Assembly: GCA_965205605.1 (NCBI GenBank)
Contig: CBDBHE010000001.1
Coordinates: 1-64,000 of the forward strand
DNA from: Spirochaetota bacterium
GTDB taxonomy: Bacteria > Spirochaetota > UBA12135 > COTS27 > CBDBHE01
Reading direction: 5' to 3'
Length of the DNA: 64,000 nt
The notes below the pieces were generated by a model that saw nothing but the letters and a program-made list of their open reading frames with translations, ran no database searches and was not told the origin of the DNA. A program made the translations under genes and the position numbers. Shown here piece by piece: positions 1 through 64,000 of the stretch (position 1 is its first letter; every line of letters starts with the position of its first letter).

Positions 1-447
1 ATGATTAACTTCTTTTTCTTTCAAGGGACCTTTTAAAAAAAATAATCTTGAGTTTTATAGAAAACACTGATGAAACTCAAAGACTTCAAAATAGTATTTA
101 AAGACATCGTATTAATTTTGTTTAAGAATAGACAGACTATAAAACTTTAGATTTTTTTATATCTTCAAAAATTTCCATAATTTCTATAAATTCATTGTAT
201 TTGATTTCGTTATGCTTTTTCAAACCTTTAAACTCATCATCTAAGACTTTTTTCATCATTTTTTATCAATTTTCTTTTTAATGAAATTATTATGGCCAAA
301 ATTATTATTTCCTTTTTTTTCTTTATATTTATTATAATATTCCTCAGGAAGTTTTTTAAAAAAATCATAGATAATCATTAATTGCACTACGCGGTTATTT
401 TTTCTAAAAATTCTTGTTGATTTATTCTTTTTCTGTTAAATAGTATC

Positions 448-744
448 CTAAAAATTTAATACATACCACGGTGATGGAAATTTTTTACTCACACTAGTTT
501 TTTTATCGGATTCTGTTTTTTTGTATAACAAAATTAATTTTATCATCCCATCAGCTGTGAAAAATTCATGTATTTTAAAAGAAAAATCTTCATAATAACT
601 TACAATTGGTTTTGTTAAAAAATCAGATATATCTTGATGATTTAACTCATTTGTTTCAAAATAATATTTGTTTTGTATGATATTATAACTCTTTATTTTC
701 TTCATAATGAGCACAACACCCTTGTTTTTATACTCGGCAGTCAA
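448..744 (-). CDS. hypothetical protein (98 aa)
   Basis: ORF only; no recognisable motif; start uncertain. Confidence 0.3.
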   Translation of the reverse strand: MTAEYKNKGVVLIMKKIKSYNIIQNKYYFETNELNHQDISDFLTKPIVSYYEDFSFKIHEFFTADGMIKLILLYKKTESDKKTSVSKKFPSPWYVLNF

Positions 745-788
745 AAATTAAAAGCAATCAGATTCTAACCTCTTTATGGTTATGACTT

Positions 789-2109
789 TTAAGCTCCTCG
801 CCTTAAAAAAACTCTTTTAAAAGTTTCAAAAAAGATATAACATTCTATATAAAAAGAACGATTGTAAATATACCACAAATCATATTTAAGTTTAATTTCT
901 CCTGTAGAATCAGCTTTTCCATGAATCTGAGCCAAACCTGTTAACCCTGGTTTAACTAAAAATCTTTTTTTAAAACAACTTGATTTTTTTCTTAAAATCA
1001 TTAACTTCACTTGCAACAAGTGGACGAGGACCAATAAAAGACATGTTGCCTAAAAAGATATTAAAAAATTGAGGTAATTCATCAACATGTAAGCGTCTTA
1101 TCAACCTCCCTATAAACGTTCTTTTCTCATTACCATTTTGCATACTTCGAAATTTATATAAAGTAAATATTTTCCCTTTAAAACCAACTCTTTTTTGACT
1201 AAAAATCCCCTTTCTCTCTTGAAGTAATTACAATTAAAATATAAATCACTAACATAAGTGGAAAAAATAATAAAATTAAAATACTTGAAAAAAACAAATC
1301 AAAGATTCTTTTACTGCTAGAATGCTTAAAATTAAAATTTTTAACCTCCATTAAAGGCACATCATTAATACGACTATAATTAGAAAAAGGAAAAATAATC
1401 TCATATAAAGCTGGTACCAAAAACAATCTTTTATTTTTAATTTCTAAGCTAAAATGAGTCACAATAGATTGTTTTAAAACAAAATTTTTTACATTTATAA
1501 TAACAAAATCAACCTCTTTTTCATTAATGATTCTTTTGTAATCTTCTAAAATAGCTTTTTTGATTTCTTTTTTTTTATAATCCTCTATGGTTAAAATTGA
1601 GACGATTTCAAAATAAACCCCTTTACTTGATTCTATTTTTTTACTTAAGGAATTTCCTTTTTTTTCTTGAATAATAATGACTTTATTGACTTTATTTTTT
1701 CCAAAAAACAAATAAATCAGATAATGAAATAAAATATTTAAAAAATAATTAACAAATAAAAAGGTAAAAATAATTGATCTAGGAATAAATGATATTTCAA
1801 ATAAATACATAAATATAATAATGAAAAAAAATAAAAAAACATGAATTATCACTAATTTGTAAATTCGTTTATAAATAAAACTTTGAAAAGATTTTTCATA
1901 AAAAGCGTTAATATAAAGTAAAAAAATATAAATAGGTAAATGAAGTAAAAACAAATAAATAGTTTGATTAGAAAAAGAATGGGCTAACGTGGGAATCAAA
2001 AATTAAAAGAGTTGAAAAAGCTCTAATTTTTTTTGAAAAATAAAAAGAAACTAGGTAGATAATAATATCAATAAAAAAAAAGAAAAATAATACGACTATT
2101 TTTAATCAT
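789..2109 (-). CDS. WcaJ/WbaP-like polyprenyl glycosylphosphotransferase, frameshifted in this assembly
   Basis: N-terminal TM helices, KRIFDL, then KFRSM, DELPQ and GPRP in an alternate frame at about 1020-1200, and KPGLTGLAQI...YDLWYI in the last fragment; probable ATG at 2109. Confidence 0.85.
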
Positions 2110-2216
2110 AAAAAATAAAAAAAATATTGTTTAAATTAACTTAGTATTAATGATTCCAATTAATAAAACTAAAGTATTAAAGTATAAAACATTATATAAT
2201 CAATAGATACTAAGTG

Positions 2217-2225
2217 TGGTATAAT
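2217..2225 (+). promoter_or_regulatory. extended -10 promoter for leuCD
   Basis: TGgTATAAT 56 nt upstream of leuC ATG. Confidence 0.55.
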
Positions 2226-2281
2226 AATGCAAGTAAATAGGTTAATCTAACTTTTTTTTAAAAAAATTATTTATTTGACTT

Positions 2282-3667
2282 ATGAATAAAACAAGATTTC
2301 AAAAAATAGAAGAGAAACATTTAATCTCTTTTAATAACCATCAAAAAGCTTTGGCTGTTGGTCTTCATATTATTCATGAAGTCACCAGTGCTCAAGCTTT
2401 TTCTGCTTTAGAAAAAATGAATCTACCTGTAAAAAATCCTCAAAATACCTTTGCTGTTGTTGATCATGTGGTCCATACAGGAGGAAATGTCCCTAATGAT
2501 GTGATGGATGAGCTCCTTATTAAAACTCTTGAGAGAAATTGTAAGAAACACCAAATTACACTTTACGGTCAAAAAGAAAAAAAACAAGGCATTTGTCATG
2601 TTGTCTCTCCTGAAGTCGGTCTTACTAGACCCAATACTACGATTTTTTGTGGTGATTCTCATACTTCTACTCATGGAGCTTTTGGAGCCATTGCTGGGGG
2701 AATTGGCACCTCTAATATAAGAGATATTTTAGCAAGTGGGTGTCTTTTAAATTATACTTCTCCAAAACAATTTAAAATAGAGATTACAGGAAAATTACCT
2801 TCGTATTTATCTGCTAAAGACATTATTTTATACCTTTTTTCAAAATTAGGAAATCAATGGGCTACTGGTGGAGCTGTTTTTTTTACAGGAGAGGTCATTA
2901 AAAATCTTGGTATGGAAGGTCGTATGACCATTTGTAATATGACCATTGAAATGGGGGGACGGTTTGGTTATTGTGATGTTGATGAAAAGACAATTAATTG
3001 GTTTAAAAAAGATAGAGATTTTTTTAAAGTCTCTAATTTAAATGATGTTTTAACTCAGGAGTGGTTTTCTTACAATACGGATAAGGAGGCTATTTTTGAT
3101 AAAACAGTTACTTTTGATGCTTCTGAAATCAAACAAATGGTTTCCTATGGCTTAACACTTAATGAAGTCATTAATGTTGAAGGAAAAACAAAAAAGATCA
3201 ATAATGTTTTAGAATCAAGAAAAAAATATGAAGTTGAAGAAAATACCAAAGCAACTGAAATTACGATCGAACATGCTTTTATTGGTTCTTGTACCAATGG
3301 GAGAGTTAAAGATTTTAAAGATGCTGCTAAAGTATTAGAGCTTCATGGGGGTAGTGTTAAGGTAAAATCAGCCTTAGCTGTTCCTGGGTCGATGTCTGTA
3401 AAGAAAAAATGTGAAGAACTTGGAATTGATCAAATTTTTATTAATGCTGGCTATGAGTGGAGAGAACCAGGATGTAGTTCTTGTCTTGCTATGAATCCAG
3501 ATAAATTTATCGGTCGAGTTGCTTCATCAACAAATCGCAATTTTCCAGGCAGACAAGGGCCTCTATCAAGAACCTTTTTAATGAGCCCAGAATCTGTTGC
3601 TCTGGCCTCATTAGAAGGTAAATTCTCTGATTTAAAAGCCTTTTATAAAAAACATCAAATTATTTAA
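2282..3667 (+). CDS. leuC: 3-isopropylmalate dehydratase large subunit
   Basis: HEVTSAQAF, CGDSHTSTHGAFG, FIGSCTNGR, GCSSCLAMN, STNRNFPGRQG motifs. Confidence 0.95.
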   Translation: MNKTRFQKIEEKHLISFNNHQKALAVGLHIIHEVTSAQAFSALEKMNLPVKNPQNTFAVVDHVVHTGGNVPNDVMDELLIKTLERNCKKHQITLYGQKEKKQGICHVVSPEVGLTRPNTTIFCGDSHTSTHGAFGAIAGGIGTSNIRDILASGCLLNYTSPKQFKIEITGKLPSYLSAKDIILYLFSKLGNQWATGGAVFFTGEVIKNLGMEGRMTICNMTIEMGGRFGYCDVDEKTINWFKKDRDFFKVSNLNDVLTQEWFSYNTDKEAIFDKTVTFDASEIKQMVSYGLTLNEVINVEGKTKKINNVLESRKKYEVEENTKATEITIEHAFIGSCTNGRVKDFKDAAKVLELHGGSVKVKSALAVPGSMSVKKKCEELGIDQIFINAGYEWREPGCSSCLAMNPDKFIGRVASSTNRNFPGRQGPLSRTFLMSPESVALASLEGKFSDLKAFYKKHQII

Positions 3668-3693
3668 AACTAAAAAGATAAGAAACAAAAAAC

Positions 3694-4392
3694 ATGAATC
3701 ATATCATAGAAGGTAAATTAGCCTATTTTTTAGAACCCAATACTGACACTGATGTCATTATCCCGGCTTCTTTTTTAAAAAGAACTGCTATCGATGGCTT
3801 TGAAGCTTTTTCTTTTTTTGAAAAAAGATACACAACAAAAACCATTTGTAAGCCTTCTATTGAAAAAGAAGACTTTGTTTTTATTAAAAAAGAATTAAAT
3901 CAAAATTGCCCTTTAAATCACCCCAATGCCCAAAACGCTGATTTTTTATTAACTTGGTATAATTTTGGTTGTGGTAGCTCAAGAGAGCACGCTGTTTATG
4001 CCCTTAAAAATTATAAAGTGATTATTGGTAGTGCCCCTAAAGGAAAAGCGTCTTTCGCTGATATTTTCCGTGACAATTGTCGTCAAAATCTTATTTATAC
4101 CCCTGTCATTTCTGAAAAAAATCATCAGACTCTTTCTAATTACATAAAAAAAACCATTGATAAACAAAGTGTTTCTATTTTTGTTGATTTAAAAAAAAAC
4201 ATCTTAGGAATAAAACAAGAAAATCTTAATTTTAATTTTGACCTTCCTCAGTCTCATCAAACTTACCTAGCCTCTTCAAAAGATCCTTTTTTGTTAGCTA
4301 AAGAGCAAATACAAAAATATTTAAAAGATATTGATGCATGGTTACAAAATAATAATTTTTCAAAAATATCACCTAATACCCTTTTAAAATAA
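3694..4392 (+). CDS. leuD: 3-isopropylmalate dehydratase small subunit
   Basis: NTDTDVIIP, NFGCGSSREHA, SFADIF motifs; follows leuC. Confidence 0.92.
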   Translation: MNHIIEGKLAYFLEPNTDTDVIIPASFLKRTAIDGFEAFSFFEKRYTTKTICKPSIEKEDFVFIKKELNQNCPLNHPNAQNADFLLTWYNFGCGSSREHAVYALKNYKVIIGSAPKGKASFADIFRDNCRQNLIYTPVISEKNHQTLSNYIKKTIDKQSVSIFVDLKKNILGIKQENLNFNFDLPQSHQTYLASSKDPFLLAKEQIQKYLKDIDAWLQNNNFSKISPNTLLK

Positions 4393-4454
4393 AAAAATTG
4401 TTAACTCGTTATTGTTTAAAGTAGTGTGAATGATTTTAAACAATCGCTAAAAAA

Positions 4455-5585
4455 ATGCAAAAAATTGTTATTTTATGGCATGCAGCTGTTAAAAAAGAAT
4501 ATCAAAATTTAATTGAATCTTTAGCCCTTGTTTCAAAATATCAGTACACCCTTATTACTCCAAAAACTTGGCCTGAAGGGACTAAAAAACCCATTAAAGC
4601 AGAATCTTTTCCAAATAATCATTTTTTACATTTAAAATTACCGATTCTTTTTAGTGGTATTTCAAAACATTATTACCCTACTCTTTCTTTTTATTTAAAA
4701 AAACTTAAACCTAATTTAATCGATGTTATTGAAGAAGCAAATGCTTTAGTGACTTATCAAGTTTATTTATATGCTAAAAAAAATAAAATTCCTTATCTAT
4801 TTAACTCAGCTGAAAATACTTCAAAAAAACAAACATTTTTTTTAAAATGGATTGAAAAAAAAATTTTTAACACCTCTAAAGGTGCTATTTTTAGAAACAC
4901 AATCACAGCTTCTCTTTTAGAAAAAAGAGGATTTGAAAAAAAATCCGTTTGTATTGGTAATGGAATTGATAACAAATGTTTTCTTAAAAAAAACCAAATA
5001 CTTTTAAGAAAACAATTCCAATTTTCAACCAAACAAAAAATTATTGGTTTTGTTGGTAGATTAGTTGAAGAAAAAGGAATTCTTTTACTTATTGATGTTT
5101 TTAAAAAATTATCCTTAAAAATAGATGAACTCCATTTAATGATTATTGGAGATGGGAATTTATTAAATCTTATTAAAAAAAAACTTTCAAAAGAAATTAT
5201 GGATAAAAAAATAACCCTAAGCAAACAAGTGCCTCATAAAAAACTGGTAGATTTTTATAATTTAATGGATATTTTAGTCGTCCCTTCACTCATTAAGTCT
5301 TGGTGGCAAGAGCCTTTTGGAAGAATTATCATTGAAGCAATGGCTTGTGAATGTCTTGTCTTAGGATCTTCTTCAGGTCATATTCCTAAACTAATTCAAG
5401 AAAAAAAAATGCTTTTTAAAGCAGGGAATGCTTTAGACTTACAAAAAAAAATACTAACAATTCTTAATCATCAAAATCAATATCTCACTTTGAAAAAAAA
5501 AAATCGCCTCCTTGTAAAAGAATATTTTTGGAAAAACTTAGCTAAAAAAAGAATCCATTTTTATAAAAATTTCTTAAAAGTTTAA
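4455..5585 (+). CDS. GT4 family glycosyltransferase
   Basis: FVGRLVEEKG and EPFGRIIIEAMAC GT-B signature. Confidence 0.9.
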   Translation: MQKIVILWHAAVKKEYQNLIESLALVSKYQYTLITPKTWPEGTKKPIKAESFPNNHFLHLKLPILFSGISKHYYPTLSFYLKKLKPNLIDVIEEANALVTYQVYLYAKKNKIPYLFNSAENTSKKQTFFLKWIEKKIFNTSKGAIFRNTITASLLEKRGFEKKSVCIGNGIDNKCFLKKNQILLRKQFQFSTKQKIIGFVGRLVEEKGILLLIDVFKKLSLKIDELHLMIIGDGNLLNLIKKKLSKEIMDKKITLSKQVPHKKLVDFYNLMDILVVPSLIKSWWQEPFGRIIIEAMACECLVLGSSSGHIPKLIQEKKMLFKAGNALDLQKKILTILNHQNQYLTLKKKNRLLVKEYFWKNLAKKRIHFYKNFLKV

Positions 5586-5595
5586 AGAAATAATA

Positions 5596-5625
5596 TTGAC
5601 ATCAATTAATAAATAATATTATAGT
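5596..5625 (+). promoter_or_regulatory. sigma70 promoter of trp operon
   Basis: TTGACA-18 nt-TATAGT. Confidence 0.6.
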
Positions 5626-5629
5626 TTAA

Positions 5630-7141
5630 TTGTTTCTTTCAATAGAAACAATTTCAAAAAAACAAATGGATTTTTTACCTAAAAAAGAAATTTTTTTAAA
5701 AGATTGTAAAACTTATAACCTTATCCCAATTTCTTCTTTTGTTTATTTAGATGAAGAAACCCCTATTTCAATTTTTAAAAAACTTTCTGCTAATATTTTA
5801 CTTGAATCTGTTGAAAATAATTTTTCATTAGGACGCTATTCTATTATAGGGATTGGAAAAAAAACTAAAATTATCATCAATAAGGAAACCATTACCTTTT
5901 TCCATTACAATGAGAAAGAAAAACTTCTTAACAAAAAAATAATTACGGCTAAAAATCCACTTGTCGAACTAAAAAATTTTTACCAAAAAATTAAATCTCC
6001 TCAATATGAATACTTACCTGCTTTTTTTGGTGGGGCGATTGGCTACTTAGGATACGAAACAGTCAGCTACTATGAAGCTATCCAATCTAATCAAGATTTT
6101 TTAAAAATTCCAGATGGGATCTTAATTATTCCTAAAATTACCATCGTCTATGACAATATAAAAAGAGGCACTTGGATTATTACTTTTATAGAAGCAAACT
6201 ATCAACAAAATGAAAAAAATTATAAAATAACCATTAAAAATTTAAAAAAAACGATTCATACTATTTTAAAATCTAAAAAAAAAACGAGGTTTTCAAAGCA
6301 AAAAAAATTAAAAACATCACCGATTCATTATTATTTTAAGAAGAAGTATTTTCTTGACAGTGTTAAACAATGTAAAAAACATATTCAAAAAGGAGATATT
6401 ATCCAAGTTGTTTTATCACAACTTTTTTCAATTAAAACGAATAAAAGTCCTTTTGAAATTTATAGGCAATTACGTCATTTAAACCCATCTCCTTATTTAT
6501 ATTTTTTAGATTTTGAAGAGTTTCAAATAATTGGTTCTTCACCAGAAGTGATGGTAAAACTAGAAAATGAAGAACTACTTTTAAAACCCATTGCGGGAAC
6601 TCAAAAAAGAGGAAAAACTCCAAAAGAAGACACAAGACTTGAACACAAGCTTTTAAATGACCCAAAAGAAAAGAGTGAACATTTGATGTTGGTTGATTTA
6701 GGAAGAAATGATTTGGGACGTGTTTCCAAAGCAGGGTCTGTAAGAGTTATTGAATACATGACCGTTGAAAAATACTCTCATGTCATGCACCTTGTTTCTA
6801 AAATCAAGTCAAAAAAACAAACAAACGCCGATGCTTTTGATGTGATTGCAGCTACTTTTCCGGCAGGAACTCTTTCAGGAGCTCCTAAAGTACGAGCGAT
6901 GGAAATTATTAGTGAGCTAGAACCCATTAAACGATCTGCTTATGGTGGGATGATTCTCAATATTGGTTTTAATGGACGTTTAGATTCTTGTATTACCATT
7001 AGAACGATTATTATGAAAAATAAAGTCGCCCATATTCATACGGGGGCAGGCATTGTGGCAGATTCTGTTCCTATTAAAGAATATGAAGAAACATTAAATA
7101 AAGCTAAAGTTCTTTTTGAAGCATTAAAAAAAACAACTTAA
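5630..7141 (+). CDS. trpE: anthranilate synthase component I (true start probably ATG 5666)
   Basis: LLESVE, NPSPYL, GSSPE, PIAGT, EHLMLVDLGRND, FPAGTLSGAPK. Confidence 0.95.
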   Translation: MFLSIETISKKQMDFLPKKEIFLKDCKTYNLIPISSFVYLDEETPISIFKKLSANILLESVENNFSLGRYSIIGIGKKTKIIINKETITFFHYNEKEKLLNKKIITAKNPLVELKNFYQKIKSPQYEYLPAFFGGAIGYLGYETVSYYEAIQSNQDFLKIPDGILIIPKITIVYDNIKRGTWIITFIEANYQQNEKNYKITIKNLKKTIHTILKSKKKTRFSKQKKLKTSPIHYYFKKKYFLDSVKQCKKHIQKGDIIQVVLSQLFSIKTNKSPFEIYRQLRHLNPSPYLYFLDFEEFQIIGSSPEVMVKLENEELLLKPIAGTQKRGKTPKEDTRLEHKLLNDPKEKSEHLMLVDLGRNDLGRVSKAGSVRVIEYMTVEKYSHVMHLVSKIKSKKQTNADAFDVIAATFPAGTLSGAPKVRAMEIISELEPIKRSAYGGMILNIGFNGRLDSCITIRTIIMKNKVAHIHTGAGIVADSVPIKEYEETLNKAKVLFEALKKTT

Positions 7142-7145
7142 AATA

Positions 7146-8789
7146 ATGATTTTAATTATCGATAATTATGATTCTTTTACTTATAATATTGCTCAGTATT
7201 TTCAAATACTAAAAGAAAAGGTTGTCGTTAAAAGAAATAATAAAATTACAATAAAAGAAATCAAGCGTCTAAAACCACAAACTATTATTCTTTCTCCTGG
7301 TCCAGGGACCCCAAAAGAAAGTGGTTTTTGTTTTGAAATCATTAAGCATTTTAAAGGAAAAATCCCTATTTTTGGGATTTGCTTAGGCCATCAAATCATA
7401 GGAGAATTTTTTGGAGCTCATATTGTCATTTCAAAAAAACTTTATCATGGCAAAATATCTCAAATTCATCACTATCAAAAAGGAATCTTTACCTCTATCC
7501 CATCTCCTCATAAAGCAACTCGTTATCATTCTTTGCTCATTGATTCCAAAAGTCTGCCAAATGATTTTATAATAACAGCTAAAAGCGAAAATAAAGAAAT
7601 CATGGGTATTAAACACGTTAAATACCCTATTGAAGGTGTCCAATTTCATCCAGAATCTATTGAATCTGATTATGGAATGATTTTATTTAAAAACTTTTTA
7701 TCAGAAATAAAAAAAGAAAAAAAAACACTTATGAAGACTTCATCAAAAGATAAAAAAGAGATCAATATCAATAAAATGATTGAAAAATTACTCGATCAGC
7801 AGCCACTTCTTCAACAAGAAGCCAAAGAAATGATGAAAATCATTAGTGAAGGGAAGTTAAGTGACCTTGAGATAACAACAATTTTAGTTGCTCTTAGAAC
7901 CAAAGGAGAAAGCATTGAAGAAATAACAGGATTTGCTTCTTTTTTAAGAGAAAATGCCATTAAAATTAAAACACCTAAAAATCAAATCATTTTAGATACT
8001 TGTGGGACAGGTGGCGATAAAAGTGGTACTTTTAATATTTCAACCATTAGTGCTTTTGTCATTGCAGCATCAGGTATTTATGTAGCCAAACATGGCAATC
8101 GTTCTATGACTTCAAAATGTGGCAGTGCGGATGTATTAGAAGCTTTAAAAATTTCTTTAAATTTATCTCTTAAATCCCTTGAAACATGTCTGGACAAAAT
8201 AGGCATTACGTTTCTTTTTGCTCAAAAATTTCACCCTGCAATGAAGCATGTTATTCAAATTAGAAAAGCTTTAAAAACAAAAACTATCTTTAATCTACTC
8301 GGTCCTCTTGCAAGCCCAGCAAATGCAAAAGTACAAATAATGGGTGTTTTCTCTAAAGATTTAACCAATAAAATAGCCTCTGTACTTTTAAAATTGGGAG
8401 TACAAAAAGGAATGGTTTTTCATGGTTTAGATGGATTAGACGAAGTGAGTTTAACAACGAACACACAAATAAGCCAATTTGATGCCAATACAGACTTAAT
8501 AAAAAATTATCAATTTAATCCTCAAGAATATAGACTCCAATATTGTTCTCCCAAAGATTTAAAAGGAGGAGATGCTCTTGAAAATAAAGAAATTTTTCTA
8601 TCGATCCTTAAAGGAGATAAAGGACCTAAAAGAGAAATTGTCCTATTAAATGCGGCTTTTGGACTTTTAGCCTGCTCTAAAGCAAAAGATTTAAAGGAAG
8701 CTATTGAAATAGCAGCTTACAATATCGATCAAGGGCTTGCTCTAAAAAAATTACAAGACCTTATACAATTGAGCCAGCAATTAAAATGA
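7146..8789 (+). CDS. trpD: fused anthranilate synthase component II / anthranilate phosphoribosyltransferase (TrpG-TrpD)
   Basis: IDNYDSFT, GICLGHQ, QFHPES followed in frame by DTCGTGGD, KHGNRS, GSADVLE. Confidence 0.93.
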   Translation: MILIIDNYDSFTYNIAQYFQILKEKVVVKRNNKITIKEIKRLKPQTIILSPGPGTPKESGFCFEIIKHFKGKIPIFGICLGHQIIGEFFGAHIVISKKLYHGKISQIHHYQKGIFTSIPSPHKATRYHSLLIDSKSLPNDFIITAKSENKEIMGIKHVKYPIEGVQFHPESIESDYGMILFKNFLSEIKKEKKTLMKTSSKDKKEININKMIEKLLDQQPLLQQEAKEMMKIISEGKLSDLEITTILVALRTKGESIEEITGFASFLRENAIKIKTPKNQIILDTCGTGGDKSGTFNISTISAFVIAASGIYVAKHGNRSMTSKCGSADVLEALKISLNLSLKSLETCLDKIGITFLFAQKFHPAMKHVIQIRKALKTKTIFNLLGPLASPANAKVQIMGVFSKDLTNKIASVLLKLGVQKGMVFHGLDGLDEVSLTTNTQISQFDANTDLIKNYQFNPQEYRLQYCSPKDLKGGDALENKEIFLSILKGDKGPKREIVLLNAAFGLLACSKAKDLKEAIEIAAYNIDQGLALKKLQDLIQLSQQLK

Positions 8790-9562
8790 CAATAAGCCAT
8801 ATTTTAAAACAAATCGTCTCTCAAATTAAACAAGATGATCAAGAAGCTTTTAATACCTTTAAAAAAGAAAATTTTCATCCCCCTACCCGTCAAAAACCTA
8901 TCAACATTTTAAAAGAATGTTTCAATGATTTTTTTTTAATTTGCGAACTTAAAAAAGCCTCCCCTTCTAAAGGTGTTTTTAGAAATCTTTATGACCCTGT
9001 TAAACTTGCTTTGGAATATCAATCAGCAGGAGCTAAAGCGATTTCAGTTTTGACAGAAAATAATTTTTTTAAAGGTAGTTTACAAGATTTAGAAATGGTT
9101 AGAAAAGTGAGTCAACTTCCTATCCTCAGAAAAGATTTCATCGTTCACTCTAAGCAAATAGCAGATGCCTATTTGGTCGGAGCTGATTTAGTTTTACTCA
9201 TTACTAGTATTGTATCAGACCAAGAGCTAAAAGAGCTTTATCACTACACCACATCACTTGGAATGACCCCCTTAGTTGAAATACACACCGAAGAAGATTT
9301 AAAAAGAGCTCTAAAATTAAACCCTCTTTTAATAGGAATTAATAATAGAGATTTAAACCATTTTACAGTTAAATTAGACCATGGATTTAAGCTTATCAAA
9401 AAAATACCTCCTTCAATTAAAGTCATTGCTGAATCAGGCATTAAAACTAACAAAGAAATTAATCAAATAAAAGAAAATGGATTTTCAGGAGCTCTTATTG
9501 GTGAATCTATTTTAATCAAAGACAATGTAAAAAAAGCCATTACTTCACTATTAGATGCTTAA
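8786..9562 (+). CDS. trpC: indole-3-glycerol phosphate synthase
   Basis: ELKKASPSKG, ISVLTE, LRKDF, GINNRDL, AESGI. Confidence 0.95.
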   Translation: MTISHILKQIVSQIKQDDQEAFNTFKKENFHPPTRQKPINILKECFNDFFLICELKKASPSKGVFRNLYDPVKLALEYQSAGAKAISVLTENNFFKGSLQDLEMVRKVSQLPILRKDFIVHSKQIADAYLVGADLVLLITSIVSDQELKELYHYTTSLGMTPLVEIHTEEDLKRALKLNPLLIGINNRDLNHFTVKLDHGFKLIKKIPPSIKVIAESGIKTNKEINQIKENGFSGALIGESILIKDNVKKAITSLLDA

Positions 9563-9564
9563 TA

Positions 9565-10194
9565 ATGATTAAAATTAAATTTTGTGGCCTTAAAAAAGTA
9601 GAGGATTTTCAAAAAGCAATCGAATTAAAAGCAACTTACGCTGGTTTTATTTTTTATAAAAAATCTCCTAGATATATTTCCCCAAAAAAAGTAAAAAAAA
9701 TGATTAAGACTAATAAAAATAAATTGATCAAAACAGTGGGTGTTTTTGTTGATGAGAATATTGAAAAAGTAAAATCTATTTTTCATGGTTGCAAACTTGA
9801 TGTCATTCAGTTTCACGGAGAAGAAACTCAAGATTATTTACAAAAGATTAATTTTCCTTATTGGAAAGTGCTAAAAATTAAAAAAACAACGAATTTAAAA
9901 ATAGCAAAAAATTATCAAACTCCTTTTATTCTTTTAGATACTTATGACTCTAAAAAAAAAGGAGGAACGGGAAAAATGATTGATTTGGAGATTTTACATA
10001 AAACTAGCTTAATAAAAAAAAAATGGATTTTCGCTGGAGGGATTAATCAAGAAAATATTACTAATTTTTTTTCTTACAATCCCTATTGCTTAGATATTAA
10101 TAGCGGTGTTGAAAAAGCTGCTGGAGAAAAAGATCACTTTAAAATGACAAAACTTGTTAAAATAATTGAATCTTTTAATCAAAAAAAAAAATGA
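9565..10194 (+). CDS. trpF: phosphoribosylanthranilate isomerase
   Basis: KFCGL, SPRY, QFHGEE, GGTG, DINSGVE. Confidence 0.93.
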
Positions 10195-11416
10195 AGAAAA
10201 AAAATAAATATTTTGGTTCTTATGGGGGTAGATATGTTCCTGAAATGTTAATCCCTGCCTTAGAGGAGCTAGAAAAAGCTTTTTATGAATGTAAAAGAAA
10301 CCCAAACTTTCAAAAAAATCTTGAAAACACACTCACTCATTATTGTGGTAGACCCACTCCTTTAACCTATGCTAAAAACCTTACTCAATATTTAAAAGGA
10401 TGTAAAATCTACTTAAAAAATGAAGGATTAAATCACACTGGTTCTCATAAAATTAATAATGCTTTAGGGCAAGGTTTGCTCACCCAATACATGAACAAAA
10501 AAAAATTGTTGCTGAAACAGGTGCCGGCCAACATGGAGTCGCTTGTGCAACCGTTGCTGCCAAACTTAATTTTGATTGTCTTGTTTTTATGGGACAAATT
10601 GATATTAAAAGGCAATACCCTAATGTCTATTCAATGAAAACTCTTGGCACTCAAGTTTACCCCGTTACTTTTGGAACAAAAACATTAAAAGATGCTGTTA
10701 ATGCTGCTTTAAAGTATTGGATTGAAAATTTAAAAGAGACTCATTATATTTTAGGCTCTGCTTTAGGACCACATCCTTATCCTATGATGGTTAGAGATTT
10801 TCAATCTATTATTGGAAAAGAAACCAAAAAACAAATTTTAACTTTAGAGGGAAAACTACCTAATATCATTCTTGCCTGTGTTGGAGGAGGATCTAATAGC
10901 TTGGGAATTTTTTATCCTTTTTTAAAAGATAAAACAGTAAAGTTAATCGGAGTAGAAGCTGGTGGTATAGGAAAAAAAATAGGACAAAATGCAACTAGGT
11001 TTCAAGGAAAAGCAAGAATCGGTATTGCTCAAGGTTATAAATCTTACTTCCTTCAAAATAAAGAAGGTCAATTAGAAAAAACGCATTCTATTGCTGCAGG
11101 TCTCGATTATGCTGGAGTAGGCCCTGAGTTGGCTTACTTAAAAGAAAAAAAAAGAGTTTCTTTTTTTAGTGTTTCTGATAAAGAAGTTATTAATGCCTTT
11201 AAAATTTTAGCAAAAACAGAAGGCATCTTCCCAGCCTTAGAGTCCGCTCATGGAGTTGCTCAAGCAATCAAAATAGCTCCAAAAATGAACTCAAAAGAAA
11301 TCATGGTTATTAATGTTTCAGGAAGAGGTGATAAAGACATCTTTATTAACGCCAAAGCAACCGACCCCAAAAATTGGTTTTCATTCTTACAAGATGCTTT
11401 AAACAATGAACCTTAA
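10191..11416 (+). CDS. trpB: tryptophan synthase beta chain, one frameshift at an A9 tract (10497-10505)
   Basis: GSHKINN PLP motif in the first ORF; adding one A restores [14 protein letters not shown] and joins the second ORF ([17 protein letters not shown]). Confidence 0.93.
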
Positions 11417-12185
11417 ACTCAAACAAGCTTTACTAAAAAAAAAACCTTTAAAATTAATGACTCATTTAGTATTAGGTTATCCTAGTTTTGAAATTAATTT
11501 TAAATGTATCCAAATTATGGAAAAATGTGATGTTGATTTTATAGAAGTACAACTTCCTTTTTCAGACCCTATTGCTGATGGCTCTGTTATCACAAAAGCA
11601 AATCAATTTGCTTTAAATCACGGAATAACCATTAAAAAGTGTTTTGATTTTATTAAAAAAATAACTCAAAAAACAAATATCCCTATCTGTATTATGACTT
11701 ACGCTAATATCCCTTACCAAATTGGAATGAAGCATTTTTTAGAAAAAACTAAAAAAAATGGTGTTTCAGGACTCATTATTCCAGATTTTCCTTATGATGA
11801 AGATAATGATTCTTTTTTAGAATCAGCTAAAAAAAAAAATTTGCCCATCATTCAAGTCATTTCACCTTCTACACAAGATAGAAGATTAAAAAAAATTATA
11901 ACTCTATCAGATAGCTTTATTTACACAACCCTTAAAGTGGGTATTACAGGTAGTAAACCAACGATTAAACCAGAAGGATTTAAATTTTTAAAAAAAGTTA
12001 AAAAAATAACCAATTTACCTATTGGTGCTGGATTTGGAATTTCTTCTGCTGAACATTTAAAAAAATTAAAACATAAAGCAAATATTGCTATTATTGGGAG
12101 CCATTTAATAAAACTTCTAGACACAAAAGGACTTTCTCAAGTAGAGCAATTTTTAAAAATTTGTCAAGAAACGCTTTATAGTTAA
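11406..12185 (+). CDS. trpA: tryptophan synthase alpha chain
   Basis: PFSDPIADG, GITG, GFGIS; last gene of trp operon. Confidence 0.93.
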   Translation: MNLKLKQALLKKKPLKLMTHLVLGYPSFEINFKCIQIMEKCDVDFIEVQLPFSDPIADGSVITKANQFALNHGITIKKCFDFIKKITQKTNIPICIMTYANIPYQIGMKHFLEKTKKNGVSGLIIPDFPYDEDNDSFLESAKKKNLPIIQVISPSTQDRRLKKIITLSDSFIYTTLKVGITGSKPTIKPEGFKFLKKVKKITNLPIGAGFGISSAEHLKKLKHKANIAIIGSHLIKLLDTKGLSQVEQFLKICQETLYS

Positions 12186-12187
12186 AC

Positions 12188-12967
12188 TTAGCCACGCTTG
12201 CCACTTTGTTGAATATACGATTGTCGATATTCTTTGTAATGTTCTTTTTCATTAGATTCATAAATATTAAATCTATTTTTCCCCATATATTTTGATTTAT
12301 AAAGAGCATCGTCGGCTTCTTTTTGCATTGTTTTATAAATGTTTAACAGTTTTTTAGATCCATATTGACGTAATTTTGTATAAGAAATTTCCAAAACACT
12401 CACACCCGCACTAACAGTAATAGGAATATATTTATTATCTATTTTTAATTTTAATTTTTTAAGTTCTTTATAAAACTTATTAGCAAACCCAATCACACCT
12501 TCTGCGTCAGTGTTGGGAAGAAGAATATCAAATTCCTCCCCCCCATACCGAATACAATAATCCATCGGGCGGGTGTTTTTTTTAATAAGAGCTGATAGCT
12601 TTTTAAGGACTTTATCCCCCACATCATGCCCATACTTATTATTAAAAATTGAAAAATCATCAATATCAAAGCGTAAGTAAGTAATATAGTAATTTTCCTT
12701 ATTTAGTCCTTCCATTGTTGAAGAAGCAACTTTGACAAGTTTTTCTAAATAATTATCCTTATACTTTAAAAGTCCCGTTTTATAATCAATATTTGCTTTT
12801 TCTTCTAAAATTTCAATCTTCTCAAGGATAGTATAATACCACATATTAAGTTTATGAATAGAACTAACAATTTTATCAGATAAAACTTCTTTTTTATAAA
12901 GCTCTAGCATTAAATCAACGGTTATCAAATTAAATTGATCAAAATAAGAAAATGATTTTTTACTCAT
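12188..12967 (-). CDS. diguanylate cyclase (GGDEF domain)
   Basis: DIDDFSIFNNKYGHDVGD, RPMD I-site and RYGGEEF active site. Confidence 0.9.
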   Translation of the reverse strand: MSKKSFSYFDQFNLITVDLMLELYKKEVLSDKIVSSIHKLNMWYYTILEKIEILEEKANIDYKTGLLKYKDNYLEKLVKVASSTMEGLNKENYYITYLRFDIDDFSIFNNKYGHDVGDKVLKKLSALIKKNTRPMDYCIRYGGEEFDILLPNTDAEGVIGFANKFYKELKKLKLKIDNKYIPITVSAGVSVLEISYTKLRQYGSKKLLNIYKTMQKEADDALYKSKYMGKNRFNIYESNEKEHYKEYRQSYIQQSGKRG

Positions 12968-12971
12968 TAAA

Positions 12972-13835
12972 CTATTTACTTGTAACTAAAAAATCTTTTT
13001 TATAGTTTTTTTCAACCTCATACAAAAAATGATGATCTTCTTTTTTTATTTCATTATTTATGTACATTAATTTAACAAACCAATCATAAGCTTTTATTTT
13101 AATGATTTCTTTTTTTAAAAAAAAATTTAATTTATTTCCAATAATAACAAGTCTTATATCATTATTTTTTTTATACATATCTAAAAAAAAATCCAAATAA
13201 TTAACAATTAATAAATCTAATTTTGGATCAAAATTTTTAAATAAAGGATTATTATTAAAAAAAATTTTAAGATTAATTAAATTATAAATAATATTTGAAT
13301 TCATTGATATTTTCTCTTCATCTGAATTTTTATTTAAATAAAAATTCAAACAAAGTAGAATTTTATTTTCATTTAGCCTCGTAAAAATCAAATCTTCTTT
13401 ATTTAAAAAAGGCTTAGCTATTTTCCATTTTAAAAAAAGAATCTCCTCCCCATAAGAAAAAATCAAAGTTCCTTTTTTATCAAAAACATCAGCACAACAA
13501 ATTAATCGTCTCGAACGAAGACTACGACGATTTAAATATTCTAATTGAATTAATTTTTTTTCTAATTCATCTCTATTTAAGATATCCGTTGGTAATTGAA
13601 ATTTTTTCGGATCAATGTTGTTTAAAATTTCTAAAATTTTTTTTTCTTGAATGATATCAACATATCTAAAATGGTTTTTCTCTAAAGTTACTAAAAGACA
13701 AATGTCAATTGTCTCATTTTTCTCAAATATTTTTTTCCCTTCATAAGAAAAAATAGGAATTCTTAATTTAAAAGAATATTTTTTAGTTTGAAATAATGTC
13801 AAAACTGCTTTAAGACTAAAAATATCAATTTTCAT
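12972..13835 (-). CDS. hypothetical protein
   Basis: 287-aa ORF with 4-18 bp gaps to co-oriented neighbours. Confidence 0.65.
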   Translation of the reverse strand: MKIDIFSLKAVLTLFQTKKYSFKLRIPIFSYEGKKIFEKNETIDICLLVTLEKNHFRYVDIIQEKKILEILNNIDPKKFQLPTDILNRDELEKKLIQLEYLNRRSLRSRRLICCADVFDKKGTLIFSYGEEILFLKWKIAKPFLNKEDLIFTRLNENKILLCLNFYLNKNSDEEKISMNSNIIYNLINLKIFFNNNPLFKNFDPKLDLLIVNYLDFFLDMYKKNNDIRLVIIGNKLNFFLKKEIIKIKAYDWFVKLMYINNEIKKEDHHFLYEVEKNYKKDFLVTSK

Positions 13836-13853
13836 TTCAAGGCATGATCCAAT

Positions 13854-14822
13854 TCAATTAATATTTTCAAGCATTTCCACCAATTCATACTCTAAAACAT
13901 CACTTAATTTAACATAGTCTTTGCTTTTGATCAATTTCTCAATTTCTAAAAGATGAGCTTTTAAAGCATTAATCCAATCTTTTGTACTTTTTTCTCCAAA
14001 TATTTTCTTCTTATATTTTTTTGAACCATTGTCTAAATCTAAATCTAAATATTGTATAAACAAGATAAAAAGCTCAAAGGCTCCGGTAATATCTTGAATA
14101 TAATTAATCCCTTCCAAATCTTTGCCACATTGAAAAACAGTTGAAGCTTTAGTTAAAATAAGTTCCAGTTCTCCACAATAAAAACTAAAATCTTTAACAA
14201 AATCTTTTAAATTAATATTTCCATTAACCAAAGCTTTTTTTAAAATAAAAGTATTGCCTCTAAAAACACAATCATTAATTTCTATTAATAACTTTTCTAA
14301 AAGAAGCATAATAGCTTTATAAGCTTCTTTATTTTCATCTTGTGTCATCATTTTTTTTAAATTAAAAAAAGCAATTTCCAATTGTTTGATAATTGATTTC
14401 AACTTAAAACATTGATTTTCTATTCCTGAAATAATATTAGAAATTTGTTTTACCCCTTCTTTAATTAAAGAAAGGTTTTCAACTAAAAGATCAAGCTCTT
14501 TTTCTTTTAAATTTTTATCTTTAACTTTGATAGAAACTTTTTTTACATAACCACTAATTTCAACTAAAGTACTAAAGGCATAAGAAAGAACTGGTAAAAA
14601 AATTACTTTAACTTCTTCAATGTTTTCAATAACAATTTTACTTAACTCCAAGCATTCCGCTTTCTTCAATAAATCTATTGGTTTTTTATTCAGTAAAAAC
14701 TTTGATAGAAAAAATCCTTTTTCATTTCCCCAATCTTTAATAAACTCTAAAATATCTTTTGCGTCTTTTTCATTTTCTAAAGAAAAATTTGTATTTTTAC
14801 CATTAATAATAAGTTTCATCAT
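13854..14822 (-). CDS. hypothetical helical protein downstream of fliD
   Basis: 322-aa ORF; C-terminal DYVKLSDVLEYEL resembles flagellar-locus hypothetical proteins. Confidence 0.7.
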   Translation of the reverse strand: MMKLIINGKNTNFSLENEKDAKDILEFIKDWGNEKGFFLSKFLLNKKPIDLLKKAECLELSKIVIENIEEVKVIFLPVLSYAFSTLVEISGYVKKVSIKVKDKNLKEKELDLLVENLSLIKEGVKQISNIISGIENQCFKLKSIIKQLEIAFFNLKKMMTQDENKEAYKAIMLLLEKLLIEINDCVFRGNTFILKKALVNGNINLKDFVKDFSFYCGELELILTKASTVFQCGKDLEGINYIQDITGAFELFILFIQYLDLDLDNGSKKYKKKIFGEKSTKDWINALKAHLLEIEKLIKSKDYVKLSDVLEYELVEMLENIN

Positions 14823-14884
14823 ATTGCTTTTTTTCCTTTCTTTTATTATGACTTTAAATATTTAAAATTTCACTATCTGTTTCA

Positions 14885-16900
14885 CTATCTTTTAGGAACT
14901 GAATTATCTATCCATTTCTCCATTGTTTCTTGTTCTTTAAGAGCTGCTTCCAACTCTCTAAATTCTTTTTCTGTTTTTAAACGATAATTTTCTACATTTT
15001 TTTCTTCTTGAGCAATCTGATTGTCTAAGTCTTTGAGCCTCCTTTGATTAACTCTTACTTGTGTATCAAACATTGCTTGAGATTTTGTATAAGCTTTTTG
15101 TAACTTTTTTATTTCATAAGCACATCCTGTGTCTGTTACACCATCATTGTCAGAATCAAATCCAAAAATTTCACCAATATAATTAGGGTTTTTTAAAAAA
15201 AACTCTTTATACTTATCCTGATTAAAATCAAGTTTTCCAAAATCAACATTATTAGAATTTCCTAAAAAAAATAATGGAGAAATTCCAAGTTGTACTAAAA
15301 GGCTTAACCTATTTCCTAAAGAAGTTTTATAAGACCGAATAACAATATTTCTCATTTTATTTTTCAATAAGCTAAAACTATATTCTCTTTTAAAAAGTCC
15401 ATATTTTTTTCTTATTTTTTCATCTATATTTTCATCAGCTTCATTACGATTTAAAACAATATTTAAAAGTTCCATACAAATGTTGTATTGACCTATAAAA
15501 TTAATAATAGAGTCATTAATTTCTTTATCATCAAATCCTACAGAAAAACGAATTGGCTTATCAGCAGCTTCTTTAATTTCAAGATTAACCCCATCAATTA
15601 AATCATTTATCTTATTGCTATCTCTTTCTACTTCGATGCCTTTATAAACAATTTTTGAATTATTAGCTTTGTTGACTTCATTAGGGGCATAATAAGGACT
15701 ATTATCTAGTTCTTCTTTTTCTTTTATTTTAAAATTTGGTTTTGAAAAAAGATAATGTTTGTTTTCACTTTCATTAATAAATTCCACCCCTTCAATTAAA
15801 ATTTCTTTGTTTCTTTTGCTTAATAAAGAACGGTCTAAAACAAGTACATTTTTACTATTCAAGTCTTTTAAAAATAAATTTTTTTCCGAAGAAGATCCAT
15901 TTTCTTTATAAAATATTTTAGCAATTCGATCCGTTACTTTTATCTTGGGATATTTTTCTTTTTTTTTTTCTTTTGTTTCCTTAGAATAAGGAATCATTAA
16001 TGCTGAATCTAATTGTAATTCTTCCACTTTCAATTTTTCTTTTATATTAAATTTTTTTGCAGCTAATTGATGCTGTCTTTCTTTTTCATTTAATGCCTGA
16101 TTCTCAATATTTTCAGTAGCAAGGGAAAAAGAAACCTGATCTCCTTCTTTTAAAATAACTACTTTATTAATTGTTGGGTTATAGGTACTTTGGGGTAATA
16201 AAGTAATTTTACTACCACTTACATTTACTTTTGAATTATTAGGTTTTTTGTAAGAAAAAATTTCTTTTATTTTATTATTGGAAAGTTTTTTTTCTTTAAA
16301 AACATCTAAAAAAGAAAGAACTCCGTTTGAATCTTGTATTAATTTTATTTTACCTTGCTTGCCTTCAACAGCTGAAGATAAAACTAACACAGATGATTGA
16401 CTTCCTTTTTTAATTGTAGAAGCTGTTAACATCTTAGAAGAAGAGTTATTAATCAAAGAAGCCAAGCTTCTAAGAGAACCTCCTGAGAAGTTAAAATAAA
16501 GTTTTTTTTTATTAACTTCTAAAACAAAATTTCCAGCTGGAATAGCTTGTTTTTTACTTAAGTTTTTACTAGAAATTTTATGATTAGAAGCTTTTTGTAA
16601 AATCTCAACTTCATGTTTTTGAGGTTTTGTTCTATTAATAGCCGTTGCATTTAAATAGCGATCATCTTTTGTACTAACTAAGCGCCTATTAAAAACAGAC
16701 CGGAAACCATGAAGTTTATCTGAAAAAATACCTAACAAACCAAATTCTTTTTTTATTTCTCTTAAAACTTTAATTCTAGTTTTATTTTTTTTCTTTTCTT
16801 CTTCTAGTTTTTTAATAGGTTTTTTTCTTTCTTCAATAATTTGTTCAATTGCTTTAGAATAATTCCTATCTGAGTCTAAATCAATATAAGGAGTTGGCAT
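14885..16900 (-). CDS. fliD: flagellar filament capping protein
   Basis: N-terminal IEQIIEERKKPI coiled coil, VERDSNKINDLIDGVNLEI, INFIGQYN, C-terminal coiled coil. Confidence 0.85.
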   Translation of the reverse strand: MPTPYIDLDSDRNYSKAIEQIIEERKKPIKKLEEEKKKNKTRIKVLREIKKEFGLLGIFSDKLHGFRSVFNRRLVSTKDDRYLNATAINRTKPQKHEVEILQKASNHKISSKNLSKKQAIPAGNFVLEVNKKKLYFNFSGGSLRSLASLINNSSSKMLTASTIKKGSQSSVLVLSSAVEGKQGKIKLIQDSNGVLSFLDVFKEKKLSNNKIKEIFSYKKPNNSKVNVSGSKITLLPQSTYNPTINKVVILKEGDQVSFSLATENIENQALNEKERQHQLAAKKFNIKEKLKVEELQLDSALMIPYSKETKEKKKEKYPKIKVTDRIAKIFYKENGSSSEKNLFLKDLNSKNVLVLDRSLLSKRNKEILIEGVEFINESENKHYLFSKPNFKIKEKEELDNSPYYAPNEVNKANNSKIVYKGIEVERDSNKINDLIDGVNLEIKEAADKPIRFSVGFDDKEINDSIINFIGQYNICMELLNIVLNRNEADENIDEKIRKKYGLFKREYSFSLLKNKMRNIVIRSYKTSLGNRLSLLVQLGISPLFFLGNSNNVDFGKLDFNQDKYKEFFLKNPNYIGEIFGFDSDNDGVTDTGCAYEIKKLQKAYTKSQAMFDTQVRVNQRRLKDLDNQIAQEEKNVENYRLKTEKEFRELEAALKEQETMEKWIDNSVPKR

Positions 16901-16933
16901 AATAAAATCTTAAAAAAAATCAAAAATAAGTAA

Positions 16934-18115
16934 TTAATTTTCTTTTTTTATTCTTAAAAAAGCTGGTATTTCAAAATTTTTCTCATCTTCTTCTAATTTT
17001 AAACTCTCTATATCTGAGTAAAGCTCATTTGTTACTTCACTTTCATTAGAGTTATTTTTTTCTTCATTAGAAATAAGACTTGCATTAGAATAATCTTCCC
17101 CAAGATCATCTTCATTATAATAGGGTTCGTTAGAAATAAAAGATCGAGGACGATCTTCATCTTTAAATCCAGTAGCAATAACAGTTACTTTAATTTCATC
17201 TTCAAGACTATGATCTGGCACAAACCCAACAATAATATTAGCTTCTTTATCAGCTTTTTCTGAAATAATATTAGTTACTTCCGAAAGATCATGGAGGGAA
17301 ATATTCTCTCCATGAGTAATATTAATTAAAAGCCCCTTAGCCCCATCAATATCACCTCCTTCAATCAGTGGGTTTGAAATCACTCTTTCAGCAATTTCTT
17401 CAGCTCCCAAGCTAATATTAGCAGATGCCATGCCCATTATTGAGTTTCCTTTCTGAGACATGACAGACCTTACATCAGAAAAATCAACATTAATAATACC
17501 TGATGTAGTAATAATATCTGAAATCCCTCTAATTCCTTGCATTAAAACAGAATCAGCCAATTGAAACGACTCACCAATAGGGACTTTACGATCAACAAGA
17601 CCCAATAGGTTTTGATTTGGAATTGTAATTAAAGTATCAACATATTGAGCTAATTCTTCAATTCCCTTTTCAGCTTGCTTCATTCGTTTATAACCTTCAA
17701 AAACAAAAGGCTTAGTAACAACAGCTACTGTAAGACAACGAAGTTCTTTTGAAATTTGAGCAATAATTGGGGCCGCTCCTGTCCCAGTGCCTCCTCCCAT
17801 TCCAACAGTAATAAAAATCATATCTGCTCCCTTTAATGAATTTTGAATTAATTCATATTGTTCTTCAGCTGATTTTTTACCAATTTCAGGGTTGCCTCCT
17901 GCTCCAAGTCCACGTGTAACTTCTATTCCGACTTGTAATTTTGTTTTAGCTTTTGAAATGTTTAAAGACTGTATATCCGTATTTACAGCAATAAACTCAA
18001 TCGCCTTCATTTCCGCTTCAATCATTCGATTAACAGCATTACACCCTCCTCCACCAATTCCAATTACTTTAATATTTGTTGGATTTGAACTCTCCGAAAC
18101 AATTTGTATCGCCAT
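16934..18115 (-). CDS. ftsZ: cell division protein FtsZ
   Basis: [20 protein letters not shown] tubulin motif, C-terminal IPAFLR. Confidence 0.98.
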
Positions 18116-18144
18116 TTTTATTCCCTCCCAAAATAAAATTGATT

Positions 18145-19374
18145 TTAATTAAAAAATTCTTTTAACAAACTCGTTATCTTTTTAAATACTTTAAAATGAC
18201 TCGGTTTAACTTCTAATTTATACTCTTCTTGTTTTCCAACAGCAAAACGTATCAAGCCAATAGCCGTTGAAAAAACAGGTGAATCTACTTTTTCACAAAG
18301 TCCTGTTAAATTAATAGGTTTTCCAATTCTAACAGGTTGATTAATAATTCTTTCTGCAAGCTCGACTGTTCCTTGACATTGCGATCCTCCTCCTGTTAAA
18401 ATAACTCCAGCTGCTATTTTAGATAAATAGCCTGTTTTATCAATTAAACCTTTTATCATTAAAAAAATTTCTTCCATACGAGGTTCAATAATTTGAGCAA
18501 TCATTTTCATCGATACTTTCATCGGTTCCCTTCCCCCTACCATGGGTACAGCTGTGTAATCATTTTTATTAATCAAAGAAACCAAAGCATTTCCATGCTC
18601 TTTCTTAATGACTTCAGCAGAAGGACTAGGAGTTCTAAGACCAAAAGCAATATCTTTAGTCACATTATTACCCCCAAGAGAAATCACCCCCGTATACCAA
18701 ATCGAATTGCCAATATACATTAAAATGTCTGTCGTCCCACCTCCAATATCAACTACAATACTCCCTAATTCTTTCTCATCTTCACTTAAAACAGCTTCCG
18801 CAGATGAAATAGGCTGTAAAATAACATCTAAAACATTATATCCTGCTCTTTCAATTACTTTTTTAATATTCGCTGTTGCAGATTTAGGAACGGTTACTAA
18901 ATGAACTTCAACTTCAAGACGAATCCCTGACATCCCAAGGGGATCAATGACACCTTCTTGGTCATCTACAATAAATTCTTGAGGAATTACATGAAGAATT
19001 TCCCGATCTGGTGGAATAGAAATCGACTGAGCTGTTTCAATGGCTCTATAAATATCACTTTTAGTAATTTCTGACTCACCCGATCGATCAGAAACAGCAA
19101 TCACCCCTCTTGAATTAATACTCTCTATATGCCCCCCTGCAACTCCCGTATAAAGCTCAGTGATTTCAACTCCTGCCATTAATTCAGCTTCTTCAATAAC
19201 GTTTTTAATGACTTTAACCACCGCTTCAATATTAATCACAATCCCTTTTTGTAAACCTGCTGATGGCTTATTCCCTATCCCAATAATTTCAATCTTTCCA
19301 TCTTCTTGAATACGAGAAATCACAGTACAAATCTTAGTTGTACCAATGTCTAAACTAGCTATAATTCTACTCAA
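18145..19374 (-). CDS. ftsA: cell division protein FtsA
   Basis: [21 protein letters not shown] actin-like motifs; upstream of ftsZ. Confidence 0.97.
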
Positions 19375-19436
19375 GTCGCCCTCTATTTTTGACCTAATTT
19401 TATTTAAATAATGATTAAAATTTCTCTTATTATAGC

Positions 19437-20168
19437 TTAATTTATCAAAGTAAATTTAACAAAATCATATCTAAGATCAATCTTTTTAACTTTCATCTTA
19501 TTTATTTTTTGGTATAAATACGCATACCTTGCTTTCCTAAGACTTTCTACATTAAAAGAGTACCCTAAAATACTTTCTAAATGATTTTCTTTTAAAAACA
19601 ACGTATTATCTTTACCAAGGCAAATCCCTGAAGAAATATTAATAATATCCTTCTCTTCTTTAGGCAAAGCTCTATAAGCTGCTAAAAAATCATTAACTAA
19701 TTTTTTTTTTATAGATTCTGTAGTTAAATTAGAATCATATTCAATATAAAATTTATCAAAATTTAAAATCCCTTCTTCTTCTGTAATTACTTGTCCCCAA
19801 TCATTAATTTCTTTTAATTTTTCCCCATCTTTAATAATAAAGTTCCCTTCTTTTTCACAAAAAGTAATCCTCAACGTATCTGGATATTTTTTTTTAATTT
19901 TAATCACTTCCAAACGTGTTTGATTTTCAATATCATTCCTTATTCTTTTTTCATCAATAAAAACCAAAGAAGATCCTTCAAAGATGTTCATTTTGTTAAG
20001 AATATAAGCACTATCCATTTGTTCAAACCCAATTAATTGAATTTTTTTAATAGGAAAAATTTTTAATTGCTTGAGAAAAGGTTTTAAATTTTTATATGAA
20101 GTAAAAATAAAAAAAAAAAAAGAACTAAAAAATAAAAAATAAAAAATAAGATTTTTTTTCATTAACAT
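19437..20168 (-). CDS. ftsQ: FtsQ/DivIB family protein
   Basis: single N-terminal TM, POTRA-like KKYPDTLRI, C-terminal IDLRY; upstream of ftsA. Confidence 0.82.
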   Translation of the reverse strand: MLMKKNLIFYFLFFSSFFFFIFTSYKNLKPFLKQLKIFPIKKIQLIGFEQMDSAYILNKMNIFEGSSLVFIDEKRIRNDIENQTRLEVIKIKKKYPDTLRITFCEKEGNFIIKDGEKLKEINDWGQVITEEEGILNFDKFYIEYDSNLTTESIKKKLVNDFLAAYRALPKEEKDIINISSGICLGKDNTLFLKENHLESILGYSFNVESLRKARYAYLYQKINKMKVKKIDLRYDFVKFTLIN

Positions 20169-20236
20169 TTAGATTCCTTCTAATCTCATTTAACGGAAAA
20201 AAAAAAATTTCAATAAGACTTTTTTTAAAAAAAATT

Positions 20237-20244
20237 AAACTTTA
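20237..20244. repeat. target site duplication AAACTTTA (left copy)
   Basis: identical to 22576-22583 and abuts the inverted repeat. Confidence 0.88.
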
Positions 20245-20270
20245 AGTAACTATATATCAAATTAGACTAA
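20245..20270. repeat. terminal inverted repeat AGTAACTATATATCAAATTAGACTAA
   Basis: reverse complement of 22550-22575 except for the terminal base. Confidence 0.93.
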
Positions 20271-20942
20271 TTTTTTAATTTTTTTTCTAACGTTATCAAT
20301 TTTAATTAACTGTTCTAAAAAATAATTGTAATTATCTTTAGCGTCTTGTCTTCTTTTTTCTATTATCTCACTATAATCAATAAATAATAAATCGCAAAAT
20401 TCTTTCCCTGTCATAATTTCATCTATAGAAAAAGTTCCTTTCATTCCTGTTATAATTTCTTGTTTGTCTATTTTATTGAAACAACAAATATGAATAGATG
20501 TTGAGTATTGTATTTTAGTCGACACATACCTTTGAAATTTTTGTAAGGCTTCTTTTTCTCCATGAACTTTTTTAGTGTCAAATACATGCCCGTCTTTTAG
20601 CTCAATAATATGACAATGTTTCTTATAACTTTTAATTTTGATAATTAAAAAATCAGGCTCATGCTTAGGAAAGTCAATATGTTTTGATTTTTTTGTTACT
20701 TCTTTAGGAATTAAATATGTGGCATCCATATCTCCGATAATTTGATCGTTTTCAAAAAAATTGTCAAGGTTGTGAATAACAATTTCACCTGCTCTTTTCT
20801 TTATCATTTTTTCAAGCTCATTTCCATTTGCAATAGACGTGCTATGTATTTTAGTAATCAAATCTCCCAATTCTTTATTGCCAAAAAGTCTCTCATAACT
20901 TCCTGAGGAATTTTCAGGATTAGCATTCCTCATTAAAGCCAT
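20262..20942 (-). CDS. putative type II restriction endonuclease, PD-(D/E)XK fold
   Basis: GNELE...EPDFLII...IIELKDG catalytic pattern; overlaps the end of the methyltransferase gene. Confidence 0.75.
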   Translation of the reverse strand: MALMRNANPENSSGSYERLFGNKELGDLITKIHSTSIANGNELEKMIKKRAGEIVIHNLDNFFENDQIIGDMDATYLIPKEVTKKSKHIDFPKHEPDFLIIKIKSYKKHCHIIELKDGHVFDTKKVHGEKEALQKFQRYVSTKIQYSTSIHICCFNKIDKQEIITGMKGTFSIDEIMTGKEFCDLLFIDYSEIIEKRRQDAKDNYNYFLEQLIKIDNVRKKIKKLV

Positions 20943-21636
20943 TTATATCCCCCCCAATAAAATCTCTGTTTGATTGTTTACAAGCCTTATAAACCGATCC
21001 GCCACCCATTGCCACATCTAAAACAACCTCCCCTTCATTCGTTACGGCTTCAATAAGCCTTTTTTGTAAATCAACGGGCTTTGCATGAGGATGAAGTGTT
21101 TTGTCAGCTTCCTCTTCAATAACATTCGGAATATTTTTTATTCTCCAAACATTTTTAGCTTTCAAAGGTTTTTTTTGTAACACAACCAAAAACTCTGCCT
21201 TGTTCCTTGTTCTATAACCCATTCCGATTCTTGTTTTTTCCCATACCACTAAATCGACGCTTTGCAAATCTGTTTTCGTTACCCAACTCTTAAACCCCTC
21301 ACATAAATGAAATTTATCAATCCATAAAAAAAGATGTCCCGAAGGTTGTAAAACTCTATTTATCTCTTTTATAAAAATAATAATTTTTTTCTCATCCATT
21401 TGTTCTAAAGAACATCGTTTTTTTTCTCTATTTTTTCCTTCATTGCCATATTTTTGATAATCCAAAATACCCCGATATTGGGGATCAAAAAAAGCACAAG
21501 GAATCGATCCTTTTGTTAATCTTCCTAATAAAACAAGCCCGTCTATTTTTTGAGGATTATTGATTAAACCTAATAAATCCTTAGATTGAAAAATAGAATC
21601 TTCTATTACACTTTGAAAATTCCCTAAATTATCCAT
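20920..21636 (-). CDS. beta-class amino (N6A/N4C) DNA methyltransferase
   Basis: motif IV variant FFDPQY, then RVLQPSG, HPHAKP, and motif I LDVAMGGGS near the C-terminus. Confidence 0.9.
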   Translation of the reverse strand: MDNLGNFQSVIEDSIFQSKDLLGLINNPQKIDGLVLLGRLTKGSIPCAFFDPQYRGILDYQKYGNEGKNREKKRCSLEQMDEKKIIIFIKEINRVLQPSGHLFLWIDKFHLCEGFKSWVTKTDLQSVDLVVWEKTRIGMGYRTRNKAEFLVVLQKKPLKAKNVWRIKNIPNVIEEEADKTLHPHAKPVDLQKRLIEAVTNEGEVVLDVAMGGGSVYKACKQSNRDFIGGDINGFNEEC

Positions 21637-22494
21637 TGGTAATTTCCTTATAAATTAATTTTTTAGAATTCTCTAAAAGGTTTTTCAGTTTATTTTTGTT
21701 AAAGTTAAACCTAAAAGCATATTCATCCAAAAATTCTCAATGTTATTTGTGTGAAAAACCCCATTGACGTATTGTTTAACTCCGTGATTTACTTTGTAAT
21801 GACTCAAACGCTTATATGCCTTAAAATCATCACTGATAATTGAAGCCCTATTATCAATTTTATCATCGATGTATTTCTTAAGTGTCTTAATTTTAGTGTC
21901 TTCAATGTGTTTCGCATTAACAAGCTTTTTGTTTCCATAAACACTTCTTTGAATAGAGCCTACAATAACTTTTTTTGTTTGAATTGAGCGTCCTTGAGTC
22001 CCTTTAGTCTTTTTATTTAAATGTTTATTGCTTTCTTTTCCACCAATATAAGTCTCATCAATTTCCACATCACCGAAAAGCTTATTATAATTAGGGAATG
22101 AATTACGTATTTTATATAACATCGTCCAAGCCGTTTTTTGTGTTACCCCGATTTGCTTTGCTAATTGAATGCTCGAAATCCCTTTGCTACTTGTGGATAA
22201 AAGATATAAAGAAGCAAACCATTTATTTAATGGTAACTTCGTACTTTCAAAAAAAGTCCCCACCAAAACATTAAACAATTTTTTACATTGAGAACATCTA
22301 TAAACTTTCTTTAATCCTTTTGAGTTAGTCCTATCAATATAATGCTTTTCTTTTGAATTACAATGAGAACACCAAACGCCATTTTTATATCTTATTAAAA
22401 TAAGATAAGATAAACAAGCCTCATCATCTTTAAATTTGTTTAAAAATTTTATTATTGATAACATTTTTACAACTTCTGTAAAGGAAAATAACAC
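21629..22494 (-). pseudogene. IS1595-family DDE transposase with an internal deletion and frameshift near the C-terminus
   Basis: CxxC...CxxC zinc ribbon, HTH (TQKTAW), VEIDETY, ISDD, VNH, HTNNIENFW; the tail LDEYAFRFN...* lies in another frame ending at 21629. Confidence 0.88.
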
Positions 22495-22549
22495 GCTTTT
22501 ATTATATTTTCAATAAAAAAAGACAAAAAAACTAAAAAGTAGTATTTTT

Positions 22550-22575
22550 TTAGTCTAATTTGATATATAGTTACC
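22550..22575. repeat. terminal inverted repeat TTAGTCTAATTTGATATATAGTTACC
   Basis: pairs with 20245-20270. Confidence 0.93.
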
Positions 22576-22583
22576 AAACTTTA
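22576..22583. repeat. target site duplication AAACTTTA (right copy)
   Basis: identical to 20237-20244. Confidence 0.88.
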
Positions 22584-22601
22584 ATAGCAACTATTGTATC
22601 G

Positions 22602-23594
22602 TTAAATCGATTGAAATAAATGACTTTTAAAAGACATCAAACTTTGTAATAAAAGATTTTCAATAAATAAAGTCATTGATGATTTTTCAATTTTCAACAT
22701 AGCTGGAATATCACTTAACTCTGTCATTCCTGGTTGGGTATTAATTTCAAGAAAATAAGGCTTATTACTTTTTTGTTCAAAAATAAAATCTATGCGAACA
22801 CAAGAAGAAAAATTAAAAATTTGATAGATTTTACAAACAATTTGCTTAATATCACTTAAATTCTTTGCAGAAAGAAAATCCGCTGTTTTTAATTTTGTCT
22901 TTCCTTGTGTGTATTTTGCTTCATAATCATAAAATTGATTATTGCTTACTATTTCTAAAATAGGAAGCATTTTAAGTGTTTCTTTATTTTTATAAATACC
23001 AACGGTTATTTCCATTCCTTCTATCTTATTTTCTATATAAAAGGCATTCAATTGACTTTTTGATTTTAAATAAATATAATGCTTCTCCCACTCACTTTCA
23101 TTTTCAACTAAAAAAACTTCAATAGAAGACCCACTACTAATTTTTTTTAAAAAAAAAGGGAAAATAAGCCCTTTTGCCTTTATTTCTTTTAAAACATTAA
23201 GATGATCTGTGATTTTCAAGTCTTTTAAAACGACATGTTTGCTCATTAAAATTTCATGGCTTAAAAGAATTTCTTTAGTTTTAATTTTATTAAAAGCAAG
23301 TGCACTTGAAAGCAAATTTTCTCCTGTATATGGGATCTCAAGTAATTCCAAGCATCCTTGAATATGACCATCTTCCCCAAAAACACCGTGAAGAGCATTA
23401 AAAAAGATATCAAAAAATTGACATTTTTTTTGTTTTAAAAAAAAATCTTTACCCACATCAATTTTTTCAACTTGATACCCTTCGTTTTTTAAAAGATTGT
23501 AAACATGCTTTCCCGACCTTAGCGAAATATTTTTTTCAGAGCCAAACCCTCCCATTAAAATACCTATTTTTTTATCTTTTAACAACTTATTCAT
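22602..23594 (-). CDS. ddl: D-alanine--D-alanine ligase
   Basis: MGGFGSEKNISL, NALHGVFGEDG, GSS, YDYEAKY, EINTQPGMT; ATG 23594 overlaps the murC stop. Confidence 0.95.
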   Translation of the reverse strand: MNKLLKDKKIGILMGGFGSEKNISLRSGKHVYNLLKNEGYQVEKIDVGKDFFLKQKKCQFFDIFFNALHGVFGEDGHIQGCLELLEIPYTGENLLSSALAFNKIKTKEILLSHEILMSKHVVLKDLKITDHLNVLKEIKAKGLIFPFFLKKISSGSSIEVFLVENESEWEKHYIYLKSKSQLNAFYIENKIEGMEITVGIYKNKETLKMLPILEIVSNNQFYDYEAKYTQGKTKLKTADFLSAKNLSDIKQIVCKIYQIFNFSSCVRIDFIFEQKSNKPYFLEINTQPGMTELSDIPAMLKIEKSSMTLFIENLLLQSLMSFKSHLFQSI

Positions 23595-24981
23595 TCGTAT
23601 TAACCAGCCGCTGAGCGAATTTATAAATATTACCCGCTCCAATAGTCAAAATAATTCCTTTTTCATCCTTATGATTTTCTTTTATTTTTGTTATAAGTTG
23701 ATCTTGATCTTTAATATAATATTTTTTTTTGGGTTTTTTAATTCTTTTGTAAATTAGTTCACTACTAACATCTTTTATCGGTTCTTCTCCAGCAGAATAA
23801 ATATCAACTAAATACAGAGTTTGTATTTTTTCAAAACTTTTTGCAAAATCATCAAAATGAGCCAAAGTCCTTGTATAACGATGAGGTTGAAAAATACAAA
23901 TTAAATGATTTGTTTTTTTAACTAACGCGTTAATCGTTACTTTTATTTCTGTAGGGTGATGCCCATAATCATCAATGACTTTAAATTGATTCCAAGTCCC
24001 TAAAAATGACATTCTTCTTGAAATTCCCATGAAATGACTTAAAGAAGCTTTCACTTTTTTCATCGGAATCCCAAGTTCGTAAGCTACTCCAATAGCAGCG
24101 AGTGAATTTAAAACATTATGTTCTCCTATCATCCGAAGCTCAAAATCTCCAAGTGACTTTTTATTTAAAAAAACTTCATAACTCATTTTATCGTCAACAT
24201 AACGAATCTCCTTGGCTTTAATATTTGCTTTTTGATTCTCAATTCCATAACTTAAATAAGGTTTTTTAATTTGATTTTCCAAAGCAACCAAATAAGGGTT
24301 GTCAAAACATAAAATGTTTTTTCCATAAAAAGGAGTTTTATTAATAAAATCTAAAAAATAAGAAATTTGGTTTTCTTCCGTTTTAAAATAGTCCATATGA
24401 TCAAAATCAATATTGGTTACAACAGAAATAACAGGAGAAAGTTTTAAAAAAGACCCATCACTTTCATCTGCTTCACAAACTAAATAAGCACTTTTACCAA
24501 AACTAGCATTAGAGTTAATCCCAAACCATTCTCCCCCTATAACAGCTGTTGGCGAAAGTTTTGCATCAAAAAGCACAGATGAAATTAAAGAAGTTGTCGT
24601 TGTTTTACCATGAGTCCCTGCTACAGCAATTCCAAAACGAAGCCTCATAAGCTCTGCTAACATTTCAGCTCTTTTAATAATAGGTATTTTTTGTTCTCTA
24701 GCAGCTAAAATCTCAGAATTTGCTGGTGAAATCACACTCGTTGTTACAACCACATCTGCTTGATTAATATTAGAAGCTTGATGTCCTATAAAAATTTTTG
24801 CTCCTTTCTTTTTGATTTCATTTGTATTACTAGAGTCCAATAAATCACTTCCTTGAATTTTAAACCCCATGCTTTGAAGTACTTTTGCAACAGCAGACAT
24901 ACCAATCCCACCAATACCAATAAAATGAATTCGTTTTACCTTTTTAAATAGATCTAAATTAACTTTTTTATTGATTCTCAT
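23587..24981 (-). CDS. murC: UDP-N-acetylmuramate--L-alanine ligase
   Basis: GIGGIGMS, GTHGKTTT, EADESD, DDYGHHPTE, FQPHRYTR. Confidence 0.97.
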   Translation of the reverse strand: MRINKKVNLDLFKKVKRIHFIGIGGIGMSAVAKVLQSMGFKIQGSDLLDSSNTNEIKKKGAKIFIGHQASNINQADVVVTTSVISPANSEILAAREQKIPIIKRAEMLAELMRLRFGIAVAGTHGKTTTTSLISSVLFDAKLSPTAVIGGEWFGINSNASFGKSAYLVCEADESDGSFLKLSPVISVVTNIDFDHMDYFKTEENQISYFLDFINKTPFYGKNILCFDNPYLVALENQIKKPYLSYGIENQKANIKAKEIRYVDDKMSYEVFLNKKSLGDFELRMIGEHNVLNSLAAIGVAYELGIPMKKVKASLSHFMGISRRMSFLGTWNQFKVIDDYGHHPTEIKVTINALVKKTNHLICIFQPHRYTRTLAHFDDFAKSFEKIQTLYLVDIYSAGEEPIKDVSSELIYKRIKKPKKKYYIKDQDQLITKIKENHKDEKGIILTIGAGNIYKFAQRLVNTNE

Positions 24982-26062
24982 ACGAAACTCGATTTAAATT
25001 TAGCAATAATCCTACCATCGCAAAATGAACCACCAGTGACGTCCTCCCAAAACTCACAAATGGCAAAGGTAACCCTGTGGTAGGCATTAATCCTATCGTT
25101 ACAAACATATGAATAATCACCTCAAAAGAAACTAAAAGTCCTATTCCTAAACCTAACAAATGATATTCTAGTTTTTTTTGCCTTAAAGCAATTAAAAGAG
25201 CTTGTCTAATAAAAACAATGAAAAACAAAATAAGAGCAAAACAACCTAAAAGCCCAAGTTCTTGACCAATCACTGAAAAAATAAAGTCTGTATGTGCGTC
25301 CGGAAGTGGTCTTGAACCTTTAACAAAAGCCCCAGGCCCTTCTCCTAAAAAACCACCTTGACGAAATCCCATAAGTGATTGCATTAAATGATACCCTTTT
25401 CCATAAGGATCTGTATAAGGATTGAAAAACAAAAGTCGACTAACCCAATATTTTTTTGATTCAAAAAAAAGCAACACAATAGGAAGTGATAAACAAACAG
25501 AAAAAACTAAATAAATAAAAGGAACTCCTGTATAAAAAAAAATTGAAAAAGCAAGAAAGCCTATTAAAAATGTCGTTGAAATATCAGGCTCTAAAAAGAT
25601 AAGCAATAAGCCAATACCAATTAATCCAATAGAAGGAAAAGATCCTTTTAAAAAAAAATTAACTTTGTCTTTTTTAAAAGTCAAATGTTTTGAAATAAAA
25701 ATCAAAAAAGATAATTTGGCAATTTCAGAAGGTTGCATTCCAATGAAACCAATTGAAACCCATCTCTTAGCTCCTGAAACTTCTCTAGAAAAACCAGGGA
25801 TAAAAACTAAAACTAAAAGAAAAAGGCTAGTAAATAAAATTAAAAGATAATATTTGAAAATAATTGTTAATGATATTTTATAAAAAAAAATCAAAGCCAC
25901 TAAGCCTAAAATAAAAGCCCATAAATGATTATAAAAAAAAGTATAACCATTGCCCGTAAAACGTTTACTAACTGTAAATGAAGAAGAAAAAATAGAAGAC
26001 AATCCTATAAAACAAATCGCTAATATTGAAAGTAGCAAAATCCAATCAATTTTTTTTCTCAT
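24968..26062 (-). CDS. ftsW: SEDS family peptidoglycan glycosyltransferase FtsW
   Basis: GAKRW, QPSEIAK, PDAHTDFIF, TGLPLPFVSFG; dcw context. Confidence 0.92.
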   Translation of the reverse strand: MRKKIDWILLLSILAICFIGLSSIFSSSFTVSKRFTGNGYTFFYNHLWAFILGLVALIFFYKISLTIIFKYYLLILFTSLFLLVLVFIPGFSREVSGAKRWVSIGFIGMQPSEIAKLSFLIFISKHLTFKKDKVNFFLKGSFPSIGLIGIGLLLIFLEPDISTTFLIGFLAFSIFFYTGVPFIYLVFSVCLSLPIVLLFFESKKYWVSRLLFFNPYTDPYGKGYHLMQSLMGFRQGGFLGEGPGAFVKGSRPLPDAHTDFIFSVIGQELGLLGCFALILFFIVFIRQALLIALRQKKLEYHLLGLGIGLLVSFEVIIHMFVTIGLMPTTGLPLPFVSFGRTSLVVHFAMVGLLLNLNRVSYENQ

Positions 26063-27451
26063 AACTTTAAAAATTGTTGATCTAAAAAGTGAATTTGCTC
26101 TTTAAAAATATTGCCTCTTTCTTCATAATCTTTAAATTGATCCTGACTAACACACCCAGGAGATAATAATAAAATATCATTTTTTTTAAGACTTTCCCAT
26201 GCTAAATTAACACAATCATTAAATTTGTTGCTATAGTTTGTTTTTACACAACCTTTAAAAATTTTTTTCAATTTTCAAACCTTCTTCTCCATAAAAAAAA
26301 ATCCTTTTTATTTTACTCTTTTTTTCAAGTAAAGGAGTAAAAGAAATTCCTTTTCCTCTTCCTCCTAAAATCAAAGTGACTTTTTTTTCAAAACTTTCAA
26401 TCGCTTTTAAAACAGCTTGCAATGTCGTCGCTTTAGAATCATTAATAATAATGACCTCTCGAAATAGTTTTAATTTCTCCATACGATGAGAAAGTGGTTT
26501 GAATTTAGTAACTGTTTGTAGTGCTTTTTTAAGAGAAACTTTTAACAAAAAAGCAATCGATAGCACTAAAAGCAAATTCATTTCGTTATGTTTTCCAATA
26601 AAAGAAACAAACGGTTTTTTGACTCGTTGATTTTCTATTATGAAATTTTCTTGTTCTGTCATAAAATCAGCTTTTTGTAACATAGAAATTGTTTTTATTT
26701 TTTTTAAAGCTTCAGAAATTGGGTAATTTTTAATAAAATGATCATCAATGTTTTTTATAAAAATTGTTTTTTTTAGAATGGTAACGAATCAGATTAAATT
26801 TAGTATCAATATAATCTTGTTTAGTTTTATAACGATCAAGATGGTCGTCTGCAATGTTAGTAATATAAGCAATATCTGCTTGAAAGTTTACAATTTCTTC
26901 TAACATATAACTAGAGAGTTCAAAAATTAAAACATCTATTTTTGATAAAAAAGGAATAACAGAACAAAAAGCAACTCCATTATTTCCCAAACTTTTAACC
27001 TTGTATTTAGAAGCTAAAAGTTTTTCAAGTAATGTAACGGTAGTTGTTTTTCCATCGGTGCCTGTAATGGCAACAATTTTTTTTTTTTATATAGTGGGAA
27101 AAAAAAATCAAAGTCACTCCATATTTTAATTCTTTTTTTTAAAGCTTCTTGAATGATCTTATGATTTCTTGAAACCCCTGGTGATAAAATAATATGTTGA
27201 ATATTTTCTAGTTGTTTTTTTGTTTGTTTTCCTTCATAGATTAATTTTTTTGAAAGATTAAGATGTTTCAACTTTTCTTTAACAACTTTAGAATAATGTA
27301 AGTCAGAAATTTTAAAATTAATTTTTTGTTCTTTAAAAATTTTAGCAACATAATAACCGGTTCTTTCTGTCACACCTATAATTAAAAAAAAATCTTTTTT
27401 ATAAGGTTTAAAAAAAATTTTAAGAAGTTTGAGATTGCTATTAAAAAACAT
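26059..27451 (-). CDS. murD: UDP-MurNAc-L-Ala--D-glutamate ligase, split by about 3 frameshifts in this assembly
   Basis: fragments carry LSPGV, ITGTDGKTT (alternate frame), ELSSY, DHLDRY, HRME, NDSKAT, LLSPGCVSQDQF. Confidence 0.9.
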
Positions 27452-27504
27452 AATGATAATGATAATGATAATGATAATGATAATGATAATGATAATGATA
27501 ATGA
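27451..27504. repeat. hexanucleotide tandem repeat (TAATGA)9
   Basis: nine perfect units read directly from the sequence. Confidence 0.97.
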
Positions 27505-27564
27505 TTCAATAATAAAAAAAATTCGATCATTAAGTAATAAAAAATTTTAATCTTTTAAAAAATA

Positions 27565-27593
27565 TTGACAAATAAAAGTTGAAATAATATACT
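27565..27593 (+). promoter_or_regulatory. sigma70 promoter of infC-rpmI-rplT
   Basis: TTGACA-17 nt-TATACT. Confidence 0.75.
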
Positions 27594-27618
27594 ACTTTTA
27601 ATATTTAATACATTTTAT

Positions 27619-28155
27619 ATGCAAAATAAAAAAAATCAACGTACAAAAAAAGAAATAATTAGAATTAATCGAGATATTAAAGCTAACGAAATTAGACTAA
27701 TTGATGAAAAAGGAGAAATGATAGGAGTTATAAAAATTGAAGAAGGTCTTAAAAAAGCCGATGAATCAGGATTAGACCTCGTAGAAATATCACCAAATGC
27801 AAAACCTCCTGTTTGTAAAATCATTGATTATGGTAAGTATTTATATCAAATAGAAAAGAAAAAAAAAGAAGCTAAAAAAAATCAAAAAGTTGTTCATCTT
27901 AAAGAAATAAAATTAAGACCAAAAACAGATATTCATGACTATAATTTTAAAGTAAAGCATATAAAAGAGTTTTTAAAATCAGGAAATAAAGTAAAAGTAA
28001 CTGTTAAATTTAGGGGTAGGGAAATGGCTTTTATGGCTGTAGGAAAAGAACAACTTGATAAAGTAATTGCCGATACAGCAGAATTAGGCAAACCCGACTC
28101 TTCTCCTCGCTTAGAAGGTCGTAATTTAAATTTAACTATTATTCCAAAAAAATAA
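27619..28155 (+). CDS. infC: translation initiation factor IF-3
   Basis: LDLVEISPNAKPPVCKIIDYGK, KVKVTVKFRGRE. Confidence 0.97.
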   Translation: MQNKKNQRTKKEIIRINRDIKANEIRLIDEKGEMIGVIKIEEGLKKADESGLDLVEISPNAKPPVCKIIDYGKYLYQIEKKKKEAKKNQKVVHLKEIKLRPKTDIHDYNFKVKHIKEFLKSGNKVKVTVKFRGREMAFMAVGKEQLDKVIADTAELGKPDSSPRLEGRNLNLTIIPKK

Positions 28156-28163
28156 GATTCAAA

Positions 28164-28367
28164 ATGCCCAAATTAAAAACACATAGTGGTGCTAAAAAAC
28201 GATTTAGAACTTCTTCTAAAGGAAAAGTCAGGGCTAAAAGAGCTGGAATGAAGCACAATTTAGCAAAAAAATCAAGTAAAAGTAAACTTCAAAAAAGAGC
28301 TTTAACAACACTTAAAAAAAGTGATGAAAAAGTAATAAAGAAATTACTTTTATCATCTATGAATTAA
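28164..28367 (+). CDS. rpmI: 50S ribosomal protein L35
   Basis: MPKLKTHSGAKKRF; conserved synteny. Confidence 0.96.
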   Translation: MPKLKTHSGAKKRFRTSSKGKVRAKRAGMKHNLAKKSSKSKLQKRALTTLKKSDEKVIKKLLLSSMN

Positions 28368-28387
28368 ATTTTAAGTTACAATATAAA

Positions 28388-28747
28388 ATGTCTCGAACAA
28401 AATCAAGTGTTGTAAAAAAAGCTCGTGTAAAAAAAATTCTTTCACGAGCAAAGGGTTATTATGGTAAAAGAAAAAATTTATACACCATTGCTAAACAAAG
28501 TGTTGTTCGTTCAGAAATGTTTGCCTTTGCTCACAGAAGAAAGAAAAAAAATGACTTTAGACGTCTTTGGATTGTTCGACTTAATGCAACCTTATCTCAC
28601 TTTGAAATCAAATATTCACAGTTTATTCCTGCACTCAAAAAAGCAAACATTTTGCTTAATCGAAAAAGCTTGAGTATGTTAGCTATAAAAGATGAAGGGA
28701 ATTTTTCTAAAATTATTAATAAAGTTAAACCACACCTTTCTGCTTAA
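28388..28747 (+). CDS. rplT: 50S ribosomal protein L20
   Basis: AKGYYG, FRRLWIVRLNA, LNRKSL. Confidence 0.97.
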   Translation: MSRTKSSVVKKARVKKILSRAKGYYGKRKNLYTIAKQSVVRSEMFAFAHRRKKKNDFRRLWIVRLNATLSHFEIKYSQFIPALKKANILLNRKSLSMLAIKDEGNFSKIINKVKPHLSA

Positions 28748-28752
28748 AATCT

Positions 28753-29860
28753 TTGCTGCTTTTTAAAAAGTTTTTTTACATCTTTTTTCTTTTTTTATTC
28801 TTAAATTTTTTACACATATCTTATTTATTACACGCTGGCAAGTTGCCTTATTCCTCTTCTGCTTTTCTAGGCAAAGAAGGCACTTTTAAATTAAATCTTG
28901 GAATGGATCGCTATTATATTGAAAATCCTTATGGAGAACCTTTATATCATTTTTTTCGATTTCCTATTTATTTCGATTATAATATTATCAAAAATGTTTC
29001 TATTCAAGTAGGCCTACCTCCTACTGTTTCTGTTTTTAATATTAGAAATAATCAACAAATACAAAATGCACCTCTTTATTTCGGAGGAAATGGGTATTTG
29101 AAATTTTTACTAGCATTTGATGATTATGAATATAATTTCAAACACGCCATAAGTATCGATTATTATTTCTCAAGTAGTTCTCAAAATTTTAATGAAATAA
29201 GAAAAACGAATTCTACTTATAATACAAGAAATTTTATCGTAAATGACTTTTATCCTTTAATAAAAAATAGTGAAAACTTGTCTTTTAGGTTGGATTTTTT
29301 CTAAGAAAATTAATAAAAAAAACAATCTTTAATTTTAATATTAAGTACTTTTATGAATTACAGTCTCCTTGAATCTCTAACAAACTTATTTTCTTTAACC
29401 GGTTTTATTAATGAAAATGATGAAACACAACAAAATACCTCTGTAGGAAATACAAGTGATATTGCTTTAGAAGATTCTAGCTTTTCTTTTTTTGGAATTG
29501 AAAAAATTATTCAAAAACTCTTTTGGACTACTAATTTAAAAGATCCTTGGGTTGATAAAAAAAACGATCATTTAGAAATTTCTTTATCTATTGACACTCA
29601 GCTTTTTTAGACTACACTATTGCTTCTTTTTCAATAGAAGGGAGCTTAAATCCTTTTATTGATTAAATTGGCTTTACCGATTTACAGACGAAAGTTTATA
29701 CAAATCTCATTTACTTGTTAGTACTGGGGTTATCTATAATATGACACCTTTTCTTTATTATTTATTTACCTTAAATCACCTTCTTTGGCAAGAAAAAGCA
29801 TATGATTTTAAAAGCTCTATTCATGTGAATATTGTTTTAAACTATCTAAACTTAAATTAA
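28753..29860 (+). CDS. hypothetical exported/outer-membrane protein, probably one frameshifted gene; end approximate
   Basis: ORFs 28753-29304 and 29353-29610 plus coding-like sequence beyond; signal-peptide-like N-terminus. Confidence 0.5.
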
Positions 29861-29874
29861 TAAAAAATTGAAAA

Positions 29875-30867
29875 GTGAATCCATTTCCAATGCAAATCGA
29901 TCAAAATAAAATAATAGAAGAAGTAAAAAAAGAATGTCAAAGCATCACTTCTGAAAATGAAATTAATTCTCTTAAAAAAAAATATTTTGGTAAAAAAGGA
30001 ATGATTAATGATTATTCAAAACTTATGAAAACAGCAGATGAAGAAAAGAAAAAAAGTATTGGAAATTAATTAATGATTTAAAAAACAAACTTTTTTTTGT
30101 TATTAATGAAAAAACAAATGAATTGAGTCATAAAAAAAAAAAATTTGAAAATGAAATTCAAATTGATTTACCTGGAAGAATTCGTCAGATTGGGCTCTCT
30201 CACCCTCTTTATCAAGTCCAGCAAGAAATCTCTCAAATTTTAAATAAAATGGGGTTTTATCACTATTGAAGGTCCTGAAGTCGAAACAGAATATTATAAT
30301 TTTGAAGCTTTAAATATTCCTAAAGATCATCCCGCTAGAAATGAACAAGATTCCCTGTATTTAAAAGATCATTTCCTTCTTAGGACTCAAACTTCTCCTG
30401 TTCAAATTCGCATTATGGAACAAATGAAACCTCCTATTGCTATAATTTCTCCAGGAAAAGTCTACCGAAGAGATAGTATTGATTCAAAACACACCCCCAT
30501 TTTTCATCAAATAGAGGGTCTTTTTATTGATAAAAATGTTTCCTTTAATCATTTAAAAGCTACTTTGGGGGTTTTTTGCCGGGAAATTTTTGGCAATGAT
30601 ATTGAAATTCGTTTTAGGCCAGATTATTTTCCTTTTACAGAACCTTCTTGTGAAATATCGATTTTATTTAAGGGAGAGTGGTTAGAAATTTTAGGAGCTG
30701 GTCTTGTTAATCCTCTTTTATTTGATAAAGTAAATATTGATAAGAAACAATATTGTGGATTTGCTTTTGGACTTGGTGTTGAAAGAATTGCTATGATTAA
30801 ATATGACATCAAAGACATTCGGCTTTTTTATGAAAATGACTATAAGTTCCTCAAACAATTTGAATGA
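29875..30867 (+). CDS. pheS: phenylalanine--tRNA ligase alpha subunit, two frameshifts in this assembly
   Basis: YFGKKG, DLPGR...[48 protein letters not shown] across three frames. Confidence 0.93.
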
Positions 30868-30934
30868 AATTTCTAAAAGAGATTAATCATTAAAATAAAG
30901 ACCCCTTTATAAAAAACCTTAAGGAAAACACCAC

Positions 30935-33306
30935 TTGAAAATTAGTTTTAATAGTCTAAAACAATACATTGATTTTAATGAAAATCCAGAAGAACTTGGT
31001 AAAAAACTAACTTCTATTGGATTTGAAGTTAGCTTGATTAAAGAAGTAAACAAAGTCCCTAGTGGGCTAATGGTTGGAAAAATAATATCAATAGAAAAAC
31101 ACCTTAATGCAGATAAATTACAAATTGCCAAAGTAGAAACAAAAAATGACAATTATCAAATTATTTGTGGAGCAAGTAATATCAAGAAAAACCAATATGT
31201 GATGATAGCTCTAGAAGGAACAAAGCTTTCAGAAAATTTTAAAATTGAAAAAAAAAAAATAAGAGGCATCGAATCTCATGGGATGATTTGTTCTGAAGAA
31301 GAATTGGGCCTTGAAGACAAAAGTGATGGTATTTGGATTTTAGAAAAAAATACGAACCTTGAAGATCATCCTCAAAAGCATTTTGGAGACATCGATTTTA
31401 TCTTAGAAATTGAGATCCCTTCTAATCGAATAGATTGTTTCAGTACAATTGGTATTGCCAGAGAAATTGAAATTTTTACAGAAAAAAAATTTTTTTTTAA
31501 AGAACAAGATTATTCACCTAAACTTTCTAATATCAATATTCAAATTGAAAATCGAGATAAATGTTACCGCTATAGTACAAAAGTTATTGGAAAAATTACT
31601 ATTACTTCTTCCCCGACTTGGTTAAAAAGAAAACTTTATCATCTTGGTATTAGAAGTATTAATAATATTGTTGATATTACAAATTATATTATGCTTGATT
31701 ATGGTCAGCCTATGCATGCTTTTGATCTTGATAAAATTCAAGGAAAACAAATTAAAGTACGATTAGCAAAAAAAAATGAAAAATTAAAAATCCTAACAGG
31801 AGAAACCATTACATTAACAGAAGATGATTTAGTCATTGCTGATGAAAAAAAAACAATTGCTTTAGCTGGTATTATCGGAGGTTTAGAAAGTAGTGTCCAC
31901 TCAACAACTTATTCTATTTTATTAGAATCAGCTCACTTTGAAAAAAAAAACATCAAAAAAAGCTCTAAATATCATAAATTAAAAACAGAAGCTTCTCTTA
32001 GATTTGAAAAAGCTATTGATATTGAAATGACTTTTAAAGCTTTAGAAGCAGCTGTTAAATTAATACTAAAAACTGTTCCCGGATCGATGAGCGAAGGAAT
32101 TAACGATGTTTATTTTAAAAAAAATAAAGAAAAAACAATTCTATTTCCCATCAATGAAATTAAAAAAAAATTATCAATTGATTTAACAAAGCAACAAATC
32201 TTAGATTATTTTTATCAATTAGGTTTTAAACCTATCTATAGTGACAATGAAAAAATAAAATTAAAAATACCAAAACATCGTTTTGATATTCAGCATGAGT
32301 GGGATTTGATTGAAGAAATAGCAAGAATTTATGGGTATGATAATTTACCAGAAATTATGCCTGCTTTTTCAAATTCCTCTTTATCAATTAGCGACCAAAG
32401 ACAACCTTTATATCACCAATTAGCTCAATCTTTAGGGTATCATCAAATGATTAATTTTTCTTTTTTAGAAAAAAAATACATCCAATCCTTAAATTTTTCT
32501 AAAGAAAAACACATCTTGCTTTCAAATCCCATTTCTCCTGAATTTGCTTATCTTCGAAAAGATATGGTTTTTGGATTACTTAAAAATATTCAATTTAATT
32601 TAGAGAGAAAAAATAGTTTATTTAATAAAATATATGAGTATGGAAATGTTTTTTCTAAAGAAAAAAATCAGTTTCTTGAAAAAAAAACAATCGGTTTTTT
32701 AGGACATCAAAATATCGAAGAAACTAATTGGATTAATAAAGAAAGAAAATTTGATTTTTATGACTTAAAAGGAGACATTGAACAGCTAATTAAAAAATTA
32801 GTCTCTAAGTCACCTACTTTTAAAAAAATAAAAAATGCTCTATTCATTCAAGAAGCTTCTGCAGGAATATTTGTTAAAGACCAGCAAATCGGTCAAATTG
32901 GCATTATTTTAAATGATTTATTAAAATACTTTAACATCAAAGAAAGTAAGGCAATTTTTTATGCTGATATTAATATTAGTTTACTAGAAAAAATAGGCAC
33001 ACACACACATAATTATCAAAAAACCTCTATTTACCCTTCTATTTATCGAGATTTAGCTATCATTGTTGAAAAAAACATTGCAATTAACAACATTATAAAC
33101 TTAATAAAAAGCACACACTCTTTTATTAAAAGAATAAGCTTGACAGACATTTATTCAGGGGATAAAATAAAAGAAAATAAACAATCAATTGTTTTTAATA
33201 TAGAAATCTGTTCTGATAAAAAAACACTACAAAAAAATGAAGCTGATTCAATTATAAATCAAGTGGTAAAACAACTTGAAAAAAAATTAATTTTGAATTA
33301 AGATAA
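30935..33306 (+). CDS. pheT: phenylalanine--tRNA ligase beta subunit
   Basis: HLNADKL, ICGASN, SHGMICS, GQPMHAFD, DLIEEIARIYGY, YPSIYRDL; typical ...ELR* end is in a shifted frame (stop 33306 rather than 33301). Confidence 0.96.
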
Positions 33307-33312
33307 TAGTAA

Positions 33313-33711
33313 ATGATAGATAAAAAATTAATAGAAGAAATTAAAACTTCCATTTTAAACTTAAAAAAAGAAAAAAAATTTTTTGAACAACAATTAAAAG
33401 AAAGAAAAGAAGAAAAACATTCCAAATTAGAAGAACTTGAAAAACAATGCCAGCAACATAAAGAAGAAAATAAAAAACTAAAAAATGAAATTATAACGAT
33501 TAAAAATCTTTTAAAATCAGAACAAGACACAATATTAAACAAAGCCTCTCCTATTATTGAAAAAAAAACAAATCAAAAAGAAGAAACCTTACAAGTAAAT
33601 AACACAAATAATCAAGAAAAAATAAAAGAAAAAATCGCAGCAGAAGACCCTTTTTCAGATGAAGAAGGAATGGAAGATGATAATGATTTTTTTAAAAATT
33701 TTAAAGAATAA
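33313..33711 (+). CDS. coiled-coil protein, ZapB-like position
   Basis: coiled coil with acidic tail between pheT and zapA. Confidence 0.55.
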   Translation: MIDKKLIEEIKTSILNLKKEKKFFEQQLKERKEEKHSKLEELEKQCQQHKEENKKLKNEIITIKNLLKSEQDTILNKASPIIEKKTNQKEETLQVNNTNNQEKIKEKIAAEDPFSDEEGMEDDNDFFKNFKE

Positions 33712-33731
33712 ATAAAATTTTATTGGTATGA

Positions 33732-34010
33732 ATGAGCGAAGATGTTATTAAAGTTTTAATCGCTAACATAGAATATAAAATTAAACTTGGAGAACAAGAT
33801 CCAAATTATATTAAGCAATTAGCGACATATGTTGATCTTAAAATTTTAGAATTACAAAAGTTATACCCTTCTCTTAGTTTTCAAAAACTTCTTATTTTAG
33901 CTTGTTTAAACATCACAGAAGATTTTTTTGAAGCTAAAAATCAAAAAAACAATAAAAATTATTTTCAAAAACAATTTCTTGAAATTAAAGAAATCTTAGA
34001 TTTAGAATAA
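33732..34010 (+). CDS. zapA: cell division protein ZapA
   Basis: YIKQLATYVD...LLILACLNITED pattern; pheT-linked synteny. Confidence 0.85.
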   Translation: MSEDVIKVLIANIEYKIKLGEQDPNYIKQLATYVDLKILELQKLYPSLSFQKLLILACLNITEDFFEAKNQKNNKNYFQKQFLEIKEILDLE

Positions 34011-34013
34011 ATT

Positions 34014-34781
34014 TTATTTCATTTTAAAAACAACTTCATAAATATAAGGCCATTTTTTTCCTGTAATATAAAAAGAATTTTTTGTTAAATTATAAGCAAT
34101 CCCATTTAAAACATTTTCTCGATGATTTTTAAAACCAGATTTCAAAACCAAAGAAGAACAATCTATTTTCGCAATTAATTTTTTTCTTTTCACATCAATT
34201 TTAGCAATCCAAGACTCTTGCCAAATATTAGCATAAATAAAACCACCTACATATTCTAATTCATTAATTCTCTGTAGCACTTGATGATTATAAAAAATAG
34301 CAATTCTTCTGGAAATCTTAAAATTTTTTAAATCTCTAAAAAACAAATAATGACTCCCATCACTCATAATCCATTCATTAGCTCCAAGCGTTAATCCCCA
34401 ACCTTCTTTATTATAAGAGATTGTTTTTAAAAAAGAAAAATCACTTAACCGGTAAACAAAACCTTTTTTAGACTTCCAAGTTAATTGAACAATTTTTTCA
34501 TCTAAAATAGCCAACCCTTCACAAAAGTATTGATCATTAACATAACCAATTTTTAAAACTTTACCATTACTTGGATCAATTTTTTTAAGACTAGATTCCC
34601 CATAAAGTCCTGTGCTTTCATAAAGAAACCCTTTATCAAAAACAAGACCTTGTGTAAAATTAGGAGAATAATGAGGTATTTTTTTAATAACAATCGCTTG
34701 ATACTCTTTTAAACCAAAAAGAAATGAAATTTTTAATAATAATAAAAAAGAAAAAACACACTTATTAAATATAATTTTCAT
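34014..34781 (-). CDS. glutaminyl-peptide cyclotransferase (plant/bacterial beta-propeller type)
   Basis: signal peptide, FTQGL, ESTGLYG, FCEGL, QLTW, EGWGL, SDGS, NELE, VLNGIAY, TGKKW. Confidence 0.93.
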   Translation of the reverse strand: MKIIFNKCVFSFLLLLKISFLFGLKEYQAIVIKKIPHYSPNFTQGLVFDKGFLYESTGLYGESSLKKIDPSNGKVLKIGYVNDQYFCEGLAILDEKIVQLTWKSKKGFVYRLSDFSFLKTISYNKEGWGLTLGANEWIMSDGSHYLFFRDLKNFKISRRIAIFYNHQVLQRINELEYVGGFIYANIWQESWIAKIDVKRKKLIAKIDCSSLVLKSGFKNHRENVLNGIAYNLTKNSFYITGKKWPYIYEVVFKMK

Positions 34782-34860
34782 TTTTTAGGTTAAAAAAAAT
34801 GATCTCAAAAAGAAATAAAAATTAGAGAAGGCGGTTAAAAATATTAACTTGAAGAAAAAA

Positions 34861-36045
34861 TTATTTATTTCTATATAAATCGCGAATTTTATTTAAATCT
34901 ACAATATGATATATATTATTAATTTTCATTACCAATGTATTGCCATTACCTGATAAAAACGGATCTTTGATATCAACACTTTTTTCCATAAAAAAGTAGC
35001 GTTTCTTCTCATTTAAATCAATAACAACCACTCTAAAATCTGACCACTTTGGATTCGAAGCATATGAAATCACCTTTCCATCTAAAGAGATGTTAGCTCC
35101 TTTATCATTGGATTTGACGTCTTTTGTTAAATTACAAAAAAATTTTTCCTTAGGTTTATATAAAAATATATCATATGTTTTTTCTTTATTTCGATTTGAT
35201 TCAAAAACAATATTACTTCCATCAGCATTAATTTGAGGGTTTTTATCTTCCCTTTGATTATCTGAAACATTATAAATGATTTTATTTCTTAAATCAGAAT
35301 AAAAAATTTCTGAATCAGCTTTTCCAAAAATTTCTTTTGATTCAAAAACAATGTGATTTCCATCAGATGAAATCTCTGGATTAGATGAATGGTTCCAATA
35401 ATAAGAAGGAGAAATTTCTTTACCTGTACTAAAATCTCTAATATAAACCATAATACGCCCTTCATCTTTGTCAGAAACATAAGCAATTTTATTAGCATTT
35501 CGATCAATACTAGGGTCTAGATTTTCACTTAAATTATCAATTGCCTGATTAATGTAAGTAGTTGTACTTTGATTTTTTAAAATCACATCTGTGTTAACAA
35601 GAAAAATCTCTTTGTTGGTTGCTCGATCTGATACAAACAATATTTTACTACCATCTTCTGTCATTACAGGGTAGCTGTCATTACCATAATAAGAAAATTC
35701 TTGCATCACACTTTCTTTTTGATTAACAAAAAACACTCTTCTTAACCCTTTATTTTCAAAAGCAACTGCATATTTATTCCCTTCATCATTCATATCAAAA
35801 CCAAAAAAAGGTCTATCGGCTGTAATGAAAGTTTGAGCATAATTTGTATAAATTTTTTCATCAATATAGACATCTTGAATATCTTTTTTAAGATCTTCAA
35901 GATAAAACACCTTAGGATAAACTCGTCTTTGAGGCCAAGGGGGGTGAAAAGGAACAGGTGGATCTTCTACATCCGAAAAAACAAACACAAACGATAAAAT
36001 TAAAGTTAAAAGTAATAATTTTAAATATTTCATATTATTGATCAA
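34861..36045 (-). CDS. exported TolB-like beta-propeller (PD40 repeat) protein
   Basis: signal peptide and repeated P-x-IS-x-DG-xx-I-x-F-x-S units. Confidence 0.8.
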   Translation of the reverse strand: MINNMKYLKLLLLTLILSFVFVFSDVEDPPVPFHPPWPQRRVYPKVFYLEDLKKDIQDVYIDEKIYTNYAQTFITADRPFFGFDMNDEGNKYAVAFENKGLRRVFFVNQKESVMQEFSYYGNDSYPVMTEDGSKILFVSDRATNKEIFLVNTDVILKNQSTTTYINQAIDNLSENLDPSIDRNANKIAYVSDKDEGRIMVYIRDFSTGKEISPSYYWNHSSNPEISSDGNHIVFESKEIFGKADSEIFYSDLRNKIIYNVSDNQREDKNPQINADGSNIVFESNRNKEKTYDIFLYKPKEKFFCNLTKDVKSNDKGANISLDGKVISYASNPKWSDFRVVVIDLNEKKRYFFMEKSVDIKDPFLSGNGNTLVMKINNIYHIVDLNKIRDLYRNK

Positions 36046-36161
36046 AGGTATTTAATAATCGACACTTGAAAACATAAACTTGTATTATTTATTAAATTTA
36101 TTTTTTTTTATTAGATTAAAAATAAATTTAATAAAAGATAATGGTAATATAAAATATTATT

Positions 36162-37202
36162 ATGCAAAAAAGGTTTTTTTGCCTATTTTTTTTTTTAGGG
36201 ATTACCTATCAAAAGCCTTATTGTCAAGAAATTCAACCCCCTTTTTTTAAAACAGTTCATCTTAGTAATGAATTCTCTATTAATATTTTTTCTGATAACC
36301 CTAGTGAAATTTATTACATCTCTAAAATAGATCCTCTTTTTATAAAAATGATTTCAAAAAGCGAAACAAACGAAACCATTTCTTTTACTTTTATAGCTAA
36401 TAAAGCTGGCTTAACAGACTTGCACATTAACAAAATTTCTGAGAATATTGAAACTAAATATATACAATATAAAATAGAAATTATTAATGTAGAAAAAAAA
36501 AAAAAAGAAAACTTGGTTCAACATAGAAAAAGAAAAGAAAAGAAAAGAAGTAGTGATAGAAAAGACTATATCTTTATTATTGAAAATTACCTTCGAGATG
36601 GCTTTTATGAATTAGCCCATCAAGCCTATAATGAAGCAGTAAAAAAAAAGGGTTATGAAAATGAAAACCTCTTTAATATTATAAAAATAATTAATCCTCA
36701 TTGGCTTACAGAAAAAAAAAATGAAAAAGCAACTAAAGAAATTAAAATGTTTATAAAAAAAACAAATCCTCAAAAAAAAGAGCTCATTTTTTTAAATTAT
36801 CAATTAGCTCTTCATCAAAAAGAGCTCAAAAATTATGATGAAGCTCTCTCTTATTTATATCAAATTAAGAGTACTCATAAAGATTCAGACGAATACCCAA
36901 AAAGCCTTTTTTTAATTGGAGAAATTGCTTTTTTAAAAAAGCAATATTCTAGTGCTTTAAAAAATTATTATGCTTTCTATAAGCATCACAAAAACAATAA
37001 AGAAAAACATGTTCTTAAAAATTATGATATTTGTCTTTATAAAATAGGGAAAATTTATGAAATGGATACAAAGCTTTTAGATATTAAAAAATCTCATTAT
37101 TACTATTCTCTTTTAATTGAAGAGTGCCCTTTTAGTTATTATTTTCAAAAAGCAAAAGATCGAGTTAATCATTTGGAAAAAAATTTCATTAAAGTAGAAT
37201 GA
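36162..37202 (+). CDS. exported tetratricopeptide repeat protein
   Basis: signal-like N-terminus; helical repeats YQLA...ALSYL, FLIGEI...ALKNY, YKIGKIYE. Confidence 0.72.
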   Translation: MQKRFFCLFFFLGITYQKPYCQEIQPPFFKTVHLSNEFSINIFSDNPSEIYYISKIDPLFIKMISKSETNETISFTFIANKAGLTDLHINKISENIETKYIQYKIEIINVEKKKKENLVQHRKRKEKKRSSDRKDYIFIIENYLRDGFYELAHQAYNEAVKKKGYENENLFNIIKIINPHWLTEKKNEKATKEIKMFIKKTNPQKKELIFLNYQLALHQKELKNYDEALSYLYQIKSTHKDSDEYPKSLFLIGEIAFLKKQYSSALKNYYAFYKHHKNNKEKHVLKNYDICLYKIGKIYEMDTKLLDIKKSHYYYSLLIEECPFSYYFQKAKDRVNHLEKNFIKVE

Positions 37203-37960
37203 AACTAATTTTATTTTTTGTTTTTCTGTTTTTATTTTGTTTAAATTTTCTTTTTTCTCAAAAAATCCATTCTGTTGAAAGCGGTTTTAAAGAATACATT
37301 CCAAAAGCAAATAATCAAATATTAAAAAATATTACTCAAAACAATATTTATGTCATTAATCAAAGCACTCTTTGGAGACAAGATAGTGAACCTTTCCCTT
37401 TTCTTTTTCCAGGAATACTAATTGAATATTTAGTTCATCAAGATAAAATCAGTTACGGGATTGGCTATGATTATTTTGCAGATTTTCATAATTTCTCTTT
37501 TAAAGATACCAATCAAAATGAAATCAACCTTAGTAGTAACCTTGTTAATCAATCTATTTATTTAAAAGGGCTCCTTCATTTAAAAGATCAGTATCGTTTT
37601 TCTCCTTTTTTAGGAATTAAAGGAGGTTTAAGCTATAATACAGGTGGGTTTTCTCAATTAATTTCAAGCTCTAATAATACCACATCTCTAAACACCAATA
37701 TTCCCTTTACCCTTTTTTCCCCAGGAGCTTTTATATCTTTTTTAGCAGGGGTTAAAATTTATTTCTGGCCTAAATTATTTGGTTTTAGAATGAATATTGA
37801 ATACATTCTTTCAACACCTTCTTTTTCTTTTTATAAAAATAATATTATTGATACAACAGGAACAATCGTTTCTGAAGATCGTTCCAGGCAATACCAAATT
37901 GATGCTTCGGGTTTAATGATAAACTTTATTTTTTTCGCTCATTTAAAGCCTTTATTTTAA
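37199..37960 (+). CDS. putative outer-membrane beta-barrel protein
   Basis: signal peptide and alternating aromatic/Gly strands (FSPFLGIKGGLSY, FLAGVKIYF). Confidence 0.62.
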   Translation: MKLILFFVFLFLFCLNFLFSQKIHSVESGFKEYIPKANNQILKNITQNNIYVINQSTLWRQDSEPFPFLFPGILIEYLVHQDKISYGIGYDYFADFHNFSFKDTNQNEINLSSNLVNQSIYLKGLLHLKDQYRFSPFLGIKGGLSYNTGGFSQLISSSNNTTSLNTNIPFTLFSPGAFISFLAGVKIYFWPKLFGFRMNIEYILSTPSFSFYKNNIIDTTGTIVSEDRSRQYQIDASGLMINFIFFAHLKPLF

Positions 37961-38722
37961 ATAATTCAAAACAATCTTTAAAAAATCTTGCTGTTTTTGA
38001 TAATGAATCCAATGCCCTGCGCCATCAACTTCAATTAATTTAGAGTTAGGGAATTTTTTTAAAATCAATTGTTTGTCTTCACTTGTAATATAATGAGAAT
38101 CACTTCCTTGAATAAAAAGACTTTTTATATTAATTGCATTCTCTGCTAAATTAGGAAAATCCAAAATAGGATTAATTGACTTTAAAAATAAATTAAGATT
38201 ACATTTCCAAAAATATTTTTTTTTAGTTCTTCCTAAACCTAAATTCTTAAGTAAAAAAGAACGTAATATTGGATTTGGTATTTTTTTAGAAAGTAACTTA
38301 TCAGCTTCTTCTCTATTTTTCAGTTTCGTTATTTCTAAAGAATCAAGACTGACTAAAAGGTCTTGATATTCATTCTCATATTTTCTTGGGGCAATATCTT
38401 CAACAATGATAGTATCCACTTTGTTAGGGAATAAAGTAGCAAACACCATTGCCACTTTTCCTCCCATCGAATGCCCTAAAAGAATTGGTTTTTCAATTTT
38501 ATTTAAATCACAAAACTCTAAAACATCATCCGTCATTGTTTTATAATCCATCTTAGTGTCATGAGGAGAAGCTCCATGATTTCTAAGATCCACCAAAAAA
38601 ACCTTATAATATTTTGAAAGCTTAAGTCCAATGGTTTTCATATTACTTCTAGAAGCTAGAAAACCATGTAAAAGAACAATATTTTTACTACCTAAACCTA
38701 TTTCTTCAAAAGAAAGTTTCAT
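37952..38722 (-). CDS. alpha/beta hydrolase, YbfF/ABHD11-like esterase
   Basis: LHGF, DLRNHG, GHSMGG nucleophile elbow, DIAP, AGHWIH. Confidence 0.9.
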   Translation of the reverse strand: MKLSFEEIGLGSKNIVLLHGFLASRSNMKTIGLKLSKYYKVFLVDLRNHGASPHDTKMDYKTMTDDVLEFCDLNKIEKPILLGHSMGGKVAMVFATLFPNKVDTIIVEDIAPRKYENEYQDLLVSLDSLEITKLKNREEADKLLSKKIPNPILRSFLLKNLGLGRTKKKYFWKCNLNLFLKSINPILDFPNLAENAINIKSLFIQGSDSHYITSEDKQLILKKFPNSKLIEVDGAGHWIHYQKQQDFLKIVLNYLK

Positions 38723-38930
38723 AAAGTTATATTAATTTAAAATTGATTTTAATTAACATCAAGCTAAAATCATATCATTTAGAAAAAATTATAGTCTATA
38801 AACTAATGAATCTTATTTTTAAAAAATAATTTTTATTTTTTAAAGACTTAGATCACATTTTTTAAGATGCTTAAAATAAATGATATAATAAAATTTCTTT
38901 TATCTTTTACTATACAAGGTTTATAATTCA

Positions 38931-40208
38931 TTGATTACCATAAAAAAGGGCTCTATTTCTCTCACAAACCCAATTGACATCCCTGGAAGTAAATACCTTG
39001 CTAATCGACTTTTAGTTGCTGCATCCATCGCGAATGGGACTTCTTTTCTAAAAAATGTCCCTGAAAATGAAGATATTGAAACCGCTATCGAAGGGCTCAA
39101 ACAATTTGGTGTCCAAATAAAAAACAACAATCATATTCTCGAAATCAAAGGCATTAACACAAAACCTCTTATTCCTAAAAAAGCCATCTATACAAAAGGA
39201 AATGGGACTTTTTCTAGATTTGTTGTGACGCTAGCTTGTTTATGTAAAGACAAAGTGGTCATTAAAGGCAATGAAAAAATGTCTACTAGACCGATGCAAT
39301 CTATTTTTGAAGCAATTCGTTTACTTGGCGGAAAAGTGGAAAGTACGGGTAATTGTTTACCTGCCACTGTTTTAGGCCCATTATTAGGTGGTAACTGTTT
39401 CATTAATGGCAGTATTAGTAGTCAGTATATTTCTTCTTTAATTTTATCGGGTGGTTTTGCTAAAAAACCAATTACCATTACATTACAAAATAAAGTAATC
39501 TCTAAAAAATATATCGACATGACCATTCAAATCACTAAAATGTTTGGTGGAAAGATTAGAAATGAATCTTATCAAAAAATCACGATTAAACCTATTGAAA
39601 AATACCAAGCTCAACAGTTAACTCTTGAACCAGATCCCGTTTCAGCTTCTTATTTTCTTGCCCTTGGAGCCATTCTAGGAAAAAAAGTCACTATTAGAGG
39701 TTACAATATTCACTCTTACCAAGGAGAAGCTAAGTTTCCAACGCTATTAGAAAAAATGGGTTGTCAGTGGAATCTTTCAAAAGAAGATCTATTTGTAAAC
39801 AGAGACCCACGCATCCCTTTAAAAGGCATTGAAGTCGACATGGGTGATATGCCTGATGTAGTTCAAACATTGATGGTTTGTGCTGTATTTGCAAAAGGAA
39901 AAACATTGATTAAAAACATTGGTCATTTGAAATACAAAGAATCCAATCGAATTGAAGAAACAGCTGAGGAATTTTTGAAACTAGGGATTAAAGTTAAATA
40001 TAATGCTGATTCAATGCTAATTGAAGGTGGCTTCTTTTATTCTGGGGTTATTAATCCAAGAAACGATCACCGCACCGCCATGAGTTTATCGTTATTAGCT
40101 TTAGGATGTGATAATATCAAAATAGAAAATGAAACTTGTATTAATAAATCTTTTCCAAATTACTGGAAAAAATTATCAAGTTTAGGGTTTATTATTGATG
40201 AAAACTAA
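38931..40208 (+). CDS. aroA: 3-phosphoshikimate 1-carboxyvinyltransferase (EPSP synthase)
   Basis: PGSKY..NR, RPM, SSQY, KESNR, DHR.AM, KSFP. Confidence 0.93.
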   Translation: MITIKKGSISLTNPIDIPGSKYLANRLLVAASIANGTSFLKNVPENEDIETAIEGLKQFGVQIKNNNHILEIKGINTKPLIPKKAIYTKGNGTFSRFVVTLACLCKDKVVIKGNEKMSTRPMQSIFEAIRLLGGKVESTGNCLPATVLGPLLGGNCFINGSISSQYISSLILSGGFAKKPITITLQNKVISKKYIDMTIQITKMFGGKIRNESYQKITIKPIEKYQAQQLTLEPDPVSASYFLALGAILGKKVTIRGYNIHSYQGEAKFPTLLEKMGCQWNLSKEDLFVNRDPRIPLKGIEVDMGDMPDVVQTLMVCAVFAKGKTLIKNIGHLKYKESNRIEETAEEFLKLGIKVKYNADSMLIEGGFFYSGVINPRNDHRTAMSLSLLALGCDNIKIENETCINKSFPNYWKKLSSLGFIIDEN

Positions 40209-40740
40209 TCTTGTTTTAATTGGGTTTAGAGGAGTTGGCAAAAGTACAATTGGCAAAAAAATTGCTCCAAAGCTAAACTTAAAATTTGTAAGTATTGATA
40301 AAATGATCACTCAAAAAATAAAAATGCCCATTGATCAATTTATTAACAAAAAATCTTGGAACGACTTTAGAAACATCGAATCAAACCTTTGTTTAACACT
40401 TGAAAATAAAAATCATACCCTCATTGACTGCGGGGGAGGAATTGTAGAAAGAGGCAACAATATGACTTCTCTTAAAACAAAAGGATTAATTTTTTACTTA
40501 TACGCTTCTTTAAAAACCATTTTAAAAAGAATTGAAAAAACCTCTTCAAGACCTCACCTTTTGAATCCAACCATCACCTTCAAAAAAGAATGTAAAATTA
40601 TTTATCAAAAAAGACATCCTCTATATCAAAAATATAGTGACATGAAAATTAATATTGATGATGAAAACATTTTAACTTGCTGTGAAAAAGTAATACAATA
40701 CTATAATAATCATTTAGGGACTAACGATGCCAGGAGATAG
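40195..40740 (+). CDS. aroK: shikimate kinase
   Basis: [10 protein letters not shown]-loop, FR..E, CGGG, RP.L, R...Y. Confidence 0.92.
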
Positions 40741-41815
40741 TTATGGTTTAGTATTTCGAGTCCATAACTGGGGTGAATCTCATGGAAAAGCCATTGGAAT
40801 TATGGTCGAGGGGTGTCCTTCTAGGATTCCTCTTCAAGAAAATGATATTCAAAAAGATTTAAATAGAAGAAGACCTGGACAAAGCTCTATTACAACAGCA
40901 AGAAATGAAAAAGATATCGTTGAAATTTTATCGGGAACCGTTGATGGAAAAACAACCGGTAGCCCTATTATGCTTTTAATTGCTAATGAAGATCAACGAT
41001 CAAAAGATTACAATCGTTTAAAAAAACTTTTTCGACCCAGTCATGCTGATTTTACTTATGAGAAAAAATATGGCATTAGAAACGTTTCTGGGGGAGGAAG
41101 AAGTTCTGCTAGGGTGCTAGCAGGGAATGTAGCTGCTGGAGCAATTGCTAAAAAAATTTTAAAAGAAAATACCAAAATAGAAATTACAGCTTATGTTAAA
41201 TCTATTAAAAATCTTGTTTGTCAACTTCCCATAGAAAAGATCAAACCTAAAGACATTGAAAAAAATATTGTTAGATGTCCCGAGCAAAAAATCGCTCAAC
41301 AAATGATTAAACTAATTGAAAAAACAAAACAAGAAGGAGATTCTCTTGGAGGGACTATCGAGTGTTTTGTTAAAAATTGCCCTATCGGATTAGGAGAACC
41401 AATATACGATAAATTAGAAGCAGATTTAGCCAAAGCTTGTCTTTCTATTAATGCTTGTAAAGGCTTTCAAATTGGTTCTGGATTTTCTGGAACAACTCTT
41501 TTAGGGAGTGAGCATAATGATTTATTTGTTATTTCTAATAAAAAAATTAAAACAAAAACTAACTATTCAGGTGGCATTCAAGGAGGAATTTCCAATGGAA
41601 TGAACATTGTTTTTAAAACAGCTTTTAAGCCTACCGCAACAATTTTAAAAAAGCAAAAAACCATTACAAAAGATCATAAATTAATTTCTTATCAAGCCGA
41701 AGGGAGGCACGATCCTTGTGTTTTACCAAGGGCAGTCCCTATTATTGAAGCAATGACAGCAATCGTTTTGTGCGATCATTACTTGCGATATCTTTCTTAC
41801 TATAAAAAATTTTAG
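40727..41815 (+). CDS. aroC: chorismate synthase
   Basis: [36 protein letters not shown]. Confidence 0.97.
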
Positions 41816-41846
41816 AAACACCCTTCACTTTATTAATCTCAAAAAT

Positions 41847-41875
41847 TTGACAAATTATTTACAATAAGATATAGT
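41847..41875 (+). promoter_or_regulatory. sigma70 promoter of rpmE2
   Basis: TTGACA-17 nt-TATAGT, 8 nt before the ATG. Confidence 0.7.
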
Positions 41876-41883
41876 AGTACTTC

Positions 41884-42126
41884 ATGAAAAAAGAAGGTCA
41901 CCCAACTTATCAAAAAGTGCTTTTTGAAGACACTTCGTGTGGAGATTTTTTTTTAATTGATTCTACTTTAACCTCAGGAAAAACCCTTAAATGGGAAGAT
42001 GGTAACACATACCCTCATATAAAAATAGAAGTCAGTTCAAAGTCTCATCCTTTTTATACAGGCTCTGATCGAATTGTAGATACAGAGGGACGCGTAGAAA
42101 AATTTAAAAAGAAATTCAAATTATAA
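41884..42126 (+). CDS. rpmE2: 50S ribosomal protein L31 type B
   Basis: [23 protein letters not shown]; lacks the four zinc-binding Cys. Confidence 0.95.
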
Positions 42127-42201
42127 ATAAAAGCAAACCTAAATCTGACTCAATTGCTTTTAAACAAAGCAGCCATTAATCTAAATTAATTTAACTTATA
42201 T

Positions 42202-43863
42202 TTATTTAATTTTAAAAATATACAGACTTTCACCATTATTAAAGTAAGAGCCATGAAAAGAAAGAATTTTTTCCTTAATTAAATTTGTATTCTGATCTTT
42301 AGAATCAATTAAGAGTTGTTTTAAATGATTTTTAATATCTTCTTGTTTTAAATCATTTGTATAAATAATAATAATGTCATCCCTTTTACAAAAAACATTA
42401 TTACCACCTGAGAAGTGCTTTTTAGTATCCCCTATTAAAGTATTATTCGAAGCAACAACATCTACTTTATTCAATGAAACTTTAAAGTGTAAACAACAAT
42501 AATTTTTAGTAACAAGATACGAAAAAGCATTTTTTCTTTCTTTTTGAAAAATAAACATTGAGATTTTAATGTTCTCTTTATTGATGCCTTTTGAAAAAAA
42601 ATTTTCTAATTTTTTTTTAGAAGACTTATACAAATTAGAAGGAGAGTTATACTTATCTAATAATTCAATTAAAAAAGAATCTATACTATCTTGATATTCT
42701 AAAACTAAGTCAGATTCTGCAAAAAGATGACCTCCTAGTAAAGTATATGTTTTAGGAGAATGCTCTTTAAAATGGATTAAAGGGTATTGGTGATTAGAAG
42801 AAAAAGTTCTTTCTGAAAAAGAAAAATCTTCTTGCTGAGAAAACCAAGATTTATTTTTATTAGTAAAAATCTCAAAATGATTAAAATCTTGTTTTTTTGA
42901 TTTTAAAAAATTCATCCCTTCTACAAGAACATTGGCAAAAGAAGATAGATAAGAAAAATCATTTTCTTTAAAAGGCCCTCCACTCGAACGTTCACTAACA
43001 CTTAAAAAACCAATAATTTTGTTTTTTTCTAAAAGAGGGACGCAAATAAATGATTTTTGACGGTACCTAAGATTTTTATTTCTCCCTCCAAATCGAGCAT
43101 CTTTTTTAATATCCTCACTAAAAACACCTTTTTTATTTTTATACACATACTCTAAAACATTATTTTTAACCGTAACTTCCCCTTTACTTAAAACTTTACT
43201 AGGTATCGAATGTCCTGCTACAAAAACAAATTGATTTTTTTCCTTAAGAATAATAGAAATACGACTAGATTCCAGGTTTTCATCAATTAAATTAAAAGCT
43301 TCTTTAAAAAATTCTTCCAAATTAGAGACTCTAAATAAAGATTGATTGAGTGCTGTAATCGTATTATTTTCTTTTATTTCAGCTTTAGAGCGATTAATAA
43401 ACTTATATCTCCTGAGAGGAAATATAATAAGTTTAGAAAAAAAATCAAAATGACTTAATTTATTTTTTTCATTAACATTAAAAGCAACTAATAAACCATA
43501 AACTTGACTATAATCAAAAACAACTTTTGCATATAAATTTTTAATAGGTGCTTTTTTTTTAGCAAAACAGTTTTCTAATTTTTCCAGTTTTTTTTGTTCA
43601 TTAAACAAACCATCTTTTTTTTCTGAAACAATTTTCAAAAGCAATTTTGATTTATCTTGAAACGATTCAAAATCACTAATATTAATATTAAGTGGTTTAT
43701 AAAGATTCCCTTTCTCAAAATCATAAAAATAAAAACCAATATTAGTAGCTTCAATAAATTTTTGAGCTTCTTTTTCAATATTATTTGAAACTCGATAATC
43801 ACCAGCTAAATCATCTATTCTTACAGCAGCTGAAATTAAAGAATCTAAATCATTTCCATTCAT
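42202..43863 (-). CDS. GAF-domain protein with degenerate SpoIIE/PP2C-like C-terminus
   Basis: DARF...KSFICVPL...IGFLSV...PFKENDF GAF motif; C-terminal DDIIIIYTNDL. Confidence 0.72.
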   Translation of the reverse strand: MNGNDLDSLISAAVRIDDLAGDYRVSNNIEKEAQKFIEATNIGFYFYDFEKGNLYKPLNINISDFESFQDKSKLLLKIVSEKKDGLFNEQKKLEKLENCFAKKKAPIKNLYAKVVFDYSQVYGLLVAFNVNEKNKLSHFDFFSKLIIFPLRRYKFINRSKAEIKENNTITALNQSLFRVSNLEEFFKEAFNLIDENLESSRISIILKEKNQFVFVAGHSIPSKVLSKGEVTVKNNVLEYVYKNKKGVFSEDIKKDARFGGRNKNLRYRQKSFICVPLLEKNKIIGFLSVSERSSGGPFKENDFSYLSSFANVLVEGMNFLKSKKQDFNHFEIFTNKNKSWFSQQEDFSFSERTFSSNHQYPLIHFKEHSPKTYTLLGGHLFAESDLVLEYQDSIDSFLIELLDKYNSPSNLYKSSKKKLENFFSKGINKENIKISMFIFQKERKNAFSYLVTKNYCCLHFKVSLNKVDVVASNNTLIGDTKKHFSGGNNVFCKRDDIIIIYTNDLKQEDIKNHLKQLLIDSKDQNTNLIKEKILSFHGSYFNNGESLYIFKIK

Positions 43864-43894
43864 AGACTAACATACACTTGTTTAAATAAAAAAA

Positions 43895-44635
43895 TTAAAC
43901 TGGCGTTTTCTCATAATAAAGAATTCTAGAACAATTCGTACAATAAACAACGTCTTTTTGTTGCTTTACATGGACTTCAACTTGAAAAGGGACTCTCATG
44001 TAACACCCACAACAAGTTTGGTTTTCTACTAAAACAATCGCTTTTTTATTTTTGTGTTTATAAATACGATTAAAAACAATGACTAATTTTGCAGGTATTT
44101 TTTCTTCTATTTTCTTTTTTTCTTCCGTGTATTCAGAGATTTTTTTTTTTCTTTCTTGTAAAAGTGACTCAAGGTTTTCTTTTTTATTTTTAATGAGTTC
44201 TTCTAATTCTTTAATGTTTTCTTCAATAACAGCAATTTTCTCTTTTTTAAAATCAAACTCTTCTGTCTTTGTTAAAAGATCATTTTCTAAAATAGCATTT
44301 TTTCTATTAAGCTCATCAATTTCTTTATTAATTGCTTTAAATTCTTTAATGGTTTTTATTTTCTTTTTTTTATCTTCCTTCTCTTCTATCCTTTCTTTTA
44401 TCTGTTTAAGAATAGTTTGTATTTCGTCATATTCTTTTTTACATTTATCTAAAATAGGTTGATGTTTATCATATTGATATTTTTTAATGTTATATTTTTT
44501 TTCTTCATTTTGCATGCCTTCACGCATTTCATTAATTTCTCCTACTAAAGCATCCAAATTTTGACTTACTTCTTGAAATTCAATGAGTTTAGTTACTAGT
44601 TCAGAAATTTTATTTTTTTTTATTACTTCAGTCAT
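43895..44635 (-). CDS. coiled-coil C4 zinc-ribbon protein (HP0958/CT398-like)
   Basis: long coiled coil, then CCGCYM...CTNCSRIL. Confidence 0.88.
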   Translation of the reverse strand: MTEVIKKNKISELVTKLIEFQEVSQNLDALVGEINEMREGMQNEEKKYNIKKYQYDKHQPILDKCKKEYDEIQTILKQIKERIEEKEDKKKKIKTIKEFKAINKEIDELNRKNAILENDLLTKTEEFDFKKEKIAVIEENIKELEELIKNKKENLESLLQERKKKISEYTEEKKKIEEKIPAKLVIVFNRIYKHKNKKAIVLVENQTCCGCYMRVPFQVEVHVKQQKDVVYCTNCSRILYYEKTPV

Positions 44636-44696
44636 AGGTCTAAAAAACTCCTCTACCTTTAAAACTTAAAAAAAGAATAGATATTAAAACTACCTC

Positions 44697-44725
44697 ATTA
44701 TACCATATAATTTATACCATATAAT
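44697..44725 (-). promoter_or_regulatory. extended -10 promoter within a 14-bp tandem duplication
   Basis: (TTATACCATATAAT)x2 on +; TGgTATAAT on - at 44705-44697. Confidence 0.55.
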
Positions 44726-44809
44726 TTTTTTTGAATCCTTTTAAAAGGATTTTTTTAAAAAAATTATATTACACATTAATATGATAATAAATAACCCTTC
44801 ACTTTTTTT

Positions 44810-45424
44810 ATGAACTTTCTTAAACAAGGTGGTTTTATGATGTGGGCTATTTTGTTTACATCTGTTATAGGACTTAGCATTATTATTGAAAGATATTTTT
44901 ATTTTAGAAAAGTTATTAAAAATCAAAAACAATTTCTAAAAGATCTTAAAACACTTTCAGTCACTAAAGAAAAAACTCATTTAAAAGCTTTTTTAAAAAA
45001 ATTAAGTGATGAAAAACAATACTCCTTTCATCTTGTTTTCCATACCATTACTTCAAATATTAATAAAGATAGCCTTACTCTTGAGAAACTGACTTTAGTT
45101 GCGATACAAAAGGAAGTTGGTAAACTTGAAAAAGGTTTAACAACTTTAAACACTATTGCCTCCACTGCCCCTTTGATGGGACTTTTGGGGACTGTTCTTG
45201 GCATGATAGAATCTTTTGCCTATATCTCTTTTAATCAAGATCAAGCCTTAGGCGAAGATATTGCCAACGGAATTTCAAAAGCTCTTTTAACAACTGCTTT
45301 TGGACTTTTTGTGGCCATTCCTTGTATTATTTTTTATAATTACTTTTCAAAAAAACTCGATACTATTATTAATGATATTGAAACAACAACCCTTAATATT
45401 ATTAATCAATTAAAAAAGAGCTAA
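44810..45424 (+). CDS. MotA/TolQ/ExbB proton channel protein
   Basis: GGFMM, APLMGLLGTVLGMI, GISKALLTTAFGL. Confidence 0.92.
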   Translation: MNFLKQGGFMMWAILFTSVIGLSIIIERYFYFRKVIKNQKQFLKDLKTLSVTKEKTHLKAFLKKLSDEKQYSFHLVFHTITSNINKDSLTLEKLTLVAIQKEVGKLEKGLTTLNTIASTAPLMGLLGTVLGMIESFAYISFNQDQALGEDIANGISKALLTTAFGLFVAIPCIIFYNYFSKKLDTIINDIETTTLNIINQLKKS

Positions 45425-45428
45425 AAAA

Positions 45429-46286
45429 ATGGGAAACCTTATTTCATTTTTTCAAACCAATAAGATTTCTTGTCCTATTTGTTCAAAAAAATTTTCTAGA
45501 GAAATCATGCGAACGGGTGGAGGAAGAATTATTGCTGGTAAATTAAAAATAGATTTAAGAAGAGAATATGAAAAAAGTTCTAAATATGGATATGTTTACC
45601 CTTTAATTTACAACCCTGTTGTTTGTCCTAATTGTTTTTATTCTGCTCTTCCAGAAGATTTTTCTAAAGTCCCCAAAGAAATTATTCCAAAAATATTAGC
45701 TAATGAAGCATCACGAAAAGAACATGCCAATATGATTTTTGGTGATTTTAATTATGAAAGCGAGCATCGCAACTTAACAGCAGGTGCTAAAGGATTTTTT
45801 TTAGGAGTTTCATGTTATGCCTATTTTCCAAAAGAATTTGCCCCATCAACAAAAAAAGCTATTTGTGCAATAAGGGCTTCTTGGTGCATTGACGATCTTT
45901 ATAAACAACATAAAAACGAAAACTATGAAACCATTTATCAATATTTTAGATTTTTAGCTTTCAAATGTTATGAAAAATCAATTGAAACTATGACAAGTGG
46001 TGAAGAAGATTTTGGAGGAGTTTCTCATTTAGGGCCCGATACCGATGTCAATTTTGGCTATGAAGGGACTCTTTATACAAGCGCTTATTTAGGATATGAA
46101 CTTAAAAACCTTCTTGATGAAAAAATATTATATCAAAAACTTAAAGATTATCGGACCCAATTAGCAAAAGTTTTTGGGTTTGGAAAATCTTCTAAAGAAA
46201 AACCCACCCCTCTTCTCAATCATGCAAGAGATTTACATGAACTCATCGGTAAAGAAATTGATTCTTTAAAAGAAATATACAAATAA
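45429..46286 (+). CDS. DUF2225-like zinc-ribbon protein
   Basis: CPIC...YPLIYNPVVCPNC.YSA; adjacent to truA. Confidence 0.8.
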   Translation: MGNLISFFQTNKISCPICSKKFSREIMRTGGGRIIAGKLKIDLRREYEKSSKYGYVYPLIYNPVVCPNCFYSALPEDFSKVPKEIIPKILANEASRKEHANMIFGDFNYESEHRNLTAGAKGFFLGVSCYAYFPKEFAPSTKKAICAIRASWCIDDLYKQHKNENYETIYQYFRFLAFKCYEKSIETMTSGEEDFGGVSHLGPDTDVNFGYEGTLYTSAYLGYELKNLLDEKILYQKLKDYRTQLAKVFGFGKSSKEKPTPLLNHARDLHELIGKEIDSLKEIYK

Positions 46287-46290
46287 ACCC

Positions 46291-47073
46291 ATGCAAATCT
46301 GCATTTGTCTTGCTTATGATGGCACCAATTATCATGGCTTCCAAAAACAAAAAAATACTTTAACGATTCAAAATATTTTAGAAAAAAAATTAAGTAATTT
46401 GTATCAACAAGCAATTACTATTACCTCTTCAGGGAGAACGGACAAAGGGGTTCATGCCGAAGGACAAGTTATCGCTTTTAAAATTAAAAAACCCTCTCTT
46501 ATTCCTATTAAAAAGCTTCCTTCTATTTTAAATAAAAAATTACCTTCAGATATTCAACTACTTTCAGCTAAAGAAACTTCTTTTTCTTTTCACCCTCGTT
46601 ATCAAGCAAAAGTTCGCTGTTATCGTTATCGTTTTTTAAAATCTTCTTCTCAACTCAAGCGGCTTCCTTTAGAGTTACTTAGGTTTGCTTATAATTCTAA
46701 TTATTTCATTTCAAAAAAAGAATTTTATTCTTACTTGAGGCCGTTTATTGGAAAACATGATTTTACTTCTTTTTCTTCCAAGCATGACAGTGCAAAAAAT
46801 AAAATAAGAGAAATTTATCACATTGATCTTATTGAAAATATTTATTCTATTGACATTGATATTTATGCCAATGCCTTTTTAAGAAACATGGTAAGGTCCA
46901 TGATAGGTAATGCCTTTTATTTTTATAAAAAAAAAGTAAAAATAGATATTATCAAAAGTATTTTACTCAAAAAAAATCCAGAACTAGCTAAACTAAGAAT
47001 GCCAGCTAAAGGGCTTTGTTTAAAAAAAGTGTTTTACACGCCTATTTTTCCAACTTTATTTTCCAAATCATAA
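46291..47073 (+). CDS. truA: tRNA pseudouridine(38-40) synthase
   Basis: YDGTNYHGFQ, SGRTDKGVHA, GKHDFTSF, FLRNMVR. Confidence 0.96.
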   Translation: MQICICLAYDGTNYHGFQKQKNTLTIQNILEKKLSNLYQQAITITSSGRTDKGVHAEGQVIAFKIKKPSLIPIKKLPSILNKKLPSDIQLLSAKETSFSFHPRYQAKVRCYRYRFLKSSSQLKRLPLELLRFAYNSNYFISKKEFYSYLRPFIGKHDFTSFSSKHDSAKNKIREIYHIDLIENIYSIDIDIYANAFLRNMVRSMIGNAFYFYKKKVKIDIIKSILLKKNPELAKLRMPAKGLCLKKVFYTPIFPTLFSKS

Positions 47074-47083
47074 AAAAGTAACC

Positions 47084-48421
47084 ATGATTCATATTTTAAT
47101 TGTTGATGATGAAAAAAATATTCGAGAAGGGCTACAAAAAGCACTTGAGCCATCGGGATATAAAATAATACTAGCAAGTGATGGAAAAGAAGGATTAGAA
47201 AAATTTCTCATTAATAAAATTGATTTAGCTATTTTAGATATTAAAATGCCTAAAATTAGCGGACTTGAAGTCTTACAAAAAATCAATGATTTTCAAACGG
47301 CTATTCCAATTATTTTTCTAACAGGCCATGGCAATGTAGAAACCGCTGTGGAAGCGATGCAACTTGGGGCTTATGATTTTTTAACCAAACCTGTTAATTT
47401 AGACAAACTAGAAATTATCATCAAAAGAGCTCTTAATTTAAAAGAGCTTGAGAAAACTAATAAAAAACTTAAAAACCAAATTAGAGACTATGAAGTCGTT
47501 AAAAACATTTTAGGTAAAAGTAAACAAACTCTAAAATTGATTGAAACCATTAAAAAAGTCGCCCCTTCAAAAGCCAATGTCTATATTTATGGAGAAAGTG
47601 GGACTGGAAAAGAAGAAGTTTGTAATGCTATTCACCAGTACACAATGGAAAACAAGCCCCTCATTAAAGTCAACTGTTCTGCACTTTCTCCTAGTCTAAT
47701 GGAAAGTGAACTTTTTGGTCACGAAAAAGGAGCCTTTACTGGCGCTCATCAACTTAAAATTGGACGTTTTGAAGCTGCAAATGGAGGAAGTCTTTTTTTA
47801 GATGAAGTGAGTGAAATCCAAAAAGAGGTCCAAATTAAGCTACTAAGAGTCCTCCAAGAAAAAAAAATTGAACGCATCGGTAGTAACCAATCGATTGATA
47901 TTAATTGTCGAATTATTTGTGCTTCTAATAAAAATCTTGAAGAAGAAGTAAAAAAAAATAATTTTAGAGAAGATTTATTTTATCGCTTAAATGTTATTGA
48001 CATTAATGTCCCTCCTCTTAGAGAACGTAAAGAAGACATCGAGCTTTTAAGCAAAAATTTTTTTGAATTTTTTACCAAAGAAAATAATTTTGATTCTTTA
48101 GAAATCACTCCCCAAGTGTTTTCTTGTTTTCAAAATTATTCTTGGCCAGGAAATATTAGAGAACTTAAAAACGTTGTTGAAAAGCTCGTGGTGATGAACA
48201 CAAATAATAGAATTGCTATTAAAGACTTACCTGTTTATCTTAGAAAAAACAATATCAAAAAAAATAATATAGACGTCCCTTTTGGGATCTCTTTAGAAGA
48301 AGCAGAAAAAAAAATTATTTTTGAAACCATCCAACATTTTGGAGGAAATAAAAGTAACGCAGCAAAGTCTTTAAAAATAGGACGTAAGACACTTCATCGA
48401 AAAATTAACTCTGGACAATAA
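47084..48421 (+). CDS. sigma54-dependent response regulator (NtrC/AtoC, Rrp2-like)
   Basis: receiver domain (DD, D52, K), GESGTGKE, GAFTGA, FLDE, WPGNIREL, Fis HTH. Confidence 0.95.
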   Translation: MIHILIVDDEKNIREGLQKALEPSGYKIILASDGKEGLEKFLINKIDLAILDIKMPKISGLEVLQKINDFQTAIPIIFLTGHGNVETAVEAMQLGAYDFLTKPVNLDKLEIIIKRALNLKELEKTNKKLKNQIRDYEVVKNILGKSKQTLKLIETIKKVAPSKANVYIYGESGTGKEEVCNAIHQYTMENKPLIKVNCSALSPSLMESELFGHEKGAFTGAHQLKIGRFEAANGGSLFLDEVSEIQKEVQIKLLRVLQEKKIERIGSNQSIDINCRIICASNKNLEEEVKKNNFREDLFYRLNVIDINVPPLRERKEDIELLSKNFFEFFTKENNFDSLEITPQVFSCFQNYSWPGNIRELKNVVEKLVVMNTNNRIAIKDLPVYLRKNNIKKNNIDVPFGISLEEAEKKIIFETIQHFGGNKSNAAKSLKIGRKTLHRKINSGQ

Positions 48422-48431
48422 CACCAATAAA

Positions 48432-49535
48432 TTACAAATACTTTCTTTCAATTCTTTTCCCTAATGAACAGATAATATCATAAGGATGTGACTCTTTTAA
48501 ACAAGCCCAATCTTCTACTGTAATTGACTTGTCTTCACTGTCTCCAATCAAAACAACCCGATCCCCTATTTTAGCTTTTTTGACCCGACTAACATCCACT
48601 GTAATATAATCCATCGATATTCGACCAATTATAGGGCAAATCTCCCCTGATATAAGTACTTTACCTTTATTGCCAGCAATGTAAGGTATCCCATCTGCGT
48701 AACCCAAAGGAATCGTCCCAACTAAAGTATCTTTTTTTAAAATACAAGTCGCTCCATAACCAATTGTACTACCCTTAGGTAGCATTCTTAAAGAAATTAA
48801 AGAAGAAAAAAGAGTGAGCGTTTTTTTTAAAGTATAAGCATGGCCTCCTAAAAGATCAAAAACACCATATAAATTAATCCCCGTTCGTACCATATTGTAA
48901 TAAGTTTCTTCAAAGTTATTAATGCCATCAGAGTTTGCCAGATGCTTCCAAACAATGTTTTGATATTTTTCTAAAATAATATCAAAACGCTTTTTTTGTT
49001 TTTGAGTTTGAGGGTCTTTTTTTAAATTAGCATTTGATAAATGAGAATACACTCCTTCTATTTTTAAAGATGACAATGACAAAATTTTATCAATGATTAA
49101 AAAAGCTTTTTCATAAAAAATACCAAGTCTCCCCATCCCTGTATCAATAACAAGATGCCCTATAATTTGTTTTTTTTGTTTTTTGGCTTCTTTATCAATC
49201 AGTTTAGCAAGCTCTAAATTTTCAATGGCTAAAATAAAATTATTTTCAATCGCTTTTTTAATTTCTTCTTTAAACAAAGAGCCCAATATAAGAATGTTTA
49301 CTTTTTTTTTAAAAAAAGCTTTAATTTCTAAAGCTTCTTTAAGATTGGCTACTCCAAACCATTTTGCTCCTACTTTATAAAGTGCTTTACTAATAGCCCC
49401 TACCCCAAGTCCATAAGCATTAGCTTTTAAAACCACCATCACTTCACAAGGATCAACATGCCTTTTAATCGTCAAAAAATTCTCTTGAATTTTTTTGATT
49501 TGAATCAAAAGCTGACTTTTAAAAATTAAACTCAT
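48432..49535 (-). CDS. alr: alanine racemase
   Basis: VLKANAYGLG, DTGMGRLG, HLANS, GYADG, GRISMD. Confidence 0.95.
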   Translation of the reverse strand: MSLIFKSQLLIQIKKIQENFLTIKRHVDPCEVMVVLKANAYGLGVGAISKALYKVGAKWFGVANLKEALEIKAFFKKKVNILILGSLFKEEIKKAIENNFILAIENLELAKLIDKEAKKQKKQIIGHLVIDTGMGRLGIFYEKAFLIIDKILSLSSLKIEGVYSHLSNANLKKDPQTQKQKKRFDIILEKYQNIVWKHLANSDGINNFEETYYNMVRTGINLYGVFDLLGGHAYTLKKTLTLFSSLISLRMLPKGSTIGYGATCILKKDTLVGTIPLGYADGIPYIAGNKGKVLISGEICPIIGRISMDYITVDVSRVKKAKIGDRVVLIGDSEDKSITVEDWACLKESHPYDIICSLGKRIERKYL

Positions 49536-49562
49536 TCTTTACTTCTTGTATTTTCCCTATTT

Positions 49563-50513
49563 CTATCCTCTTAAAAAAAGATAATAGATATAAACTCCAT
49601 AAATAAAAAGCAGAAAAAACCCTTTCCTTAAAGTAAGCATATACGCTTTTCCAATAAAGCAAAAACCAATAAGAAGTAAACAAATGACCATATTTAAAAG
49701 GCATTCAATTAAAAATAAAGAAGAAATCTCAATCGGTTTGACTAAAGCACTAGCTCCAAAAATAAGAAAAATATTACAAATATTAGATCCAAAAATATTC
49801 CCAACAATAAGGTCTATTTTCTTTTTTTTAACCGCAATAATCGTTGTCACTAACTCCGGAAAAGAAGTCCCTAAAGCAACCACTGTAAGCCCCACAAACC
49901 CTTCACTTAAAGCAAATAAATCACAAAGAAACAAACTTCCATAAACAATCAATCTTCCTCCTAAAAAAAGAAAGACAATTCCAATAAAAATCAAAAAAAT
50001 AGAAACTTTTAAAGACTTTGTTTTTTGACTAGATATTTCTTCTTTGATAAAACTTTTTCGATCTTTTTTAAAAAGAAAGTAATAATAACAAAAAAATATC
50101 ACTAAAAAAATAACGCCTTCTAAGCGAGATAAGGTATAAGATTTATAATTAATGACAAAAGCAAATATTAAAAAACAACTAATAGAAGCAATATTAAGTA
50201 AAATATCAACACGTACCAAATACTTTGAAAAAGGAATCACTGTTAAAAAAGAAGCGATTCCAAAAATTAAAAGTAAATTTGATAAATTACTCCCTAAAAT
50301 ATTTCCAACAGCCAAATCAAAATTATTCAAATAAACCGCTATGGTGTTAAATACAAGCTCTGGGGCTGAAGTGCCAATTGAAACAATGGTAAGCCCCACT
50401 ACCATTTCTGAAATTTTAAGCTGTAAAGCAATCGAACAAGCCCCTTCTACTAAATAATTTGCCCCCTTAATCAGTAAAAAAAAGCCTAAAAATAAGCCCA
50501 AAATCTCAAACAT
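49563..50513 (-). CDS. calcium/sodium antiporter (YrbG/CaCA family)
   Basis: two GTS.PEL and GN..GSN alpha repeats. Confidence 0.93.
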   Translation of the reverse strand: MFEILGLFLGFFLLIKGANYLVEGACSIALQLKISEMVVGLTIVSIGTSAPELVFNTIAVYLNNFDLAVGNILGSNLSNLLLIFGIASFLTVIPFSKYLVRVDILLNIASISCFLIFAFVINYKSYTLSRLEGVIFLVIFFCYYYFLFKKDRKSFIKEEISSQKTKSLKVSIFLIFIGIVFLFLGGRLIVYGSLFLCDLFALSEGFVGLTVVALGTSFPELVTTIIAVKKKKIDLIVGNIFGSNICNIFLIFGASALVKPIEISSLFLIECLLNMVICLLLIGFCFIGKAYMLTLRKGFFLLFIYGVYIYYLFLRG

Positions 50514-51268
50514 TATTTCAATTTCTCTCGCATCACTTCTGCACTAGAAGCCTTCAGATAAAATGGCACCAATTTCAACGGGTCTTCAAAACAAGCTTCT
50601 TGTTTACTTATTTTTTTTTCAATCATATCAGCAAAAAAACAAGTATCAACCGCATTAAAAAAATTTTCTAAATAAAAATCAAGTTTCATATTTTTTATTC
50701 CTTGTTTAAAAGCATCCTTAGCTGTACCAAAAATAATAGGTTTTATTGTTTCATGTTCTTTTAAAAAATTAGAGAAATCACGACCCTTTAATGTTTTTTC
50801 TTCCAATTTACCCAAAGAAAATCCTTTTAAAATTGCCAAAAAATCTTCGATTGAGTCTTCAAAATAAGGTAAAAGACGTTTTTGGTTTTTATATAAAGTC
50901 CAATAAAGATTTCTTTTCCCTGAATCTACAATAGGAAGCAAATAACCTTCTTTGTATAACCCTGCTTTTTTTACAAGTAATTCAAAAACATTAAGTGTAA
51001 CAATTTTTTTTTTCAAAGCATACGCTAAAGTTTTGAAAATAGAATACCCAATCCGCAGCCCTGTGAAACTCCCTGGCCCTGAAACAAGCCCAAAAGCATC
51101 CATATCTTTAAGTTCTATACTTACTTCTTTTAAAAGAGACGTCAGCATTGGAAAAAAAGTTTCATGATGACGGTAAGATTCTGTTGAAAAGAAATTTTTC
51201 TTAATAACTCCTACTTTTATCGAAAGCTTTAAAAAAGAACCACTACTATCACAAGTAAGAATATTCAC
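50513..51268 (-). CDS. tsaB: t6A biosynthesis protein TsaB
   Basis: N-terminal LTCDSS, GPGSFTGLRIG, C-terminal LVPFYLKASSAE. Confidence 0.92.
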   Translation of the reverse strand: MNILTCDSSGSFLKLSIKVGVIKKNFFSTESYRHHETFFPMLTSLLKEVSIELKDMDAFGLVSGPGSFTGLRIGYSIFKTLAYALKKKIVTLNVFELLVKKAGLYKEGYLLPIVDSGKRNLYWTLYKNQKRLLPYFEDSIEDFLAILKGFSLGKLEEKTLKGRDFSNFLKEHETIKPIIFGTAKDAFKQGIKNMKLDFYLENFFNAVDTCFFADMIEKKISKQEACFEDPLKLVPFYLKASSAEVMREKLK

Positions 51269-52758
51269 AAAATTTTAGCTTTCTTACTTCCTTTATAAAA
51301 TTGAATATTAACTTCATCATTTTTTTTTAAATTGGCTCCATCATTGATGACTTCACTGCCTTTTTTAATAACCGAATACCCTTTACTCAATACTTTTAAT
51401 GGAGAAAGTACTTCTAAAGCAGTACTTTGCTTTAAAAATTTTTTTTTATAATCCAAATGTTTTTCATTGATTTTATTAAAAATTAAATTAAAAGATTTTT
51501 CTACTCTTTCTCTTTTTTTATAAACAAGCTTTGAAATCAAATAAGCAAATTGACTCATTGAAAAATAACTAACCTTTTCTCTTAAAACTAATAAACGATG
51601 ATTCATCGATGTCAATAACTGCTGATTCATTACAGCTAAATTTTGAATCAATTGTTTTTTATAAAAAGCAACTTGTTCCCCAGCAGATGTAGGCGTCGAA
51701 CAACGAAAGTCTACTACCAAATCTAAAATAACCATATCCACTTCATGTCCAATTGCTGAAATAATAGGGATTTTACTTTCAAAAACACTTTTTGCTAAAA
51801 ACTCACTATTAAAAGCTGACAAATCTTCTTCCGATCCCCCCCCTCTTGTAATAATAAGAAGGTCAACAAAATTATGTTCATTAGCTTTTTCAACCATCTT
51901 AGCCATTTCAATATCCGCCCCTTCTCCTTGTACTTTTGAAGGGTAAATAATAACTTCTATTTTAGAAATATCCAGTTCTAAACTTTTAATCACATCAACA
52001 ATAGCCGCTCCGTACGGACTAGTAATCAAACCAACTTTTCCTGGATAACGAGGGATTTTTTGCTTGTATTTACTATCAAACAAACCTTCATTTTCTAGCT
52101 TTTGTTTCACCCGATGAAAAGAAGCCAGTAAGTCTCCTTTTCCTTTAAAAGAAATTAAATTAATAATAAACTGACACGCCCCTCTTTTTTCATAAAAAAC
52201 AAGATTACCAAGTGCTTCAACATTAATGCCTTCTTCTATTTTTAGGTTAAACCTCTGTGCTTGTCTTTTAAATATTACACAAGAAATAACTGCCTGATTA
52301 TCTTTTAAATTAAAATAAAAATGCCCATTTGAACTTTGATTTAAATCACTAATTTCCCCTCTAATCCATATATTTTTATAGCTTTTATTAAAGTATTTTT
52401 TAATTTTTTCTGTAAACTCTGTGACTGAAAAAACAAGTGTTGGAGAATGTTTTTGAGATGAAAAAGGAGAAACAGTTGGATTTGTTACTTTGGGTTGTAA
52501 CTCTTTTTCAGAAGCATAAAAAGTATTTAGCCAATCTTCTAAAGATTTGCCACTAATTTTTAAAAATTGATCTTGTGAATCTGTTTTTAAAATCTTTTCA
52601 TTCCAGGAAAAATAAATAATTTTAAGACCTAAAGCATCTAAATAAATATCTTTAAAACTAACTGTATCTTGTTTCCCATTTTCATAAACAATTTTCCACC
52701 GACCTCCCATTTCAATAAAACCTTCAAAAACATCTGCTAAAGTAAAATGAGCTTTCAA
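51265..52758 (-). CDS. xseA: exodeoxyribonuclease VII large subunit with ~105-aa N-terminal extension
   Basis: WIRGEISD, GHFYFNLKD, RGGGSEEDL, IGHEVD, TPTSA, LSPLKVLSKGY. Confidence 0.93.
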   Translation of the reverse strand: MKAHFTLADVFEGFIEMGGRWKIVYENGKQDTVSFKDIYLDALGLKIIYFSWNEKILKTDSQDQFLKISGKSLEDWLNTFYASEKELQPKVTNPTVSPFSSQKHSPTLVFSVTEFTEKIKKYFNKSYKNIWIRGEISDLNQSSNGHFYFNLKDNQAVISCVIFKRQAQRFNLKIEEGINVEALGNLVFYEKRGACQFIINLISFKGKGDLLASFHRVKQKLENEGLFDSKYKQKIPRYPGKVGLITSPYGAAIVDVIKSLELDISKIEVIIYPSKVQGEGADIEMAKMVEKANEHNFVDLLIITRGGGSEEDLSAFNSEFLAKSVFESKIPIISAIGHEVDMVILDLVVDFRCSTPTSAGEQVAFYKKQLIQNLAVMNQQLLTSMNHRLLVLREKVSYFSMSQFAYLISKLVYKKRERVEKSFNLIFNKINEKHLDYKKKFLKQSTALEVLSPLKVLSKGYSVIKKGSEVINDGANLKKNDEVNIQFYKGSKKAKIL

Positions 52759-52779
52759 AGAAATTAAAGAGTTAAAAAG

Positions 52780-54120
52780 TTAGTAAGAAGCACTTAAATA
52801 AGTTGGGAGCCAAGTGACTATCTTTGGAAAAAAAAGAAGTATCACCAAAACAATCACCTGTATGACAATGAAAGGAACGACTCCTTTATAAATATCTGAC
52901 ATACTTAATTGATTTTTTGTAGAAGCTTTTAAATAAAAAAGCGCAAAACCAAAAGGAGGTGTTAAAAAAGAACTTTGTAAGTTTATCGCAATTAAAACAG
53001 CAAAAAAGAGTAAATCTTGTTCTGAGTAAAATCCTAACGAAGAAAAAATAGGTACAATAATTGGTATCACAATAAAACAAATCTCTAAAAAATCTAATAC
53101 AAACCCCAATAAAAAGATCATCATCATTATAAAAGCAATTACCCAATAACGATGTAAATTAAGATCATTAATAATAGAAACAATCATCTCATCGCCCGAT
53201 AAAAGCCTAAACACTAAACCAAACACTTGCGCTCCAATCAAAATCGTAAAAACCATCGTCGTCATTTTTACTGTCTGAATGGCACTCTCAAAAAGAACTT
53301 CTTTATTAAGTTTTTTTCGATAGCCTGCAATTAAAATCCCTCCAAAAGCTCCACAAGCTGCTGATTCTGTTGGGGAAGCAATCCCTGCCATAATACTTCC
53401 CAAAACAATCAAAACAAGTCCACCTGTTGGAATAAAAATATTAAGTATTTGTTTTAAAGATTTTTTTTCTTCTTTTAAAATTTCCTTTTTAACATTAATT
53501 TTTTCATCAAAATACACCTTAAAAGAAACATAAACAAGATAGCAAACAACCAATAAAACACCTGGAAAAATAGCTCCTGCAAAAAGACTACCCACATCAA
53601 CATTCATCATATCTCCTAAAATGATCAAAACAATTGAAGGGGGAATAATTTGTCCTAGTGTCCCTGAAGAAGCAATCACCCCAGCTGAAAACTGTTTTGA
53701 ATACCCATGCTTTAACATCGTCGGTAGTGATAAAATCCCCATGGTCACCACCGTAGCCCCTACAATCCCCGTTGAAGCAGCAAGTAACGTCCCTACAAGA
53801 ATAACCGAAACCGCAAGACCTGCTTTCCACTTTTTCATTAATGACGCCATCATTTCAAGTAGCTCTTTTGACAAATTCGACTTTTCTAAAATAATTCCCA
53901 TAAAAACAAAAAGAGGCACTGCCATTAAAGTAACATTTTCAACAATTCCAAAAATTCTTTGCGGTAAAAAAGCAAAATTATCAAAACTAATAAAGCCAAA
54001 CATAATTCCTATCATTCCAAAAACAAACCCCGTCCCCATAAGAGCAAATGCCACCGGAAACCCCGATAAAATACTCCCCAGCAAGAAAAGAAACATTAAG
54101 CAAACCAATATTGATTCCAT
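52780..54120 (-). CDS. dctM: TRAP transporter large permease
   Basis: GFPVAF, AVPLFVFMG, GTLGQIIPPS, PTE, TPPFGFALFY. Confidence 0.93.
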   Translation of the reverse strand: MESILVCLMFLFLLGSILSGFPVAFALMGTGFVFGMIGIMFGFISFDNFAFLPQRIFGIVENVTLMAVPLFVFMGIILEKSNLSKELLEMMASLMKKWKAGLAVSVILVGTLLAASTGIVGATVVTMGILSLPTMLKHGYSKQFSAGVIASSGTLGQIIPPSIVLIILGDMMNVDVGSLFAGAIFPGVLLVVCYLVYVSFKVYFDEKINVKKEILKEEKKSLKQILNIFIPTGGLVLIVLGSIMAGIASPTESAACGAFGGILIAGYRKKLNKEVLFESAIQTVKMTTMVFTILIGAQVFGLVFRLLSGDEMIVSIINDLNLHRYWVIAFIMMMIFLLGFVLDFLEICFIVIPIIVPIFSSLGFYSEQDLLFFAVLIAINLQSSFLTPPFGFALFYLKASTKNQLSMSDIYKGVVPFIVIQVIVLVILLFFPKIVTWLPTYLSASY

Positions 54121-54177
54121 TGAAATAACCTTTTTTTATTAAAAAAACACTTTAATAAAAACTTCCTTTTTTTTAAA

Positions 54178-54789
54178 TTATTTTTTGATAAGAATACGAA
54201 TATTCTCTAAAAAAAGAGCCACCGATTGTAAAAATAAAACAAAAAACCCAAAAGGAATTAGTAGCTTTATCACCCACCTTGCTTCCAAGCCTCCTTGATT
54301 AGGAGACATTTCTCCTCTTACAATCCATTCTCGAATATAGCTTTCAATTGTAGAGAAAAAAAAATACACATACGTCGTCCTATTTTCAAAAAAAGAACTC
54401 GTAAAATAATCTAAAGGGATCCCATTATCATACTGATAAGCCATATAACTATATCTAAAGCCAAAATAAATTAAAATGAAAGAAAAAGGCAAAATAATTA
54501 AACCAATCCCTACACTTTCGATGATTGCTTTTGTTTTTTTAGAAAAATATTGATAAAAAATATCAACTCTCACATGTTCTTTTTCTTTGTAAGCATACCC
54601 CATGCTTAAAAGAAAAATAAGCCCAAAAAAATGCCATTTTAATTCTTCTAAAGCATTCGAACTATTATGAAGCAAATACCGAATCATCACTTGAACAATC
54701 GTAATCAAAATCAACAAAAAAATAAAAAAAGCACTTACTTTTGCCATCCAATAACAAAAACGATTTATCCATTCTTCAAAAGACTTCAT
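54178..54789 (-). CDS. dctQ: TRAP transporter small permease
   Basis: 4 TM helices, EELKWH, HVRVDIFY. Confidence 0.9.
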   Translation of the reverse strand: MKSFEEWINRFCYWMAKVSAFFIFLLILITIVQVMIRYLLHNSSNALEELKWHFFGLIFLLSMGYAYKEKEHVRVDIFYQYFSKKTKAIIESVGIGLIILPFSFILIYFGFRYSYMAYQYDNGIPLDYFTSSFFENRTTYVYFFFSTIESYIREWIVRGEMSPNQGGLEARWVIKLLIPFGFFVLFLQSVALFLENIRILIKK

Positions 54790-54791
54790 GC

Positions 54792-55901
54792 TTATTGTGA
54801 CATATCAATTGCTTTTATAAACGCTCTCTTATTAAAATTAGCATACGTTTCATAACGCTTCTTAAAAGAAAAAAATGAATTATAAATTCTCCCTGCCAAA
54901 GGACTCGTCCGCCTTACTTCTTCAATAACTTCTTTGGCTTCTTTTTGAAGAACTTTAATGACTTCAGAAGGAAAAAAGCGCAGTTGTACTTTTTTTTCTT
55001 TTTTAATTCTCTCATAAAACTCAGCATCTTTTGCAAGCCAATGCACAAACATATCCCTATCAACTTGAGCACAAGTAACTTCAACAATGAGCTTTAATTC
55101 TTCATCCAAGCTTTCCCAAGCTTTTTTATTAATTAAAAGTTCTAAAACAGGGCCCGGTTCTTGCCAACCAATCGAATAATAATATTTTGAAGCTTTATAA
55201 AACCCCATAATATAGTCATGAAACGGTCCCACCCATTCTGTGGCATCCAAAACACCTGTTGATAAAGATTGATAAATCTCAGAAACCGCAAGTGTTTCAG
55301 CACTCGCTCCAAGTCGAGTAATTACTTTTCCTCCTAAACCAGGCATCCGCATTTTGAGCCCTTTAAAATCTTCTACACGATTAATTTCTTTTCTAAACCA
55401 TCCCCCCATTTGCATCCCCGTATTTCCACAAGGAAATGGTTTGATTTGATGAGGAGCATACAACTCATCCCAAAGCTTTTGCCCTCCCCCTTGATGCATC
55501 CACGCAGCCATCCCATTGGCATCCATTCCAAAAGGAATCGCTGTGAAAAATACAGAAGCTGGTATTTTCCCTTGCCAGTAATAAGACGCACTATGCCCCA
55601 TTTCAATCGTTCCATTTTTAACCGCATCAAAAACCCCAAGCCCAGGAATAAGCTCATTGGCACCATAAACCTTAATGTCTAGCCGTCCACCAGAAAGCAT
55701 CTTTACTCTTTTCGAAAAATTAATGATCCCCTCCGCCCATATCGGCAACGTTTTCGGAACCGCCATCGATAATTTCCACCGATGCTTCTTACCTTTCTTA
55801 TTACCAATTACTTCATTTTCTTTAAGTGTACACCCAACAATAGCAGTTCCTGCTAACCCTGCTAAAGCACCAATAAACTCTCTTCGCTTCATATCACTCA
55901 C
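54792..55901 (-). CDS. dctP: TRAP substrate-binding protein, TakP/keto-acid type
   Basis: RREF twin-arginine signal, HSASYYWQGK, GNTGMQMGGWF, GLKMRMPG, EWVGP. Confidence 0.92.
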   Translation of the reverse strand: MSDMKRREFIGALAGLAGTAIVGCTLKENEVIGNKKGKKHRWKLSMAVPKTLPIWAEGIINFSKRVKMLSGGRLDIKVYGANELIPGLGVFDAVKNGTIEMGHSASYYWQGKIPASVFFTAIPFGMDANGMAAWMHQGGGQKLWDELYAPHQIKPFPCGNTGMQMGGWFRKEINRVEDFKGLKMRMPGLGGKVITRLGASAETLAVSEIYQSLSTGVLDATEWVGPFHDYIMGFYKASKYYYSIGWQEPGPVLELLINKKAWESLDEELKLIVEVTCAQVDRDMFVHWLAKDAEFYERIKKEKKVQLRFFPSEVIKVLQKEAKEVIEEVRRTSPLAGRIYNSFFSFKKRYETYANFNKRAFIKAIDMSQ

Positions 55902-56062
55902 CTTTTTTTTAAAATGAAAAATAAAATCTCACCTATTATACACTTATTCTTTTTTATTACTAAACTTAAGTATTAAGAATCTCCTTACTGATTTAAAAAA
56001 TAAACTTATGAAAAATTACTTATAAATTTTAAACTTAAATGAGATAATTATAGTTTCTTATC

Positions 56063-57202
56063 ATGGCTTTTTTTATTAAAAAACAAAAAATAATTATAAA
56101 AATATTCAATTTTTTATTTTTAAACTTAATATTTTTTTTAAATTATCCTCTATTCACTTATCCAAAAAACCACACTCCTTTTTTACTTAAAACAGGAAAA
56201 CCTCTTATCATTTCGCCTTCTATTGTTAAGCTTGAGTTGCCAGGTCAAGTGATTGACTCTATTACTTTACATGATCTTAAAACTTCTTTCACCCTCTCAA
56301 AAAAAAATGACGATTTTTTTAATACTTATTGGTACCCAAGCGGAGATTTCAAATTAACAATTAATCAAAATACTCATCAACCATTTCTTATCAAACTCCC
56401 TTTAAAAAAATACAACCTTCTTATTTTAACCACTCCCCCACAAGGCGAAACAAACTTTACTTATCATCAACAATTTCTTCAACTAGCTAATCAATTAGTG
56501 AGTCTTTTTTTAAAAAATAAAAAAATCTTAGAGTATGATCTCTATACTTTTACAGGAAAATATGTTCAAAAAAATCGTTTTTTAAGTAATTTTAAAAAAA
56601 TAAATCATCAACAATTTACTTTTTATTTTTTTATGGGAAATATACTCCTAAAAGAAAATAAACAATGGGTTTACAACTTGCCTCAAAATCAAGAAATCGT
56701 TTTAGAAAAATTTTCTCTTATCAACCCTTTTCTTTCTCATACATTTTTAATTGATATAAACAAAAAACCTTTAAGCCAAATACAAAATCTAAAACTCCCT
56801 TTTAATTATACTTATTTAACTCCCAAGCAAATTAATTCTTTTATGAAATCTTTTGTGGATTTTTATACCCAAACCCCTTTTGAAAAATTATCTTCAAATT
56901 ATACCAACCTTACTCTCCAAACTCTTTTACAAAAAATAAAAGCACATCACATTTTTGCTTTTGAAACTAAAAAAGTTATTTTAAGAGAATTTCAATGGCA
57001 AAAAAAAACCCTCCAAACCAATTTTATTTTAAAAAATGTTTACACTTATCAAACTAACTCTCTTAACAAAATACCAAAAAAATTAACTAAAAATTTCATT
57101 ACCTATAAAATAAAAATGAAACCTACTATTAAAAAAATAAAAAAAATAAAAAAAATAACCAACATTTCCACAAAAACAGGCTATTGGAAAGAAAAACTCT
57201 AA
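56063..57202 (+). CDS. hypothetical exported protein
   Basis: 379-aa ORF with hydrophobic N-terminus; Lys-rich tail may reflect a frameshift. Confidence 0.55.
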   Translation: MAFFIKKQKIIIKIFNFLFLNLIFFLNYPLFTYPKNHTPFLLKTGKPLIISPSIVKLELPGQVIDSITLHDLKTSFTLSKKNDDFFNTYWYPSGDFKLTINQNTHQPFLIKLPLKKYNLLILTTPPQGETNFTYHQQFLQLANQLVSLFLKNKKILEYDLYTFTGKYVQKNRFLSNFKKINHQQFTFYFFMGNILLKENKQWVYNLPQNQEIVLEKFSLINPFLSHTFLIDINKKPLSQIQNLKLPFNYTYLTPKQINSFMKSFVDFYTQTPFEKLSSNYTNLTLQTLLQKIKAHHIFAFETKKVILREFQWQKKTLQTNFILKNVYTYQTNSLNKIPKKLTKNFITYKIKMKPTIKKIKKIKKITNISTKTGYWKEKL

Positions 57203-57268
57203 AGGGAATTATCCCCTTTAGAGTGGCAATCCATTGTATACTTGGGAGGAAGTACAATAGATTACTAT
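57191..57268 (-). ncRNA. candidate small RNA: stem-loop with CCUCCC loop followed by intrinsic terminator
   Basis: minus strand GUAAUCUAUUGUACUU-CCUCCC-AAGUAUACAAUGGAUUGC (two G-U wobbles only on this strand), then an 11-bp hairpin and U-tract. Confidence 0.6.
57192..57224 (-). terminator. Rho-independent terminator
   Basis: ACTCTAAAGGG/CCCTTTAGAGT perfect 11-bp stem with T-tract on the minus strand. Confidence 0.72.
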
Positions 57269-57504
57269 TTCAAATATCGGTTACCCAAGCTAATTTTCTT
57301 TAATTAAAAACTAATAATTATTTGCTTTTTTTAAAAAAATATTGAAATTTTTTACTTGAAATATTCCCTTAAAATCAACTCATTAAAAAAATAAATTTTA
57401 AAATTAATAAGTAATTATTTTTTTTGTATGAAAGAGCAAAGATATTAATGGTAAAATTAACAAAAAGCTAAAAAAAAATTAAATATTTAGGCTTTTTTTA
57501 TCAA

Positions 57505-58150
57505 ATGGATTTTATATTTAACTTTGTAAAAAAAAAAAAATTACTCTCTTTTTTTATTGGAGTCTTTTTTCTAGTTGGTCTTGATTTACTTAGTAAAGTT
57601 TGGGTCGAAAAAAATTTAATAGAATTAGCTTCTTCAGAAAAAAATGATCATTATTACAAATTAAAAAGCAACCTTTCAAATAAAACAATTGTTTCTTATG
57701 ATGGTGAAACCATTTACTACAAAAAAAATATTTCTGTTATTCCAAAATATTGGTCTTTTAACTATGTTAGAAATTACGATATCGGGTTTTCAATTCTTTC
57801 TTGGCTAGACCATTGGATGTCTATAAAAAAAAAAAACAATTTTAATTAAATGGCTACAATTATTAGCTGTTATTGTGGCTTTTAGTTATTTTTTATCCAT
57901 TAAAATGTTTTTCTTTTTTCCTTTTATGTTTGTCATTTCAGGAGGCGCAGGTAATGTCATTGACCGATTTTCTAGAGGTTATGTCGTTGATTTTATAGAA
58001 TGGTCTTTTCCCATGATTCCATTACGTATTTTAAATCCATGGCCTGTTTTTAATTTAGCAGACAGCTTCGTTTTTATAGGAATCTTTTTTTTAATGTTAT
58101 CAATTTTGGTAAAAAAAAAAATAAATCATGGAACAGAAAACGTTCATTAA
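57505..58150 (+). CDS. lspA: lipoprotein signal peptidase II, frameshift at an A12 tract (57825-57836)
   Basis: DLLSK, VRNYDIGFS, GGAGNVIDR, GYVVDFI, WPVFNLAD. Confidence 0.9.
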
Positions 58151-59021
58151 ACCAATAAAGCTAAAAAGTATTGATAAGATCAATACTCAAATTTATGTTT
58201 TTCAACTTTCTAAAAATCCTAATATTTTAAATAAACTAATTAAAATCATTACCCCTTATATTTATCATTTTCCTAGATTTGCTTTTAATAATCACGATGA
58301 AGAGATTTCTTCAGAATTTTACACTTCTTTTTACCCTAAAATAGAAAACTCTCTTCTAAAATACGATGCCAATAAAGTCCTTTTTAGCACTTATTTTTCT
58401 ACTGTCTTAAGAAATCATTACCTAACACTCATAAAAAGACTTCATCAAAAAAATAAAAATCATATCCGTTTAGAAGATTTCCACATGAATTTTGACCTCA
58501 AACAAGAACCAAAAGAATCTATCCAAGAAAATGAATCCTTAGAAGAAAAAGCGTTTGAAAATATTAACCCTTCTACTAATTATCTTATGATTAAACTTTA
58601 TTATATTGATTTCTTTAATGAAGATGATTTTGTCTTACTTCAAAAAGCCACTCAAAAAACCTACGGCAAATGTCTTGAGTTTATTAATCTTATTAAAGAA
58701 GATGTCTATGAAAAAAGAAATAAACAAATGAGCTTAGAAAATCGAATTCATAGTCTTTATATGAAAATTATGGAAATCCAAAGGGAAAATTTTTTAAAAC
58801 AAAACTCAAACATATCAAAAGAAAAAGAAAAAGAAGAAGAAGAAGAAGAAGAAAAAAGACTCAAAGAAAAACAAAAAGAAATCATCAAAATCTATCAAAA
58901 CATTCGTGTTCATCCTTCTTTAAAGATTATTGCTGAAGCTCTAAGTTATAAAGAAATTAAAATCGCCAATACTATTAATTATTTTAAAAACAAAAGGAAA
59001 ATGCACTTAAATGATTTTTAA
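58128..59021 (+). CDS. divergent sigma70/ECF-like protein
   Basis: region-2-like KYDANKVLFSTYFSTVLRN; C-terminal HTH-like SLKIIAEALSY. Confidence 0.55.
   Translation: MEQKTFIKPIKLKSIDKINTQIYVFQLSKNPNILNKLIKIITPYIYHFPRFAFNNHDEEISSEFYTSFYPKIENSLLKYDANKVLFSTYFSTVLRNHYLTLIKRLHQKNKNHIRLEDFHMNFDLKQEPKESIQENESLEEKAFENINPSTNYLMIKLYYIDFFNEDDFVLLQKATQKTYGKCLEFINLIKEDVYEKRNKQMSLENRIHSLYMKIMEIQRENFLKQNSNISKEKEKEEEEEEEKRLKEKQKEIIKIYQNIRVHPSLKIIAEALSYKEIKIANTINYFKNKRKMHLNDF
58833..58853 (+). repeat. (GAA)7 microsatellite encoding poly-Glu
   Basis: seven perfect GAA units preceded by (GAAAAA)2. Confidence 0.9.
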
Positions 59022-59541
59022 CTCATTATTAAAATCTATACAAAATAAAGACTATCAAAGTATCAACAAGTGGATCAATAATAATGAAGAAAAAGCCAAA
59101 GAAGTTTTCCAACTCTTTAAAAGCATCCATGCCATCAATTTAATTGATAATGCCTTAACACCTAAAAAAAAATTAATTGAAATTTTAATTGATTTTATTG
59201 AGGGTTCGGTAAAAATTTTAAAAGGCAAAAAACTACTCCAACCCTCCCCTATTTTACAAACAAGAGGAGGCTCTAAAAACCAACTAATTCAAAAAAATAA
59301 AGATACTTCTAATTCATCAAAAATTCAAAAATACTATTTTACTTGGGGATATTTAAAGATTAACAAAGAAACAAGCCAATTAGATTTACTCTCAAAAAAA
59401 CCATTTAAACAAATTATTTTGAAAAAAAATCAAAAAACTTTTTCCCATCAAAACAATAAAAAAATTATTTCCTTTTTTCTTTCAAAAGGTGTTTACCAAC
59501 TTGACTTAGATGAAAATATGATTCAGTTAAAAATAAAATAA
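59011..59541 (+). CDS. hypothetical protein, possible partner of the sigma-like protein
   Basis: 176-aa ORF overlapping the upstream stop; QTRGG motif. Confidence 0.55.
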   Translation: MIFNSLLKSIQNKDYQSINKWINNNEEKAKEVFQLFKSIHAINLIDNALTPKKKLIEILIDFIEGSVKILKGKKLLQPSPILQTRGGSKNQLIQKNKDTSNSSKIQKYYFTWGYLKINKETSQLDLLSKKPFKQIILKKNQKTFSHQNNKKIISFFLSKGVYQLDLDENMIQLKIK

Positions 59542-59545
59542 AAAC

Positions 59546-60340
59546 TTAATAAATCAAATCTTCAAAAGAAATTTTCTTATCTATTTTTTTATTTTTAAAG
59601 CTTTTATCATTTTTTTCTTTTCTTATTGATTCCACTATTAATGTTTTATCTGCTTTTATCTCTTTTACAATTCCATCTGATTTTTTTGCTTGATCCCAAA
59701 AAACGACTTCTCTTCCAATTAAATCACTATAAGAAATAAAAAGATCAATAAAAGCTTCAAATCCTTCCTTAACAAATAAATTATAAAAAGAAGCAAAAAA
59801 ACTAATAAACTTTTTTAAAACTTCCTCTAATTCCACTCTTTTTTTTAAAAGCGTATATAAAGAACAAGCTTGTTGATTAACTCTGTTCATAAAATCTATG
59901 TCAGAATTAACATTAAGACCAATGCCTAAAATACAATACTTCTTTTTTTTAAAAACAATCGTTTCAGTTAAAATCCCGGCTAATTTTGCATGATTGACTA
60001 AAATATCATTAGGCCATTTTATTCTTGGAAAACACTGATAAAACTCAACTAGTCTGACAAGACTCAATGCCCCCACCATCGGAAGATATAAACAAAAAGT
60101 ATTACCATATTCACTAACATCTAAAAAAATACTAAACGTTAAATCTTCCCCTTCACTTGAAAGCCATCGTCGACCATGTCTCCCTTTTCCAAAATCTTGT
60201 TTCAAAGCCCAAACAACATCTCCATTGAGAAATTCATGCGGTTTTTTTTTTAAATATTCGTTTGTTGAACCAAGCGAAGAAAAAAGATAAATGTAACCAT
60301 TTGAAAAAGATTTAGTGATTTTTTTGGGTAAAGAAGGCAT
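59546..60340 (-). CDS. birA: biotin--[acetyl-CoA carboxylase] ligase (group I, no HTH)
   Basis: STN, GKGRHGRRW, KWPND, KLAGIL, GIGLNV. Confidence 0.94.
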   Translation of the reverse strand: MPSLPKKITKSFSNGYIYLFSSLGSTNEYLKKKPHEFLNGDVVWALKQDFGKGRHGRRWLSSEGEDLTFSIFLDVSEYGNTFCLYLPMVGALSLVRLVEFYQCFPRIKWPNDILVNHAKLAGILTETIVFKKKKYCILGIGLNVNSDIDFMNRVNQQACSLYTLLKKRVELEEVLKKFISFFASFYNLFVKEGFEAFIDLFISYSDLIGREVVFWDQAKKSDGIVKEIKADKTLIVESIRKEKNDKSFKNKKIDKKISFEDLIY

Positions 60341-60425
60341 AATATCCTTATAGTCACTCTTATTTTACCTTCTTGAAATGAAATAAAAACAATAATATTT
60401 AAATATTTTTTAAAAGGAAAACAAT

Positions 60426-61538
60426 TTGAAAATTAAGTTACTATTAAGAGAAATTTTTATTTACTCAAGTTTACTACTGATCATTCCTTTTTTTTCTACT
60501 ACAAATAAATATCAAAAGATTTATTATAATAGGCTTATTTCAATTTATAACATTGAAAATAAAAAATTAAATCAATTTCACGAATTCATAAAAGAGGTTC
60601 CTGATTTCAAGAATAAATCTTATTATTTTAATAATGTTTTATTTTATCATAATAAATATTATGACATTTATCATTACTTAAAATTAAATACAAAAACATT
60701 TGTTAGTCAAGCAAACAATTATTACGTTACTTATAAAAAAGCAGGCGAAAAAATCAATTTTTTTAATAAAAAAGGAAATTTATTATGGTCTTATAACACT
60801 AGAAATTACCCTTTTCTTTCTCCTTCAGGAAATCGTATTATTTTATTAAATAGCGATGGGAGTTCTATTTCTGTGATCGATAAAAATATTAATATGTTAT
60901 TAACAAATGTCTTTATTTCCACTTTAATTACTGACTTAAAATTTTGTGATTTTGATGATTCTTTCGTCATAGGGACAATTGAAGGCAATGTCATTAGTTA
61001 TAATCACCAAAATCAATTAAATTTCAAATATAAAGCCCCTAAAAGCAATAAACCTTTGATCAAATCCATCATTCTCTCAGAGCGTAGTCGTTATATTGGG
61101 GTGTGTTCGGGAATTAACCCAGAATATGTCTTTGTTTTAAGAAAAGATGGAAAACTTCTGTGGAAAACTAAAACTAAAGAAAATAATCGAAAAATCATTA
61201 ATCTTTTAATTAATAAAAAAGAAAAAAAATTGATTAGAAAGGAAGGTGATTATCTTATCATTCATCATCTTCTTTCTGGAAAAGTGATAGAGAAAATCTT
61301 CATAAATACAGAAGGTTTGGGAGTTCATGATTATACTTTGTATACTTTAGAAAACAACAAAATACTTGTTCTTATCAATGGTAGTAATTTACGGAAAGCT
61401 TTTGTTATCACTACAAAAGGTCAAATTTTATTTGAAAAAATCTTTTATGATTCTTATTTTGTTAGAGGAGAAATTAAAAATAATTTTATTACTATTTATA
61501 CTTCTGAAAACATATTTCTTTATTCTCTTTATAACTAA
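60426..61538 (+). CDS. exported beta-propeller (PQQ/WD40-like) protein
   Basis: N-terminal hydrophobic segment; repeats GNLLW, GKLLW, GQILF. Confidence 0.65.
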   Translation: MKIKLLLREIFIYSSLLLIIPFFSTTNKYQKIYYNRLISIYNIENKKLNQFHEFIKEVPDFKNKSYYFNNVLFYHNKYYDIYHYLKLNTKTFVSQANNYYVTYKKAGEKINFFNKKGNLLWSYNTRNYPFLSPSGNRIILLNSDGSSISVIDKNINMLLTNVFISTLITDLKFCDFDDSFVIGTIEGNVISYNHQNQLNFKYKAPKSNKPLIKSIILSERSRYIGVCSGINPEYVFVLRKDGKLLWKTKTKENNRKIINLLINKKEKKLIRKEGDYLIIHHLLSGKVIEKIFINTEGLGVHDYTLYTLENNKILVLINGSNLRKAFVITTKGQILFEKIFYDSYFVRGEIKNNFITIYTSENIFLYSLYN

Positions 61539-61544
61539 AAACAA

Positions 61545-61814
61545 ATGAAAAAAATAAAAACAATTGCTTTTTTACTCACAAAAATAAAACACCTTAAAAC
61601 AATGGAAGCATTACTTACAGAACTTTTAACAAAAAAAGAAATTGAAAATATTGCTCTTCGATTAGAATTGCTAAAAAAATTAAAAAAAGGAGATAGTCAA
61701 AGAAAAATCTCAAAATCACTTAAAATCAGCCTTTGTAAAATTACTAGAGGATCAAAAATTTTGAAAAACCCCAATTCAATTTTAAAATCAATCATTCAGT
61801 CCAATAACGATTAA
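61545..61814 (+). CDS. trpR: Trp repressor (TrpR/YerC family)
   Basis: LLTKKEI...R, SQRKISKSLKISLCKITRGS HTH. Confidence 0.85.
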   Translation: MKKIKTIAFLLTKIKHLKTMEALLTELLTKKEIENIALRLELLKKLKKGDSQRKISKSLKISLCKITRGSKILKNPNSILKSIIQSNND

Positions 61815-61824
61815 ATTCATTTCA

Positions 61825-63744
61825 TTGCATTCTCTTAATAAAACTGAAATCAAAACTTTATTACATCAAGGTTGCTCTTGTGATAACTGGGATCTTATTA
61901 AATGCCACAAACAATCTTTAAGCAAAATTTACCACACAAAATTAATAGGTTCTGTTTTTATTGGAAAGCTAGACAATCAAACTATTTCTTATAGAACTAA
62001 AGATCAAACAATCAAAAAAAAACCTATTATTGAAAAAGCTTTATTAGAAAACTGTAGTATTGGCAACAATTGCTATATCTCCAATGTTACCGGCGGCATC
62101 AAAGGAATGACAATTGAGAAAGAATGTTTGCTTGAAAACATCGCTTCCCTTCAAACAACAACTCAAAGCCAATTTGGACATAACACACTCGTGCCTATTT
62201 TAAGTCAACTTCAAACACATCAAGTACCTATTTTTAATGGACTAAGTGCTCAACTTGCTTATTTACTTGCTTTTTCAAAAGGAGACGAAGGTTTCACTCA
62301 AAAACTAAAAACGCTTCTTTCAAAAAAAATCAAACCCCCAAAAAATGGCTTTATTGGTCATAACGCTGTCATACGATATTGTGGAGACTTAATTGATATT
62401 TGTATTGAAAGTCATGCTGAAATTAGTTTTGTTAATAAGCTTATCAATGGCTATATCAGCTCTAATGAAAAAACTCAAACATTAATTTCCAACAACGTGA
62501 GTTGCAACAATTTTATTATTGAAAAAGGCAATTGCCTTGAAAACAACGTATCTATTGAAAATACCTTTATTGGAGAAAGTTGCCAAATAAAAAACCATTG
62601 TTTTGTTAAAAATAGTTTATTTTTTTCATGTTGTGATTTTGAAAAATCAGAAATTGAAGGCTTATTTGCAGCTCCTCATACCGTCAGCCACCATCGCTCT
62701 ACGCTACTCATTTCTGCGTACATGTCCCATTTTAATGCCGGTAGCAGTACTAATGCTTCCAATCATCTATACAAACTGGGCCCTCATAGCTGGGGATACT
62801 TTCAAAGAGGAGTTAAAACAGCTTCTAATGCTTATCTTCTGTATCCTGCTAAAATAGGGTTGTTTTCAATTGTTATTGGAAAAATAAAGACCCACATCGA
62901 CACAACTGCCTTTCCTTTTTCGATTATTATTGGCAAAGAAAAGGCAACCTTTCTTTACCCTGCAAAAACTCTTGAAAGTATAGGGCTTTATCGAGATTTA
63001 AAAAAATGGCAACAAAAACAAAAAAACAAAGATTTAACTCTCGATCTTATTGAAAACAAAATGAATCACCCTTACACAATTAGCCGTATTTATGAAGCTT
63101 CTAAAAGAACTTCTAAAAGATCATTCAAACAATTCAAAATAAAAAAAAAATGGTATCAAAAAGCAAAAAAGATTTATCTAAATTACACAAAACGCTATCT
63201 TATTGAAAAATGGCTTTTCTTTTTACAACAAAAAACTCCAATTTTAAATTTAAAAAAACAATTTAAGCCTAATCTTTCCATTAACTGGATCGATTTAGGA
63301 GGCTATTACACCTCTAAACAAACTCTTAACAAAGCTCTTGAAGAAACCATTCAACAAAAAGATACTTGTTTCAGTAAAAACCTAGAAAAAACAGAAATAG
63401 AAAACTCATTATTAGAAATGAATTGGGTAGTAACGTGTTTTAAAAGTATTTATCATGAATATCCATGGAATTATTCAGTAAAAAAAAATAAAAAATTATT
63501 AGATGAATGGGAAACTTTAGAAAAAGATTATTATCAAAAACTGATTTTGGATGCAAAAAAAGAATTTGATGTGTCTCAAAAAATATGTTATGGCGTTTTA
63601 GTCAATCAAGAAAATGAATTTAAAGCCATCAAAGGTTCTTTTAAAGAACACCCTCTTATCAAAGAAATTGAAAAAAAAATAGAAAAAATTCCTACAATTA
63701 AAAGAAATTATTTAAAGCTTCTTGTTAAAAAAAATTTCAAATAA
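61825..63744 (+). CDS. DUF4954 family protein (left-handed beta-helix-like)
   Basis: LLHQGCSCDNW, PHTVSHHRSTLLI, NAGSSTNASNHLYKLGP, RGVKTAS. Confidence 0.85.
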   Translation: MHSLNKTEIKTLLHQGCSCDNWDLIKCHKQSLSKIYHTKLIGSVFIGKLDNQTISYRTKDQTIKKKPIIEKALLENCSIGNNCYISNVTGGIKGMTIEKECLLENIASLQTTTQSQFGHNTLVPILSQLQTHQVPIFNGLSAQLAYLLAFSKGDEGFTQKLKTLLSKKIKPPKNGFIGHNAVIRYCGDLIDICIESHAEISFVNKLINGYISSNEKTQTLISNNVSCNNFIIEKGNCLENNVSIENTFIGESCQIKNHCFVKNSLFFSCCDFEKSEIEGLFAAPHTVSHHRSTLLISAYMSHFNAGSSTNASNHLYKLGPHSWGYFQRGVKTASNAYLLYPAKIGLFSIVIGKIKTHIDTTAFPFSIIIGKEKATFLYPAKTLESIGLYRDLKKWQQKQKNKDLTLDLIENKMNHPYTISRIYEASKRTSKRSFKQFKIKKKWYQKAKKIYLNYTKRYLIEKWLFFLQQKTPILNLKKQFKPNLSINWIDLGGYYTSKQTLNKALEETIQQKDTCFSKNLEKTEIENSLLEMNWVVTCFKSIYHEYPWNYSVKKNKKLLDEWETLEKDYYQKLILDAKKEFDVSQKICYGVLVNQENEFKAIKGSFKEHPLIKEIEKKIEKIPTIKRNYLKLLVKKNFK

Positions 63745-63830
63745 ATTCATAATAACAAAAAAAATTACTTTAAAAATTTAATCTAAAAAAATAAGTCTAA
63801 TCAATTTGATCGAATTTATTAGATCTTAAA

Positions 63831-63860
63831 TTGACAAAAAAAAATCGACATGATAATGAT
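63831..63860 (+). promoter_or_regulatory. probable sigma70 promoter for tRNA genes
   Basis: TTGACA followed by TGATAATGAT; -10 register ambiguous. Confidence 0.5.
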
Positions 63861-63881
63861 TTAAAGTAAATTTTGTATATT

Positions 63882-63955
63882 GGGTGTGTAGCTCAGTTGG
63901 TTAGAGCGCAACACTGATAATGTTGAGGTCGGAAGTTCAAATCTTCCCACACCCA
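63882..63955 (+). tRNA. tRNA-Ile(GAT)
   Basis: cloverleaf: GGGTGTG/CACACCC acceptor, CAACA-CTGATAA-TGTTG anticodon arm, GTTCAA T-loop; CCA not encoded. Confidence 0.97.
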
Positions 63956-63960
63956 AGAAA

Positions 63961-64000
63961 GGGGACGTAGCTCAGTTGGGAGAGCACCAGATTTGCATTC
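63961..64000 (+). tRNA. tRNA-Ala(TGC), truncated by window end
   Basis: GGGGACG-TAGCTCAGTTGGGAGAGC D-arm and TT-TGC-AT anticodon loop. Confidence 0.9.

Follow-up and report, generated by a model that had tools for sequence, protein, structure and literature searches.

The element located at positions 20245-22575 of the window (the whole 64,000-nucleotide stretch of contig CBDBHE010000001.1, from a Spirochaetota bacterium, which was analysed) is very probably a transporter insertion sequence (tIS) of the IS1595 family, which carries a type II restriction-modification (R-M) operon as built-in cargo and is now stranded. It spans 2.33 kb and contains three open reading frames, all on the minus strand, namely an IS1595-family transposase pseudogene of 269 amino acids (21685-22494), a beta-class N6/N4 DNA methyltransferase of 238 amino acids (20920-21636) and a restriction endonuclease of 226 amino acids (20262-20942).

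The boundaries of the element were identified using a repeat finder and by reading the sequence. The preliminary description had reported 26-bp terminal repeats with 25 of 26 positions identical, and the left arm at the nuclease end (20245-20270) and the right arm at the transposase end (22550-22575) were indeed found to hold 25 nt of 100% complementarity (20246-20270 and 22550-22574), the outermost 26th position being unpaired (A at 20245 and C at 22575). These arms form the sole perfect long inverted pair among the 25 longest pairs listed by the repeat finder, and a hand estimate for AT-rich DNA (per-base match about 0.33) gave a chance of ~1e-5 for a perfect 25-nt inverted pair anywhere in 3.2 kb. 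Immediately beyond the arms, the 8-bp direct repeat AAACTTTA was read at 20237-20244 and, in identical form, at 22576-22583; by hand estimate, the chance of an 8-bp repeat at these fixed positions is ~1e-4. This duplication, which had also been claimed to enclose the unit, brackets the transposase, methylase and nuclease genes together. The terminal inverted repeats (TIRs) of about 25 bp and the 8-bp target-site duplication are both features of the IS1595 family, and the methylase and nuclease ORFs between the arms are passenger genes unrelated to transposition within the IS ends, as in a tIS.

The insertion site is the ddl-ftsQ spacer within the cell-division (dcw) cluster. The upstream host gene ddl (22602-23642, minus strand) is intact and has its stop 18 nt from the duplication, and the downstream ftsQ ORF (19437-20168, minus strand) starts 68 nt from it; homologues of FtsQ and FtsA are adjacent in relatives. 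The GC content of the element (0.24-0.34) showed no difference from that of the flanks, and thus the base composition does not point to a recent arrival. The promoter/terminator scan yielded 12 promoter-like sites vs 16.6 +/- 4.3 in the shuffles, which is not above the controls. A genome-wide search for further copies of the repeats had been proposed; no second copy of the 25-nt arm was found in the 1.69-Mb assembly with up to 3 mismatches allowed. The element is single-copy in its source genome, and the IS1595 feature of several copies or other evidence of movement is absent for it there.

The assignment to IS1595 is borne out by the matches of the transposase ORF with NCBIfam NF033547 (E 2.7e-40, model positions 1-184 of 215), PF12762 (E 3.3e-21, positions 2-125 of 153) and PF12760 (E 7e-10). 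The encoded protein has an N-terminal Zn ribbon, an HTH and most of the DDE domain (DDE_Tnp_IS1595), which is the domain content of the IS1595 family. The intact frame of an autonomous element is absent from the window copy. After HTNNIENFW, the frame enters 12 out-of-frame residues and then a stop, and the alignment with nine intact relatives showed that ~21 residues are deleted at this point. An out-of-frame remnant of the transposase C-terminus (21629-21736, minus strand; EFLDEYAFRFN...ITNG, then stop) was recognised by translation and alignment, its tail at 21632-21736 aligning to the C-terminal YxDEFxxRxN block of the same relatives and its stop lying at 21629-21631. The three genes had been described as overlapping; this holds for the methylase and nuclease ORFs, which overlap by 23 nt, whereas the transposase ORF stops 48 nt upstream of the methylase gene and the remnant alone overlaps the methylase ATG, by 8 nt.

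It may be argued that the element is still active and self-mobile, its transposase being restored by programmed frameshifting or supplied in trans, since the TIRs are perfect, the duplication is intact and the conserved C-terminal block of the transposase survives in another frame. IS1595 is also related to IS1, which uses frameshift. However, the nine intact relatives have their ~21 residues (of the ALLKRGYIGTFHHFSEKHMGR type) between the two frames, and these are absent from the DNA here, so that a frameshift cannot restore the transposase. Supply in trans meets a similar difficulty, as only three PF12762 matches were found in the whole genome and the other two carry 8 and 1 stop codons; no intact IS1595 transposase able to act in trans was found in the 91%-complete assembly. 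The presence of a single copy in the genome also speaks against activity, and continued mobility is very improbable. The window copy is a stranded element and not a working vehicle, because its transposase has an internal out-of-frame deletion and no intact IS1595 transposase was found in the assembly. The preliminary picture of a compact vehicle that spreads a defence system hence does not apply to the present copy.

The methyltransferase was found to match PF01555 (E 3.4e-19) and PADLOC MTase_II (PDLC03271, E 9.4e-75). In beta-class amino-methyltransferases, motif IV (DPPY-like) is N-terminal to motif I (the AdoMet loop). The same order is seen here, with DPQY at 51-54 preceding the AdoMet-loop-like LDVAMGGGS at 205-213, in agreement with the class proposed earlier. 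A separate amino-methyltransferase and an adjacent separate type II endonuclease, which are features of a type II R-M system, are both present, and the pairing of methylase and nuclease was observed in 77/80 genome loci and 76/80 metagenome loci. Of the 68 near-invariant columns, the methyltransferase deviates at 5, more than any other of the 93 relatives. The substitutions R145N, H167K, D171N and P208V (the last in the AdoMet loop) occur in no other of the 93 relatives compared and D203E is additional to them; these changes leave the putative methyltransferase activity in doubt.

The assignment of the nuclease is derived from PADLOC, the conserved motifs and a structural model. PADLOC REase_II (PDLC03487, E 5.2e-55) covered protein positions 12-224, and at least 395 homologues were found, the nearest of them (P0002-P0004) with 59-62% identity. 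No Pfam or NCBIfam family was obtained beyond sub-threshold noise (Pfam up to E 0.1), and the profile of 32 homologues gave no sequence match to a solved structure at E up to 10. E95-P96-D97 and E114-L115-K116, which form the PD-(D/E)XK signature, are invariant in 32 sequences, and in the AF2 model (pLDDT 91.4) the catalytic residues fall on the adjacent strands 98-104 and 107-116. The top structural rows for this model were nearly all PD-(D/E)XK nucleases with Z values up to 8, a range which the tool rates as common; the Upx nuclease domain (8.0), EcoO109I (6.9) and the Pyrococcus abyssi repair endonuclease (6.5) were found among them, and BsaWI, Cfr10I and Hjc were also among the listed matches (Z 5-8). 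Foldseek with the same model gave nothing at E 0.001 or better. The preliminary description had proposed a PD-(D/E)XK nuclease and had named the lack of a nuclease fold as a finding against its reading; the signature residues and the modelled fold are both consistent with the proposal. The stop codon of the nuclease (20262-20264) falls inside the left arm, as had been noticed.

RE_TdeIII (PF09520) was considered as the family of the nuclease and was rejected, the hhalign probability against 12 PF09520 members being 1.9% and the Pfam search of the protein (E up to 0.1) giving no match. The sole lead to PF09520 was a protein Atlas feature with a score of 0.93 (rank 12). A homologue of the nuclease was not found in the phage collection, and the metagenome scan with the single nuclease sequence yielded no relative, whereas the scan with the alignment did find relatives.

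The deviations of the methyltransferase, the AdoMet-loop proline included, may also be read as decay of the cargo, in which case the nuclease would be silent or inactive, the methyltransferase would be drifting and the element would be a neutral relic with no role in defence or addiction. The transposase is already dead, and the frameshift uncouples translation of the methyltransferase from the upstream ORF, which is in line with such decay. On the other hand, the reading frames are open save for the transposase lesion, and purine-rich RBS-like stretches were read before the start codons of both the methyltransferase and the nuclease. The nuclease keeps 35/35 columns of at least 95% conservation and all residues of the catalytic motif, and if this perfectly conserved nuclease is expressed, a dead methylase beside it would be fatal to the cell. 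A decaying cargo is thus considered unlikely. In all likelihood, the pair would continue to act as an ordinary R-M system, in which the methyltransferase would methylate the host genome and the nuclease would cut unmethylated incoming DNA. Retention of the element by post-segregational killing and an anti-phage role of the pair may be conjectured.

Units of the same kind were found elsewhere. The gene order transposase-methyltransferase-nuclease was observed in 17/80 genome loci (from 9 genomes) and 6/80 metagenome loci (from 6 contigs). Ends of the type GGGAAYTATATAC...TTYTAGCCA were identified at loci L018, L035, L059, L151 and L155, and with a variant core at L069; by hand alignment, about 16 of 24 end positions are common to these relatives and the window arm. 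The 3' end of the nuclease gene abuts or enters the repeat also in L018, L035, L059, L069 and L155. The duplication of L035 is CTTTTTTA. L069 is a 1485-bp methylase-nuclease cassette which has no transposase but has the same ends and the duplication AAAATTTA. In a Ruegeria MAG (G401), 13 full-length copies of 2748 bp were found with 100% identity, along with one copy lacking 11 nt and at least five large pieces of the element; exact 8-bp duplications were found there at L036, L040 and L042. The 13 identical copies with 8-bp duplications show that the unit transposes whole. The earlier claim of a type II R-M pair within the TIRs is thus upheld, by the PADLOC matches and by these kindred elements with the same order and ends which move as a unit.

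The R-M family is usually found outside any IS, since 89/111 loci (the window included, all with an upstream flank of at least 1800 nt before the nuclease gene) have no transposase, and 0/29 IS1595 loci of the phylum sample carry the methyltransferase or the nuclease. Both counts would be expected if a plain IS1595 had landed beside a resident R-M pair, so that the left 'repeat' would be foreign to the IS and the R-M genes would not be cargo. Such an origin is extremely improbable, as the far arm is situated past the nuclease gene and takes in its stop codon, the three genes together lie between the two copies of the 8-bp duplication, and the same layout with related ends recurs elsewhere and transposes whole. 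Moreover, the relatives in which ddl adjoins ftsQ have no R-M genes there. As a proxy for the empty site, ddl directly precedes ftsQ in 2/8 genomes of the same order (L099 and L101). The same genes at this place without the repeats, which the preliminary description had named as a contrary finding, were not seen, because 0/8 of these relatives have the transposase, methyltransferase or nuclease at ftsQ; the nearest relatives compared are of the same order at best, and none of them showed a true empty site with only one AAACTTTA.

In the transposase tree, 8 of the 9 R-M-linked transposases, including that of the window, fall in one group of 12 rows (support 88/91). The window transposase is nonetheless closer to plain IS1595 copies of its own phylum (46% identity to that of L109) than to the proteobacterial transposases linked to R-M genes (31-35%). 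In the tree of the nuclease, 12 changes of transposase linkage are required over 103 rows, at least five of them being forced by well-supported branches, and with these changes a single capture followed by many losses is indistinguishable from repeated capture or cassette exchange. In comparison with the plain IS1595 elements of the same phylum (L109-L137), the transposases of which are 27-49% identical to that of the window and have the same domain order, the window element is 2.33 kb long and has both R-M genes, whereas the plain elements are ~1 kb long and have neither gene beside the transposase. Clean TIRs of these plain copies were not definable automatically in the phylum sample. The IS-free methylase-nuclease pairs (such as L021, L026, L055 and those of the Campylobacter conjugative plasmids H1-H5) share the gene order and close spacing of the window pair, with 52-62% identity for the methylase and 40-54% for the nuclease. 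In these pairs, no transposase was found in the flank examined and the tIS end motif was not detected.

Previous work has already described both IS1595 elements with cargo and R-M units which resemble transposons and have an 8-bp duplication. According to PMC5704250, tIS of the IS1595 family such as tISCpe8 and MTnSag1 have an IS1595-type DDE transposase, 25-bp TIRs, an 8-bp duplication and passenger genes, and the TnCentral preprint (10.1101/2021.05.26.445724) states that, as yet, tIS are confined to two families, IS1595 and IS66. As far as these accounts extend, the window element has in common with tISCpe8 and MTnSag1 the single IS1595-type transposase, the 25-bp TIRs, the 8-bp duplication and the inner passengers. 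The cargo of tISCpe8 and MTnSag1 reportedly consists of lincosamide resistance and mobilisation functions, whereas that of the window element is a type II R-M operon and its transposase is broken.

Transposon-like R-M units, enclosed by inverted repeats together with a target duplication of 8 bp, were reported by Furuta, Abe and Kobayashi in 2010 (PMC2853133), who describe a type IIP unit in Xanthomonas oryzae and a type IIG unit with an S-subunit homologue in Neisseria gonorrhoeae. The latter has 26/26 repeats and an 8-bp duplication, and its gene with transposase motifs is given as 'likely inactivated'. For R-M or solitary methylase genes flanked by IS elements, the paper refers to Siguier et al. 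2009. The mobilising family of its units was not assigned, whereas the window element belongs to IS1595 and has relatives that are active and multi-copy. In the literature searched, including passages of PMC6211672, PMC3339403, PMC7285500, PMC9296519 and PMC3467074, an IS1595 transposase-methyltransferase-nuclease unit was not described; the unit may still be registered in ISfinder or REBASE.

The history of the stranded tIS can be proposed as follows. In the ancestral element, the order from the right repeat would have been promoter region, transposase, methyltransferase, endonuclease and left repeat, with the start of the methyltransferase overlapping the transposase stop and the endonuclease overlapping the methyltransferase. 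The transposase would have bound the 25-bp ends. The anatomy of the site shows that the complete unit of 2.33 kb was inserted between ddl and ftsQ with duplication of 8 bp, possibly by the circular copy-out intermediate which has been suggested in the literature for the IS1595 family. After the insertion, an out-of-frame deletion removed ~21 residues of the C-terminal catalytic region of the transposase. Read-through from the element into ftsQ-ftsA is plausible because it is co-directional with the dcw genes.

Our study shows a simple route by which R-M genes travel between distant bacteria, namely as the cargo of a single insertion sequence, which has clean boundaries here. It also presents the aftermath of such travel, in which a dead transposase is left next to a nuclease gene that is intact and a methylase gene that is open, within an essential cell-division gene cluster. 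Rather than being an occasional cargo, the methylase-nuclease pair may be permanently associated with one IS1595 sub-lineage crossing phyla; this lasting alliance is put forward only tentatively and is somewhat doubtful. The phyla concerned would be that of the window, Alpha- and Gammaproteobacteria and Chloroflexota. Under this reading, the sub-lineage can amplify a complete and intact R-M operon within one genome to at least 13 identical copies, R-M cassettes with a dead transposase or with none are left behind, and one insertion lies in a homologous methylase gene. Such a lasting alliance of transposon and R-M system does not seem to have been described as such in the literature searched. 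If true, the R-M system would stabilise the insertions and the IS would provide copy number and spread. For annotation, small R-M pairs whose inverted ends are AT-rich and 25 bp long should be regarded as IS1595 cargo cassettes, and the 13-copy element of the Ruegeria MAG offers a handy natural system to find out if an IS spreads better or worse with R-M cargo.

The element at 20245-22575 is bounded by arms at 20246-20270 and 22550-22574, which both direct reading and a repeat finder show to form a perfect 25-nt inverted repeat, with one unpaired outer base beyond each arm; this agrees with the 25/26 repeats of the preliminary description. The 8-bp duplication that it reported is also present, as identical copies of AAACTTTA at 20237-20244 and 22576-22583, immediately outside the arms. 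By a hand estimate for AT-rich DNA, the inverted repeat and the duplication have chance probabilities of about 1e-5 and 1e-4, so both are far beyond chance expectation. The arm sequence was not found elsewhere in the assembly (1.69 Mb, 8 contigs, 91% complete), even when three mismatches were allowed. The arms enclose three minus-strand ORFs of 269, 238 and 226 aa, and the 226-aa ORF has its stop codon (20262-20264) within the left arm, as was originally noticed.

The 269-aa ORF was identified as an IS1595-family transposase (NF033547, E 2.7e-40; PF12762 and the PF12760 zinc ribbon also matched), and it is broken. The profile matches end early, at position 184 of 215 and 125 of 153, and past HTNNIENFW the ORF holds only 12 unrelated residues before its stop. 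The conserved C-terminal block EFLDEYAFRFN...LIYKEITNG was located in a different frame at 21632-21736. Alignment with nine intact relatives (287-344 aa) showed that about 21 residues of the ALLKRGYIGTFHHFSEKHMGR type are missing, and hence frameshifting could not rebuild the protein. The missing stretch takes in the basic residue seven positions beyond the catalytic glutamate, a residue important in DDE transposases. The stop codon of the ancestral frame overlaps the methylase ATG by 8 nt; the earlier claim that the three genes overlap therefore holds for this dead frame and fails for the present transposase ORF. The only two other IS1595 domain matches in the same genome are remnants, one on contig 4 (49755-50535) interrupted by eight or nine stop codons, neither methylase nor nuclease lying alongside, the other a 40-codon C-terminal fragment on contig 7 (19677-19796), and thus no helper transposase was found in the assembly.

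The 238-aa ORF (20920-21636) is a PF01555 N6/N4 DNA methyltransferase matching the PADLOC type II model PDLC03271 (E 9.4e-75). Its DPQY motif (51-54) stands ahead of the AdoMet loop (205-213), which is the beta-class order and supports the class first proposed. The 226-aa ORF matched no Pfam family and gave a near full-length match to the PADLOC type II endonuclease model PDLC03487 (E 5.2e-55). At least 395 homologues were found, each of 220-240 aa; 32 of them were aligned and show no variation at E95-P96-D97 or E114-L115-K116. In the AlphaFold model (pLDDT 91.4) the two motifs lie on adjacent strands. The structural matches are almost all PD-(D/E)XK nucleases, with Z values of 8 or less that alone are not decisive, including the Upx nuclease domain (8.0), EcoO109I (6.9), a Pyrococcus abyssi repair endonuclease (6.5), BsaWI, Cfr10I and Hjc; the Foldseek matches were weak. 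A suggested membership of the TdeIII family was rejected (profile-profile probability 1.9%).

At each of 35 columns conserved to 95% or more in 134 distinct relatives, the nuclease has the conserved residue. The methylase departs at 5 of its 68 columns of this kind, the largest number in a set of 93 relatives, and its R145N, H167K, D171N and P208V changes, the last in the AdoMet loop, are found in no other of these. The adjacent nuclease has no such change. Its full conservation argues that the predicted methylase probably still protects the genome.

The element sits between ddl and ftsQ, co-oriented with the murC-ddl-ftsQ-ftsA cluster, with the ddl stop 18 nt and the ftsQ start 68 nt from the duplication; without the element and one duplication copy the spacer would be 94 bp. 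The nearest relatives in the genome collection belong to the same order, none being closer, and eight such genomes were compared. Two of them (L099 and L101) have ddl directly before ftsQ; the remaining six showed no ddl within about 1.5 kb upstream. No transposase, methylase or nuclease occurs at the ftsQ region in any of the eight, so relatives carrying the same genes here without the repeats, which would have spoken against an insertion, were not encountered; nor did any of the eight show a true empty site.

Mobility of the whole unit is proved by a Ruegeria MAG. Its 2748-bp element (L034-L044) carries intact genes of 341, 240 and 222 aa between perfect 26-bp ends, and three of its sites show exact 8-bp duplications (TTGTCTTT, TAATTTTA and ATTGTTTT). 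A search of that genome gave 13 full-length copies, all 100% identical, together with one copy that is 11 nt short and five or more large pieces. This copy number is unusually high for a complete type II restriction-modification (R-M) operon. Two of the copies, L034 and L044, share a contig and lie about 13 kb from each other, and some copies have exchanged 8-mers at their flanks: on the right, the 8-mer of L034 (ATTCATAT) is that of L044 (ATATGAAT) in reverse complement, and the 8-mer to the left of L044 (TTTTCAAA) stands to the right of a third copy, L038. Such exchange points to inversion or recombination among the copies.

A genome scan with the nuclease gave 254 confirmed places. Among the best 80, which were analysed, the methylase lies immediately upstream in 77, and a co-oriented IS1595 transposase precedes it in 17, from nine genomes. 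In 80 metagenome loci the corresponding counts were 76 and 6, with at least 1700 nt of upstream sequence available in only 37. Several elements share the terminal motif GGGAAYTATATAC...TTYTAGCCA, equal to the window arm at about 16 of 24 positions by hand alignment, and one (L035) has an exact 8-bp duplication, CTTTTTTA. As in the window, the nuclease gene runs up to or into the repeat in L018, L035, L059, L069 and L155, and a degenerate or partial transposase stands beside an intact R-M pair in L032, L047, L059 and L083. The 1485-bp methylase-nuclease cassette at L069:4208-5692 has no transposase; with 24-bp ends of this IS1595 type (22/24 matching) and an exact duplication, AAAATTTA, it is a non-autonomous derivative of the same element type.

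Some further loci were observed. At L027:3170-5700 a transposase-methylase-nuclease element is inserted into a further methylase gene from the same family, at the conserved YGNEG codons, and is flanked by the 8-bp duplication AATGAAGG. The disrupted methylase is not followed by a second nuclease gene, and L018 and L142 have the same structure. The closest nuclease relative for which context was available (54% identity), at L138:669-3039, has an IS1595 transposase upstream, different ends (38-bp, 34/38 matching) and non-matching 8-bp flanks. Nuclease homologues of 42-43% identity, annotated as restriction endonuclease or hypothetical protein, are present on five conjugative Campylobacter coli/C. 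jejuni plasmids of 29-32 kb.

On the nuclease tree (103 rows, leaving out eight duplicate Ruegeria copies, loci without methylase and loci with less than 1800 nt upstream), transposase linkage requires 12 changes, at least five of them forced by well-supported branches. On the transposase tree (27 rows), eight of the nine R-M-linked proteins, including that of the window, fall in one 12-row group (support 88/91) that also holds four plain insertion sequences, and R-M linkage is clustered on this tree (4 changes versus 7.8 in shuffles). The closest protein to the window transposase belongs to a plain insertion sequence of its own phylum (46% identity), and this R-M pair was found at none of 29 IS1595 loci of that phylum in a 400-genome sample.

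IS1595 elements with passenger genes are an established category. Such transporter insertion sequences (tIS) are described in the TnCentral preprint (10.1101/2021.05.26.445724) as confined so far to the IS1595 and IS66 families, and MTnSag1 and tISCpe8 are reported to have 25-bp repeats and 8-bp duplications and to form a circular intermediate (PMC5704250). Furuta et al. 2010 (PMC2853133) describe R-M units with inverted repeats and 8-bp duplications, one having 26/26 repeats and a decayed transposase-motif gene, and cite Siguier et al. 2009 for cases in which IS elements flank R-M genes. No published description of an IS1595 transposase-methylase-nuclease unit was found in the literature searched, which did not extend to Siguier et al. 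2009.

Hence, the architecture first proposed, IS1595 ends around an R-M pair, is retained, and the view of it as a vehicle that is still spreading is not, as the tIS in the window has a dead transposase, is present in a single copy and is stranded. It is plausible that the predicted R-M pair acts in addiction and defence. Among the by-products of this study, the most interesting is a multi-copy family of R-M-carrying relatives that crosses phyla.
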